A stretch of 64,000 nt of DNA from Opitutales bacterium (GTDB taxonomy: Bacteria; Verrucomicrobiota; Verrucomicrobiia; Opitutales; UBA953): assembly GCA_040398005.1 (NCBI GenBank), contig JBBAUX010000004.1, positions 66,926 to 130,925 on the forward strand, read 5' to 3'. Positions 1-64,000 of this stretch are shown here, one piece after another. The notes beneath the pieces were generated by a model, which did not search any database, was not told the origin of the DNA, and was given only the letters and a program-made list of their open reading frames with translations. Made by a program: the position numbers and the translations under genes. Every line of letters starts with the position of its first letter. Position 1 is the first letter of the stretch.

Positions 1-128
1 GTGGGGGTCGGTTTGTATTTATTTATGTCGTACCGCGAAGATAGTTTGAGACGCGAAGCGATGGCCTCACACGCGGGAGAGGATAATATTAAAAGATAAT
101 TGTGCTACGACTCGATGGTGCCGCGAAT

Positions 129-926
129 CTAAACACCTTTGCGTAGTCGCTTTAAGACCGTGGCGAAGTCGGTGGGCAAGGGCGCTTCAATTTCAAATGC
201 TTTACCATCCACGACTCCTTCGACTTTTTGTAGATGAAGGAGTAAGCAGCGATGGAGGGGATGATCTTCGCCTTTATTGATTCTTCCGCGTCTGACGGTG
301 TCGGCTAAAGTAATTCGACCCGTGCGTTCATAGTTTAATTCACCGGCGATTTTAATTCCGCACTCATGGGCGTGGATGCGTATTTGATCGCGTCGAGGGT
401 AACGGGTTTTTGCCGTCCACTGTCGCCAGCCATTAAAAACTTCCCCGCCGATGAAATCGGTCTCTGCTTGTTTCCCGCGGTGACTAGAGATAAAGGCCCG
501 CCTGCGGGTATCATCCATGCCAATCGATAAATCGCACACCCCGCCTTCGTTAGGAGCGTCTTCATTTTTAGCCATGAGCGTATAGGTGAATTGTAGTTGA
601 AAAGACCCCAGAGCGTCACGCCACGCAGCTAAAGTGCTGGCGCGATCGGCGACCACGGCCACTCCCGAGACTTCGGGTTCAGGTCCGAAAGCTGAAGCAG
701 GTTCTTGTAAACCCAATCGCACGATTTCGGGTTTACCCATTTCGAGTTGTGAGCGAATGGCCCCAATCAAATGCGTTTCTCCGTTTTGCCACGGATGGTC
801 GTCGAAAGGAATTTGCCCAGGTTTAGAAATCGCGAACCAACCCTCGCCTTGTTGCAGGATATCGAGTCGCAAGGCTTCCTCGCCAAAGAGTCCGCTAGGA
901 AATCCGATGGAGAGAGGCTTGGTCAT
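129..926 (-). CDS. RluA-family pseudouridine synthase-like protein, degenerate active site
   Basis: Motif I-like ISKPG, motif III-like RRDQIRIH and IAGELNY, LLLH and C-terminal APLP.DF. The HRLD motif is replaced by FGPE(PEVSG). Confidence 0.7.
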   Translation of the reverse strand: MTKPLSIGFPSGLFGEEALRLDILQQGEGWFAISKPGQIPFDDHPWQNGETHLIGAIRSQLEMGKPEIVRLGLQEPASAFGPEPEVSGVAVVADRASTLAAWRDALGSFQLQFTYTLMAKNEDAPNEGGVCDLSIGMDDTRRRAFISSHRGKQAETDFIGGEVFNGWRQWTAKTRYPRRDQIRIHAHECGIKIAGELNYERTGRITLADTVRRGRINKGEDHPLHRCLLLHLQKVEGVVDGKAFEIEAPLPTDFATVLKRLRKGV

Positions 927-935
927 AATTAAAAT

Positions 936-971
936 AAAAAACCCCGACGTCGTGAAGACGGCGGGGTTTTT
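936..971. terminator. Intrinsic terminator after rpsT
   Basis: AAAAAACCCCGACGTC-GTGAA-GACGGCGGGGTTTTT hairpin with A/T tails. Confidence 0.75.
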
Positions 972-989
972 AGGAAAAACTTTAAATCA

Positions 990-1235
990 CTATTTTTTAG
1001 CAGCCGCTAATTTCTTCGCGAGGCGAGCCTTGATACGATTAGCCTTATTGCGATGAATCACGCCGGACTTAACTGCTTTGTCGGCAGCTGAGGCAACGAG
1101 TGAGGCGACTGCGGCGGGTGCGCCAGCAGTGAAACCTTTAACGAGGGATTTCAGACGGGTGCGGACGATCTTATTACGAGCGGCGCGAGCGGCGGTCTGA
1201 CGGACGCTCTTTTTGTTAGCTTTGATGTTGGCCAT
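990..1235 (-). CDS. rpsT: 30S ribosomal protein S20
   Basis: MANIKANKKSVRQ...KSGVIHRNKANRIKARL, 81 aa, basic. Confidence 0.95.
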   Translation of the reverse strand: MANIKANKKSVRQTAARAARNKIVRTRLKSLVKGFTAGAPAAVASLVASAADKAVKSGVIHRNKANRIKARLAKKLAAAKK

Positions 1236-1326
1236 GTGAAGTATTAGGGAAGCCGTGGCTAGCCCTCGGAGTCAACGCGGATTTAATCAAAATACCCGCT
1301 TTCTTCGGGGGCTTTGAAATTCCTGC

Positions 1327-1413
1327 TGGTGGAAGGGGTGGGATTCGAACCCACGAACAGCGAAGCTGAACGGATTTACAGTCCGCGACCTTTAGCCACT
1401 TGGATACCCTTCC
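1327..1413 (-). tRNA. tRNA-Tyr(GTA)
   Basis: GGAAGGG/CCCTTCC acceptor stem, anticodon loop CTGTAAA, long variable arm, GGTTCGAATCC, ends ACCA. Confidence 0.96.
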
Positions 1414-1546
1414 AGACCAGTAGGAAGGGCTTATTTGGCACTCTGGGAGTATGATGACAAGCGCTTTTCGACGTTTTGAACTCTTTTCCTAATAATGTCT
1501 GAAATGGACTAAAAGGCCTTCACTCTTGGGCTGATTTCTTCACTCT

Positions 1547-1939
1547 ATGGCTATGTCGATTAGCCCAGCTATTGTCCTCATTGACGGGGATTGCACGCTC
1601 TGTAATCGAACGATGATTTGGTTTAGTGCTCGAAACCAGAGTAAGCATTTCATTTTTGCCAAAAATGCGGGCGAAGTAGCCCGAATTTTGGGCGAACCTC
1701 CCGGGGGTGACAATGATACGGTGGTCGTTTGGGTTGGCTCTCGTCGATTAGTGCGATCGGCTGCCGTGATTTATCTTTTAAGTAAATCGGACGGCCTTTG
1801 GCCCTGGGTCGGTCTGAGCCTAAAAATTATCCCACGATTCATCCGCGATTTTTTCTACGACGTGGTCGCACGCTCGCGTAGTCGATTAAATTTATCTAAA
1901 GTCTGTCCGTGCTTGAGCCATGATGATCTCGCTGAATAG
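1547..1939 (+). CDS. DCC1-like (DUF393) thiol-disulfide oxidoreductase family protein
   Basis: N-terminal DGDCTLC (DxxCxxC), RSAAV, IPRFIRDFFYDVVARSR. Confidence 0.85.
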   Translation: MAMSISPAIVLIDGDCTLCNRTMIWFSARNQSKHFIFAKNAGEVARILGEPPGGDNDTVVVWVGSRRLVRSAAVIYLLSKSDGLWPWVGLSLKIIPRFIRDFFYDVVARSRSRLNLSKVCPCLSHDDLAE

Positions 1940-1946
1940 TAAAGCT

Positions 1947-2216
1947 ATGAGATTTTTATTAACGAGCATCGCAGCTTCAGCATTGTTGATGGGTTGCTCC
2001 TCTTATCGCGAACGTTCGGAAAAAGAATCCATCGACCAGATGCACCGTGATAGTGAAGTTCGCCAAACGCGTTTAAAGTCAGGTAGTTCACTCAATGATA
2101 AAGAATATGAAACAGTTTCAGACCGCATGGGTTGGTCGCGTTCCGATGCGCGCGGTTTACCGCCACCTCCGACGACTGAAGAATTAGAGAAAAAAGTTAA
2201 AGCCGCTAATCCCTAA
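1947..2216 (+). CDS. Small putative lipoprotein
   Basis: From ATG 1947: MRFLLTSIAASALLMGC lipobox. The stop overlaps the start of the next gene. Confidence 0.7.
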   Translation: MRFLLTSIAASALLMGCSSYRERSEKESIDQMHRDSEVRQTRLKSGSSLNDKEYETVSDRMGWSRSDARGLPPPPTTEELEKKVKAANP

Positions 2217-3139
2217 TGTTTTTGTATGTGTTAAAAAGGCTGGCGGAAATGGTTCCTGTTCTCCTGCTGGTCGTCATTGCCACTTTTTTCTTAGCTCATG
2301 CCGTGCCGGGTGGGCCCTTCGATAAGGAACGTCCGCTGCCGCCCGAAGTGAAACTACGTCTCGAAGCTTATTATGGTTTGGATCAGCCCCTGGTTATCCA
2401 ACTTAAGAACTATATTAAAAACTTATTACAGGGAGATTTAGGGCCTTCGCTGAAATACCCAGGATGGACGGTGAATGAAATTATTGGATCAAGAATCCCT
2501 GTTTCTCTTATTTTAGGAACCGTCTCAATTATCTTGGCAGTCTTGATTGGAATACCGGTGGGAGTTTTAGCTTCGTCGTACCCTAATTCTTCCTTAGACC
2601 GTGTGCCGATGGGCTTTGCCTTATTAGGAATCTGCTTACCGGCATTTGTTTTAGGTCCGATTCTTTCTTTATTATTTTCAAAAACTTTAGGTTGGCTTCC
2701 TCCTTGTGGCTGGGGTTCACCCATTCACTTGGTTTTACCTGCGTTGACTTTAGGTTTAATTACCGCCGCACCTTTGGCGCGTCTGACGCGCGGTGAGTTA
2801 TTGGAAGTGGGCCAACTAGATTATATTCGCACCGCAAAGGCCAAAGGCATTTCGCCTTTCCGTGTAAGATTCATTCACGTTTTAAGAAATGGCATTCTGC
2901 CGGTGGTGACTTACCTGGGTCCAGCGACTGCCGCCTTAGTTTCCGGAACTTTCGTAGTAGAATCCTTATTCGATGTGCCTGGCTTGGGACGTTTATTTGT
3001 GACCGCGATTATTAACCGCGACATCACGCTTATCTTGGGGACCACTTTAATTTACGCCGTGGCGTTGTTGGTCTTAAACTTAATTGCCGACTTGGTTAAA
3101 GCGGCGCTCGATCCGCGCTTATTGCGCAAAAACACATGA
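2216..3139 (+). CDS. oppB: Oligopeptide ABC transporter permease OppB
   Basis: VPGGPF, YGLDQPL, GDLGPS, DYIRTAKAKG, VESLFDVPGLG. Confidence 0.9.
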   Translation: MFLYVLKRLAEMVPVLLLVVIATFFLAHAVPGGPFDKERPLPPEVKLRLEAYYGLDQPLVIQLKNYIKNLLQGDLGPSLKYPGWTVNEIIGSRIPVSLILGTVSIILAVLIGIPVGVLASSYPNSSLDRVPMGFALLGICLPAFVLGPILSLLFSKTLGWLPPCGWGSPIHLVLPALTLGLITAAPLARLTRGELLEVGQLDYIRTAKAKGISPFRVRFIHVLRNGILPVVTYLGPATAALVSGTFVVESLFDVPGLGRLFVTAIINRDITLILGTTLIYAVALLVLNLIADLVKAALDPRLLRKNT

Positions 3140-3999
3140 GTGAATTAGCCCTAGATACGGCGGCACCCGCGACTCTTTGGCAGAGATTCACGCGAAAGTC
3201 GTTACCGCTTTTGGCCTTAGGTTTCTTGGTGATTTTAGCGACCGTCTGCTTTCTTTCTCCGTGGATTTCGCCCTACGATTATAAATCACAAAATTTATTA
3301 TTAGGCCCCACCAGTCCGTCCGCTCAACATTGGTTTGGGACGGATTTATTAGGTCGTGATTTATTGTCCCGCGTTCTGCAAGGTGGCTTAATCTCGATTA
3401 CCGTTGGTTTGATTGCTACGCTGGTCGCCTTATTCGTCGGAGTGATTTATGGCATCGTGGCAGCGGAGCTGGGTGGTCGCTTCGAAGATCTTTCGATGCG
3501 GGTGATTGATATCATCAGCACGCTTCCGTTAACCCTGATTGTGGTTTTATGTACGGTCGTTTTTGGACAAAATATTTGGCTAATCTTTTTGGCGGTGGGT
3601 GGAGTCTCTTGGCTGACGATGGCACGCATTATTTGCACGAAGACGCGTCAGCTGAAGAGCCGGCAATTTGTCGATGCCTCGGTCGCTTTAGGTCAATCCC
3701 GACTAGGAATTATTTTACATCATTATCTTCCCAACCTTGCGGGCACCATCGCCGTTTACGCGACGCTGACGATTCCGAATGTATTAATGCTCGAAGCCTT
3801 TGTGAGCTTCTTGGGCTTGGGTGTTAAGGCGCCCATGACATCGTGGGGTTTATTAATTAAAGAAGGCACGGATGTGATGGAGCAGTGTCCTTGGCTTTTA
3901 ATTATCCCTGCCACCACTTTTGCTCTATCACTGCTTTCGCTGAGTTATTTAGGTGATGGCTTGCGCGATGCTTTTGACCCGCGTAGTAATAAAAATTAA
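3136..3999 (+). CDS. oppC: Oligopeptide ABC transporter permease OppC
   Basis: HWFGTDLLGRDLLSR, SFLGLGV, GDGLRDAFDP; ATGA overlap with oppB. Confidence 0.9.
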   Translation: MSELALDTAAPATLWQRFTRKSLPLLALGFLVILATVCFLSPWISPYDYKSQNLLLGPTSPSAQHWFGTDLLGRDLLSRVLQGGLISITVGLIATLVALFVGVIYGIVAAELGGRFEDLSMRVIDIISTLPLTLIVVLCTVVFGQNIWLIFLAVGGVSWLTMARIICTKTRQLKSRQFVDASVALGQSRLGIILHHYLPNLAGTIAVYATLTIPNVLMLEAFVSFLGLGVKAPMTSWGLLIKEGTDVMEQCPWLLIIPATTFALSLLSLSYLGDGLRDAFDPRSNKN

Positions 4000-4001
4000 T
4001 C

Positions 4002-4265
4002 ATGCCCCTTCGACGTTATATCGTGATTAAGTCTGACGGTTCAGAGGGTCAGGAGTTTGAAGTAGATTTACCGAAGGATGCGCCCGACTTCACTTTGCAT
4101 CCCGTGACCAAGGAGCCCTGTCGTCGGGTGATTGATTCACCCAGTCTAACCATTAAGTATGGTGAAGGTGCGATGAAACAATCTGTCTCTGACGAAAAAT
4201 TGCGCCAAGCCGGTTTTCAGAAATTAGAAAAAGACGGCGAAGGTGGATGGAACAAAATTAATTAA
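4002..4265 (+). CDS. FmdB-like small protein lacking the zinc-ribbon cysteines
   Basis: MPLRRY...QEFEV...LHPVTKEPCRRVIDSP follows the FmdB layout without CxxC pairs. Confidence 0.6.
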   Translation: MPLRRYIVIKSDGSEGQEFEVDLPKDAPDFTLHPVTKEPCRRVIDSPSLTIKYGEGAMKQSVSDEKLRQAGFQKLEKDGEGGWNKIN

Positions 4266-4344
4266 CCCCTAAAACGAAACGCCCCGCGGTTGGGCGGGGC
4301 GAGACGTCGTCAGGGTGAGGCGTTTCCGCCGTTGAAAAATTTAC

Positions 4345-4599
4345 TTAAGCTTTGGTCGTCGCGCGTGCGCGTTTGACCAGTGACTTAGCGGTGTCGGAAG
4401 GCTGAGCTCCGAGTTTGATCCAATGATCAACGCGTTCGACGTTGATCACGAGAGGGATGGCTTTGCCGCGTGCGCTTGGGTTGTAGTGACCCAAGACTTC
4501 AACGAAGCGACCGTCGCGACGGATGTGTTGTTCGGCCACAACGAGACGATAGGTCGGCTCGTTTTTGGTTCCGAAGCGTTGGAGGCGAATGCGTAACAT
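4345..4599 (-). CDS. rpsP: 30S ribosomal protein S16
   Basis: MLRIRLQRFG...RDGRFVEVLGHYNP...GAQPSDT. Confidence 0.96.
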   Translation of the reverse strand: MLRIRLQRFGTKNEPTYRLVVAEQHIRRDGRFVEVLGHYNPSARGKAIPLVINVERVDHWIKLGAQPSDTAKSLVKRARATTKA

Positions 4600-4833
4600 A
4601 AATAAGGAGAAGGTGAGAGAAGGCCTAACTTGGGTTTAGCCAAAAGAGGAAAGAGAAAAAACGCAGGCGGAGGGAGGGGAGTCAAGCCTGCACCTCCCAA
4701 ACTGTGCTAATTTATTTAAGGAGTTATTCACGATTTAACTAAAAACACGATTTAAGTGCCTAATAATGAACGGCTTCATTCGCTTGAAGTCGCTCATTTA
4801 AATTAGTCCATCGGGCAGAATCGGTTGAAATAT

Positions 4834-4860
4834 AAAAAAACCCGCCAGAGCGGGTCTTTT
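4834..4860. terminator. Intrinsic terminator after rplS
   Basis: AAAAAAACCCGC-CAGA-GCGGGTCTTTT. Confidence 0.7.
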
Positions 4861-4878
4861 AAAGTTAATCGAAAACGA

Positions 4879-5268
4879 TTACTTAGCAACGGTTTCAGCC
4901 GATGGATCGTAACGCTTTTCTTTAACCTTGGTCGCGGACTTACCTTGGCGACCACGGAGATAGTAGAGACGAGCCTTCATGACTTGTGATACGCGTTCGA
5001 CTTCGATTTTTTCGATGTTCGGAGAGTGAACTGGGAAAGTACGTTCAACGCCTTCGCCGAAAGATACGCGGCGAACGGTGAAGGTCTCTTGAACGTTACC
5101 ACCCTTGCGGGAGATTACGATACCTGAGAAAACCTGCGTGCGCTCTTTGTCGCCTTCGCGAACTTTGGTGGAGACGCGTACGCCGTCACCGACTTTAAAT
5201 GTGTCGTGACCGCGGTTAGCTTTAAGTTGCGACTGGGTCGCGAAGTGGAGGAGGGGATGGTTGCTCAT
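4879..5268 (-). CDS. rplS: 50S ribosomal protein L19
   Basis: FKVGDGVRV...[21 protein letters not shown]...ARLYYLR. Start moved to MSNHP so it does not overlap trmD. Confidence 0.95.
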
Positions 5269-5276
5269 GGCTAGTT

Positions 5277-5957
5277 TTATTTGTCTTCCAGTAGGTCCGG
5301 TCTTCGTTGCTTTGTCTTCTCGATTTGCTTTGTCCGACGCCATTTTTCGATTTCGGCGTGGTGGCCTCCGAGGAGGACCGGGGGCACTTCGAGACCATCA
5401 TAAACAGCGGGTCTAGTGTACTGCGGAAAGGCGAGCAACTTGCCGTTGTAGCTATCCCCAGTCAAGGAGTTTTCCTCACCAAGTACCCCGGGGATCTGCC
5501 GACCGACACAATCGACCACAATACAGGCCGGAAGGGTGCCATTGGTTAACACGTAGTCCCCCACCGATATTTCACGGGTAACGCGGGCATCCCGGAAGCG
5601 CTGGTCGATACCCTCGTAGTGGCCAGAAACGAGGATTAAGTGGGACTTCTTGGCTAATTCGCGGGCTAAATCGTTGGTCAGTTGCTCGCCATCGGGGCAA
5701 AGGTAGATGATTTCGGCCCCAGGGGTGGCCAGGCCATCCACGGCATCAAACAGGGGCTGGCAGGTCATTAACATGCCGGGACCCCCGCCGTAAGGGACAT
5801 CGTCCACTTTGTGATGTTTATCTTTCGACCAGTCGCGAAGGTTATGGGCTTTGAACTCAATCAGCCCTGTTTCAATGGCACGACCAATGACCGATTCCTG
5901 CAAGAAGCCGTTGGCCATTGCAGGGAAGAGAGTGATGAGATCGATGCGCACAGCCAT
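5277..5957 (-). CDS. trmD: tRNA (guanine37-N1)-methyltransferase
   Basis: [39 protein letters not shown]. Confidence 0.96.
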
Positions 5958-6138
5958 ACGATTGAATACACTAACCACGAATAGCCCTCACAGTGCAAGA
6001 CGTGGATTTGATTAAATTTTAAAGTGTTTAAATTAAGAGAGAAAGTAGCCAATTAGTTTGTGGATTTATAAAGATTTAGGAATTTGACCCTTTCACCTTC
6101 TCCCTTCCTCCTCTTCATTATCCCAATAATTCAATTTA

Positions 6139-7629
6139 ATGCCTTCGCCTTTCGATAATCTTTTGCCGCGTTACGATGCCGTCGTGATTGGCGCTGGTTT
6201 AGGTGGAATGACCGCCGCTAATAATTTAGCGAAATTTGGTCGAAAGGTTTTATTGGTTGAGCACCACTATCAATTAGGTGGATTGGCGACATTCTTCAAA
6301 CGCGCGGGTGGACATATTTTTGATATTTCTCTGCACGGCTTTCCCCACGGCATGATTAAGTCCACTCGACGTTATTGGTCGAAGGAGATTTCGGATAAGA
6401 TTCATCAACTCAAAGATGTTCGCTTTATTAATCCCGATTTCGACGTCCGTACCACTTTCGACCGCGTTGATTTTACGCGTATCATGATCGAGCAATTTAG
6501 AATCTCCGCAGAAACAGTGGAGGCATTTTTTGCTCATTTAAGAGAGATGAATTATTACGATAACGATCCGCGCACCACGCGAGAGTTGTTTGAGCAGTTC
6601 TTCCCGGGTCGACCTGATGTGCAGCGTCTTCTCTTGGAGCCGATTGCTTACGCTAACGGTTCAACTTTAGACGACCCCGCCATTACCTTCGGCATTGTTT
6701 TCTCCAATTTCATGTCCAAGGGCGTCTTTATTTTTCAAGGCGGCACGGACACGATGATTAATATTATGACGGCAGAGATGAAAGCGAATGGCGTAGATAT
6801 TCGCCGTAACGTCTTGGTTGAAAAAGTGGTCGTCGAAAAAGATTCGGCCGGCGTGCGTCGCGTGGTGGGAGTCAAATTGCGCGGTACGCGCCTTGGCGAA
6901 GAAGCTGAAGTCGACTGTGCAACGGTCATATCGAATGCTAATATTAAAGATACGGTTTTAAAACTCAGCGACGCCTCGTCTTTTGATGCGGACTTTTTAG
7001 CCCAAGCTAAAGCGGTCCGTGTGAATACCTCTTCTTGTCAGGTCTACATGGGTATCCGTGAAGGAGAAAGTATTCCGATGATTGGAGATTTAGTTTTCAC
7101 GTCATCGGCCAAACCCTTTTCCAGTCACGAGCTTACGGATTTCCATACAACGTCTCGCACTTATTCGGTTTATTATCCCGACACGCGTCCGCACACCAAG
7201 ACTCCACGCTACGGAGTCGTTACCTCGATTAATCAACGCTGGGAAGATTGGGTAGATTTATCGGAGGCAGATTATCTGACGCATAAAAATCGCGTGATTG
7301 AAGAGTCGTTGGTTGGACTCGAAAAATTTATTCCGGATATTCGTCAAAAGGTTAATCACTTGGAAGCAGCGACCCCGCGCACGGTGAATCGCTATGTCCG
7401 ACATATCGGTGGAACTTCATTTGGAACCAAGTTTGAAGGACTCAAAGTGTCGATGGGCCTACCCGAACAAGTGGCTGGTTTATATCACGCCGGCAGCGTG
7501 GGTATTATTATGTCAGGTTGGCTCGGCACGATTAATTACGGTGTGATTGTTTCCGCCAAGGCCGATTCTTATTTACGCGATCCTTTAGCAAAACCCTTAG
7601 GCGAAGCCGAAGCGAGCGCTGGAGTTTAA
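6139..7629 (+). CDS. Phytoene desaturase-family FAD/NAD(P)-dependent oxidoreductase (paralog 1)
   Basis: GAGLGG Rossmann motif, LLVE...LGG, ATPRT, C-terminal GLYHAG. Confidence 0.8.
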
Positions 7630-7630
7630 A

Positions 7631-8734
7631 ATGAATTACCTCACTCTCATACTCATTGGATTAGCTTCGGTCTTGCCCGCGCGTGAACTGACTTTTTATG
7701 TCGGCACTTTAGGGCCCGAAGCAAAAGGCATTTGGCGTGGAACTCTCGATGAGCAGACCGGAAAAATATCCGCCCCTGTTTTACTTGCGGAAATTAAGAA
7801 CGCTTCATTTTTAGCGCTTCGACCTGATGGGCAGACCCTTTATGCGACGACTGAAATGTCTGATGGCTCAGGCGGAGTCGCCGCTTTCAAACTAAATGCT
7901 GATGGCACAGTAAAATTATTAAACTCTCAAACGACGGGAGGAAAAAATTGTAATCACCTCGCGGTGGATGCGACGGGAAAAAATTGTGCCGCTGCTAATT
8001 ACGGTTCGGGTTCGGTGGCTTCTTTGCCCATCAAGGTTGATGGATCACTCGCTGAGTTTAGTACATTCATTCAACATGAGGGTAAAAGTGTTCATCCGAC
8101 GCGTCAGACGAGTCCGCATGCCCACGGAGTTTATTTTGATGCCACCAATCAATTTCTCGCGGTACCCGATTTAGGACTCGATCAAATTAAAGTGTACCGA
8201 TTCGACGCGGATGGCGGAAAACTGAGTCCCGCTGATTCCGTAAGTGCGATTCAGAAACCAGGCGACGCTCCGCGCCATTTAGTTTTTCATCCAACTCAAC
8301 CACGGGCTTATGCTTGCAATGAGTTAGCGCTCACGGTGACGGCTTTTCATTTTGATGTAAAAACGGGTGCGTTAAATCCGTTTCAAGTGATCGACACTTT
8401 ACCTGCCTCAGCTGAACGTAAAGGTGCTTCAACGGCTGAGATATTTTGTAGTCCGAATGGCAAGAATCTTTACGTTTCCAATCGGATTCATGATTCCATC
8501 GCCGTCTACTCGATCGGCACGGATGGTTCGTTGAAATTGATTCAGCATCAAATGAGTGTACCCGCAACCCCTCGCGGATTTGGTCTCTCGCCTGACGGAC
8601 AATGGTTGGTATGTGCTGGGCAAAAATCGGGCACAGTGAACGCCTACCGGATTAATCCCGAGTCGGGCATGCTCACCGACACCCAGCAAGCCGTGAAGGT
8701 TGGGTCGGCTAGTTGCGTTGTTTTTGCCAAATAG
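7631..8734 (+). CDS. Secreted lactonase-family (6-phosphogluconolactonase-like) beta-propeller
   Basis: ANYGSGSV, RQTSPHAH, VPDLGLDQI, GDAPRH, YVSNR, PRGF; signal-like N-terminus. Confidence 0.85.
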   Translation: MNYLTLILIGLASVLPARELTFYVGTLGPEAKGIWRGTLDEQTGKISAPVLLAEIKNASFLALRPDGQTLYATTEMSDGSGGVAAFKLNADGTVKLLNSQTTGGKNCNHLAVDATGKNCAAANYGSGSVASLPIKVDGSLAEFSTFIQHEGKSVHPTRQTSPHAHGVYFDATNQFLAVPDLGLDQIKVYRFDADGGKLSPADSVSAIQKPGDAPRHLVFHPTQPRAYACNELALTVTAFHFDVKTGALNPFQVIDTLPASAERKGASTAEIFCSPNGKNLYVSNRIHDSIAVYSIGTDGSLKLIQHQMSVPATPRGFGLSPDGQWLVCAGQKSGTVNAYRINPESGMLTDTQQAVKVGSASCVVFAK

Positions 8735-8843
8735 GCCGAAATCCCTTCATTGGTTTAATTGGGAGCGCAGTGTTTGGCCAAATAAAGTGGCAACCTTTTG
8801 GCTGGATGAGTGTTATACTAAGTAGCATATTAGCTAACAAATC

Positions 8844-11800
8844 ATGCCCCGATTTTTAGTTTATAATATTATTATTTTTTTACTGGGCGGAGTCGTGGCT
8901 ATTTACGCCGCGCCCAGTTCGGAATTACCGCTCATCGCGCAAAAGGCTTTAGAGCAAAGCCAGACTAATTTTAGTGCGAGTGATTTAGAATTTTTTGAAA
9001 AAAATATCCGTCCGATTTTATCTGACCGTTGTTTTAAATGTCACTCCGCCCAAGAAGGCGTTTCGAAAGGTGGATTAATTATGGACACACGTGCGGGCTT
9101 GTTAGCGGGTGGCGATACGGGTGCGGCTATCGTGCCAAATAATATTGAGAAATCACTTTTAATCACAGCGGTTCATCAGACGGATCCTGATTTGTCGATG
9201 CCTCCCAAAAAAGGTGGGGCTAAATTACCTGATGCCCAAATCGCTTTGCTCGAAAAATGGGTTAAGATGGGTGCCCCTGCACCGGTGGGCGCGGGAGCTG
9301 TTAAATTAACTGGCTTATCCCAAAAAGCACGGGACCACTGGGCGTTTAAATCTTTTACGAAACCTGCTTTACCGAAAGTGAGTAACGAAGCTTGGTGTCA
9401 GAATGAAATCGATTATTTTGTTTTAGCTAAATTGGACGAGCAGGGATTAAAGCCATCGACTCCTACCGATGGTGAATCGCTGTTGCGACGACTGAACTAT
9501 GATTTAATTGGCCTGCCTCCTTCTAATACGGAGGTTGAAACCTTCAGTCGCGATTACACTAATGCCAGCGCGGTAGATTCGTATTTACTACAGAATAATA
9601 AACCCGCGCATGCCGTAACAGATCTGGTCGAAAAGACGGTCAATCGATTATTAGCGTCGCCACAATACGGTGAACGTTGGGCGCGACATTGGTTAGATTC
9701 AGCTCGGTACGCTGACACCCCAGGTAATGGTATTAAACGCGGCGAGGCTTACGCCAATGCTTGGACTTACCGTGATTATGTGATCGATGCATTTAATCAG
9801 GATAAGCCTTACGATCAATTTATCGTTGAACAGTTGGCCGCTGACCGCCTGCCTAACCTCGCTAAGGATGATCCCCGTTTAGCTGCTCTTGGTTTCATCA
9901 CGGTCGGCAAACGTTTTGAAAATAATGATGATACGATTGACGAAAGAATTGATACGACGACGAAAGCCTTTCTGGGTCTCACCGTATCTTGTGCCCGTTG
10001 CCATGACCATAAATTTGATCCGATTCCCACGGCAGACTACTACTCCCTGCACGGTATTTTTGCTTCAACCTCTGAGCCGTTAGATGAGCCGATGATTAAG
10101 ACAACGCGTATCCCCAGTGCAACTGAGCGGGCGGATTTTGATAAAAAAATGAAGGACTTGGTAGAGTCGAACGCGCGTGGTTATTATCGTTACATCCGCG
10201 CGCAATTGGCGACCTTGCACAAAGATTTTGCCGGCCGAGCTTTATCTGCGATGGCCGGATTTAAATCTACGCGTTCTGCAGATTTACAGAAGACTTATAA
10301 TTTCGCGCTCGTTCGCGAGGTCGATACTTCCATCATTATCAATAAAATTTCGCCCATCACGGCGCCACTATTTCATCTGCAAAGAATATCAGCCGAGCAA
10401 TTTGAAGAAAAGGCACCTCAGGTTATCGCTAATGTTTTAGCCGATAAAAAAGTTTCGATTAATCCGTTCGTGGCCGAGGCTTTAGTGAATTTAAAACCCA
10501 AGACGATTGACGATGTCGCTTTAGCCTACCAAGCGATGTTCAAAAAATACAGTTTGCAGATTGATAAACACCTCGACCTGCGGAGTACGCCGGGGCGGGC
10601 CGGGGAGAAGGATAATCCCGATATTATTCAGCTCGCGGCTTGGCCGTGGCCTTTGCCTAGTTATGAAGACATTGCGACTACACCAAAAATTCTTTCGTTA
10701 ATCAATACACGTAGTTTTTGTTATGCCTGGCAGGATAAGCCGAATTTTATAAACAATAAAATTCCCGAAAAATATTTTCGCTTTAAAGAAATTAATGTTT
10801 TGGAACTTACTCACTCGGGTGGAGTAGGAAAAGCCATGGCAGTGGCCGATGTCGTTAGTCCCAAAAACAGTAATGTATTTTTAAGGGGCGATCGTAATAA
10901 GCGCGGGCCAGTCGTCGCCCGACAGTTCTTGGAAATTCTTTCTGGTCCGACTCGCGTTCCCTTTACCCAAGGTAGTGGTCGAGCTGAGTTAGCTCAAGCG
11001 ATCGCGAGCCCAACCAATCCTCTGACGGCACGCGTTCTGGTGAACCGTGTGTGGATGCAACACTTTGGAGCGGGTATTGTGAGTTCACCGGATGATTTGG
11101 GAAATATGTCCGAAAAGCCAACTCACCCCGAATTGTTAAATTGGTTAGCGGTGCAATTTGTGGAGAACGGCTGGTCGATGAAAAATCTCCATCGCAAAAT
11201 GCTCACTTCACAGACCTATCGACAGTCAGCCAATCCAACGGCGAATCCGATGTTTGCCAGTCGTGTTGACAGTAATCCAAATAAAATTGATGCCGGAAAT
11301 AAATACCTCTGGCGCTCTAATTTACGTCGACTGGATTTCGAAAGTATTCGCGATGCACTCATTATGCTCACCGGAAAGATGGATTCCAAGGTCGGTGGCC
11401 GTCCGGTGAATATCACCGATGATCCTTTGAGCTATCGTCGAAGTATTTATGGTTTTATCGATCGTGAACACTTGAGCGATTTACAGTCCCAGTTTGATTT
11501 CTCGGATCCGGACATGCCCAACTCTCGTCGAAATTCTACCATCGTTCCTCAGCAGGCTTTATTCTTCATGAATAATCTATTGTCGGTTGAAGCAGCGCGA
11601 GCGGTGGCCGCGCGTCCGGAAGTAGTGGGAGCGATTAACGATGATGCTCGAATCACAACCCTTTACCGAATCATGTTTCAAAGAACACCGAAGTCTGATG
11701 AGGCACGTATGGCCAAGGAGTTTATCAAAAAAGTCACGGGTGTTACGGCTGAATCAGTCACTGCTCAACCCACTAAAGGTGAGAAAAAAAAGTTAGCTAA

Positions 11801-11960
11801 AGAGGCCCCTGAGCCGATTGAAAATCCTGCCGTCACCACGAAAATTGAGGGCGGAGTCATGAAGAATTTAGGGGTTAGAACTTCGCGAGCCAAGGTTTCG
11901 CCTTGGGAAATGCTCGCCCAGGCTATGATATGTTCGAACGAATTTGTTTATCTCGATTAA
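8844..11960 (+). CDS. PSD1 and planctomycete cytochrome c domain protein (DUF1549/DUF1553)
   Basis: FFEKNIRPIL..RCFKCH, YGERWARHWLD, CARCHDHKFDPI, NPLTARVLVNRVW, PTHPELL, PQQALFFMN, SNEFVYLD. Confidence 0.92.
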   Translation: MPRFLVYNIIIFLLGGVVAIYAAPSSELPLIAQKALEQSQTNFSASDLEFFEKNIRPILSDRCFKCHSAQEGVSKGGLIMDTRAGLLAGGDTGAAIVPNNIEKSLLITAVHQTDPDLSMPPKKGGAKLPDAQIALLEKWVKMGAPAPVGAGAVKLTGLSQKARDHWAFKSFTKPALPKVSNEAWCQNEIDYFVLAKLDEQGLKPSTPTDGESLLRRLNYDLIGLPPSNTEVETFSRDYTNASAVDSYLLQNNKPAHAVTDLVEKTVNRLLASPQYGERWARHWLDSARYADTPGNGIKRGEAYANAWTYRDYVIDAFNQDKPYDQFIVEQLAADRLPNLAKDDPRLAALGFITVGKRFENNDDTIDERIDTTTKAFLGLTVSCARCHDHKFDPIPTADYYSLHGIFASTSEPLDEPMIKTTRIPSATERADFDKKMKDLVESNARGYYRYIRAQLATLHKDFAGRALSAMAGFKSTRSADLQKTYNFALVREVDTSIIINKISPITAPLFHLQRISAEQFEEKAPQVIANVLADKKVSINPFVAEALVNLKPKTIDDVALAYQAMFKKYSLQIDKHLDLRSTPGRAGEKDNPDIIQLAAWPWPLPSYEDIATTPKILSLINTRSFCYAWQDKPNFINNKIPEKYFRFKEINVLELTHSGGVGKAMAVADVVSPKNSNVFLRGDRNKRGPVVARQFLEILSGPTRVPFTQGSGRAELAQAIASPTNPLTARVLVNRVWMQHFGAGIVSSPDDLGNMSEKPTHPELLNWLAVQFVENGWSMKNLHRKMLTSQTYRQSANPTANPMFASRVDSNPNKIDAGNKYLWRSNLRRLDFESIRDALIMLTGKMDSKVGGRPVNITDDPLSYRRSIYGFIDREHLSDLQSQFDFSDPDMPNSRRNSTIVPQQALFFMNNLLSVEAARAVAARPEVVGAINDDARITTLYRIMFQRTPKSDEARMAKEFIKKVTGVTAESVTAQPTKGEKKKLAKEAPEPIENPAVTTKIEGGVMKNLGVRTSRAKVSPWEMLAQAMICSNEFVYLD

Positions 11961-11977
11961 CCCACTATCATTAAAAT

Positions 11978-13366
11978 ATGGATACCCCCAATTGCAGTAA
12001 CCAGATCCCCGAGGCGAATTCTCGCCGGGAGTTTCTTCGTCAAACGGGATTAAGCATGGGAACCTTAGCATTCGGCACGATGCTCTCACGCGGACTGATT
12101 ACCGATGCTCGTGCGGAAGGGCCGTTAAATTTAAAAGTACGCGCGGCACCGTTACCGGCTAAAGCCAAACATATCATCCATATTTTTGCCGGTGGAGCTC
12201 CTTCGCACCTGGATACGTTCGATTATAAACCTGGCATGAAAGACTTGGCGGAAAAATCTAAAGCCGGTCAGGCCGGAGTTATTTTTCCTACGCCCTTTGA
12301 ATTTAAGCAGTGCGGAAAATCCGGTTTAGCGATTAGCGAAATCTTCCCTAAATTACAAGAGGTGGCTGATGACCTTTGTATTATCCGCTCCATGCACTCA
12401 GATATTCCCGCGCACGGACCAGCTTCTAAACTTCTGCACACGGGCTCAGCTATTTTAACCAAGCCATCCTTGGGCTCATGGGTTTTATACGGACTCGGAA
12501 CTGAGAGCCAAGATTTGCCCGGGTTCGTCAGTCTGGGCGGTCAGGTGGAAGCACGTCAGGCGGCCTTTTTACCCAGTATCTACCAAGGTGCGAAAACGAC
12601 TTTCCGGACCAACGTGGCTGCGAATCGCGTCATCCCTAATTTACAAAGTGAGTTCACCAATGAGGATGCGCAAAGAAAACAGCTCGATTTGGTTCATCAA
12701 CTTAATGATCAGCATATTAAGACTGTTCAAAAAGATGAACAGCTCGAAGCCCGTATTGAGTCTTTCGAATTAGCTTTCCGCATGCAGACGGCGGCGACTG
12801 ATGCCTTTGATATTTCCAAAGAATCACAAAAAACGCGCGATGCTTACGGTAAGACCGAATTAGGGGCCAAACTTTTATGTGCGCGTCGTCTCGTTGAACG
12901 CGGTGTTCGTTTTGTACAAATTGACGCGGGTGGTTGGGATCACCATACCAACATTCAACTCGCAGCAGCCCGCACGGGAGCAGCGATAGATGGTCCGGCG
13001 GCTGCTTTAATTAAAGATCTAAAGGAGCGCGGACTCTTGAGCTCTACGTTGGTCATCTGGGGTGGAGAATTTGGTCGCACGCCGACAACTGCAGGACGGG
13101 TCAATCCGAACAGCGGTCGTGATCACTGGTCTAAGGCCTATTGCGCTTGGATGGCGGGTGGGGGAGTGAAGGCTGGAATTAATTATGGTGAGACCGATGA
13201 CATCGGTGGCGAAGTTGTTTCTAATGGCGTCGACGTTCATGACCTCCACGCCACTATCTTGCGCTTGATGGGCTTTGATCACACCAAACTTACCTACCGA
13301 TACAACGGTCGCGATTTCCGTCTGACGGATAACTACGGTAAGGTTGCTGAAGGTATTATCGCGTAA
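11978..13366 (+). CDS. DUF1501 domain protein, Tat-exported
   Basis: SRREFL twin-arginine motif, GAPSHLDTFDYKP, ARRLVERGVRFVQ, WGGEFGRTP, GRDH, DLHATIL; usual partner of PSD1 proteins. Confidence 0.92.
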   Translation: MDTPNCSNQIPEANSRREFLRQTGLSMGTLAFGTMLSRGLITDARAEGPLNLKVRAAPLPAKAKHIIHIFAGGAPSHLDTFDYKPGMKDLAEKSKAGQAGVIFPTPFEFKQCGKSGLAISEIFPKLQEVADDLCIIRSMHSDIPAHGPASKLLHTGSAILTKPSLGSWVLYGLGTESQDLPGFVSLGGQVEARQAAFLPSIYQGAKTTFRTNVAANRVIPNLQSEFTNEDAQRKQLDLVHQLNDQHIKTVQKDEQLEARIESFELAFRMQTAATDAFDISKESQKTRDAYGKTELGAKLLCARRLVERGVRFVQIDAGGWDHHTNIQLAAARTGAAIDGPAAALIKDLKERGLLSSTLVIWGGEFGRTPTTAGRVNPNSGRDHWSKAYCAWMAGGGVKAGINYGETDDIGGEVVSNGVDVHDLHATILRLMGFDHTKLTYRYNGRDFRLTDNYGKVAEGIIA

Positions 13367-13367
13367 A

Positions 13368-14210
13368 TTATAAATCAACGTTGTCGATCAGGCGAGTGTT
13401 GCCCAGATAGCAGGCAAGGGCCAGTGCGCATTCACCAGGAATAATCTTGGTGACCTCGCTTAAAGTTTCGCGGTGCACGACTTTTAAATATTGGACGCGA
13501 AGCGAAGCATCCAGCGTGAGTCTTTTAAAAGCCGCCTTCTCAATGAGAATGGGATTCGTTTCACCTTTCTGTACTAACTCTTGAGCTACTTTGCAGGCGG
13601 CGGGTATCGCTGTAGCCTTTTGTAATTCTTCGGGGGTGAGGTATCGATTTCTTGAACTGAGGGCGAGTCCGTTGGGCTCACGCACCGTTTCATCGATGAT
13701 CACTTTAACGGGCATGTGTAGGTCGTGGACCATTTGTTTAATGACCACACACTGTTGTAAATCTTTTCGACCAAATACGGCGCAGGTCGGCTGAATCACA
13801 TTGAAGAGCATTGCGACAACGGTGCTCACGCCGCGAAAGTGTCCGGGTCGAAACGCCCCGCAAAGACCCGTGGTTACTTTTTCAACATCCACCCAGGTGG
13901 TTGCATTTTTTGGATAAAATTCTTCAACGCTCGGCGCAAAAATAAGATCTACGGAAGCGTGGCGGCAAGCATCGCAATCCGCTTCAAAGGTTCTAGGATA
14001 TTTTGAGAAATCTTCGTTCGGACCAAATTGTGTAGGGTTAACAAAGATAGAAACTACGGTGAAATCTGCTTCACTGCGGGCGCGTTTAACTAATGCAAGA
14101 TGACCCTCGTGAAGACAGCCCATCGTAGGCACCAAGCCGATTTTTTTCCCTGCGGCGCGAACTTTATCAAGTGCCTGACGTAGATCTGAAATGGTTTGTA
14201 TAACTTGCAT
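13368..14210 (-). CDS. panC: Pantoate--beta-alanine ligase
   Basis: VPTMGCLHEGH, SIFVNPTQF, RPGHFRGV, GLALSSRN, TRLIDN. Confidence 0.97.
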   Translation of the reverse strand: MQVIQTISDLRQALDKVRAAGKKIGLVPTMGCLHEGHLALVKRARSEADFTVVSIFVNPTQFGPNEDFSKYPRTFEADCDACRHASVDLIFAPSVEEFYPKNATTWVDVEKVTTGLCGAFRPGHFRGVSTVVAMLFNVIQPTCAVFGRKDLQQCVVIKQMVHDLHMPVKVIIDETVREPNGLALSSRNRYLTPEELQKATAIPAACKVAQELVQKGETNPILIEKAAFKRLTLDASLRVQYLKVVHRETLSEVTKIIPGECALALACYLGNTRLIDNVDL

Positions 14211-14359
14211 GCAAAGAGGTTAGCGAGCGGGTGGTATCGAAGTGACTATAAACATAAAAAAAGTACGCATTAATACAAGATATCTTCCTTTGCATCCATG
14301 GAACTTCCTGTAGAGTCAGATTAGTTGATTTAATAATTATTCACCCCGACCTCGCCCCT

Positions 14360-15421
14360 ATGTCACTCCATCCTGTTACTCTCTTTACTGGCCAATGGGC
14401 CGATTTACCTATCGCGGAACTTTTACCTAAAGTTAAAGCCATGGGTTACGATGGCGTGGAGTTAGCCTGCTGGGGCGATCACTTTGATGTCTATCGCGCG
14501 GTACACGAACCTGCCTATGTGGAATCGGTTTGGAAACTTTTAGAAAAAAATGGTTTAGGTTGTTGGGCAATTTCCTCTCATCTTGTGGGCCAAGCCACCT
14601 GTGATAATATTGATGAACGACACAAAGCGATTCTCCCTGAACGCGTTTGGGGTGATGGCGTTCCAGAATCTGTCCGTCAGCGCGCCGCCGCAGAAATGAT
14701 TTTAACTGCTCAAGCGGCCCGAAAGTTTTTTGATGCGGGTAAAAGTATCATGGCTAAGTTTCCCAAGGGAACGGGCAAGGCAGTCGTTAACGGATTTACG
14801 GGTTCATCCATCTGGCACGCCTTGTATGCGTTTCCGCCAACCTCACAGGCATACCTCCAAAAAGGTTATAACGATTTCGCGAAACGCTGGCTGCCGATTC
14901 TGGATGCCTTCGAGAAGCAGGATGTTTATTTCGGACTGGAGGTACATCCGACTGAAATCGCCTTTGATATCGTTTCTGCCCAGCGAGCTTTAGAAGCTGT
15001 GGGTCAGCACAAACGCTTCGGTTTTAATTTTGATCCCAGTCACTTGGGCTATCAGGGCGTGGATTATATTAAGTTCATCCACACTTTTGCTGCACAAATT
15101 CATCACGTGCACATGAAGGACGCTTGGTGGGGCCATGGTGATGGTACGGTTGGCGTCTTTGGTGGCCATACCGATTTCTGTGATTCGCGACGCGCCTGGG
15201 ATTTTCGTTCTGTTGGCCGTGGTGATGTAAAATTTGAAGACGTGATCGTCGCATTAAACGACATCCGCTACGCCGGTCCGCTCTCGGTGGAGTGGGAAGA
15301 TGGGCGGATGGATCGCTTCCACGGAGCTACGGAAAGTTGTGCCTTTGTGAAACGCCTGTCATTTCCACCGAGTAACATTGCTTTTGATGCGGCCTTTGAT
15401 CGCCAAAAACAGAAAAAATAA
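14360..15421 (+). CDS. Sugar phosphate isomerase/epimerase (xylose-isomerase-like TIM barrel)
   Basis: [42 protein letters not shown] metal ligands. Confidence 0.85.
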
Positions 15422-15435
15422 ATTATAAATATTCT

Positions 15436-16518
15436 ATGACTATCAAAGTGGGAATTATTGGAGCAGGCGGAATGTTGCAGTATCACGCTTCAGGATTTCA
15501 AAAAGCGGGTGCTAAAATTATGGCGATTGCCGATCGCCATACCGCGGCTGCCCAAAAGGCTGCCGAAAAATATAAGGTGCCTAATGTTTTTGAATCAGTC
15601 GAAGCGATGCTGGCGGGCTGTCCGGAGCTCGATGCGGTCAGTATCATCGTCCCCAATAAACTGCACGCCCCACTGGCCATCCAATGTCTCAAGGCTGGTA
15701 AGCACGTTTTCTGTGAGAAGCCTCCTGCACTCAGTGCTCGCGAGGTAAATGAGATTATTGCGGCGGCGAAGTCTTTAGGAAAAAAAGTAATGTTTAATTT
15801 CAATAATCGCGCCCGGCCCGAATCGGCGGCGATGATGAAATTAATTAATAATGGTGAAGTTGGAAAAATTAACTCAGCCCAAGCGAAGTGGATTCGCCGT
15901 ACGGGCATTCCCGGTTTTGGTGGATGGTTTACCACGAAAGAATTATCCGGCGGTGGCCCGCTCATCGACCTATTACACATGGTAGACTTAGCCATGTATT
16001 TCATGGGCTATCCCGAGCCGGCGCATGTCTTGGGTCAGACCTTCAATGACTTTATTCAGGACAAATCATTTAAAGGCCCTTGGGGTATCGCTGATGTCGT
16101 TGGTGGAGTGACTGACGTAGAAAATGCGGCCCATGGTTTTATTACTTTTAAATCAGGCCAGGTTTTAACGCTGCAAGTGTCTTGGGCCGAGATGGTGAAG
16201 CGCGAAGAGGTTTCAGTAGTGTTTCAAGGTACGAAAGCGGGTGGTAAAGTGGAACGACTTTTTGGCTCTGATGGATTAGATGATACCGCCATCGATACTT
16301 GTGAGTTATACGTTCAAGAAAACGGAAAGAGTGTGAACCGGGTTATCAAAACTCCCGAGTGTCTTGATATGGGCCGATCCGACTCCGCGGCTAATTTTAT
16401 TGAAGCCATCGAAGGGAAGGCCGCTCCTTTAAATACACCCGAGCAAGCGCTACGCTTAATGCAAGTCATCGACGCAATTTACGCTTCCGCCCAAACCGGC
16501 CGCCCTGTATCAATCTAA
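15436..16518 (+). CDS. Gfo/Idh/MocA family oxidoreductase
   Basis: VGIIGAG, KHVFCEKP, WFTTKELSGGGPLIDLLH. Confidence 0.9.
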   Translation: MTIKVGIIGAGGMLQYHASGFQKAGAKIMAIADRHTAAAQKAAEKYKVPNVFESVEAMLAGCPELDAVSIIVPNKLHAPLAIQCLKAGKHVFCEKPPALSAREVNEIIAAAKSLGKKVMFNFNNRARPESAAMMKLINNGEVGKINSAQAKWIRRTGIPGFGGWFTTKELSGGGPLIDLLHMVDLAMYFMGYPEPAHVLGQTFNDFIQDKSFKGPWGIADVVGGVTDVENAAHGFITFKSGQVLTLQVSWAEMVKREEVSVVFQGTKAGGKVERLFGSDGLDDTAIDTCELYVQENGKSVNRVIKTPECLDMGRSDSAANFIEAIEGKAAPLNTPEQALRLMQVIDAIYASAQTGRPVSI

Positions 16519-16994
16519 CGATTCAGTAAATAGATGCTCGTGTTGAGTACTGTCGCAAAGCTGACCCAGAGTAGGTGGGGGCTTTGCAGGTACGCCACAG
16601 TTCTGTTTTCTTGGTAGAGACAACGCACCCACGCACTGAGTATAATTAAGTAGAATGCGATTATCACTAGGGCCCAACCGAGTTGGTGATATTTAAAAAA
16701 GACCGGAGACCAGAGCGCATTAGAAACTAGCATTAAAAAGAAAAATATCTTGGTGAGTTTATTTTGAGTGGATTTCCAGACCATCCATTGCGAGATAACC
16801 ATTAAAAGATAGAGGGTGCTCCAGACTGGGCCAAAAAGATAGTTAGGGGGATTGAAAGTAGGCTTGGTGAGGTTTGCGTACCAGCCGGTGATTTCAGGTA
16901 ATGTTGCACGTGAGCCCAGCCAGCCGATGCCGAGTGTCAGTAAAATCAAAAGCCCTAAAATACCTAAACTTCCTCGGGTCTGGGATGATTTCAT
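16515..16994 (-). CDS. tspO: TspO/MBR tryptophan-rich sensory protein
   Basis: WYANLTKPTFNPPNYLFGPVWSTLY, NALWSPVFF, WVSFATVLN. Confidence 0.9.
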   Translation of the reverse strand: MKSSQTRGSLGILGLLILLTLGIGWLGSRATLPEITGWYANLTKPTFNPPNYLFGPVWSTLYLLMVISQWMVWKSTQNKLTKIFFFLMLVSNALWSPVFFKYHQLGWALVIIAFYLIILSAWVRCLYQENRTVAYLQSPHLLWVSFATVLNTSIYLLNR

Positions 16995-17089
16995 AGGTTT
17001 AATATGTTCGTTATACACGCGGGGGCAAGGGAAGTATTTTGACCGCTTGCCATCTGTCGTTTTGTTCTTCTTTTTCGTGTCACTAAGCC

Positions 17090-18334
17090 ATGTCTGACTC
17101 TTACATCCAAAATCTCTTCGCTGAACGCATTGGCGGAATTAATTACGGCAAATCTACCGCGATTTATAAATTTGAAAAAATTAAGCGTGCTAAGGCTGCG
17201 GCAAAAAAAGCGAAGCCCGATGTAGCATTGATTGATCTCGGAGTAGGGGAGCCCGATGAAATGGCTTTTCCTCAAGTGGTGAAAGCTTTGCAGGTTGAAG
17301 CCGCGAAATCCGAGAATCGTGGTTACGCTGATAACGGTGGTGCCGACTTCCGTTTAGCCGGCGCACGTTACCTCAAAAATCTTTTTAATGTCACCATCGA
17401 TCCTGAGACTGAAATTCTCCACTCAATTGGATCCAAGGCCGCCCTCACACTTTTACCGGCCTGCTTTATCAATCCTGGTGATGTCGTCTTAATGACCGTC
17501 CCTGGTTATCCCGTACTTGGAACCCACGCTAAATATTATGGCGGCGTGGTTCATAATATTAAATTAACCGCCGAGCATAATTTTCTCCCTGATTTAAAAT
17601 CAATCCCCGCCGATGTTTTAGCTAAGGCTAAAGTATTGGTATTAAATTATCCGAATAACCCCACGGGCGCTTGTGCAACGCTGAAGTTCTACGAAGAGGT
17701 CGTCGCTTTTGCAAAGACCCATAATTTGATTGTGGTTCAAGATGCGGCTTACGGTTCGCTTCACTTTGGCAGTGAGCAGGTTTCTATTTTACAAGTGCCT
17801 GGGGCTAAGGACGTAGCCGTTGAACTTCATACACTTTCCAAGAGTCACAATATGACGGGCTGGCGTATTGGTTTCGTCGCGGGCAATTCACACATCGTCC
17901 GTGCTTATGGTGACGTGAAGGACAATTCCGACTCCGGACAGTTTTTAGGAATTCAAAAAGCAGGCGTTGCGGGTCTCGATGACGTTTCGATTCCTCGTGC
18001 CATTGCTGCTAAATATTCTCGTCGGATGGATAAACTCGTCGGCGTTTTGGCAAAGCTCGGTTTCCAAGTGCGCAAACCTGGTGCCGGATTCTTCTTATAC
18101 ATGCCCGCTCCTAAGTCGGCGACCGGTCCATCGGGAACAGTTTTATTTGATTCTGGCGAAGCTTTTTCTCAGTGGATGATTTCCGAACATTTAATTTCCA
18201 CGGTGCCTTGGGATGATTGCGGATTCTTCGTTCGCTTCTCCGTCACATTCGTTTCGGAAAAAGGTGAAGCCGGTGAGGCCGAGGTGATTGCCGAGGTCGA
18301 ACGCCGTTTAACCCCCTGGAAATTCAATTTCTAA
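17090..18334 (+). CDS. dapL: LL-diaminopimelate aminotransferase (class I PLP aminotransferase)
   Basis: IDLGVGEPD, IGSK, LNYPNNPTG, DAAY, TLSKSHNMTGWRIGF, DSGQF. The DapL specificity is inferred. Confidence 0.75.
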   Translation: MSDSYIQNLFAERIGGINYGKSTAIYKFEKIKRAKAAAKKAKPDVALIDLGVGEPDEMAFPQVVKALQVEAAKSENRGYADNGGADFRLAGARYLKNLFNVTIDPETEILHSIGSKAALTLLPACFINPGDVVLMTVPGYPVLGTHAKYYGGVVHNIKLTAEHNFLPDLKSIPADVLAKAKVLVLNYPNNPTGACATLKFYEEVVAFAKTHNLIVVQDAAYGSLHFGSEQVSILQVPGAKDVAVELHTLSKSHNMTGWRIGFVAGNSHIVRAYGDVKDNSDSGQFLGIQKAGVAGLDDVSIPRAIAAKYSRRMDKLVGVLAKLGFQVRKPGAGFFLYMPAPKSATGPSGTVLFDSGEAFSQWMISEHLISTVPWDDCGFFVRFSVTFVSEKGEAGEAEVIAEVERRLTPWKFNF

Positions 18335-18404
18335 GAGATTTTCGCTAGTTTCTGTCGGATTGACAGGGGCGGGGTTAATTGGTCAGATTAACTTTCTAGT
18401 TTAT

Positions 18405-18480
18405 GGCCTGATAGCTCAGTTGGTAGAGCAGGCGCCTGAAGAGCGCCGTGTCGTTGGTTCGATTCCGACTCAGGCCACCA
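18405..18480 (+). tRNA. tRNA-Phe(GAA)
   Basis: GGCCTGA/TCAGGCC acceptor stem, GGCGC-CTGAAGA-GCGCC anticodon arm, ends ACCA; TTGACA at 18360. Confidence 0.96.
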
Positions 18481-18488
18481 CTTTAAGA

Positions 18489-18514
18489 AACCCGTTTGAA
18501 ACCTCAGACGGGTT
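18489..18514. terminator. Hairpin terminator between tRNA-Phe and the convergent CDS
   Basis: AACCCGTTTGA-AACC-TCAGACGGGTT. Confidence 0.6.
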
Positions 18515-19268
18515 ATCTTTTGAAGAGTAAACGGAGGAGGTGAAATCTTTCGCCGTGATCGAGCGGTGGCACAAAAGAATTATCCATGCCGTGGTTAATT
18601 AAAGTAATCCGTTTCGCTTCCTTGCTTACTTTGTCACCCTTGGTCGTTTCTTCTACCCATTCTGCCTTAACGATGCCGAAGGGGATCGATTCATTGCGCC
18701 AGACGGCTCCCTCGATTTTGATGACCTGTTTTTTGACGAAGGGTGGATCGACATTGGTAAGACAAATCATATGCAATTTTTTGCATTCATAAGTTTTATT
18801 TTGGAAATCTAAGCGTTCTGTTTTTTTATCATCCACTAGAGTGTTTTCCGTAGTGTAGCCTGCAGTGCTGGCGATAGATTTTACGTCTTCGGGCAGCATA
18901 TGCCATGAGCCAGTTTTAGGATTCGAAAATAGAATTTCGGCAGAGGACTCGAGTAACTTATTCGCGCCTTCACGATCTAGGTCCTTGGGTACTAAAAATC
19001 TTAAAGGGGCTTTTTCGCGTGACCCCAGCCAGGCCACGGGTTCGATGTTTAACCAAACGTAAGCTTTGCCATTTACTTCGCCGGCTGCCCAAACGGAAAG
19101 TTTTATTTCGGGTACTTTATCGGTCTTTGGAATATCAGTGCGGGCAATTTCGTAGGTTGCCCAGGAGCCTGCGGGTGGGAGATTTTCTGCAAAAATATTC
19201 CATTGGGCTTGGGCATGCGTGCAGAGTCCGAGGGCGAGCCAGAGCCACCATTTTTTCGCTAGTTTCAC
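18513..19268 (-). CDS. Secreted hypothetical protein
   Basis: Signal peptide ending AQA, 251-aa open frame; no family recognised. Confidence 0.7.
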   Translation of the reverse strand: MKLAKKWWLWLALGLCTHAQAQWNIFAENLPPAGSWATYEIARTDIPKTDKVPEIKLSVWAAGEVNGKAYVWLNIEPVAWLGSREKAPLRFLVPKDLDREGANKLLESSAEILFSNPKTGSWHMLPEDVKSIASTAGYTTENTLVDDKKTERLDFQNKTYECKKLHMICLTNVDPPFVKKQVIKIEGAVWRNESIPFGIVKAEWVEETTKGDKVSKEAKRITLINHGMDNSFVPPLDHGERFHLLRLLFKR

Positions 19269-19367
19269 TTTTCGACCCTAAATTGCTCAATTTGCCCTGT
19301 CGAGTGCCTATCTTTTGCCTTTGTCTTTGACTCAATGTAAGGGCTTAATTTTAGTTAAATCTCTGCT

Positions 19368-19451
19368 ATGGAATGCACGATACAGTCATCGACGAATCCG
19401 ACCTTGAGTGGTCGTGCCTTAATTCCTGCGATTATTATTATCGGGCGATAA
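19368..19451 (+). CDS. Ile-rich leader peptide MECTIQSSTNPTLSGRALIPAIIIIGR upstream of cimA
   Basis: ATG 19368 to TAA 19449-19451, with ATT ATT ATT ATC just before the end; not in the ORF track. Confidence 0.75.
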   Translation: MECTIQSSTNPTLSGRALIPAIIIIGR

Positions 19452-19454
19452 GTC

Positions 19455-19517
19455 CGCGAACGGATCGCTTTAGCGAATTCCCGTTCCGCGACAAATCGGA
19501 GCGGCGGTCTATCTTTT
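19455..19517 (+). promoter_or_regulatory. Putative attenuator: mutually exclusive hairpins
   Basis: CCGTTCCG (19481-88) can pair with upstream CGCGAACGG or downstream CGGAGCGG. Confidence 0.6.
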
Positions 19518-19544
19518 AACTCCACCCAACATTTACAAACCAAC

Positions 19545-21101
19545 ATGGCTCGAAAAATCGAAATCTATGACACCACACTCCGCGACGGATCGCAGGGGCT
19601 GGGGATTCATTTCTCGGTCGCTGATAAATTGCGCGTGGCGCAGGAGCTGGAACGTTTTGGCGTAACTTACATCGAGGGCGGCTGGCCGGGTTCCAATCCC
19701 CGCGATATCGAATTTTTTGCGGAAGCCCGAAAATTAAAATTTAAGAAAGCGAAACTCGCGGCGTTTGGATCTACTCGCAAAAAAGGTGTCCGTGCTGCTG
19801 AGGATAGTCAGGTTAAAGGCTTACTCGAAGTGCATACGCCCGTTGTCACCATTTACGGTAAGACATCGGCCTTACACGTTCGTGAAGTTTTACGCTGCAC
19901 GCCCGAAGAAAATTTAGCGATGATTGCGGATACTATCGCTTATTTAAAGTCGCACGGACGTGAAGTTGTTTACGATTGTGAACACGCCATAGACGGATGG
20001 AAGGAAGATCCTCAATACGTACTGGCTTGCTTTAAGGCGGCGGCGGATGCGGGGGCTTCACGCATTGTTTTATGCGATACTAACGGTGGATCGTTGCCTG
20101 ATGAAGTCGCCGCCTGCACACGCGCGGCGATGTCTGCCGTCAAAGCTGCGATAGGCATACACACGCACGATGACTCCGGATTGGCTTTGGCGAACGCTTT
20201 AGCCTCACTCGACGCAGGTGCGATGCATGTGCAAGGCACGATGAATGGTATCGGGGAACGTACGGGTAATTGTGATTTAACTGCGGTGATACCCGTGGCT
20301 CAAATCAAGCGCGGTTGGAGTTGTGTTCCCGTGAGTTCACTCCGTCGCCTCACAGAACTTTCTCGTTTTATCGATGGTGTGACTAATCAAGCGCCTGATC
20401 CTCGTCGCCCCTGGGTGGGTGCCGCTGCGTTTGCGCATAAAGGTGGAACGCACGTGGACGCCGTCAGAAAATTTTCTGCGGCCTATGAACACGTTGATCC
20501 TGCTACCGTTGGCAATGCGCGCGATGTTTTAGTGAGCGATCAATCGGGTCGCAGTAATTTACTCATGAAGGCTGCCGAGTTAGGAATCGAATTAGATAAA
20601 GATGCACCCTCCACCAAAGCTGCTTTAGAAGAGTTGAAGAAACTCGAACACCAAGGTTGGAGTTTTGAAGATGCGGATGCATCACTAGTTTTATTGCTCC
20701 GCCGTCATTTAGGTAAGACTGCAGTGGTGCCCTTTGAGGTCGTGAATTATAATGTATCAATCCAAGGCGGCAGTAAGTCGGCCTCGTGCGAGGCGACCAT
20801 CCGCATGCGCGTTGATGGTAAAGAGTCTTTGACCGTCGCGGATGGAGAAGGTCCCGTGCACGCTTTAGATCAAGCGTTACGTAAGGCCTTAGTTAAAGCA
20901 TTTCCCAAACTTAAAAAAGTTCATCTCGCAGATTACAAAGTTCGCGTACTCGCGGGCCAAGATGGCACCTCGGCGAAGACTCGCGTAGTCGTGCGCTCGA
21001 CCGATGGCAAAAAATCCTGGGGCACCGTGGGCGTCAGTGCTAATTTAGTTGAAGCTTCCCTGCGTGCGATTGTCGAAGGCTACGCACACGCTTTAGTTTA
21101 A
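19545..21101 (+). CDS. cimA: Citramalate synthase
   Basis: YDTTLRDGSQ, YIEGGWPGSNP, CEH, LCDTNGG, HTHDDSG, AHKGGTH, AYEHVDP, GPVHALD, SWGTVGVS. Confidence 0.85.
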   Translation: MARKIEIYDTTLRDGSQGLGIHFSVADKLRVAQELERFGVTYIEGGWPGSNPRDIEFFAEARKLKFKKAKLAAFGSTRKKGVRAAEDSQVKGLLEVHTPVVTIYGKTSALHVREVLRCTPEENLAMIADTIAYLKSHGREVVYDCEHAIDGWKEDPQYVLACFKAAADAGASRIVLCDTNGGSLPDEVAACTRAAMSAVKAAIGIHTHDDSGLALANALASLDAGAMHVQGTMNGIGERTGNCDLTAVIPVAQIKRGWSCVPVSSLRRLTELSRFIDGVTNQAPDPRRPWVGAAAFAHKGGTHVDAVRKFSAAYEHVDPATVGNARDVLVSDQSGRSNLLMKAAELGIELDKDAPSTKAALEELKKLEHQGWSFEDADASLVLLLRRHLGKTAVVPFEVVNYNVSIQGGSKSASCEATIRMRVDGKESLTVADGEGPVHALDQALRKALVKAFPKLKKVHLADYKVRVLAGQDGTSAKTRVVVRSTDGKKSWGTVGVSANLVEASLRAIVEGYAHALV

Positions 21102-21104
21102 TTC

Positions 21105-22175
21105 ATGAAGGCTTTATCTATTATTTTCCTGATGGTTTTAACTGTCTGTTCGCAGGCAGCTAATTCAGCAGAATCGATACGAGTGGTTTCACCGCGCCTT
21201 CAATTAGCGACCAAGTTGCAAATTCGGGATGTAAATCTCGATAAAATCATCGAGCCGAAACTAATTAATTGTTTGAAAGAACAAGATGCGCGCGCGGATC
21301 ATCCAGTGGACACCAAAAATTTCATTCAACGATTCAGCGATTTTTCTTTTCTAGGAGTAGATCGAAGCGAAAAATGTGATGTCTATATGCCCAGTGGTGA
21401 ATGGAAAAATAATCGTCCTGCCGTATTATTTATACACGGGGGTGGCTTTAAGGGAGGCGACAAGGCTGAGTTTCGTACTGCCAGTGTTTGTGCAGATTTA
21501 GCACGGGCAGGCTATGTTGCCGTCAGTTGTAATTATATTTTATCGACCAAGGAGAAGCCAGGGGCCTGGCCGCAGAATATTGCCGACTGTCGCGAGGCGG
21601 TGAGGTGGATGCGACAAAATGCTAGAGACTTGGGTATTAATCCACAACGCATCGCTGTCGCTGGTGGTTCGGCGGGAGGCTATTTAGCGCTGATGGTTGG
21701 GTTGACGGATGAAAAACCTGAACTGGGTGGTAACCCCAAGGCTACAATCTCCTCCAAAGTTTCTGCCGTCATTGATATGTATGGTGTAACCAGCAGTGGA
21801 AAATACGCGAAAGACATGCTCGTCAATTTCGGTGCCGACACCGACAAGCTCTTTAGTCCATTAAGCTATGTTACTAGCAAAAGCGTCCCGGTTTTAATCT
21901 TACACGGTAACGCCGATAAAACGGTGGATATTAAGCAGTCTAGAAATTTGGAAGAAGCGCTAATTAAAAATAAAGTAGATTACAATTTTGTAGAACTCGA
22001 AGAAGTTGAACACACGTTTGATCTTCAAGGCCGTGTGGGTTTACTTACCCCTCCTGGCGGGAAGGGATGGAAGCTCTCTGGAACTTTTAAAGGTCAGTCT
22101 GAATCACGCACGAGTAGTGACCCTGATGTTAAGGCTGTGGTGGTTGAGTTTTTAGAGCGTACCATCGGTAAATAA
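21105..22175 (+). CDS. Secreted alpha/beta hydrolase (esterase, HGGG type)
   Basis: FIHGGGF, GGSAGG nucleophile elbow, HGNADKTV, EH. Confidence 0.88.
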   Translation: MKALSIIFLMVLTVCSQAANSAESIRVVSPRLQLATKLQIRDVNLDKIIEPKLINCLKEQDARADHPVDTKNFIQRFSDFSFLGVDRSEKCDVYMPSGEWKNNRPAVLFIHGGGFKGGDKAEFRTASVCADLARAGYVAVSCNYILSTKEKPGAWPQNIADCREAVRWMRQNARDLGINPQRIAVAGGSAGGYLALMVGLTDEKPELGGNPKATISSKVSAVIDMYGVTSSGKYAKDMLVNFGADTDKLFSPLSYVTSKSVPVLILHGNADKTVDIKQSRNLEEALIKNKVDYNFVELEEVEHTFDLQGRVGLLTPPGGKGWKLSGTFKGQSESRTSSDPDVKAVVVEFLERTIGK

Positions 22176-22233
22176 TTTTAAAAATTCTTTACAATTTTGA
22201 AACCTAAGCGAAGGTTTGGGGTTCAACTGCTGT

Positions 22234-23376
22234 ATGAATTCACTGGTTTGTTTAGTTCTAATTAATTTTCTATGGGTCGCACCCTTGTTTGGGTACACTA
22301 AACAAGCAAATCCCGGTCCGTGGGGAGAGCTCGTTGTATCTAATATTTACTTAGAAGCGCCCGACTCAGTGATCGAAATTGCTGGCAAGCCCGACCCAGT
22401 GCCACGTTGGACTTTTCCAGGTTTATCGGCGAGCATGGTTAAGGACCTATTAATCCAATCGGGGGTCGATCTCGCTTTAGTTGAGCGTCTCACTTCATCG
22501 ACTCAATTAAATACCAGCGGTGCCGAGATTGTTGTTTATCCCAAGTTGGAAGACTTGTTGCAAATTAAGGGAGCCGTACGTGATAAACTTTATACAGAAA
22601 TTTCTAAGTATCTGCATAATGATTATTATACCGACCCAGTGTTTATTTTAGCAGGTGACGTCGAAGAATGGTTGGCCGAGGCTACCCTTAATGCCAATCA
22701 GAAGAACGTGGTTAGACAGTTAGTTTGGCACCGCGGAAATGCATTAGTGTTTAGCAATGTTGGTGTTTTACTCAGCTATGCTCAGAGTGGGGAAGAAATC
22801 AAAAATACCCTCCGAGCAATTACCCGTTGCATGTCCTTGGTGGTTAGTAAAAAATTCCCAATTAAAGAAGGGCAACGCGAAACATTCTTGCGTTATTGGA
22901 TTGGCAATCAGCCAGAGTCTCCACGGATGACTTTTATTAAGGCTGTCGCAAAAGAGAATGATCTTAACGATACGGTTGATATCATGCATTTCTTGCCAGT
23001 CATCATGCGGGAGAAACTTTATACATTTCCCACGCTGAGAGACGGCGTTAAAGGTCGTTTGCCCGATTGTCATTGGACCTCGCTCAACTTTTTTAATCTC
23101 ACCGCCCGCGATTATTATCGGAGCACTTCATTGGCAGCCATTCAGCTCACCCAGGCCTATAATCAAGTGTCTGGTCCTTATCAGTTTGGCGACGTCTTGT
23201 GCTATACCGATAATGGCGAAGGATTACATACCTGCGTTTATATTGCCGATAATATCGTACTCACTAAAAACGGGGAAAATATTTTAGCCCCTTGGGTCTT
23301 ACTCACCATTGAGGATGTTTCTAAGATCTATAAGCGCAGTCCGACCACTCAAATTCAGGCTTATCGCTTAAAGTAA
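22234..23376 (+). CDS. Exported hypothetical protein with a possible C-terminal NlpC/P60-like Cys-His domain
   Basis: Hydrophobic N-terminus; PDCHW...FGDVL...HTCVYI. Confidence 0.6.
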   Translation: MNSLVCLVLINFLWVAPLFGYTKQANPGPWGELVVSNIYLEAPDSVIEIAGKPDPVPRWTFPGLSASMVKDLLIQSGVDLALVERLTSSTQLNTSGAEIVVYPKLEDLLQIKGAVRDKLYTEISKYLHNDYYTDPVFILAGDVEEWLAEATLNANQKNVVRQLVWHRGNALVFSNVGVLLSYAQSGEEIKNTLRAITRCMSLVVSKKFPIKEGQRETFLRYWIGNQPESPRMTFIKAVAKENDLNDTVDIMHFLPVIMREKLYTFPTLRDGVKGRLPDCHWTSLNFFNLTARDYYRSTSLAAIQLTQAYNQVSGPYQFGDVLCYTDNGEGLHTCVYIADNIVLTKNGENILAPWVLLTIEDVSKIYKRSPTTQIQAYRLK

Positions 23377-23382
23377 ATCCGC

Positions 23383-23454
23383 TGTCCCCGACAGGAATCG
23401 AACCTGTATCCTCGGTTTAGGAAACCAATGTTCTATCCGTTGAACTACGGGAAC
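23383..23454 (-). tRNA. tRNA-Arg(CCT), CCA not encoded
   Basis: GTTCCCG/CGGGGAC acceptor stem, anticodon loop TTCCTAA, GGTTCGATTCC. Confidence 0.92.
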
Positions 23455-23539
23455 GCGGACTAGGTTTTTAGGGGGTTTATACCCGTCGGGCAAGCCCTCA
23501 TCATTTGACATTGAGCGAGAATTTCCCAATTCTTTTTCT

Positions 23540-24583
23540 ATGACCGCCTATTTGTCAGTCGCAAGTACCCCGATGTTAATCCCGGGTTGGGCTTGGGTGG
23601 GGTTCATCCTATTTATCTGCGCCATGTTGGCCTTGGACTTAGGCGTCTTCAGCCGTAAAGAAGAAGCCCCCACATTTAAAAAGGCGATTGCCTGGAGTAT
23701 CGTTTGGATTTCATTGGCTGCTGCCTTTTCTTTTTTACTTTCCTTCTGGCATGGATCCGAGACCGCTGAATTGTTTATCGGCGGATACATCTTGGAGTTG
23801 GCTCTCTCCGTAGATAATTTATTTATCTTCGTCTTGGTTTTTGCCCACTTTAAAATCCCCGCTCAATATCAGCACCGCGTTCTCTTTTGGGGAATTTTAG
23901 GAGCCGTCATCATGCGCGCTGTCTTTATTATTGTCGGCGTAGCGGCGGTGGATCGTTTCACGATACTCTTACCACTGTTCGGGTTATTTTTAGTGTTCAC
24001 TGGGTTTAAACTTGTTTTCACTAAAGACCAAGAGGAGGGCAAAGGGGTGGCTGAGGGATTCGTGGTCCGGATGATCAGAAAATTTGTACCCCTGACTCCT
24101 GAGCTCCACGGTAAGGCTTTTTATATTACCCAAAACGGCCGGAGATACTTTACGCCATTGTTCGTTGTCCTGATTATCGTGGAGTGTACGGACTTAATTT
24201 TTGCCATAGATTCAATTCCTGCTGTGCTCGGCATCCTGCCTCCTGATATGTCCGTGGAGGAACGTCGCTTCATTGCCTTCACGTCCAATATTTTCGCGAT
24301 CATGGGTCTACGCTCTCTGTATTTCGCCATCTCGGGCTTCATGGAGTACTTCCGTTTTCTCAAACCAGCGCTCGCCTTTATTTTAGTCTTTATCGGCGTA
24401 AAAATGATCCTTCCCTGGGCCGCTACTTTAAGTATGACGGAAGGACTGGTCACCAGCTGGATGCCTGCTTCCTTTATTACTGGTGGCAAGGTGCATATCC
24501 CAACCCAAGTTTCGTTAATGATTATAAGTATCGCCCTCGTCTTAGGAGTGGTGGCCTCAATCATTTTCCCCAAACGTAAATAA
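23540..24583 (+). CDS. TerC/Alx family metal homeostasis membrane protein
   Basis: ELALSVDNLFIF, QHRVLFWGILGA, DLIFAIDSIPAV, TSNIFAIMGLRSLYF. Confidence 0.92.
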   Translation: MTAYLSVASTPMLIPGWAWVGFILFICAMLALDLGVFSRKEEAPTFKKAIAWSIVWISLAAAFSFLLSFWHGSETAELFIGGYILELALSVDNLFIFVLVFAHFKIPAQYQHRVLFWGILGAVIMRAVFIIVGVAAVDRFTILLPLFGLFLVFTGFKLVFTKDQEEGKGVAEGFVVRMIRKFVPLTPELHGKAFYITQNGRRYFTPLFVVLIIVECTDLIFAIDSIPAVLGILPPDMSVEERRFIAFTSNIFAIMGLRSLYFAISGFMEYFRFLKPALAFILVFIGVKMILPWAATLSMTEGLVTSWMPASFITGGKVHIPTQVSLMIISIALVLGVVASIIFPKRK

Positions 24584-24630
24584 GTGAGTTTGGTATTTCC
24601 TCCGGCGGACCTCTGGCTCAGTCTATTCAC

Positions 24631-26433
24631 GTGTTCAGAGCCCGTTACAAAACCTACATTCCGCATCTCAAGGGCAGTCGTCGCCTGTTAGTTTTAGCAC
24701 TATTGTTTGGTGCCATTTACGCCTCAACCAATGCCATTGGATTGCCGTTTCTGGTCGGTAAGGTTCTCCCAACGATTTTTGGTGACGAAGTACAACGAGC
24801 GGCTCCACTCATCGTGCTGCCCAAGTGGATGGGCGGTGCATCGTATTACTTGCCTAAAGATTACGCCGTGACCTTCGCCGTCGCTTTTCTCCCAGCGATT
24901 TTTATCATACGTGGCGTTGCTGAATTCTGTTCTAGCTTTTTCCTAAATTTAGCCGGACTGCGCGTCGTTGAATCGGTGCGCCGAACGGTTTTCGAGAAAT
25001 TACAAAAAATGCATCTCGGCTTTTTCGGAAAAATCCCCGTCGGTGATTTGCTCCAAAGAGTGATTAATGATGCCAACTCTGTTCGGTTGATTCTAGTGGA
25101 TATTTCCAACGATATTTTAATTCAACCTCTCACGATGCTGTTTGCCGTGGGCTACGTCGTCTGGCTTTGTTTATCGAAGCCCAATGGCGTATTATTCTTA
25201 GCCTGCTTAGTCGTAGTTCCCTTTGCCGTCTTTTCGGTTCGAGCGATTGGTTTGGCTATTCAGAAGCGTGCCCGGAGCGGACTAACTTCGGCCTCTGATC
25301 TTAATTCTATCGCCGTAGAAAATCTTCAAGCGGCGCGTGATGTTCGGGCCTACGGACTGCAGGAGCGCGAGGCGTCCCGCTTTGCTAAGGCGAGTCATGA
25401 AGGTTTGCGTATCCAGGCTAAGTTGGTGCGTTATGAAAAAGTACTCTCACCGTTACTCGAAATTTCCGCAGCCTGTGGAATCGCTATTGCCATTGGGGTG
25501 GGTGCTTCCGTGGGCTTTAAATTCGAAGAACTCCTTTCCCTAATTACAGCTTTTTACATGGCTTATGGCCCGATTAAAAAAATCGGATTCGTCAGTAATC
25601 GTCTACACATGGCTGAACCGGGCTTAGTTCGTTTAGAAGAAATTATTAATGCTCCCATCGAGGTTGCCGATTCACCTCAAGCGCAGTCACTGGGTCGGGT
25701 GCGTGGCGAAATCGCCATGCAGGATTTATCTTTTGCTTACGGCAAGGAAACGGTTCTCAGCAATGTCACCATCACTATCCCCGCTGGACAGTCGGTAGCC
25801 TTGGTCGGACCGAGTGGCGCTGGAAAAAGCACATTCGTGAATCTCGTTCCACGATTTTTTGATCCACGCGAAGGACGCTTATTGGTCGACGGAGTCGATG
25901 TTCGCCAAGTAAAACAGGCCGATTTAAGGGCTAATATCGCACTCGTTTCACAAGAGCCGATTTTGTTTAACGAGACCATTGCGGAAAATATTCGAATCGG
26001 AAAAGCAGGCGCCACCGATGCCGAGATTCGCGAAGCGGCACACCTTGCGGGGGCCCTTGATTTCATTAATGCCCAACCTCAGGGCTTTGAAACGATGGTA
26101 GGGGAGCGTGGAGGTAGACTTTCGGGCGGACAGCGCCAACGCATTGCGATTGCGCGTGCATTTTTAAAGGATGCTCCGATTTTAATTTTAGATGAAGCGA
26201 CGTCGGCACTCGATACCGAAACAGAACGTAGCATCCAGCACTCACTTTCTCGCTTAATGACTGGTCGCACTACACTCATCGTCGCTCACCGTTTCAGTAC
26301 CATTCGCGACGTAGACCGAATTTTAGTTTTTGACGGCGGACGTATCGTAGCGGATGGCACACGCGAAGAAATTTATAAAACCAATGAACTTTTCCGCCGT
26401 CTCTGGGATAATCAGTCGCAAGGTTTAACTTAA
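24631..26433 (+). CDS. MsbA-like ABC exporter (fused permease-ATPase)
   Basis: TM domain plus GPSGAGKS, LSGGQRQR, LILDEATSALD, IVAHR; next to a GT9 gene. Confidence 0.85.
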   Translation: MFRARYKTYIPHLKGSRRLLVLALLFGAIYASTNAIGLPFLVGKVLPTIFGDEVQRAAPLIVLPKWMGGASYYLPKDYAVTFAVAFLPAIFIIRGVAEFCSSFFLNLAGLRVVESVRRTVFEKLQKMHLGFFGKIPVGDLLQRVINDANSVRLILVDISNDILIQPLTMLFAVGYVVWLCLSKPNGVLFLACLVVVPFAVFSVRAIGLAIQKRARSGLTSASDLNSIAVENLQAARDVRAYGLQEREASRFAKASHEGLRIQAKLVRYEKVLSPLLEISAACGIAIAIGVGASVGFKFEELLSLITAFYMAYGPIKKIGFVSNRLHMAEPGLVRLEEIINAPIEVADSPQAQSLGRVRGEIAMQDLSFAYGKETVLSNVTITIPAGQSVALVGPSGAGKSTFVNLVPRFFDPREGRLLVDGVDVRQVKQADLRANIALVSQEPILFNETIAENIRIGKAGATDAEIREAAHLAGALDFINAQPQGFETMVGERGGRLSGGQRQRIAIARAFLKDAPILILDEATSALDTETERSIQHSLSRLMTGRTTLIVAHRFSTIRDVDRILVFDGGRIVADGTREEIYKTNELFRRLWDNQSQGLT

Positions 26434-26435
26434 CG

Positions 26436-27443
26436 ATGCGCATTTTGATTTGTAAGTTTGCTGGCTTACGGGGTGCTCTCGCTATTTCCGCATCCCTCCG
26501 TGCCATTAAAGAAGTACATCCGGGGGCCAATGTTACCTACATCACCTTGCCTGGGGTCGAAATGGCGACTCAGGGTTGCCCGGTGATTACCGAAACCGTT
26601 AGCTATAATTTAAATAGTACAGTCTCGCAGTTTGCCGCTCTCGTCTCGCATCTTCGTCGGCAGGATTTTGACTACGCCATTGCGTTATCTTCTCACCGTA
26701 TGGCCCGGGCTCTCGTCGCTTGCAGTGGGGCCACGCGGAGAATTTGTGCAGGTAGAGCGCCATTTTATTTAGCACCTTTTTTTCATCAACAAGTCCGAGG
26801 ATTATTAGTCGATCCCCATGAAGCCGCCCGCGATCACGCTATCTTTTCTGAGATTTTTAATATCTCCGCCGAAGTGCCGCCGATGTGGTATGCTTCCTCG
26901 CGGATGGAATCACATGGCTTGCTCGTCGAACCTCAAAAATATTTAGTGATTCATCCCGGAGCTTCCCAGCCTTCGCAGGTTTTAGAAATCGATAAATGGG
27001 CGCAAGCAACGCGTGAATTATTATCAGCAGGTTTAATCGAACGCGTAGTGGTGTCCGCTGGCCCTGCTTCTGAAGAACGCATTATGGCCGAGGCGTTGTG
27101 TGGATTAATCGGCCCCGCCGCCTCTTCCACCCGCGGTCAACTCACCTTAGCTCAACTTGCTCTATTACTCAAAGAGGCTCGATTATTCATGGGTACGGAT
27201 TCAGCGATTTTACAATTAGCCTCGGCGGTGAAAGTCCCTGTTTTAGGAGTTTATGGCCCCTCTCACTATAATCGTTCGCGACCTTGGGGCACCTTAAGTC
27301 GTTCGGTGCGAATTGATACTACCATGTTCGAGGGCGAAGACTTAAATGATTATAATGCACGTATGAATCGTGCGATGGGGCGGATCACTGCTCAGCAAAT
27401 TTTTCGGGCAGCCGAGGATTTATTAAGAATTAGTAAGGCCTAA
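26436..27443 (+). CDS. Glycosyltransferase family 9 (heptosyltransferase-like), degenerate
   Basis: MRILICK, VIHPGAS, LTLAQLALLL, GTDS..QLASAV.VP.LGVYGPS. Confidence 0.75.
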   Translation: MRILICKFAGLRGALAISASLRAIKEVHPGANVTYITLPGVEMATQGCPVITETVSYNLNSTVSQFAALVSHLRRQDFDYAIALSSHRMARALVACSGATRRICAGRAPFYLAPFFHQQVRGLLVDPHEAARDHAIFSEIFNISAEVPPMWYASSRMESHGLLVEPQKYLVIHPGASQPSQVLEIDKWAQATRELLSAGLIERVVVSAGPASEERIMAEALCGLIGPAASSTRGQLTLAQLALLLKEARLFMGTDSAILQLASAVKVPVLGVYGPSHYNRSRPWGTLSRSVRIDTTMFEGEDLNDYNARMNRAMGRITAQQIFRAAEDLLRISKA

Positions 27444-27490
27444 GCAAAGGTGTCGCTTGACCCTTGGCTGGGCTTTTCAAATGTAAAAGC

Positions 27491-28912
27491 GTGGATTCCA
27501 CCCCCGTTCATTACGACGCTGTTATTATTGGTGCAGGAATGTCAGGCCTCGCCGCTGCGGTACGCTTAAGCATGTTCGGTCAAAAGGTTTTATTATTAGA
27601 AAAACATAATTCCGCGGGCGGACTGAACTCCTTTTACGCGCGCGGTAATCGCAAATACGACGTGGGCTTGCACGCCCTGACTAATTGGGTGCCCGAAGGG
27701 GCCAAGGGTACACCACTCACCAAGTTAATGCGTCAGCTCAGAATTAAACGCGAAGAACTAGATCTTTGTCCACAGCTTGGTTCGCTCATCAAAATGGGCG
27801 GTAAACAATTGCGGGTGAATAATCATTTTCCGGATTTAATGGACGACGTGGCCCAGGCCTTTCCTCGGGCCATCGACCAATTTCGCGAATTAGATAATTT
27901 CATTTCTAATATCGATGAAGCTGCGTTAGACGCAAACGGCGGTTCCGCCCGTGCGTTATTGAACGAAAAGATTTCGGATCCGCTATTACGAGACATGCTT
28001 CTTCTGCCCACTTGTTTTTATGGGAGTGCTTTGGAAAACGATATCGAAGTCTCCCAGTTCGCTATCATGTGGCGCTCGCTTTTTAAAGAAGGTTTTGCCC
28101 GACCTTTTATCGGCGTAAGACAAGTCATCCGCCTGCTCTTGGATCGTTGTCGGGAACACCAAGTGGACCGTCGCATGAAATGCGGAGTGAAACAGATTGT
28201 GGTTCGTGGCTCCCGCGCCACGGCTTTGATTTTAGATGACGGCACTGAAGTTACCACGAACAAAATTTATTCATCCGCTGGGGCGGTTGAGACGCAGCGT
28301 ATGAGATCCGATTGCTCCCCGCAAGTGGCGCAAGGCGAGATTGGTCGATTGGGCTATCTCGAAACTATTTTCACCTATCAGCCAGAAGAGTTTTCTAAAT
28401 TTAATTGGAAAGAGACGATTATCTTTTTCTGTGACGAAGAGTGTTTTAATTATCAATCGCCCAAGGGCTTGGTCGATCCGAAGTCGGGCGTTATCTGCAT
28501 TCCCAATAATTATAATTACGGCAGTGAGAGAAGCTTAGATGAAGGGTGGTTGCGCGTTACGGCTTTGGCGAATCATGATGGATGGTGTCGCTTGCCCGAA
28601 GAGGAATATTTGGCTCAAAAAACTGAATGGTTGAATCAGCTCAATCGGGTCGCCCGTAATCATCTTCCGTCGATATCAGATGCCGTGCACGATGCGGCGC
28701 TGACTTCGAGCGATGTGTTCACGCCGCGTACGGTGCGCAAGTTTACGGGTCACCTCAACGGAGCTATTTATGGATCGCCGGTTAAACGTCGCGATGGGCG
28801 GACGGATTTAGAAAACCTTTTTATTATTGGAACGGACCAAGGTTTTCTTGGCGTGACGGGAGCCATGCTTTCAGGTATTTCTATGGCCAACTTACACGGC
28901 CTCAAAGAATAA
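27491..28912 (+). CDS. Phytoene desaturase-family FAD/NAD(P)-dependent oxidoreductase (paralog 2)
   Basis: IIGAGMSGL, LLEKH..GGLNS, FTPRT, GAIYG, GTDQGFLG; start taken at GTG 27491. Confidence 0.8.
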   Translation: MDSTPVHYDAVIIGAGMSGLAAAVRLSMFGQKVLLLEKHNSAGGLNSFYARGNRKYDVGLHALTNWVPEGAKGTPLTKLMRQLRIKREELDLCPQLGSLIKMGGKQLRVNNHFPDLMDDVAQAFPRAIDQFRELDNFISNIDEAALDANGGSARALLNEKISDPLLRDMLLLPTCFYGSALENDIEVSQFAIMWRSLFKEGFARPFIGVRQVIRLLLDRCREHQVDRRMKCGVKQIVVRGSRATALILDDGTEVTTNKIYSSAGAVETQRMRSDCSPQVAQGEIGRLGYLETIFTYQPEEFSKFNWKETIIFFCDEECFNYQSPKGLVDPKSGVICIPNNYNYGSERSLDEGWLRVTALANHDGWCRLPEEEYLAQKTEWLNQLNRVARNHLPSISDAVHDAALTSSDVFTPRTVRKFTGHLNGAIYGSPVKRRDGRTDLENLFIIGTDQGFLGVTGAMLSGISMANLHGLKE

Positions 28913-28915
28913 TTT

Positions 28916-30175
28916 ATGCAAGCCCCTAGCCCTGCAACGCCCCGTACTCTTTGGCAGGACCTCTTACAGCCGGTTGTCGTGGTTGGTGCGCTGGGTTACT
29001 TTGTCGATATTTACGATCTCACGCTTTGCATGGCGGTCAAGAATGCCAGCTTGGATACTTTTCATATTAAAGGTGAAATTGTGTGGTACGCCGACCCCAT
29101 GAATTGGCAGATGTTGGGTATGTTAATCGGTGGATTATTTTTTGGAATCCTCGCTGACCGCATGGGTCGCCTCGCGACGTTGTTCGGTTCCATCTTACTT
29201 TATTCACTCGCGAATATTGCCAATGGCTTCGCTACGAACATTGAAATTTATTCGGCGTGTCGTTTTTTTGCGGGAATTGGCTTAGCGGGCGAACTAGGTG
29301 GCTGCATCGCTCTAGTTTCTGAAGTGCTTTCTAAGGAGCGACGGGGGTATGGGACAGCACTCATTGCCGCCGTCGGTGTTTCGGGTGCAGTGGTGGCCGG
29401 AGTCGTTGCTGAATTAGTTCCATGGCAGACCAACTATTTTATCGGAGGCGGCTTGGGACTCTGTCTTTTATTTACACGAATGTCGGTCGCGGAATCGGGC
29501 ATGTTTCACCGGTCGAAGAGTGCTGATGGTCCAGGCGTCGTGGCGCGCGGTAATTTCTTTGCGTTATTTACTAATAAGATACGTTTCGAGCGTTACATTC
29601 GCTGTATTGCGATTGGATTACCCACTTGGTATATGATTGGAATTCTGGTTCAGAAATCGGAAAGGGTGTTCGCTCCCCAATTTGAGATTAAGGATGTACT
29701 CACCAATCGTGCGGTCGCCTTATTTTATTTGGGTTTAACGTTTGGCGATTTAGCCAGTGGCTTAGCCAGTCAGTGGCTCGGTTCGCGCAAGAAAATCGTC
29801 ACGAGCTTCTTAATCTTTAGCGCCGGCTGTGTCGTGACGTTCCTTTACTTTTCACGTGGTTGGACGGCTACGCAGTTTTACACCTTGGTCTTCATTATGG
29901 GTTTAAGCATGGGGTACTGGGCTATTTTCATCACCATCGCGGCGGAACAGTTTGGCACTAATTTGCGTGCGACCGTGGCAACCACAGTGCCGAATTTTGT
30001 TCGTGGCTCGCTCGTGATCATGTCATTCACTTTCGGCACGCTCACCTCGTATCAAGTTTCCAGCCAATTAGCTGCTGCGCTCTTGGGGGTATTTTGCTTC
30101 GGTCTCGCCTTCTTAGCGGTGAATGGAATGGAAGAGACTTACGGAAAAGATTTAGATTATCAGGAACGAGACTAA
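28916..30175 (+). CDS. MFS transporter
   Basis: GYFVDIYD, GILADRMGR motif A, AEQFGTNLRAT, about 12 hydrophobic segments. Confidence 0.9.
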   Translation: MQAPSPATPRTLWQDLLQPVVVVGALGYFVDIYDLTLCMAVKNASLDTFHIKGEIVWYADPMNWQMLGMLIGGLFFGILADRMGRLATLFGSILLYSLANIANGFATNIEIYSACRFFAGIGLAGELGGCIALVSEVLSKERRGYGTALIAAVGVSGAVVAGVVAELVPWQTNYFIGGGLGLCLLFTRMSVAESGMFHRSKSADGPGVVARGNFFALFTNKIRFERYIRCIAIGLPTWYMIGILVQKSERVFAPQFEIKDVLTNRAVALFYLGLTFGDLASGLASQWLGSRKKIVTSFLIFSAGCVVTFLYFSRGWTATQFYTLVFIMGLSMGYWAIFITIAAEQFGTNLRATVATTVPNFVRGSLVIMSFTFGTLTSYQVSSQLAAALLGVFCFGLAFLAVNGMEETYGKDLDYQERD

Positions 30176-30177
30176 AA

Positions 30178-31227
30178 TTATTTAGTAGTTTCTGCTTTAT
30201 CTTTCACACATCTAAAGCCTACGTGATTCGTTGAGCTGATCGAATCAATGCCCGATCGAGAAGCTGGTCGGTAGCGGAAGCAGTATCCATCGTCGCAGAG
30301 CCAGGAACCACCCCGCATGACGCGTTCCGTAAATCCTGTGCCCTTTGGGTCATAGGTTCCGGCGGCTGGCCCGAGCGGATTATCTTTAGGTGAAATATCG
30401 TAAAACTTTGGACTGTACCAATCTTCACACAGTTCCCAGGCATTGCCTGACATCTCATAGAGGCCGTATCCATTGGGTGGGAAAGATTTCACCGGCGCGA
30501 TAGAGGTAAAGCCATCTTCGCCATTATCCTTTCCTGGAAATTGTCCCTGCCAGTAGTTGGCCATGAATTTTCCATCAGGTTTTTCTTCATCACCCCAGAC
30601 AAATTTTTTATTTTGTAATCCACCCCGCGCGGCAAATTCCCATTCGGCTTCGGTGGGTAATCTTTTGCCTGCCCAAGCTGCGTAAGCCTGTGCGTCTTTC
30701 CAGGTGATGCAGATCACTGGATAATTCATTTTATTTTTAATATCAGATGCCGGACCTTGCGGGTGGCGCCAAGTGGCTCCCGCTGTAAATTTCCACCACG
30801 GGGTGGGCCCTTCGGGTCCACACTGAAAAGGATTTACGCCAGGAGTTAATTGAAAAATAAGTGATCCACCTTTGAGGTCTTCGGGTTTTGCTGTCGGAAA
30901 ATCTCGGGGGCTAAAATCTTTTTCTGCATCGGTCACATGGCCGGTGGCTTCGACGAATTGGGAAAACTGTGCGTTGGTAACTTCCGTTGTATCCATCCAG
31001 AAGCCTTTGAGAGTGACCACGTGGGCAGGGCTTTCTTCGGAGTGTTTTTCACCGGCGTTTAAAGTGCCCATTTCGAATTCTCCGCCCGGTATCCAAACCA
31101 TATCTCCGAGAGCGGCTTGCTTTGTCTTATTCGACCAAAGCCACAGACCTGCGAGTGAAGTTAGAAATAAAGTCATCATTATAGGGATGAGATTCTGGCT
31201 TTGTTTAATGGACTCAGGTTTTTCCAT
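30178..31227 (-). CDS. Formylglycine-generating enzyme (SUMF1/FGE-sulfatase) family protein
   Basis: RLPTEAEWEFAARGG, PNGYGLYEMSGNAWE, RGGSWLCDDGYCFRYR with both Cys, GFRC. Confidence 0.9.
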   Translation of the reverse strand: MEKPESIKQSQNLIPIMMTLFLTSLAGLWLWSNKTKQAALGDMVWIPGGEFEMGTLNAGEKHSEESPAHVVTLKGFWMDTTEVTNAQFSQFVEATGHVTDAEKDFSPRDFPTAKPEDLKGGSLIFQLTPGVNPFQCGPEGPTPWWKFTAGATWRHPQGPASDIKNKMNYPVICITWKDAQAYAAWAGKRLPTEAEWEFAARGGLQNKKFVWGDEEKPDGKFMANYWQGQFPGKDNGEDGFTSIAPVKSFPPNGYGLYEMSGNAWELCEDWYSPKFYDISPKDNPLGPAAGTYDPKGTGFTERVMRGGSWLCDDGYCFRYRPASRSGIDSISSTNHVGFRCVKDKAETTK

Positions 31228-31333
31228 GGTGGGTTATTAAGTTAATCACCGAAAAGGGGCGAGAGTTTCTTTTTAATATGAATTTTCCGATATCGTCTCG
31301 CCCCGTGAGGTTTATTGGTGCTAATTTAAGAAG

Positions 31334-31903
31334 ATGAGTTCGACCCAAGAGGAAGTCTTACAAATTTTCAGAGATTCACGTGCCTTACTTAATGGTCACT
31401 TTGTTCTTCGTTCCGGATTGCACAGCGGACATTTTTTCCAGTGTGCGCAGGTTTGTCAGTACATGGACAAGGTGACTCGCTTGATTGAACTTTTACGTCC
31501 TAAATTAAAAGACCATCCTTGTGACGTGGTCTTGGCTCCCGCGATGGGCGGACTCGTCGTCGGACAAGAACTCGCTCGTCAATTAGGAGTACGCTTTATT
31601 TTTGTCGAAAAAGAAAATGACAAGTTAGTCTTACGTCGGAATTTTTCCTTCAAAAAAGGGGAGAGGGTCTTAATCGCCGAGGACGTGGTTACGCGGGGTG
31701 GACGCGTCCAAGAGTGTTTAGAAATTATCCACCAACACGAAGCGATACCGGTCGCCGTCACGTGTTTGGTGGACCGATCGGGCGGACAGACTCAATTTGT
31801 TGCTCCGTTTATCTCCTTATTAGAATTAACTTTCCCGACTTATCCTGCTGACCAATTGCCACCTGAATTGGCCAAGATTCCAGCAATAAAGCCTGGTTCC
31901 TAA
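31334..31903 (+). CDS. pyrE: Orotate phosphoribosyltransferase
   Basis: GHFVLRSGLHS, VLIAEDVVTRGG PRPP-binding motif, VDRSGG, KPGS. Confidence 0.93.
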   Translation: MSSTQEEVLQIFRDSRALLNGHFVLRSGLHSGHFFQCAQVCQYMDKVTRLIELLRPKLKDHPCDVVLAPAMGGLVVGQELARQLGVRFIFVEKENDKLVLRRNFSFKKGERVLIAEDVVTRGGRVQECLEIIHQHEAIPVAVTCLVDRSGGQTQFVAPFISLLELTFPTYPADQLPPELAKIPAIKPGS

Positions 31904-32004
31904 AAATCTCCGCAGAAAGGGGGTAAATGGAGGAAAATTTAGCTTTTTCTGCCTTGTGCCTTGCACCCGTGGGTTCCGTTCCCTAGCCAAAGGGGTATAT
32001 TTCT

Positions 32005-33738
32005 ATGGACCGTAAAAACTTATTTCTAGGTGTCGGATGTATTGCTGCAGCGATGTTTATTTTCGCTGTTTCGAAACCTAATACCCCCGCTCCCGCTTCA
32101 GCGCCAGCTAAGCAAGTTGCCTTGACTGCCGCTGCTGTCTCCGCTCCCGCTCTTTCGAGTATCAGCTCTTCCGCACAATCAATCGCTGATGCGCAGAAGA
32201 CGGTCATTGATAACGGATATTTGAAGGTCACCTTTACTTCACGGGGTGGTGCGATTGAAAAAGCAGAACTTCTGAAACAGTCCGCTGATCTTTCTAAAAA
32301 AGAAAATATTATATTTAATGCTGGTAATGAAGATTCGGCGATGACGCTGGGCGTAACGAATCGTGCGACCAATCGCGTTGAGCCTGTTTATTCTGAATTT
32401 AAATTAGTATCGAGCAGCGCTACTTCCGTAGTCTACCAAGGCAAGTTGGAGGATGGCACTAAGGTCACCCGTACTTATACTTTACCTGTCTCCGATAAAT
32501 CAGGCGCGGAACCTTATTCTATTCGTTTCCAAACCAAGGTAGAAGCCTCTGGTGCTGTGCCTACGCGGGTTTGGCACTCGACGGGAACTTGGCACTACAC
32601 GCAAGGGGATGCTGCTCACCAATTTATGTCGGTCTTGGCTGATAACGGTAAAGACTTAACGCATGTAGGTATTGATGTTTTTCGTGATTCCAGTGGGTTT
32701 TTCGGTCTTGGTGCTCACCGTGCGGAATCCGAACACCTAGCCTTCGTGCTTGGTCAGCCCTTTAATTGGGTTTCTTCAGGCAACCAGTTTTTCGCTTCGA
32801 TTATTCGAGTTGAACCCACTCAACGTGGTACGCGATCCGAGTTGGTTGCACGCCCTGTTAAATTCGATAACCAAGAATTAGGCATTCAAGCATTTGCTTA
32901 TTGGGAAGGCGTTCCTGCTGCTGATTTAAGTGTGACTACAGAAGGTGACTTCTTTGTCGGTCCTAAAGAGTATGCACGCTTAGCAGCCCTGCCCGACGAA
33001 CAAGCTTCTGTTTTACAGTTCTCCAAAATTCTTGGATTCATTTCTTTCGGTGCGATCTGTAAACTGCTCCTCGCTTGTTTAGGTGGCATCCACTCTTTGC
33101 TCACTTGGACCGGCGGATGGTCGTGGGGTTGGGCCATTGTCATACTCACGGTGATTATTAAACTGGTTACTTGGCCGCTGACTGCTGCTCAACAGCGCAC
33201 CGCACAAAAGATGACGCAGTTCAAGGGTCCGATGGAAGAGATTCGCGAAAAATATAAAAATGATTCCGAGAAACTAAATAAGGAAATGATGAAGCTCTAC
33301 ACCGAGCACAAAATTAATCCTTTCGCTGGCTGCTTACCGATCTTCATTCAGATTCCTGTTTTCTTTGGACTTTATACCGCATTCCAAACCACCGTGGAAT
33401 TACGCTTAGAATCTTTCCTTTGGATTCACGATCTTTCCGCCCCAGATACACTTTTCCACATCGGCAGTTTCGGCTTTAACTTACTGCCTATTCTCATGGG
33501 TGTGACCATGTGGTTATCGATGCGGATGACCCCGACTCCTTCGGCCGATAATACTCAAAAAACTATCATGTACACGATGGCCCTGTTATTCCCTGTCATC
33601 TGTTATTCCCTGCCTGCAGCTTTATCACTCTACATGACCTTACAAAATTTATTGGTTATGTTGCAGATGGGAATGAGTAAAACGCCGGATGCCATCGTCG
33701 AAGTTATCCCTCCGAAGAAAAAGAAAGTTAAAAATTAA
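32005..33738 (+). CDS. yidC: Membrane protein insertase YidC
   Basis: FVGPK, WGWAIVILT, NPFAGCLPIFIQIPVF, LWIHDLSAPD. Confidence 0.95.
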   Translation: MDRKNLFLGVGCIAAAMFIFAVSKPNTPAPASAPAKQVALTAAAVSAPALSSISSSAQSIADAQKTVIDNGYLKVTFTSRGGAIEKAELLKQSADLSKKENIIFNAGNEDSAMTLGVTNRATNRVEPVYSEFKLVSSSATSVVYQGKLEDGTKVTRTYTLPVSDKSGAEPYSIRFQTKVEASGAVPTRVWHSTGTWHYTQGDAAHQFMSVLADNGKDLTHVGIDVFRDSSGFFGLGAHRAESEHLAFVLGQPFNWVSSGNQFFASIIRVEPTQRGTRSELVARPVKFDNQELGIQAFAYWEGVPAADLSVTTEGDFFVGPKEYARLAALPDEQASVLQFSKILGFISFGAICKLLLACLGGIHSLLTWTGGWSWGWAIVILTVIIKLVTWPLTAAQQRTAQKMTQFKGPMEEIREKYKNDSEKLNKEMMKLYTEHKINPFAGCLPIFIQIPVFFGLYTAFQTTVELRLESFLWIHDLSAPDTLFHIGSFGFNLLPILMGVTMWLSMRMTPTPSADNTQKTIMYTMALLFPVICYSLPAALSLYMTLQNLLVMLQMGMSKTPDAIVEVIPPKKKKVKN

Positions 33739-33744
33739 TTTTTT

Positions 33745-34485
33745 ATGTCTGGTCATAGTAAGTGGCATACAACGAAACGGCACAAAGCCGTGATTGATGC
33801 GAAACGCGGAAAGGTTTTTTCCGTGTTGGCGAAAGAAATTACTTTAGCAGCACGCTCAGGCGGAGGTAATGCGGAAACGAATGCGCGTCTGCGTACCTTG
33901 ATGGATAAAGCACGGGCATCGAATATGCCGATGGATAATATTAAGCGTGCGGTTCAAAAGGGCACCGGGGAAATTCCCGGTGTTGTTTATGATGAAATCA
34001 GTTACGAAGGCTACGCGCCGGGTGGCGTGGGTCTGATTGTGGAAGTGACGACTGATAATAAAAATCGAGCCGCCGCAGAGGTCCGCCAGGCCTTTAATGA
34101 TAATAGTGGAAATATGGCCCAAACAGGGGCGGTTTCGCATAGTTTCCAACGCAAGGGACAATTTTTAATTGGGGCGAATCAAACCACCGAAGATAAATTG
34201 ATGGAAATCGCTTTAGAGGCGGGTGCGGATGATATTATCAACCACGGCGATCACTTTGAAGTCCTTTGCCCAGTCTCCGCCTACGATAGCATGGCGAAGA
34301 CTTTGCAGGAAAAATCCATGAAGCCCGAATCGAGTGAAATTGCCTATATTACTAATATTCCGGTGTCTGTAACGGATGCAGAAATAGCCAAGAAAGTTTT
34401 AGAGCTCATTGAGGCTTTAGAGGCGCTCGATGACGTGAAAGCGGTGCATGGGAATCACGAAATCGACCCTAAGTTTTTAGGTTAA
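33745..34485 (+). CDS. yebC: YebC/PmpR family protein
   Basis: MSGHSKW, YEGYAPGGV, TDNKNR, LDDVKAV. Confidence 0.95.
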   Translation: MSGHSKWHTTKRHKAVIDAKRGKVFSVLAKEITLAARSGGGNAETNARLRTLMDKARASNMPMDNIKRAVQKGTGEIPGVVYDEISYEGYAPGGVGLIVEVTTDNKNRAAAEVRQAFNDNSGNMAQTGAVSHSFQRKGQFLIGANQTTEDKLMEIALEAGADDIINHGDHFEVLCPVSAYDSMAKTLQEKSMKPESSEIAYITNIPVSVTDAEIAKKVLELIEALEALDDVKAVHGNHEIDPKFLG

Positions 34486-34514
34486 AAGGTTTTGGGCTTT
34501 TCTAAGACAAGCTA

Positions 34515-35018
34515 TTGCTTACGCTGACGAGCGTGGCTTCATCTTCGCATCGAGATTCATCCGGGGTACGAACCGCCGCTCGGGCGATCATCGTGCGTAA
34601 CGAAGAGTTATTAGTCGTTCGGATAAAAAGTGATGAAGGAGAATTTTTAGTTTTACCGGGCGGCGGACAAAATCATGGCGAAAACTTACAGGCGACTGTG
34701 GTGCGCGAAGTGCATGAAGAACTTGGATTGAACGTGATCGTCGAAGAACTTGCCTACGTGAGAGAGTACGTTGGGAAAAATCATTCCATGCATCGCATTC
34801 ACGGACACTTCCATCAGGTGGAGGCGGTGTTTTATTGTACGTGTGATGACTTTGCCTCGATTGGCGCGGGTAAAGAGCAGGACCGTCGGCAGGTCGGTTT
34901 CCTTTGGATACCTTTGAGTAAAATAGACCAGCACCCCATTTCGCCTCCCGGTTTGAGCAAAATTATCACACTGAAAACAGCGGGTGGGTCGGCTCGATAT
35001 TTGGGGGATGTGCATTGA
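34515..35018 (+). CDS. NUDIX hydrolase
   Basis: LPGGGQNHGENLQATVVREVHEELG Nudix box; start uncertain. Confidence 0.88.
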   Translation: MLTLTSVASSSHRDSSGVRTAARAIIVRNEELLVVRIKSDEGEFLVLPGGGQNHGENLQATVVREVHEELGLNVIVEELAYVREYVGKNHSMHRIHGHFHQVEAVFYCTCDDFASIGAGKEQDRRQVGFLWIPLSKIDQHPISPPGLSKIITLKTAGGSARYLGDVH

Positions 35019-35067
35019 AGGCTTGCCAGCGAGCGATTGCCTATCTTTGTTACCTTTTCTAAGTTTT

Positions 35068-35144
35068 GGGGGTATAGCTCAGTTGGTTAGAGCGCCTGAT
35101 TGACATTCAGGAGGTCGGCGGTTCAAGTCCGCCTACTCCCACCA
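35068..35144 (+). tRNA. tRNA-Val(GAC)
   Basis: GGGGGTA/TACTCCC acceptor stem, CCTGA-TTGACAT-TCAGG, GGTTCAAGTCC, ends ACCA. Confidence 0.96.
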
Positions 35145-35155
35145 CTTAAAGATTA

Positions 35156-35187
35156 GGGGACACGTGGGCAAGGTGACACGGTGACAA
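35156..35187 (+). repeat. Short degenerate 8-bp tandem repeat
   Basis: GGGGACAC GTGGGCAA GGTGACAC GGTGACAA. Confidence 0.55.
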
Positions 35188-35279
35188 GGGGGATGCATGA
35201 GGATGGGGGATTTTCAGTAAAATCTCTTCTTTTTCCTCGCACTAATACCCCTGTTATCCCTACCCCTATAGGTGATTAA

Positions 35280-36614
<1,335 letters not shown>

Positions 36615-36634
36615 TTATTTACTAAGTTAAAACT

Positions 36635-36670
36635 GAGACGGCTGTTTTCGAAAGGAAGCAGCCGTTTTTT
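36635..36670. terminator. Intrinsic terminator after eno
   Basis: GAGACGGCTGTTTTC-GAAAG-GAAGCAGCCGTTTTTT. Confidence 0.75.
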
Positions 36671-37649
36671 ATTCTGCAGTACCCAGCCAGCCTTCAGCGG
36701 ATCGGCGCGAGGGATGCGTTTCGCCATTCACGACGGCAAAGCCTGTTTTCCAAGGGGTGCAACCGGTGGCAATGACGGCCGCTGATAATTCACCACCTTT
36801 AGTCCACGTATCTAATGCTTTATTATAGATATGAATTTCTTTGGAGAAGCCGGGATGTTTCGCCGCTTCAATTTTTCCAGAAAGTTTTCCGTCATCACCG
36901 CCGAGTAAATAAATTTCATCTCTAATCACCGGGCAGGGTGTGGGTGCTGCGGCTAAAGCGTTGGGCATGGATTCACATTTTCTCCAAGTTTTACCGAGCG
37001 TGAAGGCGTAGCAGTCGGATAAATATTCACGGACTAGACCTTTTGGTCCGTTGTTTAAAGTGAAGCCACCGAATAAAAAGAAAGTATCTTTAATGCCGGC
37101 AGCTTGGGCGAGCATGCGACCCGAGCCACCCCACAATGGAAGTTCTTTCCATCCGCCGGTGAGATTGGCGAGATCGAGTGCGTAGGCCGCCGAGGAGGCA
37201 GCGGTGGCATCAGGTTTTTCGGTGCCGCCGGCGATGATTACTTTGCTTCCGCAGAGTGCGCCCGCGGAGTAAGCGAGCGGACGCGGCAGAAAGGGATAAG
37301 GCTTCGTAATGAGTTCTCCGTCTTCAATCGAGAGAAGATAGCAGTCGGGAAAATGTTTTTCGGAATTGGCACCACCGATAATGAGCAAACCTTCGCGAAT
37401 GGAAATGGCAGTGCCGTAACCGATGGTACGCGGCAATTTGCCGATGGCTTCCCATTTACGACTGCGTGGACCGAGTGCATAAACCGTGTCGTGCCACAGT
37501 TTGACTCCGCCTTCCCAAGCGGGCTTTTGTGGAAAATTTGCACCGCCAGCCAATAAAAGTGATTTTCCGGCCGTTCCTAAATAAGCCCCACCTACGCCTG
37601 GCGCATTGGGAGTTTCGGGTAAATGGGACCACTGCATGCGGTAAGGCAA
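36669..37649 (-). CDS. Kelch-repeat protein (NanM/cyclically permuted mutarotase-like)
   Basis: LLAGGANFP...GGVKLWHD, repeated GG..W Kelch units, NGETHP. Confidence 0.75.
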   Translation of the reverse strand: MPYRMQWSHLPETPNAPGVGGAYLGTAGKSLLLAGGANFPQKPAWEGGVKLWHDTVYALGPRSRKWEAIGKLPRTIGYGTAISIREGLLIIGGANSEKHFPDCYLLSIEDGELITKPYPFLPRPLAYSAGALCGSKVIIAGGTEKPDATAASSAAYALDLANLTGGWKELPLWGGSGRMLAQAAGIKDTFFLFGGFTLNNGPKGLVREYLSDCYAFTLGKTWRKCESMPNALAAAPTPCPVIRDEIYLLGGDDGKLSGKIEAAKHPGFSKEIHIYNKALDTWTKGGELSAAVIATGCTPWKTGFAVVNGETHPSRRSAEGWLGTAE

Positions 37650-37797
37650 AGGGTAAGCCCATGAACTGTCCAGAGATTAGGGTATAGTCGCAAAGAATAG
37701 AGGGTTTTAAATAAATCAGACAAAACAAGGTCATGTAGTGAATGAGATTTGTTTGACAGTAAGCCCTCCTTATTGCCTTCATTCAGGTCCTTCGCAC

Positions 37798-37872
<75 letters not shown>

Positions 37873-37966
37873 GCGAAGGGTTTTTTAAAAATCTAAACCC
37901 TCAAAAAAGGGGTTTAGTGCACCTTGTCCTTGACCCCATCAAAGGTTGAGTGAGGATGCATCCACT

Positions 37967-38086
37967 ATGGGTCAGCAATCCAACAAAGTTATCAAACGTC
38001 GTCGTCGCCTCGCCTACCTTGAGCGCCAAAAAGACCGCATCAAGCTGGCCCGTGCCGCTGCGAGTAAGAAGAAGTCCAAGAAGTGA
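37967..38086 (+). CDS. Uncalled 39-aa very basic protein MGQQSNKVIKRRRRLAYLERQKDRIKLARAAASKKKSKK
   Basis: ATG in a ccactATG context, ribosomal-protein-like codons, stop overlaps the next start (GTGA). Confidence 0.75.
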   Translation: MGQQSNKVIKRRRRLAYLERQKDRIKLARAAASKKKSKK

Positions 38087-38598
38087 ACTGTCGGTGTATC
38101 ACAACTTCTATCAGGGCTGTGCTTTGCGCACTGGTACTTGTGGCTTGTGACTCACCACCGCCACAATGCGTAGAAGTGCCGGGCATCGCCTATGTGCACA
38201 CCCGCCGTCGCTCCGAAGATGACGTGGCTCGCGCTTCCGAACTTTTTTCAACGAAAGAAGACCACGGACAGGATATTGTTTTCCGCACCGTGGAAAATGT
38301 CCGCGCTGGATATTATTTTTATATTAAGCTCGATGTGGATCCGCCACCCGAAGGTCGCTTGGTTTTAGAAATTGTTCGCACTGAAGAATCGGCCCCCGAA
38401 CGCTATGATTTTTCTCTTAAATTACTCCCGAAGTTTCCGTTCGGTGAGTTAGTGATTGGTCTCACCGGTAAAGACGCCGGCTTGGGTCGCTGGACTCCGA
38501 TTGCATGGCGCCTAAGCGTGTTGGATGCCCAAGGCAAAGTGCTGGCCTCGGAACATAGTTTCCTTTGGGGAACGCGGGTTGATTTACAAAGTAAGTAA
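38083..38598 (+). CDS. Putative lipoprotein
   Basis: LCALVLVAC lipobox; coupled to the upstream small ORF. Confidence 0.65.
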   Translation: MNCRCITTSIRAVLCALVLVACDSPPPQCVEVPGIAYVHTRRRSEDDVARASELFSTKEDHGQDIVFRTVENVRAGYYFYIKLDVDPPPEGRLVLEIVRTEESAPERYDFSLKLLPKFPFGELVIGLTGKDAGLGRWTPIAWRLSVLDAQGKVLASEHSFLWGTRVDLQSK

Positions 38599-38602
38599 TT
38601 CT

Positions 38603-39487
38603 ATGACCACTCTTTCGTGGACCGATTGGCGGGCGTTACCGTTGTCTCAACCGGTTGCGGAAAAAACTTTAGCGGAGCAGCTCGATGGTGGTCAGTCCTT
38701 CCGATGGGAAAAAGATGCAGGCGGAATTTGGACGGGCCCGCTCGGCAATTCTCTCGTCGGCCTACGTCATCATCAAAATCATTTGCAGTGGCGAACTTGC
38801 CCATCGGCCCCCGATCCAGAGGGTTTACTTTTAAATTATTTTGATGCCCAAGGTCAGCAAGCGGTACTCATCAATCATTTGCCTTGGCGATCGGACCCCG
38901 TGCTCGACCGCGCTCTGAAAAATTTCCCAGGTTTAAGAATTTTAAAACACGACCCCCATGAAACTTTAATCGGATTTTTATGTAGTTCGAATAAGCGCAT
39001 TTTACAGATTAGGAAAATGGTCGCCAGTTTAGCCAATCAACTGGGCGAACCGATTGCCGGTTCCTTTAATCAGCTTCCCAGTTGGTCAGTTTTAGCTCGA
39101 GCCACGGATGCGAAATTAAAAGCCTGTGCGCTGGGCTATCGGGCAAACTTTATCCGCAACACAGCCCGGGTTTTAGAATCACAACCGCAGTGGGTCGAAG
39201 AATTTCAAAAACTTTCGACGCCAGACTTAATTGAAAAATTACAAACCCTACCTGGAGTGGGACCTAAGGTAGCGGCCTGCGTGGCTTTGTTTGGATTTCA
39301 GAGACTAGAATCCTTCCCTGTAGATACGTGGATTGTGCAGGCTTTATCCTCTGCTTACGGATTGAATTATAAACGCCCGGCTGACTTCGAAACTTTTGGG
39401 CGCATTCACTTCGGCTCCGCCGCAGGGCTGGCTCAACAATACTTGTTTGCGTCCGCGCGTGCTGGTCAGCTTCTGCCGAGTGCCTAA
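38603..39487 (+). CDS. 8-oxoguanine DNA glycosylase (OGG-like, HhH-GPD)
   Basis: LDGGQSFRW, FLCSSN, LGYRA, LPGVGPKVAAC, FPVDTW, AGLAQQYLF. Confidence 0.88.
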   Translation: MTTLSWTDWRALPLSQPVAEKTLAEQLDGGQSFRWEKDAGGIWTGPLGNSLVGLRHHQNHLQWRTCPSAPDPEGLLLNYFDAQGQQAVLINHLPWRSDPVLDRALKNFPGLRILKHDPHETLIGFLCSSNKRILQIRKMVASLANQLGEPIAGSFNQLPSWSVLARATDAKLKACALGYRANFIRNTARVLESQPQWVEEFQKLSTPDLIEKLQTLPGVGPKVAACVALFGFQRLESFPVDTWIVQALSSAYGLNYKRPADFETFGRIHFGSAAGLAQQYLFASARAGQLLPSA

Positions 39488-40180
39488 TTACTTATTTCCA
39501 ATCAGCTTAATTAATGCGGTCGTAGAAATACCTTCGGGTGGACATTTTTGGATGACTCGCCCGGCCTCTAAAACTAAAATTTCTTTGCAGGATTGAGCGA
39601 GGGGCAGGTCATGCGTCGTACATAAAACCGCCGCTCCCGCCTCGGTAAATTCCTTGATGGCCAAGGCAATCAAGTGAGCACGGTCATGATCGAGGGCGGC
39701 GGTAGGTTCATCCAATAATAATATTTTTTGTAAAGGATTACCGAGCACGCTGAAGGCTAAGCTCAGATGAACAGATTTTCTCTCTCCGCCCGAAAGTTGG
39801 GATAATCGTGAATTGAGTTTTTCGTTAAGCTTGAACCGATTTATCCAGTGTTTAAATAAATCAGGATGGGTCGAGAGTTCACCAAAATCACTGACGGAAA
39901 AATCCCAGGCACAGGTGGAATTTTGTGGTAAGTAAGACAAAAATTCGGAACGGACGATGGGCGAAATATTTAAAACATTTTGTCCCTGGATACTGATTTC
40001 TCCACGGGCGTGAGGAATTAAACCCGCCAAGGATCTGAGCAGGGTGGTTTTTCCGGCGCCATTCGGACCGACAATCGCAAGACTCTGTCCGCTTAAGACC
40101 TCCAGATTAATTTCAGTTAAAATCGGAGAGCCCTGTTGCTCGACCGATAATTTACTACACTGGACGAGCGGCTTACTCAT
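39488..40180 (-). CDS. Iron-chelate/cobalamin ABC transporter ATP-binding protein
   Basis: GPNGAGKTT, YLPQ, LSGGE, LLLDEPTAALD, THDL. Confidence 0.85.
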   Translation of the reverse strand: MSKPLVQCSKLSVEQQGSPILTEINLEVLSGQSLAIVGPNGAGKTTLLRSLAGLIPHARGEISIQGQNVLNISPIVRSEFLSYLPQNSTCAWDFSVSDFGELSTHPDLFKHWINRFKLNEKLNSRLSQLSGGERKSVHLSLAFSVLGNPLQKILLLDEPTAALDHDRAHLIALAIKEFTEAGAAVLCTTHDLPLAQSCKEILVLEAGRVIQKCPPEGISTTALIKLIGNK

Positions 40181-41117
40181 GGTGGCGTGAGGCGATCCAG
40201 ATAAATACCGGAGCACCCAAGAGAGCGGTCATGGCCGCGGCGGAGATCGGAGTTTGTGGCCAGAGCGAGCGGCCCAGGGTGTCGGCTAAGAGAAGTAATA
40301 TTGCTCCGATGAGGCCGGCCACTGGGAGCATGAACTTATGTCTGGGTCCGATTACCACACGGGCACAGTGTGGTGCAATTAATCCAACGAAGGCAACTTG
40401 TCCGACCAAGCACGTCGCGGCAGCAGCAGCTAACGCAGTTAATAATATTCCTCTCCGGCGAACCGAGTTCACCTCAAGCCCACGTGTTTGCGCGACTTCT
40501 TCACCGAGTGATAATTGATCGAGGGCGCGTGCTTGGACTAACAAGAGAATGGCTGCGGTAAGACAAAGTCCCATCGGCCACGCGACACTTGAAAACGTTG
40601 CTAGCCCGAGCCAGTCGCCCGTGATTCCACTCAATAAAACATCGCGCGAAGAGCTAAATAAATTGGCGATGATTAAAGTGCCCGCTGCGGCAAAGGCATT
40701 CAGTCCCAGACCGGTGAGAAGAAGTTTTGAGGTGGAACCGCGCCCGCCGACGATCACGAGTAAAATTGAAATGAAACTAGCCCCAACAAAAGCGGCTGCA
40801 GAAATGGCCCAGGTGTTTTCCCAAATCCAGGAGCCGCCGCTGGCCATCATGATTGCGATACCTAAAAGTGCTCCACCGAAGACTCCGGTTAATCCTGGGT
40901 CGGCGAGTGGATTGCGGAAGAGCCCCTGTTGAGTGCCACCGCCGATGCCTAAGGCGAAGCCCGCCACGACTGCGGCTAGCACTCTGGGTAATCGCAAGGC
41001 CAGCAGTTCGTAATCCTTTCCCCAGCCCCAGCCTGCTGAGCCTAGGGCAAGGGCGATAAGCGCAACGAAAACGATTACCAAAAGTCCCCCGCTGATGATG
41101 CTAAATTTATTTCTCAA
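40173..41117 (-). CDS. FecCD/BtuC family ABC permease
   Basis: LRLPRVL, QGLFRNPLADPG, FVGLIAPH, GAPVF. Confidence 0.9.
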   Translation of the reverse strand: MRNKFSIISGGLLVIVFVALIALALGSAGWGWGKDYELLALRLPRVLAAVVAGFALGIGGGTQQGLFRNPLADPGLTGVFGGALLGIAIMMASGGSWIWENTWAISAAAFVGASFISILLVIVGGRGSTSKLLLTGLGLNAFAAAGTLIIANLFSSSRDVLLSGITGDWLGLATFSSVAWPMGLCLTAAILLLVQARALDQLSLGEEVAQTRGLEVNSVRRRGILLTALAAAAATCLVGQVAFVGLIAPHCARVVIGPRHKFMLPVAGLIGAILLLLADTLGRSLWPQTPISAAAMTALLGAPVFIWIASRHHE

Positions 41118-41122
41118 TTTTA

Positions 41123-44100
41123 TTAGAGACCCAGAATAGAATCTAGTGGGTTAGCCCTTTTAGGCACCATGTTCGTGGGCTTAGGCGCGGTCGGAGCTCC
41201 TTGTGTCGGATTTTGATTTCCTGAATTAAATCCCGACTGAATATTATTAATCGCGGCTTGGAGTCGCTGCTCTAAGTCGTTCTTCAGATTGTTAATTGAT
41301 CCCGTAAATTCAATGCCCGGACCTTGAGTGAGTCCATCGGGTGAGGGCTGAGGATTGGCGAAACCTAAGGCCGTAAAGTATTCTTTATATTCACCAGCCC
41401 CACGTAAATCGGCTTTAATATTTAAGGGCCAATCCATCATGGCTTTGCCCCGATCCGCAGAAATTTTTCCAGCGGCAGAAAAATTTAAAATGTCATTTTT
41501 GATTACGGTCTTATTAATTTTTAAAGTTCCATCGGAGAGGCGTTGAATTTCTACTTCCGCAGTTTTGTAATTAAACTGGGAAAGAGATTTTTGAAGTTTT
41601 CCAACTGCGGCAACGGCCAGGCCCACTTTGGCAATTTTTTCACCTTGCGCCTGATTTTTGGTAAGTGCTCCGGCTAAGATAGCAATTCCACCCAATAAAT
41701 TAGCGGTTTCACCGGCTTTATTAGCGGAGAGCGCCATCAGGCTGTTTTGTTTACCAAAAGCTTGAATACGTCCGTCCTTAGAGAGCAGGCTCGCATTAAC
41801 ATTTAATTTATCGATGAGCAGTTCGCAATTAGGTGCAACGCCCTCAGCAGTCACCGTGGCATCGCCTTTGCCCTGAATGAAGTCACTGAGTGCGGGGAAG
41901 GCGGTGGCGACAATGCCGAAATCGAATTGGTTCAAGCTGACTTTACTATTTAAAATATAAGGTCCGCCGACCGTGGAAGGCTGGAAGACAAGTTTGCCGC
42001 TACCCGCTAACGTTCCGCCCGCAAATTTTCCACCCATCTTCGAAAGCGTGATTTGATTGTCGGTAGCGTCTAATTTTAGAGCGAGATTTTCGACTTGAAT
42101 GCCTTGCAGCAGTGCGTGTTTAAAGGATAACTGAATATTTCCAGTGTGATTAGACCAGAGGGGTACGCGGTCCGCTTGTGTATTCTTTTTAGTGGGCTTC
42201 ACGTTTTCTTCGGTGCTCTTCGACAGGAGTTGTAACACGTCATCGCCCTGAATAGATTCGAAACTAGCATTCACTTTCCAGTCGGTGTTGGCGCCTTTTA
42301 CTTTTTGAGTAATCGAGATTTTACCCTCCGAGATTTTATCCACCTGCATTTTTACCACACCTTCGGCGGTTAAGCCATCGGAGTTCGGTATGCATTGGCC
42401 AACAAACGCCAGATTCTTAATTTTGGCGGGGCGATCTTTAAAACTCAAATCAGTCACCTTAACGGATGTGGATATTTCTCCACCGTTAACGACATTCGCT
42501 TTTATTTGGTAATTTCCAGTGGCGATATTGGCGATGGCCTCACCAAAGGGTTGTTCAGCGATGGCCCCCAGGTTGCCGGTGAGATTTAATGACGTGCTAC
42601 CTTGGCCGAGACCAATCGTACAATCGCCGTCCGCTAAAGTCCTCGTTCGATTTTTCAAAGTAGCGCGAGTGAAATTCATCGTACTACTTTTCTCGCCGAA
42701 GAATAAATCAACCGATGCTGCTAAATCGCAGCGCTTCACCCAGATTTTGTTTTTCCAGCCGACGGTGGTATCAATAAACGAAACAGGCGATCCCTCGGTG
42801 CGGATAAATAAGCCATCGGCTTTAAAGCCCGCTACGAGTTCGGCTTTATCGAGACTGCCCGAAATACTTAAGCCAGGGACGAGGGCACCTAAGGATTCGA
42901 GGGGTAACTTCGTTGCCGTAAGTTCTAAGAGCACGCCCGTTGGCTTGGATCCATTCAGTGCGTAGGGCTGGCGAAGTTTGACCTGCAGTAAATCTAAGTT
43001 CTGACGGATGATTCGTGATTCCAGTTTTTTAACGGTAATAGTTTGTTTCGCATCGAGGCCTACTTGGAACTGGGTCACTGCACGGATACCTTGTAATTTA
43101 TCCGCTGGTAAATCCTCCCAGCCTGGTTGGCTTGCTAATTCTGCGATACCAATATTCAGATTTCCATTCGCCGATCCACTGCCGTCCTGACTATAGTTTA
43201 TGGAGGCTTCGCCTGAGGCGATGACGCCGCTTGGGCAACTCACTTTGAGCGGTACGAAAAAGACCGTGGTGCCTTCGGCGCGTATGGGAAGGTCGACGGT
43301 GATGCCTTGAACCAGAACTTTTCCACTGCGTTCGATGGTTAGATTTTCAAAGCGATGCGGGATAATCGTTTTAATCTGCGGTTCCCCCTTAACTAAACTG
43401 ATTTCAGCTTCGCCCGACCACTGTCCATCGACCACGGCTAAATTCAGCGATGCCAAGATGGGATTCAGTGAAATCAGAGGCGCTTGGCGGGCGACGCAGT
43501 TTAATTTTGTATCCTTAATTTCCTGACCCGGTTTCCAGGATAGGGGCTGCACTAAACTTACGCTGATTCCATTACCCTCGATGGCTAAACTCTGAATGGT
43601 GAGACCCTCTTCACTCTTTTTCGCTTCGGCTTTAATATTCCATTCTGATTTGGTATTATTTTTAATAGCTTTTGAATAACGTGAAAGATTCGACCAAGCT
43701 AAATTGCTGTCGGTTTTTACATACCACTGGCCACTGAGTGCATCCAGTTCGGCTTCGAGTTTTCCAGTGATGGCACAAGCCGGTAGACTGTCGCTCAGGA
43801 CGCCCAATTTTTTCGGATCGAGGCTGAACTGGGCGGTGCCATTGATTTTACCACCGAGTTCGGTGAGATTTAATTGAGCGGCAGTGTTTTGATAGCTGTC
43901 GCGCAGTGTACCGTTGAGAATGAGTTTACTATCTTTATCACGGGCTCCGATTAAATTGAGCGTCATACTTCCGGCATTGAGCGGGCTATCGTCTTTCGCA
44001 ATGCACTGTAAATCGATGCTGCGGAAATCTTTGAGTAAACTGTCGATGCGGGTACCATCGCCGCCGAGCGGTCTTTGTAGGTCGGCCTTCAAAGTGATTT

Positions 44101-44671
44101 CGGCGCGGGGAGAGGTTTTATTCGTTCCGATGGTAAATCCTGGCCACGCGATACCTGCCCGTAGATCAATGCGTCCGGCTGAATCAAACGAATCACCGCG
44201 AACGCTGAAGCGAATTAAATAATCATCCGCGAGGGTGGCACGGCCGGTGATAGCATACGCACCAATCGTAAATTTAGGCAGTTTAGAGGTTGAGCTACTT
44301 TCCGGAACTTTGGGTCCAGCGACTTGGACGGGGTGGGAGAGGTCGACTTCAATATTTTTAATCTCGATTTTATCTAAACTCAGTGTGCCCAAGACGGTGG
44401 ATAAAATATTTAATTTTCCATCGAGTGAGGCTACTTTGATTTGGGTGCCGTTGGGCAGGGAGAGGTCGACGCCTTCGGCGCTGAAAGTTCCGTCGAGGGC
44501 TGCTTGGACTTTAGTAATGCCGCCTTTGATTTTTGCTTCTGAGAGTAGAACGGCTACGCGTTTGCCGAGAGGTTCGGGTTTTAATTCCGAATCAATATAA
44601 AGTACGACTAAGCCGAGTGGTAGAACAATACTTCCGAGTACGATTAAACTAATACGAAGGGCGCGGGACAT
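41123..44671 (-). CDS. Large AsmA/TamB-like envelope protein
   Basis: Single N-terminal TM anchor, then about 1150 aa of beta-strand-like Gly/hydrophobic alternation; AsmA-like C-terminal region. The family call is inferred. Confidence 0.55.
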   Translation of the reverse strand: MSRALRISLIVLGSIVLPLGLVVLYIDSELKPEPLGKRVAVLLSEAKIKGGITKVQAALDGTFSAEGVDLSLPNGTQIKVASLDGKLNILSTVLGTLSLDKIEIKNIEVDLSHPVQVAGPKVPESSSTSKLPKFTIGAYAITGRATLADDYLIRFSVRGDSFDSAGRIDLRAGIAWPGFTIGTNKTSPRAEITLKADLQRPLGGDGTRIDSLLKDFRSIDLQCIAKDDSPLNAGSMTLNLIGARDKDSKLILNGTLRDSYQNTAAQLNLTELGGKINGTAQFSLDPKKLGVLSDSLPACAITGKLEAELDALSGQWYVKTDSNLAWSNLSRYSKAIKNNTKSEWNIKAEAKKSEEGLTIQSLAIEGNGISVSLVQPLSWKPGQEIKDTKLNCVARQAPLISLNPILASLNLAVVDGQWSGEAEISLVKGEPQIKTIIPHRFENLTIERSGKVLVQGITVDLPIRAEGTTVFFVPLKVSCPSGVIASGEASINYSQDGSGSANGNLNIGIAELASQPGWEDLPADKLQGIRAVTQFQVGLDAKQTITVKKLESRIIRQNLDLLQVKLRQPYALNGSKPTGVLLELTATKLPLESLGALVPGLSISGSLDKAELVAGFKADGLFIRTEGSPVSFIDTTVGWKNKIWVKRCDLAASVDLFFGEKSSTMNFTRATLKNRTRTLADGDCTIGLGQGSTSLNLTGNLGAIAEQPFGEAIANIATGNYQIKANVVNGGEISTSVKVTDLSFKDRPAKIKNLAFVGQCIPNSDGLTAEGVVKMQVDKISEGKISITQKVKGANTDWKVNASFESIQGDDVLQLLSKSTEENVKPTKKNTQADRVPLWSNHTGNIQLSFKHALLQGIQVENLALKLDATDNQITLSKMGGKFAGGTLAGSGKLVFQPSTVGGPYILNSKVSLNQFDFGIVATAFPALSDFIQGKGDATVTAEGVAPNCELLIDKLNVNASLLSKDGRIQAFGKQNSLMALSANKAGETANLLGGIAILAGALTKNQAQGEKIAKVGLAVAAVGKLQKSLSQFNYKTAEVEIQRLSDGTLKINKTVIKNDILNFSAAGKISADRGKAMMDWPLNIKADLRGAGEYKEYFTALGFANPQPSPDGLTQGPGIEFTGSINNLKNDLEQRLQAAINNIQSGFNSGNQNPTQGAPTAPKPTNMVPKRANPLDSILGL

Positions 44672-44715
44672 AGGGAGCTCTCCGTCAGATTGAGGGTCGA
44701 TTTAATTCGGGCAAC

Positions 44716-44751
44716 AAAAAGCCCGATGAATTTTTAAATCCATCGGGCTTT
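44716..44751. terminator. Intrinsic terminator after the vWA gene
   Basis: AAAAAGCCCGATG...CATCGGGCTTT. Confidence 0.7.
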
Positions 44752-44775
44752 ATACTGAATTCTACTTAGAACCGC

Positions 44776-46152
44776 TTAGGCTTGTCCGTTATTAGCGTCG
44801 GGCGTGGCAGGAGGAGGGGTGGTCGGATTCTGGCGTTTAACGCTACGGCCTGAAGCAATCTTACGACGAATCATCGCTGATTCGCTGGCCATCATTTTCA
44901 TGCTTACTGCTTCACTCATATTTGTAACGATTCTACCACGTGCTGAACGTACCATGTTCGCTCGACCATAGCGCATCTCTTTCATCGCCATGACAGCATC
45001 TTCATCAAGCAAGTCTTTGAGGTATGCGATTTTTTGTTTTGCCCAGCTGGTGAGATCTGTGCGGTTTTCGATTTCGGCAAACAGTTCCTTAGCTTCTTTG
45101 TGTTTGTAGCGACGGAGGAGATCTTCGACCTGCTCAAGTTTTTCAGAAACAATCGCTTCGCTGACACCTGCTAAAACGTTCACATCGGATACGAGTGATG
45201 TGTAGGTGGTGAGGTCCACTTCAGGCAAGCCGAAGACTTGAGGACCAAACTTTACGTCTTCGCCTTCTTTGGTTTGTGCGGTGAAGTTCACGGCAAACAA
45301 CTCATCGGGTTTCGCATTCTGTCCGATTTTAATTTCAACCACGGCGACTAGTGCTGTGTTCCAGGATAAGGTGCCGAGCTTACGTGTGCTGCTGATGGTA
45401 TCTTCTAAGATTTCACCAACCAGGCGTGCTTTTACATCGCTGCCGCCTTGAATCTTGATTTCGACTTGGCGCAGGAAGGTGTTCGAGAGAATCGCGAATT
45501 GTTGTTCGAAGGCTTCATCCAGATCTTCCGGTGTTTGACCGAAATTAGCGACACCTTCTCCACTCTTCGCCATACCTGCGAGAAGCGACTCATTAAAGCC
45601 GTGTCCGAGGCCAATCGTCGAGGTGGTAATACCCGTACCGGCTAATTTTGAGACGTGCGTAAAAATTTCGCTTTCATTGAGCAGGCCCTGGTTTGCTTGT
45701 CCATCGCTCAGAAGAATGACGCGTGCAATACGTTCCTTCTTCACAAAAGGTGCTAACTGTTTCGCGCCCTCTTCCCAGCCTCCGAATAAATTCGTCGAGC
45801 CTCCAGATTGAATGGAACGAACGCGTGCTTCGATGTCTTTGGCATCTCCCACGGCGGTGAGCGCTTGTACGATATCAATCCCATCATCAAACGTGACGAT
45901 AGAGATGTGATCGTCAGGACGCAGACCCTTGACGATGCGTACGGCGCACTCTTTGGCAGTCTCGAGAGGTTGGCCGCTCATGGAACCGGAGCGATCAATT
46001 ACGAGGGCGATGTCGAGCGGAGTGCGGACGACGGATTCGGTAGTAGCAGGAGCTTCAGGAGCGACAATGCGAACGAGCGCATAAGTCGCATCAGCAGCGG
46101 CACGGAGAAAACCCTTTTTCAAGGGCAGGATTTCGATGGTAGGATGTAGCAT
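44776..46152 (-). CDS. vWA domain protein (YfbK/Ca-activated chloride channel-like)
   Basis: MIDAS DRSGSM, GGSTNL, LLSDGQANQG, TIGLG.GFNE; start moved to MLHPT. Confidence 0.88.
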   Translation of the reverse strand: MLHPTIEILPLKKGFLRAAADATYALVRIVAPEAPATTESVVRTPLDIALVIDRSGSMSGQPLETAKECAVRIVKGLRPDDHISIVTFDDGIDIVQALTAVGDAKDIEARVRSIQSGGSTNLFGGWEEGAKQLAPFVKKERIARVILLSDGQANQGLLNESEIFTHVSKLAGTGITTSTIGLGHGFNESLLAGMAKSGEGVANFGQTPEDLDEAFEQQFAILSNTFLRQVEIKIQGGSDVKARLVGEILEDTISSTRKLGTLSWNTALVAVVEIKIGQNAKPDELFAVNFTAQTKEGEDVKFGPQVFGLPEVDLTTYTSLVSDVNVLAGVSEAIVSEKLEQVEDLLRRYKHKEAKELFAEIENRTDLTSWAKQKIAYLKDLLDEDAVMAMKEMRYGRANMVRSARGRIVTNMSEAVSMKMMASESAMIRRKIASGRSVKRQNPTTPPPATPDANNGQA

Positions 46153-46174
46153 GGAGTTTGGGAAAGGACTCCAA

Positions 46175-46201
46175 ACATAACACACAATCCTTAAATGTCA
46201 A
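46175..46201 (-). promoter_or_regulatory. Sigma70-like promoter of the vWA gene
   Basis: TTGACA-N16-TATGTT on the minus strand. Confidence 0.55.
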
Positions 46202-46266
46202 CACCTGCAGAGTAACTATTTTATAATTAACACTAATTTGTAACTGTCAGTATTTTATAAGGCACT

Positions 46267-47085
46267 TTAAATCAGGGAGTTACGGAATTTTTCGACGAGT
46301 TGATTTATTTCAGATTCTTTTAATGAGGGCTTACCGTCGATGTTTAGATGGATTTCACACCAATGGTTGAGGCGTAGGCGGCTCCAGCGTTCGCGCTTCG
46401 GTTCATCGCCCCGGACGGTGGGATTAAAGGCCAGCAACTGTAAGAAAAGTTCTTTAGCTTCGGGGCTCAAGTCGTCGCGCATGAGTTCTTTTTTAACGAA
46501 GATTTTCAGGGCATCAGCTGGGCTTCTTGACTCCGAGACATCGCGTATTTTTTGGGCTTCTCGCGAGGGGCTGATCTTTCGGCGAAAATCGTCTTCGCTG
46601 TCACTCACTGACATGTAGTAATTAGCTTCTGGTTTGAGATCGCGGATGGTGCGCGGTCCTCTCATGGGTGCTGATTTATTACTTCCGAACTTATCAAACG
46701 AAGTGCTTTTAGTTTTGAAGAGGAGCTTTTCTGCCTCGGTGGGCGTGGCTAAACTATCGATGAGGCTATTTAATTTATGGGCAGAACTATTGTCGATGAG
46801 GAGGGATTTAATCCGGTCCAGATCCCAGCCACGCTCGGAGAGCAGTCGGGCTAAAAGAAGTTGTCGGACTTGGGTGGGGCCGAAGTTGGCCTTGCGTCGA
46901 TCGTCCAGGGCGCGGTCGGCCTTGCTGATGATACCCTGATAAACGTAGAAGCGGACGAGGCGTTCGCTCGTGTTGTGTTGGGCGCCGAAGCCCAGTTCGA
47001 CCAGTTTATTGGAGACGAAGTCGGCCAGCTCTTCGGCTGTGCCCATAAACTCGTCGTCATTAAGAATGGCTGATGGCTTTAACAT
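46267..47085 (-). CDS. MerR-like HTH protein
   Basis: TAEELA...SERLVRFYVYQGIISK...LLLARLLSERGWDLDRIK matches the MerR HTH; unrelated C-terminus. Confidence 0.75.
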   Translation of the reverse strand: MLKPSAILNDDEFMGTAEELADFVSNKLVELGFGAQHNTSERLVRFYVYQGIISKADRALDDRRKANFGPTQVRQLLLARLLSERGWDLDRIKSLLIDNSSAHKLNSLIDSLATPTEAEKLLFKTKSTSFDKFGSNKSAPMRGPRTIRDLKPEANYYMSVSDSEDDFRRKISPSREAQKIRDVSESRSPADALKIFVKKELMRDDLSPEAKELFLQLLAFNPTVRGDEPKRERWSRLRLNHWCEIHLNIDGKPSLKESEINQLVEKFRNSLI

Positions 47086-47102
47086 GGTGTGCGTTAATTG
47101 AA

Positions 47103-47153
47103 GACAGTCTACTGTCAGCATTCCTCAATTGGCAATATCATTATGACATTGAG
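47103..47153 (-). promoter_or_regulatory. Promoter/operator of the MerR-like gene
   Basis: TTGCCA-N18-TAGACT; inverted repeats GACAGT-N2-ACTGTC (47103-47116) and CCTCAAT...ATTGAGG (47123-47153). Confidence 0.55.
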
Positions 47154-47203
47154 GGGTTTCTGATTCTTAGTAGCGCGAGAGGGGAGTGGGGGAGTGGGCA
47201 AAT

Positions 47204-47231
47204 AAAAAGGCCGCTCATTGCTGAGCGGCCT
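47204..47231. terminator. Intrinsic terminator after amtB copy 1
   Basis: AAAAAGGCCGCTCA-TTGC-TGAGCGGCCT. Confidence 0.75.
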
Positions 47232-47257
47232 CTGTTGGTTATAATCTTAAGATTAAA

Positions 47258-48742
47258 TCAGGAGTTATAATTATAACCCTCTTCACCGTGATCGGTGATG
47301 TCCAAGCCACGAGCTTCTGCTTCTTCAGTGGGGCGAAGACCAACAAGGGCCTTCACAACGTAAGCGAGAACTACGGTAGCAACAATGGAGAGTACCAGGG
47401 TTACACCGATGGCTTTGAACTGTTCGGTGAGCAGAGTGTTACCTACGATATCTTTTAGGTTGAGATTAAGGTTACCGTTAACGTCGGCAGTTGCGAGAAC
47501 GCCAGTCAAGATAGCACCTAAGGTACCACCGACTGCGTGAACGCCGAAGGTATCGAGCGCGTCATCGTAACCGAGTTTAGCTTTGAGGTAAACTACGGCG
47601 AGGAAGGGAACAACACCGGCGAGAACACCGATGAGCATCGCACCGTTAGCGGTGACGAAACCAGCAGCAGGAGTGACGACAACGAGACCAGCGACAGCAC
47701 CCGAGCAGAAGCCGAGTACGGAAGCGTGACCGCGGAGAATCCATTCAAGAGCAGCCCAGGTGAATGCAGCAACTGCGGCGGCGAGCGTGGTGGTCATGAA
47801 GGCTTGAGCGGCAACACCGTCAGCAGCGAGCGCTGAACCAGCGTTGAAACCGTACCAACCTACCCAGAGCATTCCGGTACCGATTGCACAGAGAACCATG
47901 CTGTGTGGAGTCAGGGCTTTCTTGCCGAAACCAATCCGAGGTCCGAGAATAATACACAAGAGGAGTGCGGACCAACCAGAGGTCATGTGAACGACAGTAC
48001 CACCTGCGAAGTCGATGGCTTTGATTGATGCAGCAGCATTCCAAACTCCGTTCATTTCGCCAGTGATACCCCAGATAGCGTGAGCCATAGGGAAGTAGAC
48101 GAGGAACATCCAGCCAGTCATGAAGAGCATGAGAGCGGAGAACTTCATCCGTTCAGCAATTGCACCGACAATCAGAGCAGGAGTGATGATCGCGAACATC
48201 AATTGATACATCGCGAATACGTTTTGGGAGGTCCAATAAGCGTAGTCCGTATTAGGTAGAGCGTTTACTCCGTTTAAGAAGAAGAATTCGCTTCCACCGA
48301 AGATGATACCTAAGGGAGTTCCTGCAAAGCTCTTGCCGAAGACAAAAGAATAACCGACTGCCCACCAGAGAATGGCGACGAGTCCAGCTAAACCAAAGCA
48401 CTGCGCAATGACCGAGAGAACATTTTTGCTACGCACTAAACCGCCGTAGAAAAGGAAGAGACCAGGTAAGGTCATGAATAAAACCAGCGCAGCACAGATC
48501 ATCATGAATCCGTTGTGACCAGGACCGGCGGTCTGCGCGGCAGGAGTTAAGGCAACGGTGACATTACCTTTGGCATCTTTTAAAGGTGCAGAAGGATCGC
48601 CGTTACCGAGGTAGGCTTCGAGACCAGCAACGCGCTGTTCTAATGAAGGCGCAGGTGGAGGCGTTGAGGGTTCAGCTGCGTGGGCCCAGTAGGGTAGGGC
48701 CGCAAGAGCGAGGAGGGTTAATGATCTTAATAATGTTTTCAT
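47258..48742 (-). CDS. amtB: Ammonium transporter (copy 1)
   Basis: FYGGLVRSKN, DFAGGTVVH, GWYGFNAGS, DDALDTFGVH, DHGEEGY; signal peptide. Confidence 0.96.
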   Translation of the reverse strand: MKTLLRSLTLLALAALPYWAHAAEPSTPPPAPSLEQRVAGLEAYLGNGDPSAPLKDAKGNVTVALTPAAQTAGPGHNGFMMICAALVLFMTLPGLFLFYGGLVRSKNVLSVIAQCFGLAGLVAILWWAVGYSFVFGKSFAGTPLGIIFGGSEFFFLNGVNALPNTDYAYWTSQNVFAMYQLMFAIITPALIVGAIAERMKFSALMLFMTGWMFLVYFPMAHAIWGITGEMNGVWNAAASIKAIDFAGGTVVHMTSGWSALLLCIILGPRIGFGKKALTPHSMVLCAIGTGMLWVGWYGFNAGSALAADGVAAQAFMTTTLAAAVAAFTWAALEWILRGHASVLGFCSGAVAGLVVVTPAAGFVTANGAMLIGVLAGVVPFLAVVYLKAKLGYDDALDTFGVHAVGGTLGAILTGVLATADVNGNLNLNLKDIVGNTLLTEQFKAIGVTLVLSIVATVVLAYVVKALVGLRPTEEAEARGLDITDHGEEGYNYNS

Positions 48743-48756
48743 GGCATGTCCCTAAT

Positions 48757-48773
48757 CGCAATGGTTGTGCCAA
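48757..48773 (-). promoter_or_regulatory. Sigma54 -24/-12 promoter
   Basis: TTGGCAC-AACCA-TTGCG. Confidence 0.8.
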
Positions 48774-48906
48774 GTGGCTAGGATAATGCCGAACCGCTAT
48801 TTTTGATTAAAATTAAACTTTAAGCTCAAAAAAGCCTGTCACTTTTCGAGCAAATCGTGGTTTTATAACCCACAAGATTGGGCTACATTGATTTAACGTT
48901 TTGTAA

Positions 48907-50184
48907 TTAACCGTGATTATAGCCTTCTTCGCCGTGGTCAGCGATATCGAGTCCTTGCGCTTCTTCCTCTTCGGTTGGTCTCAGGCCAATGGTTTTTTGA
49001 ACGAGTTTAGCAATGAGAGCCGTGGCGACTACAGAAAGAAGAATGCATACACCCATCGCGACTAACTGACCTTTGATCACGGATGATACGATTCCTTCCG
49101 TCGCTGGATTTACTTTTGGGCAAACGAGTAGAGCCGTAGCCATTGCGCCGATGGTGCCGCCGACTCCATGCACGCCAAAAGTATCTAACGCATCATCGTA
49201 TTTCAATTTGCTCTTTAAGTACGAGCAAGCCGCGTAAGAAAGTACGCCTGCTAACACACCAATTAATACTGCAGAACCCGTGCTGACAAATCCGGCAGCG
49301 TTGGTGATTGTGGCCAATCCGGCGATTGCACCCGAGCATAATCCGAGGACCGATGGTTTACCGCGATGAAAAATTTCCACCGCTGCCCAGGACAGTGTTG
49401 CGGCCGCTGCGCCGAGTGTGGTGGTTAAAAATGATTGTACGGCGATGCCGTCGGCGGCGAGGGCGGAACCTGCATTAAAGCCATACCAGCCTGCCCAAAG
49501 TAAGCCTGTGCCGAGTACACATAGGACCATACTGTGCGGAGGCATTGCACGTTTACCAAAGCCTTCGCGCGGACCGACGATCATACAAAGAATGAGTGCC
49601 GACCAACCGGAAGTCATGTGCACAACGATTCCGCCTGCGAAGTCGATGGCTTTGAAAGTGGATTGCGCGTTAGCGATTCCAGAAAAATCTCCCGACTGAC
49701 CCCACACGGCGTGAGCCATTGGATAATAAACGAGCAGCGTCCAGAGTGCTGAAAATAACATGACCGCAGAAAATTTCATACGCTCAGCGACTGCACCGAT
49801 GATTAAAGCAGGCGTGATGGCTGCGAACATCGCTTGAAAGATCGCAAAAGCGCCTGACGAAATTCTTCCGTCATAATTACTCGCACCTGCCCCGATACCC
49901 GCGAAACCAAAATGCTCAGTGCCACCGAAAATATGACCGAGGCTCGATCCCGCGAGCGATTTACCAAAGACCAAGCTATAACCGAAGCCCCACCACATGA
50001 GTATCGCCATGGCGGTGAGCGCCAGACACTGTGCAGCAATCGACAAAACGTTTTTGCTTCGAACAAGTCCGCCGTAAAAGAGGAACAGTCCAGGGATGCA
50101 CATCACTAAAACAAGTGCGGCGCTCACAAGCACCCACGCATTGTCTCCGGCGTTTACAGTCGAGGTAGTAGCAAAAATAAGCAT
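48907..50184 (-). CDS. amtB: Ammonium transporter (copy 2)
   Basis: Same Amt motifs with both conserved His. Start moved to ATG 50184, downstream of the sigma54 site. Confidence 0.95.
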   Translation of the reverse strand: MLIFATTSTVNAGDNAWVLVSAALVLVMCIPGLFLFYGGLVRSKNVLSIAAQCLALTAMAILMWWGFGYSLVFGKSLAGSSLGHIFGGTEHFGFAGIGAGASNYDGRISSGAFAIFQAMFAAITPALIIGAVAERMKFSAVMLFSALWTLLVYYPMAHAVWGQSGDFSGIANAQSTFKAIDFAGGIVVHMTSGWSALILCMIVGPREGFGKRAMPPHSMVLCVLGTGLLWAGWYGFNAGSALAADGIAVQSFLTTTLGAAAATLSWAAVEIFHRGKPSVLGLCSGAIAGLATITNAAGFVSTGSAVLIGVLAGVLSYAACSYLKSKLKYDDALDTFGVHGVGGTIGAMATALLVCPKVNPATEGIVSSVIKGQLVAMGVCILLSVVATALIAKLVQKTIGLRPTEEEEAQGLDIADHGEEGYNHG

Positions 50185-50198
50185 GATGCTTTTTATTA

Positions 50199-50215
50199 AG
50201 CAAAGTTTGTGCCAA
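50199..50215 (-). promoter_or_regulatory. Sigma54 -24/-12 promoter
   Basis: TTGGCAC-AAACT-TTGCT. Confidence 0.85.
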
Positions 50216-50285
50216 ATTTTAAGCACACCCACTAACCCTCTTGCTTTCGAATGATTTAAGGATAAATAAGTTAATATTAATACTA

Positions 50286-51173
50286 ATGCTGACTAAAATA
50301 CGACAACTTGCTATAATTTGTGCAATTAGTTCGCCTCTGGTTGCCGCCGAAGTGGCCCCTGCCAAGCCTTGGATCGTGATGTTGGACTGGCAGAATGAAT
50401 CCCAAGAGGTGGTTTCGCATTCAACCGTCGCAGGCAGTTACGGACGAAGTCGCTCAGGCGTCGAAGCGATTTATAAAACAGATGATAGTGTCATCGATTT
50501 AGAATATTATAATTATACCCACGATTTCTCCGGAGCCCTCGCTTCCTCAGATCGCCAGTTTGGCAAGACCAGCGATTTAATGATCACGGGCTACAAGCAG
50601 TGGAACTGGAATGAAAAATATGCGGTGCAATTAATTTACGCTTTGGAATCAGCGAAAGAGGATTCGCTGAGTATGTCCGATGGATTTCGCTGGGGCCTCG
50701 GTGGTGCGGCTCGTTGGAGACCTGATGCGGAAACGGATATATCAATCGGCGTATTACTGGAAGATCGTTTTGAAGACAGCCTTCTGCTTATTCCCTATAT
50801 CAAATTAATTTGGGCACCTTGTCGTTACGCCGAAGTCGAACTGCGCGTGAATGGTTTACAAAATGGTTTAATTGTTCGGAACTTTTTAACGGATGATAAA
50901 TCGACCACTCTGGATTTTACGTTCGCCTATGAAACTTTAAGCTTCCAATTAGCGGATGCGGCTTACGGCAGTCGCGCCGTCGCCATCGGTGAAGCAGTGG
51001 CGCGCGTTGGTATTACCCAGTTTCTAGAAAGCTCGGGCACTTGGTTTGTGCGTGGAGCGGTGGAGTGGACGCCTTTCAGTCGCTACACTTATAATCACAA
51101 TAGCGAAACGCAGGCCGTCTTTCAAACCAGCAGTCGCGTCGGCTTAGCTGCCCGCGTGGGCGCGCGCTTCTAA
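50286..51173 (+). CDS. Putative outer-membrane beta-barrel protein
   Basis: Signal peptide, aromatic-rich amphipathic strands, C-terminal ARVGARF. Confidence 0.6.
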   Translation: MLTKIRQLAIICAISSPLVAAEVAPAKPWIVMLDWQNESQEVVSHSTVAGSYGRSRSGVEAIYKTDDSVIDLEYYNYTHDFSGALASSDRQFGKTSDLMITGYKQWNWNEKYAVQLIYALESAKEDSLSMSDGFRWGLGGAARWRPDAETDISIGVLLEDRFEDSLLLIPYIKLIWAPCRYAEVELRVNGLQNGLIVRNFLTDDKSTTLDFTFAYETLSFQLADAAYGSRAVAIGEAVARVGITQFLESSGTWFVRGAVEWTPFSRYTYNHNSETQAVFQTSSRVGLAARVGARF

Positions 51174-51181
51174 ATTTCCCG

Positions 51182-51907
51182 ATGAAGCCTTATCTTGAAT
51201 GGGTAGAGGCTGAGGTTTCTTTTGGAGACCAAAAAATTCTAGAATCACTTTCGTTGTCCGTGCAGGCGGGCGAATTCATTTCTATCCTCGGTCCATCGGG
51301 CTGTGGTAAGTCGACCCTCCTAAAAGTTGCTGCACAACTCCAACCTTTATCCGCAGGACACTATCACTGCGCGGCACAGGAGCAGGGTTTCGTCTTTCAA
51401 GAACACACTTTGTTGCCCTGGCTCAACGCCCAAGAAAATGTCGAATTGCCGATGATCCTGCGTGGTGAAAACGCGGAAAAGAATACGGAAAAGAGTCAGC
51501 AGCTTTTGACGATGGTCGGATTAGAGGGCAAAGAAAAATCTTATCCCGATCAACTGTCGGGCGGGATGCGGATGCGTGTTTCGCTCGCCCGAGCCCTCGC
51601 CCTCTCTCCCGCCTTGCTTTTATTGGATGAACCCAGTGGGGCCTTGGATGAAATGACGCGTAACCAACTAAACGATACGCTGGTAAATTTACACCAGACG
51701 CTTCATTTCACCGCATTGCATGTGACGCACAGCGTGCATGAGGCCGCTTATTTGGCGGACCGCGTATTTATTTTGGGTGGCCAACCGGCGAAAATCATCA
51801 AGGAATTACGCAATCCATTGCCGCGACCCCGCCGCGCCGACATGCGGGATTCTTTAGAATATCACCATTTCACGGTAGAATGCGGCCGGGCTTTAAGATT
51901 GATTTAA
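51182..51907 (+). CDS. NitT/TauT-family ABC transporter ATP-binding protein
   Basis: GPSGCGKST, VFQE.TLLPWL, YPDQLSGGMRMR, VTHSVHEA. Confidence 0.9.
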   Translation: MKPYLEWVEAEVSFGDQKILESLSLSVQAGEFISILGPSGCGKSTLLKVAAQLQPLSAGHYHCAAQEQGFVFQEHTLLPWLNAQENVELPMILRGENAEKNTEKSQQLLTMVGLEGKEKSYPDQLSGGMRMRVSLARALALSPALLLLDEPSGALDEMTRNQLNDTLVNLHQTLHFTALHVTHSVHEAAYLADRVFILGGQPAKIIKELRNPLPRPRRADMRDSLEYHHFTVECGRALRLI

Positions 51908-51949
51908 CTTCAACTTACCCAACCTTTAGGGGTTTAATTGAGTACTAGG

Positions 51950-53497
51950 ATGTCACCCAAGTTCCGATCCATTTTCTGTGTGTTATTTTTTGCCACGACT
52001 TTGTCGGCTCGCGAGATTGTCGTTAAAAATGACATTCAATTTAAAGCCGCTTTGAGTGCGGCAGCGAGTGGTGATGTGGTTCTGGTCGAGAGCGGTACCT
52101 ATTCGAATATTGATATCAAATTCGCTCGTGCGGGAACGGAGAGTCGCCCCCTCACCGTCAAAGCCAAAGTGCCTGGAGAAGTAATTTTAAAGGGATCCTC
52201 GACCTGCGATTTTAATTTTCCATACGCGGTCGTTGACGGTTTATTCTTTTACCAAGGATCGATTAACCCGGGGGAGGGTGAAGATAATTCCGTCGTAAAA
52301 TTTAGTTCTCATCACGGTGTTTTGAAAAACACGGCGATGGTGGATTATAATCCGTCCGATTTTAAAACATCATACTACTGGGTGTTTTTCGCGGGAAGTA
52401 ATAACACGGTCGACCATTGTTACTTCAAAGGGAAAAATAATAAGCAACCGCTGGTTGGTAATGCGATTGATGAAAGTCGCTACAATGCGGTGAAGTTTTC
52501 GTATTTTAAAAATATCCCCTATCAAGTACTGAATGGGCGGGAGAATATTCGCGTGTGGGGCTCGGGTAAATTTGACGAGAAGGGGAAGGATGGAGCTTAC
52601 TTCACGGTGGAAGGAAATCTTTTTGATCACGCCGACGGCGAAGGCACCGAAATCGTTTCACTTAAGTCCAACTACAACCAGGTCTTAAATAATACGGTAA
52701 TCGCTACCGCTGGGTCTATTAATATTCGTCGCGGGTCCAATAACCTCGTGAAGGGTAACGTGATTTTAGGCCAGGGTGTTAAACAAGCTCAAGGCCTTCG
52801 GATGTCGGGTGCCAATAACACTGTTATTCAAAACTATGTTTCGGGCACCGAATATGGAATTCGCGTATCGGCGGGGGAATATATTGGGAGTGCGTTGACC
52901 CCTGATTATGAGCCCCACATCAAAGATCGGGCGGCGAGTGCTAAAAATACTGACGGTAACGTGACGTCTTATCCCCAGGTTAAAAAATTAATGTTAGCCC
53001 AAAACGTCGTGGCGAATGTGCAGGGTAGTTGTTTAGAGATGGGGTCTGGTTTTAAAAAGCACTGGCCGGCTTCGCAAATGATTCTGTTGCCCGAAGATTC
53101 GGATATTATGAATAATCGTTTTATTAACAAGGAGGCTGGTGCGGTGATCGAAGGATCTTTGCCCGATGGAAAAACCCCGATGGGTGGTATCACGACGAAA
53201 CCTAATCGTTATAAAGGTAATACTATTTTAGGAGATGGAAAAATAAATTATCCGCCCGCAGAGAACGGATTTAAAGTAGAGGCATTGCCCTCTAATTGGT
53301 CGGAGAAAAAAGAGCTCAGTAATTTTAAGGTGCTGACCGCTCAAGAGGTAGGTCCGGCTTGGGTGATTGCCTTGCGCGAAGCGAAGAAGTTTCCGATGGA
53401 AGATGATCGCTCCTGTTATCCAGCCGACGAGGGAACGAAGGACAAGGGTTCCAAGGATAAATCCGATAAATCGGATAAGACTAAGAAGAAAAAATAA
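51950..53497 (+). CDS. Polysaccharide lyase family 6 (alginate lyase/chondroitinase B-like)
   Basis: NNTVDHCYF.GKNN, NGRENIR, GEGTEIVSLKS, parallel beta-helix Asn ladders, signal peptide. Confidence 0.8.
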   Translation: MSPKFRSIFCVLFFATTLSAREIVVKNDIQFKAALSAAASGDVVLVESGTYSNIDIKFARAGTESRPLTVKAKVPGEVILKGSSTCDFNFPYAVVDGLFFYQGSINPGEGEDNSVVKFSSHHGVLKNTAMVDYNPSDFKTSYYWVFFAGSNNTVDHCYFKGKNNKQPLVGNAIDESRYNAVKFSYFKNIPYQVLNGRENIRVWGSGKFDEKGKDGAYFTVEGNLFDHADGEGTEIVSLKSNYNQVLNNTVIATAGSINIRRGSNNLVKGNVILGQGVKQAQGLRMSGANNTVIQNYVSGTEYGIRVSAGEYIGSALTPDYEPHIKDRAASAKNTDGNVTSYPQVKKLMLAQNVVANVQGSCLEMGSGFKKHWPASQMILLPEDSDIMNNRFINKEAGAVIEGSLPDGKTPMGGITTKPNRYKGNTILGDGKINYPPAENGFKVEALPSNWSEKKELSNFKVLTAQEVGPAWVIALREAKKFPMEDDRSCYPADEGTKDKGSKDKSDKSDKTKKKK

Positions 53498-53498
53498 T

Positions 53499-53750
53499 TT
53501 AACGTTGGTTGAGTTGAGTTAAAGAAGCGTGGATGATTTCGTCGCGACGACGGATGGCTTCTTCGAGTTCGGACGTGCGGAGTGAGCGTCGAATCCGCTG
53601 CGCCGTGTAATCAGCGAAGTGGAGGGTGTAGTGAATCCACCATGTCCCATTGTTGTTCCAGAGATGGTGACGGCGGTTCTCTGCGTTCACGCGCAGTGAA
53701 AGACGTGACGGAGTGACGGTGGGAAGGGAGGATGAGTCTGTGTTGATCAT
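53499..53750 (-). CDS. Small hypothetical protein (HHLWNNNGTWW motif) downstream of a riboswitch-like leader
   Basis: 83-aa ORF; W-rich strands followed by RRSLRT..LEEA..RRD helix. Confidence 0.75.
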   Translation of the reverse strand: MINTDSSSLPTVTPSRLSLRVNAENRRHHLWNNNGTWWIHYTLHFADYTAQRIRRSLRTSELEEAIRRRDEIIHASLTQLNQR

Positions 53751-53799
53751 AGCGTGTTTGGATAAAGCGACGCATCACGATCGACCCAGAAGTGGGAAG

Positions 53800-53920
53800 G
53801 ATTTGTGACCTTTCGGTCCTCATCTTAGAAACTTTCGGTTTCTAAAAACCACCGCGGCCGGTGAAGGCTCGGTTGGTGCAAAGGGGGCGGTTTGATGGCC
53901 TGCCCTTGCTCGTGATGTGT
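53800..53920 (-). ncRNA. SAM-I clan riboswitch (SAM-I/IV-like)
   Basis: P1 CAUC/GAUG, J1/2 ACGA, P2 GCAAGGG/CCUUUGC, P3 ACC-AA-CCG/CGG-U-GGU, P4 UUAGAAAC/GUUUCUAA, P5 GACC-GAAA-GGUC. Confidence 0.72.
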
Positions 53921-54085
53921 TATTAAAGAACAATTGTAGATATAAGTGTCGTTTCGAAAAAAGCAAGTCAGCGACTCTAGAACGTGTGTCATAAATTCTA
54001 AATCGAGGTTTTCTGCATGTTTTGGCTTTTATTCAAGGGGTGTTGCCAACGGTCGTCCCCCGTACTTAATCTTTATTTTTAAACC

Positions 54086-54361
54086 ATGGGCTATTTTCGA
54101 TTTCGCAAAGTCCTCTCGCTGGGTAAGTTTTTTAAAATAAATATTTCGAAGACCGGCGTGTCCGCGTCGGTTGGTCGACCGGGCGCGACGCTCAATATTA
54201 AAAAAGATCGGGTCGACGGCACGGTCGGATTGCCAGGGAGTGGATTGTCCTACAAAGAAAATTTATCGAAACGTGGATGCGCTTCGCTTTTCTTGATTCT
54301 TGGTTTGCTCGCCGTGGGCGTGGGCACGAGTTGGAAAATTCTTGGCGTACTATTCACGTAG
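54086..54361 (+). CDS. DUF4236-like small membrane-anchored protein
   Basis: FRFRK...INISKTGVSASVG...GLPGSGLSY plus a C-terminal TM helix. Confidence 0.8.
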   Translation: MGYFRFRKVLSLGKFFKINISKTGVSASVGRPGATLNIKKDRVDGTVGLPGSGLSYKENLSKRGCASLFLILGLLAVGVGTSWKILGVLFT

Positions 54362-54388
54362 TTCCAAAAATTTTCTCAATTACGCAAG

Positions 54389-54472
54389 TGCCCGGGAAAG
54401 GACTCGAACCTTCATGCCTTTAAGGGGCGGCGGATTTTGAATCCGCTGCGGCTGCCATTTCGCCACCCGGGC
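54389..54472 (-). tRNA. tRNA-Leu(CAA), CCA not encoded
   Basis: GCCCGGG/CCCGGGC acceptor stem, GCGGA-TTCAAAA-TCCGC, long variable arm, GGTTCGAGTCC. Confidence 0.93.
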
Positions 54473-54580
54473 TTCTTGCGTAGAGACCATTCACTCCATC
54501 TCGGGGTGGCTGGGCAAGAAAATCCTCTTCACGGATTCACTTAGTTGAAAAATCACTGATGATTTAGACCTTAAAACAAA

Positions 54581-54605
54581 AGAGGCGCCTCAATGAGGCG
54601 CCTCT
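54581..54605. terminator. Terminator after HU
   Basis: AGAGGCGCCTCA-A-TGAGGCGCCTCT, with a T-tract on the minus strand. Confidence 0.65.
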
Positions 54606-54628
54606 GTTTGAAGAAAGTAATTCGAAAA

Positions 54629-54916
54629 TTACTTAGTTCCGAGGATCGCGTCCTTCGCAGCTTTCGCTACGCGGAATTTTACGACCTTCTTAGCTTTGAT
54701 CTGGATAGTTTCGCCAGTAGCAGGATTGCGACCGAGGCGAGCTTTGCGCTGAACGAGAACAAGCTTACCGAGACCAGGAAGCGTGAAGGAGTTCTTCGCG
54801 TTCTTGTAGGCGAGTTGAGCGATGCTTTCGAGAATCGCTACAGCTTGTTTTTTGCTGAGATCATTCTTTTCAGCGATAGCAGCAGCGACTTGGGATTTGG
54901 TGAGGGCTTTGGACAT
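54629..54916 (-). CDS. hup: HU family DNA-binding protein
   Basis: LTKSQV, LPGLGK, RKARLGRNPATGETIQI. Confidence 0.93.
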   Translation of the reverse strand: MSKALTKSQVAAAIAEKNDLSKKQAVAILESIAQLAYKNAKNSFTLPGLGKLVLVQRKARLGRNPATGETIQIKAKKVVKFRVAKAAKDAILGTK

Positions 54917-55101
54917 AGTAGGTATTTGTTGGGTGCAGTATTGCGGGTTTATTTATTAGCCATGTGTGCGAATAAAACCAGCGAAAAATAAAGGTATTTT
55001 AGATGGGGGGTGCAGGATGGCCCAATAGGGCATAGCCCCGACTTGCGCTTACGCAATTTAGTGTCATCAGTTATCGGTCGTATACCCCTACGCCCCTTGC
55101 C

Positions 55102-56385
55102 ATGAAAATTGAATTCTTGATCGCTCTGCTGGTCGCAATTTTTTTGCCCAGCTCGATACTCGCTCAGACAGAAATTACCTATCGTGGTGAACCCGCTTTT
55201 GGTCCTCTGAAATTTGTCCAGCCTCTCGGCCTCGTCTCAGTCCCGGGTCGAAAGGATGAACTTTTAGTCCTCGAAAAGTGCGGCCAAATCCAACGCGTAA
55301 AATTGAGAGAATCTGATGCAGAAAAAACGCAGATTCTAGACGTCAGTAAGCCGAGCGATGGTGTATTTGAGCAGGGTGGCGAGTGCGGTTTGCTCGGAGC
55401 GGCCCTCCATCCCGAACTCGATAAAAATCCCTATCTCTTTGTTTATTATAGTCTTAAGATTAACGGAAAACTGCATCAGCGCCTATCGCGATTCAAATTG
55501 GCCGATATTACATCGCTCAAAGTGCTCAAGGAGTCGGAACAACCTGTGATTACTCAATTCGACTCAGCGAGTAACCATAATGGGGGCGATTTGCACTTCG
55601 GTCCCGATGGCTACTTATATATAAGCTGTGGCGATGGAGGTCAGGCCGATGATCGCCTTAAAAACTCGGGCGACATCATGAAAGGTTTCCATGCGGCCCT
55701 CTACCGAATCGACGTCGATAAACGCCCGGGCAACCTGCCCCCTAATAGTCACCCATCAGTAATTCTGGATGCTCAGGGCGAGGCGTTTTATGCGGTACCA
55801 TCCGACAATCCTTTTGTAGCGGCGACCACCTGTCGGGGGGTGAAATTAGACCCCTCCAAGGTCCGTACCGAGACCTGGGCCATCGGCCTCCGCAACCCCT
55901 GGCGCTTCAGTTTCGACCTCCCAACCGGTCGAATCTTCGCCGGTGACGTCGGCCAAAACCTCTACGAGGAAATCGATATCATCGTCCCAGGAGGCGATTA
56001 CGGATGGAGCGATCGCGAAGGTTCCCGCACGTTTAATCAATCTACAAAGAAAGTTTATTCTGAAAAAAATAAACCAAATCCAAATTCTGGATACATCGAA
56101 CCGATTCACGATTACGAACACAAAGAAGGAATTTCGGCAACGGGTGGATGTGTTTATCGCGGCGAAACGATTCCTTCATTAAAGGGCGCTTATATTTTTG
56201 CGGATTACGGACGTGGTTGGTTAAAGGCACTGCGCGAAGTCGAGGGAGTTTGGACGGATGAGTTCTTATATAATGATGTGACGGTGACGGGCTTTGGCTT
56301 CGATCCGCGCAATGGTGATATTCTTTATACGTCACTCGGCTTAGGCGAAGTCCGCCGCTTAACCGTTGCGAAAAAATTGAAATAA
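55102..56385 (+). CDS. PQQ-dependent sugar dehydrogenase (GSDH-like), secreted
   Basis: ECGLLG, NHNGGDLHFGPDGYLYISCGDGG, GLRNPWRFSFD, GDVGQ. Confidence 0.88.
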   Translation: MKIEFLIALLVAIFLPSSILAQTEITYRGEPAFGPLKFVQPLGLVSVPGRKDELLVLEKCGQIQRVKLRESDAEKTQILDVSKPSDGVFEQGGECGLLGAALHPELDKNPYLFVYYSLKINGKLHQRLSRFKLADITSLKVLKESEQPVITQFDSASNHNGGDLHFGPDGYLYISCGDGGQADDRLKNSGDIMKGFHAALYRIDVDKRPGNLPPNSHPSVILDAQGEAFYAVPSDNPFVAATTCRGVKLDPSKVRTETWAIGLRNPWRFSFDLPTGRIFAGDVGQNLYEEIDIIVPGGDYGWSDREGSRTFNQSTKKVYSEKNKPNPNSGYIEPIHDYEHKEGISATGGCVYRGETIPSLKGAYIFADYGRGWLKALREVEGVWTDEFLYNDVTVTGFGFDPRNGDILYTSLGLGEVRRLTVAKKLK

Positions 56386-56502
56386 TCATCACGCCCTCCG
56401 CACTCAAGGTAGCCCAGTCGGGCTAATGAGCGATTTTGATTTTAAACCATGTTTGCTATTCAGCGGGAGACTATCTAATTAGTAGAAAGTTACCCCAATT
56501 TT

Positions 56503-59214
56503 ATGTTTCGACTTTCACTCTTATTTTTGGCCACTACCGCCTGGGCTGCCGATTTTAAATTTTATGAACCGAAGGAGGGTGGTGATGTTGCCCTCAACCT
56601 TTTCCAGGTACCTGAAGGAATGGAACTCACTTTGTGGGCACGTTCTCCCATGCTCGCAAACCCCACCAATTTTGATATCGATGCTCAAGGGCGTGTTTGG
56701 GTGACGGAAGGGGTTAACTATCGTCAGTATAATGTTGGCGGTAAACGTCGCCCCGAAGGTGATCGAGTAGTGGTCTTAAGTGATACTAAAGGAACGGGTC
56801 GGGCTGATACAGTGCAAACTTTTGTGCAAGACCCTAGCTGGTCCTCGCCCCTCGGCATTGCCGTGCTCGATAACGTTATTATCGTTTCGCATGCGCCGGA
56901 CTTAATTAAATTCACCGACGTTAATCGCGACGGAAAATTTGACCCAGCCGTAGATAAAAGAGAAATTTTACTGACGGGTTTTGGCGGACAAGACCATGAC
57001 CATTCACTCCACGCAGTAGTCGCTGGACCAGATGGTAAGCTTTATCTTAACGCTGGAAACTGTGGCGGAGTTTTTACGGATAAGTCCGGCAAGAATTTTA
57101 ATATCGTCAGTAATTACGATGACCAACGCGGTGCTAAATGGCCGTTTGATCGTGCCAAAGCCCAGGGACAAAAAAGTGACGATGGGTTTGTTTGGATTTC
57201 AGGTTTTTCTGCCCGCATGAATGATGATGGCAGCAACGTCGAAGTCATCGGTAATGGATATCGCAATAGCTTTGAACATTTTCCAACTTCCTTCGGTGAT
57301 TTATTCCAAGGTGATAACGATGACTCGATGAGTTGTCGTACTTCCTATGTTTTAGAATACGCGAGTGCTGGCTTCACGACGCCGACTGGCCAAAGTTTCC
57401 GCTCAGTTCGTCGCGGCCCCGCCCAACCTTTCTCCCGCGCACACTGGCGCCAAGACGATCCCGACACCTTTGATGTGGGTGATATTTATGGTTCGGGCTC
57501 ACCCTCCGGTATGGTAGTTTATGAAAATGGTGCTCTCGATGAACAATGGAACGGCACGCTGCTCAGTTGTGAATCTTCCCGTAACACCATTTTAGCCTAT
57601 AAGATTCAGCCTCAAAAGGCTGGTTTCAAACTAGACGCTGAGTCGCGACAAGAGTGGGTGACTTCGAATGCGGAAAAAGAATATTATGGCGTCGATTTCA
57701 ATAAGCCTAAAAAAGAAACCACCGCGAAAGAAAAAGTTTTATTCCGTCCTTCCGATATTTGTGTGGGTCCGGATGGTGCTATTTATATCGCCGATTGGTA
57801 CGACGCACGCGTCGGTGGTCACCAAACGCTCGATGATCAAGCCCAAGGTTCCATTTACCGTCTCGCCCCGAAAGGTTTTAAATCAGTCATTCCCAAAATT
57901 GATTTAACGACTCCTGAAGGCGCGGTTGATGCATTGCGCAATCCCGCCGTGAATGTTCGTCACCAGGCTTTTAAAGCGATTCAATCTTTTGGGCAAAAAT
58001 CTCTCCCAGCGATTAAAGAACTTTTAAATGATAAGAACTCCTTTGTAGCAGCCCGTGCTGTTTGGTTGCTGCCTTATTTAGGAGACGAAGGAGTAAAAAA
58101 CTGCGAAGGATTATTAAAAGACCCTAATCCGCAAAATCGCATCACCGCCTATCGTGCCTTACGTCGTGCCGGCGTGGATGTTTTAGGCTACGCTAAGGTT
58201 TTAGCCAATGATTCTAATAGTGCCGTACGTCGTGAGGTGGCGACCTCGCTGCACGGAGTGTCTGCGGATAAAGCATTACCTATTCTCGTTACCCTCGCTG
58301 CGAAGATTGATCACACCGATAAAAATTCTTTAACAGCATTCGGCGTCGGTTCTGCTGGAAAACAGGAAGAAGTTTGGGCAGCGCTTAAAACCGATGCCAA
58401 GACCTGGTCACCACAGATTGAGAAATTGGCCTGGATTTTACATCCTACCTCAGCGATTCAAGACTGTGTCATGCGCGTTCGCTCGACGGAACTTACGAAA
58501 GAGCAAAAACTCTTAGCGCTCGAAACACTTTCGTTTATTGAATCTAAAGAAGCGGGACTCGCGATGATTCAATTATGTTCGAGTGAGTCGGAATTAAAAA
58601 ATGAAGCGACGCGTTGGGCGTTGATGCGTATCTCTGGCTTATGGGCGGCTTATGATTTACGCACTGAGTTAAAAAAATCTGGCGTTTATGATCCTGAAAA
58701 AATCGTCGTAAACTCTATCATGTCGATGGAGCCTCCGCGTCCGACTTATACGGAGCAGGATGTTCTTAATAAAAAAGGTGATCCCGAAAAAGGGGGTCAG
58801 CTCATTCTGCGTTGTACCATGTGTCACCAAATCAATGGTGCCGGTGTTGCGCTCGGACCCGAACTTCGTGGTTGGGGTACTCGCCAAGGAGTCCAAGCCG
58901 TCGTTCGTTCCATCGTTAATCCCTCGGCCGATATCGCTCACGGTTACGATGGATTTACCATCAAATTAAAAAATGGAGTCCAAGTGGACGGAATCATGCA
59001 AGGAGAGGGTGACCCACTGTCCGTTCTTTCCGTGGGTGGAGTCAGCCAACTTATTCCCAAAAGCTTTATCAGCCAACGATTTAACAAAGAAGGCAAGCCC
59101 GACGGCTTGGAGATCAATAAGATGAACCGATCACTAATGATGTCGGCTGAGCAACTCGGTTTAACTGCTCAAGAGGTAGCCGATATCGCAGCTTGGATGG
59201 CAACTTACCGATAA
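56503..59214 (+). CDS. PVC-type heme-binding CxxCH membrane-bound dehydrogenase-like protein
   Basis: N-terminal propeller (GRVWV.E..NYR, DHDH), HEAT-like middle region, C-terminal CTMCH...GPEL. Confidence 0.88.
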   Translation: MFRLSLLFLATTAWAADFKFYEPKEGGDVALNLFQVPEGMELTLWARSPMLANPTNFDIDAQGRVWVTEGVNYRQYNVGGKRRPEGDRVVVLSDTKGTGRADTVQTFVQDPSWSSPLGIAVLDNVIIVSHAPDLIKFTDVNRDGKFDPAVDKREILLTGFGGQDHDHSLHAVVAGPDGKLYLNAGNCGGVFTDKSGKNFNIVSNYDDQRGAKWPFDRAKAQGQKSDDGFVWISGFSARMNDDGSNVEVIGNGYRNSFEHFPTSFGDLFQGDNDDSMSCRTSYVLEYASAGFTTPTGQSFRSVRRGPAQPFSRAHWRQDDPDTFDVGDIYGSGSPSGMVVYENGALDEQWNGTLLSCESSRNTILAYKIQPQKAGFKLDAESRQEWVTSNAEKEYYGVDFNKPKKETTAKEKVLFRPSDICVGPDGAIYIADWYDARVGGHQTLDDQAQGSIYRLAPKGFKSVIPKIDLTTPEGAVDALRNPAVNVRHQAFKAIQSFGQKSLPAIKELLNDKNSFVAARAVWLLPYLGDEGVKNCEGLLKDPNPQNRITAYRALRRAGVDVLGYAKVLANDSNSAVRREVATSLHGVSADKALPILVTLAAKIDHTDKNSLTAFGVGSAGKQEEVWAALKTDAKTWSPQIEKLAWILHPTSAIQDCVMRVRSTELTKEQKLLALETLSFIESKEAGLAMIQLCSSESELKNEATRWALMRISGLWAAYDLRTELKKSGVYDPEKIVVNSIMSMEPPRPTYTEQDVLNKKGDPEKGGQLILRCTMCHQINGAGVALGPELRGWGTRQGVQAVVRSIVNPSADIAHGYDGFTIKLKNGVQVDGIMQGEGDPLSVLSVGGVSQLIPKSFISQRFNKEGKPDGLEINKMNRSLMMSAEQLGLTAQEVADIAAWMATYR

Positions 59215-59378
59215 AACTGAGGTAAACACCCTATTTAGGGGCTAATCTTTAGGTAAATTTACCGCTTGCAACTCGCTGGCGGGTTACCAAGTTGAACCTT
59301 CCTTCCTCTCGTCAAGGCACGGCCGCACTACGCGGGCCCGCGACTTACGAGAATCTAATCCAAAATTTACATACAATT

Positions 59379-60071
59379 ATGAAGCAGCTCAGTCTCTCCG
59401 TCACTAGTCGTCAGAACCACGGCCGTGGTCATTCCCGCCGCCTGCGTATTGATGGCTCAATCCCCGCCATTATTTATGGCCCAGCCGGCACGCACAGTGT
59501 GGCTGTCGACCAAAACAATTTCCGCGACCTCATGCGCCAGAAGGGCACGGCCGCTGCGCTTATTGAGCTCGAATTCAACGGTAACAAGATGCTCTCGATC
59601 ATCAAAGAATTTCAACGTCACCCAATCACTCAAAAATTTCTCCACATCGATATTCAACAAATCGATCCTAACGCACCGATGTCGGTCGCAATTCCGATTC
59701 GTACCGTGGGTGAAGCTCATGGTGTGAAGACCGATGGTGGTACTCTCGCGATTGTTTCGCAGACCATCAACGTCCGTTGCTTGCCGAAAGATTTACCTGA
59801 ATTTATCGAAGTCGATGTTACTGCTCTGAAAATCAATGAATCGATTCACGTGGGTGACATTAAAGCACCTGCGGGTATTACCTTCCCTGGCGATCGTGGT
59901 CGCGTAGTCGTGGTTTGCTCCGAAATGGCTGCCGAAGAAGCAGTCGCCGAGCCAGTCGCAGTTACTACTGCAACTACTGCAGACGGCGCCGCCGCTCCGG
60001 CTGCTGGTGCTGCTGCCGCTACTCCTGCTGCTGGCGCTCCCGCTGCCGCTGCTCCCGCCGCCAAGAAATAA
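59379..60071 (+). CDS. rplY: 50S ribosomal protein L25/Ctc
   Basis: RRLR..GSIPAIIYG, QRHP...LHID, GVKTDGG, LPEFIEVDV; Ala-rich tail. Confidence 0.95.
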   Translation: MKQLSLSVTSRQNHGRGHSRRLRIDGSIPAIIYGPAGTHSVAVDQNNFRDLMRQKGTAAALIELEFNGNKMLSIIKEFQRHPITQKFLHIDIQQIDPNAPMSVAIPIRTVGEAHGVKTDGGTLAIVSQTINVRCLPKDLPEFIEVDVTALKINESIHVGDIKAPAGITFPGDRGRVVVVCSEMAAEEAVAEPVAVTTATTADGAAAPAAGAAAATPAAGAPAAAAPAAKK

Positions 60072-60114
60072 TTTTCCGCGCCAGGCGTTCCTGGTACCTG
60101 TTCTTTGAAGTCAA

Positions 60115-60699
60115 ATGTCATTCTCGGTTATCGCCGCCCTCGGCAATCCAGGCCCTGAATACATCTCCACCCGACATAATGCCGGATGGATTCTCTTGGA
60201 CGCACTGGCTCAAAAAGTCGGTGCGGTTTGGAAGGAAGAAAAACGTTTTTCCGTTCAAGTTGCGAAAGTAACTTTCGGAAATACTAACGTTTTTTTAGTA
60301 AAGCCCCAATCGTTCATGAACGAAAGCGGATCCCCTTTAACTAAGTTCCTCCACTTCCATCAAATTCCTGCAAGTGACCTCGTTGTCTGCTACGACGACA
60401 TTGCATTTGAACCAGGATTGATGCGACTGACCCAAGGAGGTTCTGATGCCGGTCACAACGGTATCACGAGTTGTATGCAACACCTGAGCAACGATTTCAT
60501 TCGTGCTCGTATTGGAATCGGCCCCAAGAAACACCCCGCCCAAGATTTAGCGGACCATGTACTCGGCAAAATACCCGACGATGACTTAGCTCGCCTTCGC
60601 CAAAGCTTACCAGACTTCATTCACGGACTCGAAATTTTAATCTCCCAAGGCCTCCCGGCCGCCCAAAACTTTACCAACCGAAAAAACCATTCACTATGA
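60115..60699 (+). CDS. pth: Peptidyl-tRNA hydrolase
   Basis: LGNPGPEY..TRHNAG, KPQSFMNESG, GHNG, RIGIG. Confidence 0.96.
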   Translation: MSFSVIAALGNPGPEYISTRHNAGWILLDALAQKVGAVWKEEKRFSVQVAKVTFGNTNVFLVKPQSFMNESGSPLTKFLHFHQIPASDLVVCYDDIAFEPGLMRLTQGGSDAGHNGITSCMQHLSNDFIRARIGIGPKKHPAQDLADHVLGKIPDDDLARLRQSLPDFIHGLEILISQGLPAAQNFTNRKNHSL

Positions 60700-61004
60700 C
60701 TACAGCCACCACACGCCGACGCCACTACACCGTCAGCTTTATTCTCGACCTCCGCGGTTCCGCCGAGGCTCCTGATGCCGCAATTGATCGTTTAAAAGAA
60801 ATCCTCAAGTCCCTCGACTGTAAGGTATCCGAAGTCGAAAATCTCGGCCAACGTGAATTCAGCCGCGCCGTCGACCGCAAGTTCCTCAGCGGTCTCTACG
60901 TCCAAATCAAATTTGAAGGTCCAGTCACTGCGCCTGTTGCTTTCGCCGAAAAACTTCGTCTCGACCGCACCGTGGATCGTATCTTGGTTCAATTGGTAAA
61001 ATAA
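60696..61004 (+). CDS. rpsF: 30S ribosomal protein S6
   Basis: Y...FIL, ENLGQREF, GLYVQIKF; position before ssb. Confidence 0.85.
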   Translation: MTTATTRRRHYTVSFILDLRGSAEAPDAAIDRLKEILKSLDCKVSEVENLGQREFSRAVDRKFLSGLYVQIKFEGPVTAPVAFAEKLRLDRTVDRILVQLVK

Positions 61005-61024
61005 TTTCTAACTAAACTCACCCC

Positions 61025-61462
61025 ATGGCTTCGTCCTACAATCGCGTTATTCTCGCAGGCAATATGACCCGCGACCCTGAAGCCAAAGCTTTGCCTTCAG
61101 GCCAAGCGTTGACGAAGTTCTCCCTGGCTGTGAATCGTGCCTACACCACCAAAGAAGGTGAGAAGCGCGAAGAAGTGACTTACGTAGACATCGAGAGCTA
61201 CGGTAAACAAGCGGAAGTGATTGCCAAATATTGTGGCAAAGGTTCCGGCATCTTAGTCGAAGGCCGTCTCAAACTCGATCAGTGGGAAGACAAAAAATCC
61301 GGCGAGAAGCGTTCGCGTCTCGGCGTGGTTTTAGAAAACTTTACTTTCTTAGGTGGCAAACCCCAAGGCGGCGAAGAAGGCGGATCTGCCCCTCGCTCCC
61401 GTGGCGGCAACGACACTCCTGCACCCTCGGCACCTGAAGGTGGCGACGATGTCCCATTCTAA
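61025..61462 (+). CDS. ssb: Single-stranded DNA-binding protein
   Basis: NRVILAGNMTRDPE, VEGRL, C-terminal DDVPF. Confidence 0.97.
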   Translation: MASSYNRVILAGNMTRDPEAKALPSGQALTKFSLAVNRAYTTKEGEKREEVTYVDIESYGKQAEVIAKYCGKGSGILVEGRLKLDQWEDKKSGEKRSRLGVVLENFTFLGGKPQGGEEGGSAPRSRGGNDTPAPSAPEGGDDVPF

Positions 61463-61495
61463 ATTTTATAATAATAATTAAACCCGACCACCACT

Positions 61496-62077
61496 ATGGC
61501 ATACACCGAAGTTTTACTCATTAAGCCCGTCGACGGCCTTGGCGCCGAAGGCGAGCAAGTCCGCGTCCGCGCAGGCTACGCACGCAATTTCTTGTTCTTA
61601 CAAGGCATTGCTCTCCCCGTTAATCGCGCTAACACTAAGTACATCGAGTCTTTGAAACAAGCTCGCACCGTACGCGAGGCCCGCGACCTCGAAGTAGCCA
61701 CTACCTTGGCTGCTAAGTTAGCTGCGGTGAAATTAACCTTTGCCGTGAAGACCGGTGAAGGAGGCAAGATGTTTGGCGCGATCAGCACTGCTGAAATCGC
61801 TGCTAAGCTCGCTGAACATGGTATCGAGTTGGAGCGCAAGCGCATCCACCTCGGCCAAGGTCCTGTCAAATTACTTGGTAAACACGTCTCGACCATTCGC
61901 CTCCATGCCGACGTCACCGTCGAACAGGAGTTTGAGGTAATCTCGGAAAATCCAATCGAAGAGATTAAGGAAGTTGCCGAAGAGTCCGATCGTCCTGAGC
62001 GCGATAAGAAGCCTCGCAAGCAACCTCGCAGCGATAAGTCTGAGAAGTCGGACAAGAAATCTAAAGCGAAGAAGTAA
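61496..62077 (+). CDS. rplI: 50S ribosomal protein L9
   Basis: LGAEGEQVRVRAGYARNFL, GKMFGAIS; charged C-terminal extension. Confidence 0.96.
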   Translation: MAYTEVLLIKPVDGLGAEGEQVRVRAGYARNFLFLQGIALPVNRANTKYIESLKQARTVREARDLEVATTLAAKLAAVKLTFAVKTGEGGKMFGAISTAEIAAKLAEHGIELERKRIHLGQGPVKLLGKHVSTIRLHADVTVEQEFEVISENPIEEIKEVAEESDRPERDKKPRKQPRSDKSEKSDKKSKAKK

Positions 62078-62097
62078 AATCTCTTCTGCTCACGCAA

Positions 62098-62130
62098 AGA
62101 AAAACCCGCCAAGTTGGCGGGTTTCTTTTT
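62098..62130. terminator. Bidirectional intrinsic terminator
   Basis: AAAACCCGCC-AAGTT-GGCGGGTTTCTTTTT between convergent genes. Confidence 0.8.
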
Positions 62131-62148
62131 GGCTCAGTGATTCTGAAC

Positions 62149-63678
62149 TTAGCGAGGGAGGAGTAAGTTCGTATTATTAATCTCGAACTGTAACTCATTT
62201 TTATGGAAGTTCAGAATGCCGACCCACTGGACCGCAGTACCCTTGGCGACCGATTTAATAGACTGGGCGACTTTAGGATTGGAGATGTAGAGGTTATAAG
62301 TTTTCTCACCGACTTTTACGGCTGAGGTTTTCTTGCCGCCGCCGAGGAAGGTGCCGTCGATCACGAATAAATCGTTGATGGAGTTGGCGACTTGTTCAGC
62401 GGACATTTTTTCGAGTGAGCTGGCGCGTGGAAGTTTCGAGCGATCGATGGGTCCAGGGATTTCAGTCAGTCCTGCGCTCGGAGTTACTTCAGGACGCTTT
62501 AAGGGAATGGCTTCTTTGGCATCTTTATTGTAAACCGCGAATCTAGCCATGACAGGGAAGTGGTCGCTGACGCCGGCACCAGGTCCGTAAAGGGTAACAG
62601 GATTAGGCACGCGGGCCTGTGATTTGGCAGTTAATCCGTCGATGACGACTGCTCCAAAAGTATTACCGACGTAATCCACGCCTGAGCCATTGGCTAAGCT
62701 TTTCGAAATAATAATATGCATGAGTGTGCCCCATTCACCTTGGTAGGAATCGGAGCGTCTTTGGCTGGGTTCGACATCGTACCACAAATTATAAAGCAAG
62801 GCGCCGTTGTTATCTGCGGAAGTAAATTTTTCGATATTACCTTGTGAGCCGAGGACATCTTGAACTCCAGTGCGTCCCATTTTTGGGTAACGCTGAAGTT
62901 GATTGTAGTGAGCGTTTAAATCTCCACCGATGATGACATTGGCGTCGGGATTAGCTTTAAAAATTTCGTCGAGACGTTTGCGCAGTACGCCGGCATTTTG
63001 AATGCGAGTTTTTTCTAAACCCGCATCACCCGCGCCACTCTTCCAGTGATTCGCGTAAACATAAACGCTCTCGCCCGCGACTTCGATTTCGGCTTCCACG
63101 ATTGTACGTGCGCCATCAACCCGGAGTTGTTTGGTGCTCTTAATCGGTAGACGTGTGAGAATAGCACAGTGAATCGCCTCTTTGCTGAGATCGAACACAT
63201 CGCCCAACACGACTTGATAACCCTTAATGCCTTCGTCTTCGAGCGCTTTGACTAACCACGCTTCGATCGGCATGCCGCGCAGTTCATTGGAGAGGTCGTT
63301 CTTTAAAATATCTTTGTAGTTCTTATCTTTTTGGGCAGCGAGGAAATCGCTGACGCTGATGGTTGATTCAGGAGAGTGATCGGCTTCGAGTTCATCGATG
63401 ATGAGTATGCTGGGACCCTTGCCGCCTTCCGCGGTGCGCAGAACTTCGGCGAGACGCTGTAACTTACCGGCGAGTTTTTCTGGAGTCCAGTGATGCTCGG
63501 TGGTGTTCGTTACGGGGAAGTCCGCGTAGATGGATTTGTCATCGAGATCGAAAAGATTCTCGACGTTGAATGCCATGACGCTGAGGTTGCTGGCCGCTTT
63601 GGTTTCTTCGGCGGCACAGACGTTGATAAATGAGCCGAGGAAAATTAAGCTCAGCGAGGTAATGAAGCGGGGTGACAT
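62149..63678 (-). CDS. Secreted endonuclease/exonuclease/phosphatase family protein
   Basis: FNVENLFD, NHWKS, GGDLN, SDHFPV; signal peptide. Confidence 0.88.
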   Translation of the reverse strand: MSPRFITSLSLIFLGSFINVCAAEETKAASNLSVMAFNVENLFDLDDKSIYADFPVTNTTEHHWTPEKLAGKLQRLAEVLRTAEGGKGPSILIIDELEADHSPESTISVSDFLAAQKDKNYKDILKNDLSNELRGMPIEAWLVKALEDEGIKGYQVVLGDVFDLSKEAIHCAILTRLPIKSTKQLRVDGARTIVEAEIEVAGESVYVYANHWKSGAGDAGLEKTRIQNAGVLRKRLDEIFKANPDANVIIGGDLNAHYNQLQRYPKMGRTGVQDVLGSQGNIEKFTSADNNGALLYNLWYDVEPSQRRSDSYQGEWGTLMHIIISKSLANGSGVDYVGNTFGAVVIDGLTAKSQARVPNPVTLYGPGAGVSDHFPVMARFAVYNKDAKEAIPLKRPEVTPSAGLTEIPGPIDRSKLPRASSLEKMSAEQVANSINDLFVIDGTFLGGGKKTSAVKVGEKTYNLYISNPKVAQSIKSVAKGTAVQWVGILNFHKNELQFEINNTNLLLPR

Positions 63679-63905
63679 ACGGATTTACCCTAACCGCCTC
63701 ATTTTAATTCTCCCACCATAATAAACGCGGGAAGTACTAATTCCTAATCGCCGTTTAAACCCCTACTTAATTTACATAAAATGTTGAATGATAAACAGAT
63801 ACAAAATATAAGTCATAATTGTCACAAGTCTGACACACAATCGTCAAGTTCGACCCAATCTATTTGTTTCCTATTAAGCAGTTTGCCTCATAAATCAATT
63901 TACTG

Positions 63906-64000
63906 ATGAAGCGTTTCGATCCCCAAGTCGGACAAGCTGGACAAGGTATGTCCGCATCGGAAAATCATCGCAGTTTAAAAAGACTCTTACGAAATGCGGC
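63906..64000 (+). CDS. Possible CDS start running off the window edge
   Basis: ATG 63906, open to the end (MKRFDPQVGQAGQGMSASENHRSLKRLLRNA...); too short to identify. Confidence 0.3.
   Translation, partial: MKRFDPQVGQAGQGMSASENHRSLKRLLRNA

Follow-up and report, generated by a model that had tools for sequence, protein, structure and literature searches.

The closest described relative of the RNA reported here is the SAM-I/IV riboswitch (RF01725, clan CL00012; PMC2864571), whose P2, in the accessible text of that paper, has neither an internal loop nor a kink-turn, and whose consensus drawing in the supplement bears, in its machine-readable lettering, the labels 'P4-I', 'P4-IV' and 'pseudoknot'. 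For the arrangement of the genes, the nearest precedent is DseA of Desulfovibrio vulgaris, a SAM-I riboswitch that precedes DVU1170, a lone gene for a small hypothetical protein, and for which the available part of the report (bioRxiv 10.1101/803072) describes OFF switching in response to methionine or SAM, as well as a trans-acting role on sahR. We here describe a locus of a freshwater Opitutales bacterium, on the minus strand of the 64,000-nucleotide stretch of DNA that we analysed (the window), in which an RNA of the same clan precedes a single gene for an 83-aa protein. As in DseA, so far as that system is described in the available text, a SAM riboswitch is combined with one small monocistronic hypothetical gene, the pairing is kept among relatives, and an OFF switch is proposed; unlike the locus in the window, DseA belongs to the SAM-I family and another phylum, and its gene is 189 nt long. 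The original prediction for this locus had spoken of an undescribed riboswitch-to-regulator cascade. This term needs to be qualified, since a SAM-I riboswitch before a lone small hypothetical gene had already been described with DVU1170; we found no description in the literature of the small-protein family or of its pairing with a SAM switch in Verrucomicrobia.

The leader RNA at 53791-53923 of the minus strand is a SAM-I-clan aptamer, closest to the SAM-I/IV type. RF01725 was the best model, and cmscan in E-value mode matched it over its full length (model positions 1-99 of 99) with 35.2 bits, corresponding to an E-value of 6.5e-4 for the 651 bases searched and of 3.5e-4 for the whole source genome (G000), where this was the sole RF01725 match. 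The Rfam run at gathering thresholds returned nothing at the position of the aptamer, the cut-off of RF01725 being 41.1 bits. Matches at the same locus were found in 34 of the 36 genomes of the genus (27.5-41.0 bits), all likewise below the cut-off. The score falls short of the cut-off because an additional hairpin follows P3, ahead of the 3' strand of P1, and the P2 loop is longer; the cmscan alignment indeed shows two insertions, with which the shortfall coincides. We therefore file the RNA as a SAM-I/IV-like variant in the SAM-I clan, and not as a strict member of RF01725. The SAM-I model RF00162 gave no match at E ≤ 0.1 in G000, G015, G160, G058 and G136, RF00162 and RF00521 together gave none in the five genomes searched, and neither SAM-I nor SAM-II was matched in G000, G015, G058 and G136.

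The sequence features named in the original prediction, from P1 to the converging gene beyond the ORF, are all present on the minus strand. The 5' strand of P1, CAUC (53914-53917), pairs with GAUG (53821-53824); the latter is invariant, as are three of the four pairs, while the remaining pair shows C or U opposite G. J1/2 (53910-53913) reads ACGA(G) in place of the RF01725 consensus AAGA(G). P2 (53878-53909) consists of an outer helix of 5-7 bp and an inner helix of 3 bp, separated by a small internal loop of 2-3 nt by 2-3 nt, and compensatory changes are seen in seven of its eight pairs. In P3 (53848-53877; ACC-AA-CCG...CGG-U-GGU, with the AA/U pocket), the lower part is invariant and three distal pairs are compensatory. 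The following hairpin (53825-53845), which appears as an insertion relative to RF01725 in cmscan, occupies the SAM-I position ('P4-I'), past P3 and ahead of the 3' strand of P1, with compensatory changes in 7/7 pairs. Outside P1, at the SAM-IV position ('P4-IV'; P5 in the original prediction), lies a 3' GAAA hairpin (53807-53818), in which 4/4 pairs are compensatory and 100% of the cells pair. The conserved core letters of RF01725 (P1 CAUY/GAUG, J1/2 ARGAG and P3 CCAACC...GGUGG with the AA/U pocket) are thus found in the window and are invariant in 27 sequences of the genus, except for the C at the second letter of J1/2, itself invariant in these sequences.

This fold is more than a chance resemblance, as established decisively by its conservation and covariation in relatives. 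When 35 relatives were aligned to a model built in this analysis, 95.1% of the cells paired, compared with 85.6% in shuffles (none of the 500 shuffles reached 95.1%) and 27-49% in slid controls, and compensatory changes were found in 21 of the 33 aptamer pairs, it being understood that this alignment is fitted to the structure. The covariation test was in agreement with P1, P2, P3 and the 3' hairpin, although P1, being invariant, says nothing either way. In addition, the leader RNA has a fold energy z-score of -3.4, and the aptamer model R1 built in this analysis scores 106.8 bits at the window copy. The prediction of a SAM-I-clan riboswitch was thereby confirmed at the level of the RNA.

The window aptamer shares with SAM-I/IV, as far as the latter is described in the accessible part of PMC2864571, the P1-J1/2-P2-P3 core and the conserved letters; neither has the long P2 of the SAM-I type, the P2 of the window being short and without an evident kink-turn, and both carry the 3' hairpin outside P1. 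It differs from RF01725 in the covarying 21-nt hairpin at the P4-I position, which is its sole SAM-I-specific trait, in the small internal loop of P2, and in the C that replaces the consensus purine in J1/2. The gene regulated here is, furthermore, neither an enzyme nor a transporter gene, unlike those normally under SAM-I/IV control. In SAM-I/IV, the P3 loop forms a pseudoknot with the 3' tail, named PK-2. No such pseudoknot was detectable in the window aptamer: in a simple test restricted to contiguous pairing, the best complementarity between P3 loop and tail was 2-5 bp in 29 sequences, and at least 14 of 200 shuffles did equally well in 28 of them (8 in the remaining one, G028). This is in line with the original prediction, in which neither a kink-turn nor PK-2 had been evident.

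Since a copy of the same variant lies upstream of metK in a sister genus (G160; 39.1 bits, followed by a terminator), SAM is the likely ligand, and a match above the cut-off (44.6 bits) was found before a homocysteine S-methyltransferase gene in G053. An aptamer that has drifted to a non-SAM ligand, such as SAH or another sulfur or methyl metabolite, would account for both the unusual gene and the sub-threshold score, and it could be read from the C at the second J1/2 position, from the variation of J1/2 among the small-protein-linked copies (ACGAG, AGGAA, CAUAGA, UUUAGA and UGUAGA) and from the fact that every copy in the genus scores below the RF01725 cut-off. However, the metK-linked copy of G160 has the same C in J1/2, the inserted hairpin and longer P2 loop explain the lower scores, and all remaining core positions are invariant, which makes such a drift improbable.

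The region between the aptamer and the gene can form two alternative helices. One of them is the competing structure noted in the original prediction, which we also found: the segment UCGUGAUG (53780-53773), ending 22 nt before the ATG at 53750, is complementary to CAUCACGA. It is part of the switch strand GAUCGUGAUGCG (53771-53782), which pairs either with the P1 5' strand and J1/2 or with the start-codon region. The former, anti-P1 helix (CGCAUCACGA/UCGUGAUGCG) comprises 10 pairs; nearly all of 29 sequences can form it, and it shows one true compensatory change (A-U in G029). The latter, GAUCGUG/UAUGAUC, is a 7-bp helix that includes the start codon and its flanks (53745-53751) and is formable in 25-29 of the 29 sequences, depending on the pair. 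Real covariation is missing from both alternative helices, since their sequence is conserved. A small variable hairpin, CCCA-cuuc-UGGG (53785-53796), was also seen in folds and appears possible by eye in other sequences of the genus.

Folded without constraint, the G000 leader reached -57.7 kcal/mol with the anti-P1 helix, and with P1 forced it reached -55.1 kcal/mol, whereupon the AUG hairpin formed without being imposed. With P1 forced, 27 of the 28 sequences from the genus indeed had their AUG fully paired, suggesting that the platform is an OFF switch. Among the unconstrained folds, the AUG was unpaired in only 10/28 and P1 was present in the minimum-energy fold of 9/28, so that the ON state without ligand is thermodynamically ill-defined. 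The direction of switching is thus, from these folding calculations, most likely OFF: at high SAM, closure of P1 (CAUC/GAUG) would free the downstream strand GAUCGUGAUGCG, which would then pair with UAUGAUC, bury the start codon and turn translation off, while at low SAM the same strand would pair with CGCAUCACGA, which spans the P1 5' strand and J1/2, so that the AUG would be released and the protein made. Other families use an intrinsic terminator in place of AUG burial, probably with the same logic; in three loci of family f23 (L066, L068 and L069), the 5' arm of the terminator contains CCUGAUGC, which is complementary to GCAUCAGG, again the P1 5' strand with J1/2. In the window, a simple scan of 53400-54100 found two terminator-like sites, the first within P3 and the second past the ORF, and none in the expression platform. 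Upstream of the aptamer, the sequence TACAAT (53933-53938, minus strand) is a weak candidate for a -10 box; it has no acceptable -35 box, a simple sigma-70 scan of 53400-54100 gave no promoter-like site, and, judged by eye in 30-nt upstream flanks, it is seen only in G000, G008 and G009.

The aptamer controls, by position, a stand-alone ORF of 83 codons (53499-53750, minus strand), which encodes a small DUF6538-like protein. A Chondroitinase_B/PL6-type gene that ends at 53497 converges on it, leaving it as a lone ORF, and the gene is monocistronic, as had been predicted. The ORF was found in 31 of the 36 same-genus genomes, its start lies about 40-55 nt past the aptamer in 29/29 genus loci, and a converging ORF follows in 20/20 among the loci listed. 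A profile search (E ≤ 1e-3) extended the protein family to 1,032 representatives at 50% identity, present in at least 597 species genomes. Of the 80 best loci of the family, 75 have an aptamer matching model R2 directly upstream and in sense, and such a match was also obtained upstream, in sense, at 12 of 17 further order-level loci. Many relatives of this freshwater bacterium thus share the pairing of SAM switch and small protein, and in G000, G058, G136 and G115 the aptamer at this locus was the only SAM-I/IV-type match found. A survey of 25 loci, mostly outside the genus, revealed no partner gene conserved downstream. In family f18, a PAPS reductase gene (cysH; Pfam E 1.1e-39) or a sulfite-reductase-like gene comes after the small ORF on the same strand. 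No SAM aptamer was detected for this family or for second copies of the protein, and six f18 leaders had no relevant Rfam match at E ≤ 1 and aligned too poorly to define a structure.

Contigs of 188-202 nt from three lake metatranscriptome studies (X1, X11 and X17) span 53704-53905, a stretch that runs from the leader into the first codons, although such contigs cannot show transcript ends or levels; an additional 45-nt piece lies at 53625-53663, and nothing was obtained from X3. These short contigs, together with the precedent of DseA in Desulfovibrio (available part of 10.1101/803072), would fit an RNA that is itself the main product and acts in trans as a small RNA, with the ORF being secondary. 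We regard this as quite improbable, given that the same contigs leave the transcript ends undefined and that the G000 platform lacks a terminator to release a short RNA. In addition, the ORF is under very strong conservation at the protein level, which argues, against an RNA-only product, that it is expressed and selected.

The small-protein family alignment has 15 invariant columns, with H28 and H29 invariant and H40 and H44 nearly so. AlphaFold modelled the 83-aa protein (pLDDT 77.7) with three strands (residues 30-33, 36-44, 50-56) followed by a helix (62-82), which gives the topology of integrase arm-type domains (PF20172, 3JTZ and 1Z1B), a three-stranded antiparallel sheet packed on a helix. 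Three lines of evidence, each weak, suggest that the protein adopts this DNA-binding fold. DUF6538 (PF20172) matched the window protein over residues 48-71 only (19.4 bits, E 8.2e-4, below the cut-off of 27), and it matched 25 of 30 family members at E ≤ 0.01 (best 2e-6), the matching part being the stretch RxRRSLxT...A..RRD. In the fold comparison, the predicted model aligned with the arm-type domain of the HPI integrase (3JTZ; Z 4.6, rmsd 2.4 over 50 residues, 20% identity), lambda Int (1Z1B; Z 4.2) and AP2 (6SY0; Z 4.2), with no fold match above Z 5.0 and with PX, PH and further small folds scoring equally. Finally, the four nearest named Atlas clusters of a language model were all integrase arm-type DNA-binding families (scores 0.90-0.91). 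The resemblance proposed in the original prediction was thus recovered. Foldseek found no match against the PDB at E ≤ 0.001. A profile of the family against PDB sequences gave a best E-value of 0.51, and no paper on DUF6538 or PF20172 was found in the literature.

The protein differs from integrase arm-type domains in standing alone, without a recombinase catalytic domain, and from DUF6538 in that the family-specific invariant HHLWNNNGTWW lies outside the match. A decaying integrase remnant with a coincidental RNA match might be suspected from its resemblance to an integrase N-terminal domain and from a tRNA-Leu(CAA) located 640 nt upstream on the same strand. This is scarcely credible and is already contradicted by the conservation data: the 15 invariant columns, the 1,032 representatives, the conserved synteny and the covarying aptamer all stand against it, as do the small sizes of the proteins (69-198 aa in the best 150 of the representatives) and the search for fused or longer forms, in which one of 434 candidates passed E ≤ 0.001, a protein of 151 aa without a recombinase domain.

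It is also conceivable, if somewhat unlikely, that the riboswitch is real and its product is not a DNA-binding regulator, acting instead on another protein or binding a metal or small molecule in sulfur or SAM metabolism, for example via the invariant His-His...His...His and Trp residues. The arm-type reading leaves H28, H29, H40 and H44 unexplained, folds that do not bind DNA score as well as the weak arm-type matches, neither Foldseek nor the PDB-sequence search gave a significant match, and the ORF adjoins cysH and sulfite-reductase-like genes in f18. On the other hand, integrase arm-type domains came up in three separate methods, and the RxRRSLxT...A..RRD stretch is the very part that matches DUF6538. 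We prefer to see the protein as a putative nucleic-acid-binding factor, which may be made on SAM shortage and tied to sulfur or methionine physiology.

The original prediction of a SAM-responsive regulator was tested in one version, as a protein that binds the operator of the Met regulon, and this version was rejected. The accessible text of Leyn et al. 2014 (PMC4239095) gives a 24-bp palindrome for SamR and a common consensus of ATC-10 nt-GAT. Similarly, G000 has a 24-bp palindrome of ATC-N10-GAT units (ATC-N5-ATC-N2-GAT-N5-GAT), exactly two copies of which (about 0.1 expected) occur, upstream of metK and metF, and it encodes a 312-aa SahR/SamR-like protein with ArsR-HTH and methyltransferase domains. 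No Rfam match was found upstream of metK or the metH-like gene of G000. All five exact operator sites in G058, G115 and G059 likewise lie upstream of metH, metH, metF, metH and metK. Among 151 genomes of the order, 76 carried the operator pattern (reversed control, 4), 84 encoded the SahR/SamR-like factor and 23 the small protein. In these genomes, which are related and not independent, pattern and factor occurred together in 67, the pattern only in 9, the factor only in 17 and neither in 58, whereas for pattern and small protein the corresponding numbers were 16, 60, 7 and 68. Furthermore, the operator was absent from the upstream regions of 17 small-protein loci, which had at most 10 of the 12 fixed letters. 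The distribution of the operator at metK, metF and metH thus follows the SahR/SamR-like factor, indicating that the operator is bound by a factor other than the small protein. The SahR/SamR-like system is separate from the module of riboswitch and small protein in the same genome.

Taken together, the locus is probably best explained as a real SAM-I-clan SAM riboswitch, with a SAM-I/IV core and both P4-I and P4-IV hairpins, that would respond to SAM as an AUG-burying OFF switch and thereby govern a single gene, the 83-aa product of which would be a nucleic-acid-binding factor. More tentatively, the protein could possibly be the output of a SAM-shortage circuit widespread in Verrucomicrobiota, in which the aptamer releases a domesticated integrase arm-type domain that, standing alone, binds DNA or RNA and regulates either the assimilation of sulfur or processes that consume SAM. 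If this is true, a riboswitch-to-regulator cascade would run parallel to the SahR/SamR-like protein sensor in the same cell. The gene contexts of riboswitches normally serve to infer the functions of unknown genes, and here a conserved SAM switch points at an unannotated family of small proteins. The function of this family would show what these bacteria adjust, beyond the classical pathway genes, when SAM is low, and would test the recruitment of an integrase arm-type domain as a cellular regulator.

We examined the leader of the 83-aa ORF (53499-53750, minus strand), on which a Chondroitinase_B/PL6-type gene converges, and found all of the features named by the original prediction on the minus strand of the window: P1 CAUC/GAUG (53917-53914 with 53824-53821), J1/2 reading ACGA, P3 with its AA/U pocket, an internal hairpin (53845-53825), a 3' GAAA hairpin (53818-53807), UCGUGAUG 22 nt ahead of the ATG, and TACAAT (53938-53933). 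With the Rfam curated thresholds, no match was reported at the aptamer position. When cmscan was run in E-value mode, the SAM-I/IV model RF01725 matched across its whole length at 35.2 bits (cut-off 41.1), as the sole match in the 1.44-Mb genome, with two insertions relative to the model, one a long P2 loop and the other a hairpin separating P3 from the P1 3' strand. RF01725 also matched the same locus in 34 of the 36 same-genus genomes at 27.5-41.0 bits, never above the cut-off, and one of the 24 other families of the order (G053, 44.6 bits).

The structure was then written on 27 aligned genus aptamers and converted into a covariance model, to which 35 copies, other families included, were aligned. 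As a result, standard pairs filled 95.1% of cells, versus 85.6% in shuffles (0 of 500 reached 95.1%), two-sided changes were seen at 21 of 33 pairs, and pairing fell to 27-49% when partner columns were slid by 1-3, all of these counts being biased toward the structure, since the copies had been aligned by that same model. Compensatory pairs occurred in P2 (7/8), the internal hairpin (7/7) and the 3' hairpin (4/4), while P1 and lower P3 are invariant and thus neutral on pairing. The same three helices (P2, internal hairpin, 3' hairpin) likewise showed compensatory pairs when RNAalifold was run on an independently made MAFFT alignment. The proposed SAM-I-clan fold is therefore borne out by the full-model match, genus-wide conservation and covariation, and the aptamer joins an already known riboswitch clan as a new member that scores below threshold. 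Tertiary elements considered for SAM-I/IV riboswitches are PK-2 and the kink-turn; a P3-loop/tail pseudoknot was looked for here, and none was found. The layout is a SAM-I/IV core plus a hairpin at the SAM-I P4 position. In the machine-read text of the supplement of Weinberg et al. 2010 (PMC2864571), a consensus drawing carries both 'P4-I' and 'P4-IV' labels, and the layout therefore seems to have been seen previously; the main text of that paper places SAM-I/IV variants in 'several phyla, marine', the majority being metagenomic.

RNA contigs of 188-202 nt from lake metatranscriptomes (three studies) span 53704-53905. They run from P2 of the aptamer through the expression platform into the ORF, of which they include the first 25-46 nt, and every contig ends at 53900-53905; they are compatible with transcription of the leader, and show neither transcript ends nor levels. 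Upstream of the module (54086-54916) lie an HU-type gene (54629-54916, minus strand), tRNA-Leu(CAA) (54388-54472, minus strand) and a DUF4236 gene (54086-54361, plus strand), a synteny retained in at least six relatives (G008, G015, G023, G006, G016 and G027). An old integration site is one possible reading of a tRNA gene beside an integrase-like N-terminal domain, but no other mobile feature is present there.

We also investigated how widely the aptamer is paired with the small protein. Within the genus, whose genomes are non-independent samples, all 29 loci have a conserved ATGATC start ~40-55 nt past the aptamer, the small protein is present in 31/36 genomes, and, among the matches listed, the next long ORF converges on its gene in 20 of the 20 with downstream DNA. 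At one locus (L027, G036:C25), the aptamer is intact and the ORF reads MINTQDTAAPAPKLSPTTSN... without the conserved HHLWNNNGTWW stretch, a loss that could stem from misassembly or from a deletion inside the gene; no small-protein match came from this genome in the protein search. Outside the genus, the aptamer precedes the small protein in G058, G115 and G136 of family f23 and in G059 of family f24. Of 17 additional loci in the order, Rfam places the aptamer ahead of the small protein in 8, and a broader custom model in 12. When one genome per species was scanned, relatives of the small protein turned up in at least 597 genomes, and the titles of the best 80 were chiefly Opitutales/Opitutia, Verrucomicrobiales and Verrucomicrobiota, plus some others. 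When the homologs' leaders were checked for the fold, the aptamer lay upstream, in sense, in 75 of these best 80 loci, and two of the five others had hardly any upstream DNA. No downstream neighbour was conserved in 25 loci examined from the same scan, mostly outside the genus. In G058, G136 and G115, the small-protein aptamer was the sole RF01725 match found genome-wide, and SAM-I and SAM-II gave no match in the window's own genome, G015, G160, G058 or G136; since the search prefilter overlooked known RF01725 copies in G059 and G160, such absences mean 'not found' only.

As for the ligand, the sister-genus genome G160 carries the same aptamer variant ahead of metK (39.1 bits to RF01725), the encoded protein sharing 64% identity with MetK of the window's genome over 393 residues. 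This copy (L067, G160:C11:25485-25613, minus strand) shares the internal hairpin, reads C as the second J1/2 base, and is followed by a terminator. Furthermore, the above-cut-off copy of G053 (44.6 bits) precedes a homocysteine S-methyltransferase gene, and these two gene contexts favour SAM as the probable ligand. The small protein was not found in any of five sampled genomes of G160's genus.

The strand GAUCGUGAUGCG (53782-53771) has two alternative partners, CGCAUCACGA of the P1 5' strand and J1/2 (10 pairs) and UAUGAUC over the start codon (7 pairs). The competing structure anticipated by the original prediction was thus confirmed, each of the two helices being possible in almost every one of the 29 genus sequences; covariation is nearly absent in these helices because the sequences are conserved, the one A-U change being in G029. 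The unconstrained fold of the window's leader (-57.7 kcal/mol) forms the GAUCGUGAUGCG/CGCAUCACGA helix, and when P1 was forced (-55.1 kcal/mol), the start-codon hairpin arose unimposed. Across the genus, forcing P1 buried the AUG in 27/28 sequences, while without constraint the AUG was free in only 10/28 and P1 was already in the minimum-energy fold in 9/28. From these folds the OFF state is well defined, and we infer the ON state. Closed P1 would leave GAUCGUGAUGCG to pair across the start codon and turn translation off, and pairing of GAUCGUGAUGCG with CGCAUCACGA would free the AUG. We conclude from the modelling that the leader probably works as a SAM-OFF switch, acting on translation in this genus. 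Instead of the start-codon hairpin, f23, f24 and G160 have a stem and then a U run past the aptamer, and in the f23 loci L066, L068 and L069 the 5' arm of the stem includes CCUGAUGC, complementary to GCAUCAGG of P1/J1/2, a putative terminator/antiterminator arrangement of the classical kind that would follow the same logic.

The small protein itself has 15 columns invariant in 30 diverse members (H28, H29, W31, N33, N34, G35, W38, R52, R54, S56, L57, T59, A65, R69 and D70). Searched by profile, 1.84 billion representatives yielded 1,032 at E<=1e-3, and among these the best 150 were all 69-198 aa long; a search for longer forms gave one protein of 151 aa. The AlphaFold model of the window protein (pLDDT 77.7) shows three main strands (30-33, 36-44 and 50-56), preceded by a short strand at 16-18 and followed by a long helix at 62-82. 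The proposed resemblance to integrase arm-type DNA-binding domains drew support from DUF6538 (PF20172), matched by 25/30 members at E<=0.01, from a structural search (HPI integrase domain 3JTZ, Z 4.6; lambda Int, Z 4.2), and from a language-model search, in which the four nearest named clusters were all arm-type families (0.90-0.91). Against it, the window protein scores under the DUF6538 cut-off, unrelated small folds tie in the structural search, and Foldseek and a PDB sequence profile found nothing with the small protein. The resemblance is thus plausible and not established. The claim that the arrangement is undescribed held in part. According to a Desulfovibrio study (bioRxiv 10.1101/803072), the SAM riboswitch DseA precedes the lone small hypothetical protein DVU1170, so that the combination is not new as an idea; in the literature searched, this family, its arm-type-like fold and its wide aptamer pairing in Verrucomicrobiota were not found described.

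In family f18, all six sampled genomes encode the small protein, and the SAM aptamer was not detected at these loci (L117, L119, L120, L121, L126 and L060, from G087, G173, G133, G154, G112 and G053). Their different leader, ~230 nt and ending in a strong intrinsic terminator, gave no relevant Rfam match and may be another, undescribed cis-regulatory RNA. Downstream of the small-protein ORF and in the same orientation lies a PAPS reductase gene in G053, G154 and G112 (Pfam-confirmed for G053 only) or a sulfite-reductase-like gene in G087, G173 and G133 (named from translation only), which ties the family to sulfur assimilation. The PAPS-reductase-family genes of the window's genome lie elsewhere in it.

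Finally, we tested the predicted cascade. There was no Rfam match upstream of metK in the window's genome (G000), and a conserved element found there across the genus was reduced to the pattern ATC-N5-ATC-N2-GAT-N5-GAT. This 24-bp palindrome has exactly two sites in the genome, both outside the window, upstream of metK (G000:C10:63439-63462) and of the MTHFR gene metF (G000:C2:46588-46611), and in three other genomes 5/5 exact sites precede MetH-type, MTHFR or MetK genes; by its positions, it is clearly a candidate methionine-regulon operator. Its build matches the SamR 24-bp palindrome and the ATC-10 nt-GAT consensus common to SamR and SahR, as given in Leyn et al. 2014 (PMC4239095). Only 4-6 nt separate the metF operator from the start codon, and a TTGACA/TTGCAA-like box lies directly upstream (G000:C2:46570-46620; also L110 of G059), which suggests a leaderless or nearly leaderless mRNA whose promoter would overlap the operator. 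Of 151 genomes of the order, 76 have the palindrome, 23 encode the small protein, and 84 encode a SahR/SamR-like factor with ArsR-HTH and methyltransferase domains (312 aa in the window's genome, G000:C2:129972-130907). Palindrome and factor occur together in 67 genomes (9 palindrome only, 17 factor only, 58 neither), and palindrome and small protein in 16 (60 palindrome only, 7 small protein only, 68 neither). Binding of this operator by the small protein would have shown the predicted cascade. The operator tracks the factor, not the small protein, which argues against the latter as its binder and against that version of the cascade; a true riboswitch-to-regulator cascade seems rather unlikely to us. 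Taken together, the palindrome and the factor resemble a methionine regulon of the SahR/SamR type not yet described in Opitutales. SAM/SAH-related control in this genome is therefore of two separate kinds: a SahR/SamR-like factor, assigned from operator co-occurrence, which would act over metK and metF (and metH in relatives), and the riboswitch over the small-protein gene.
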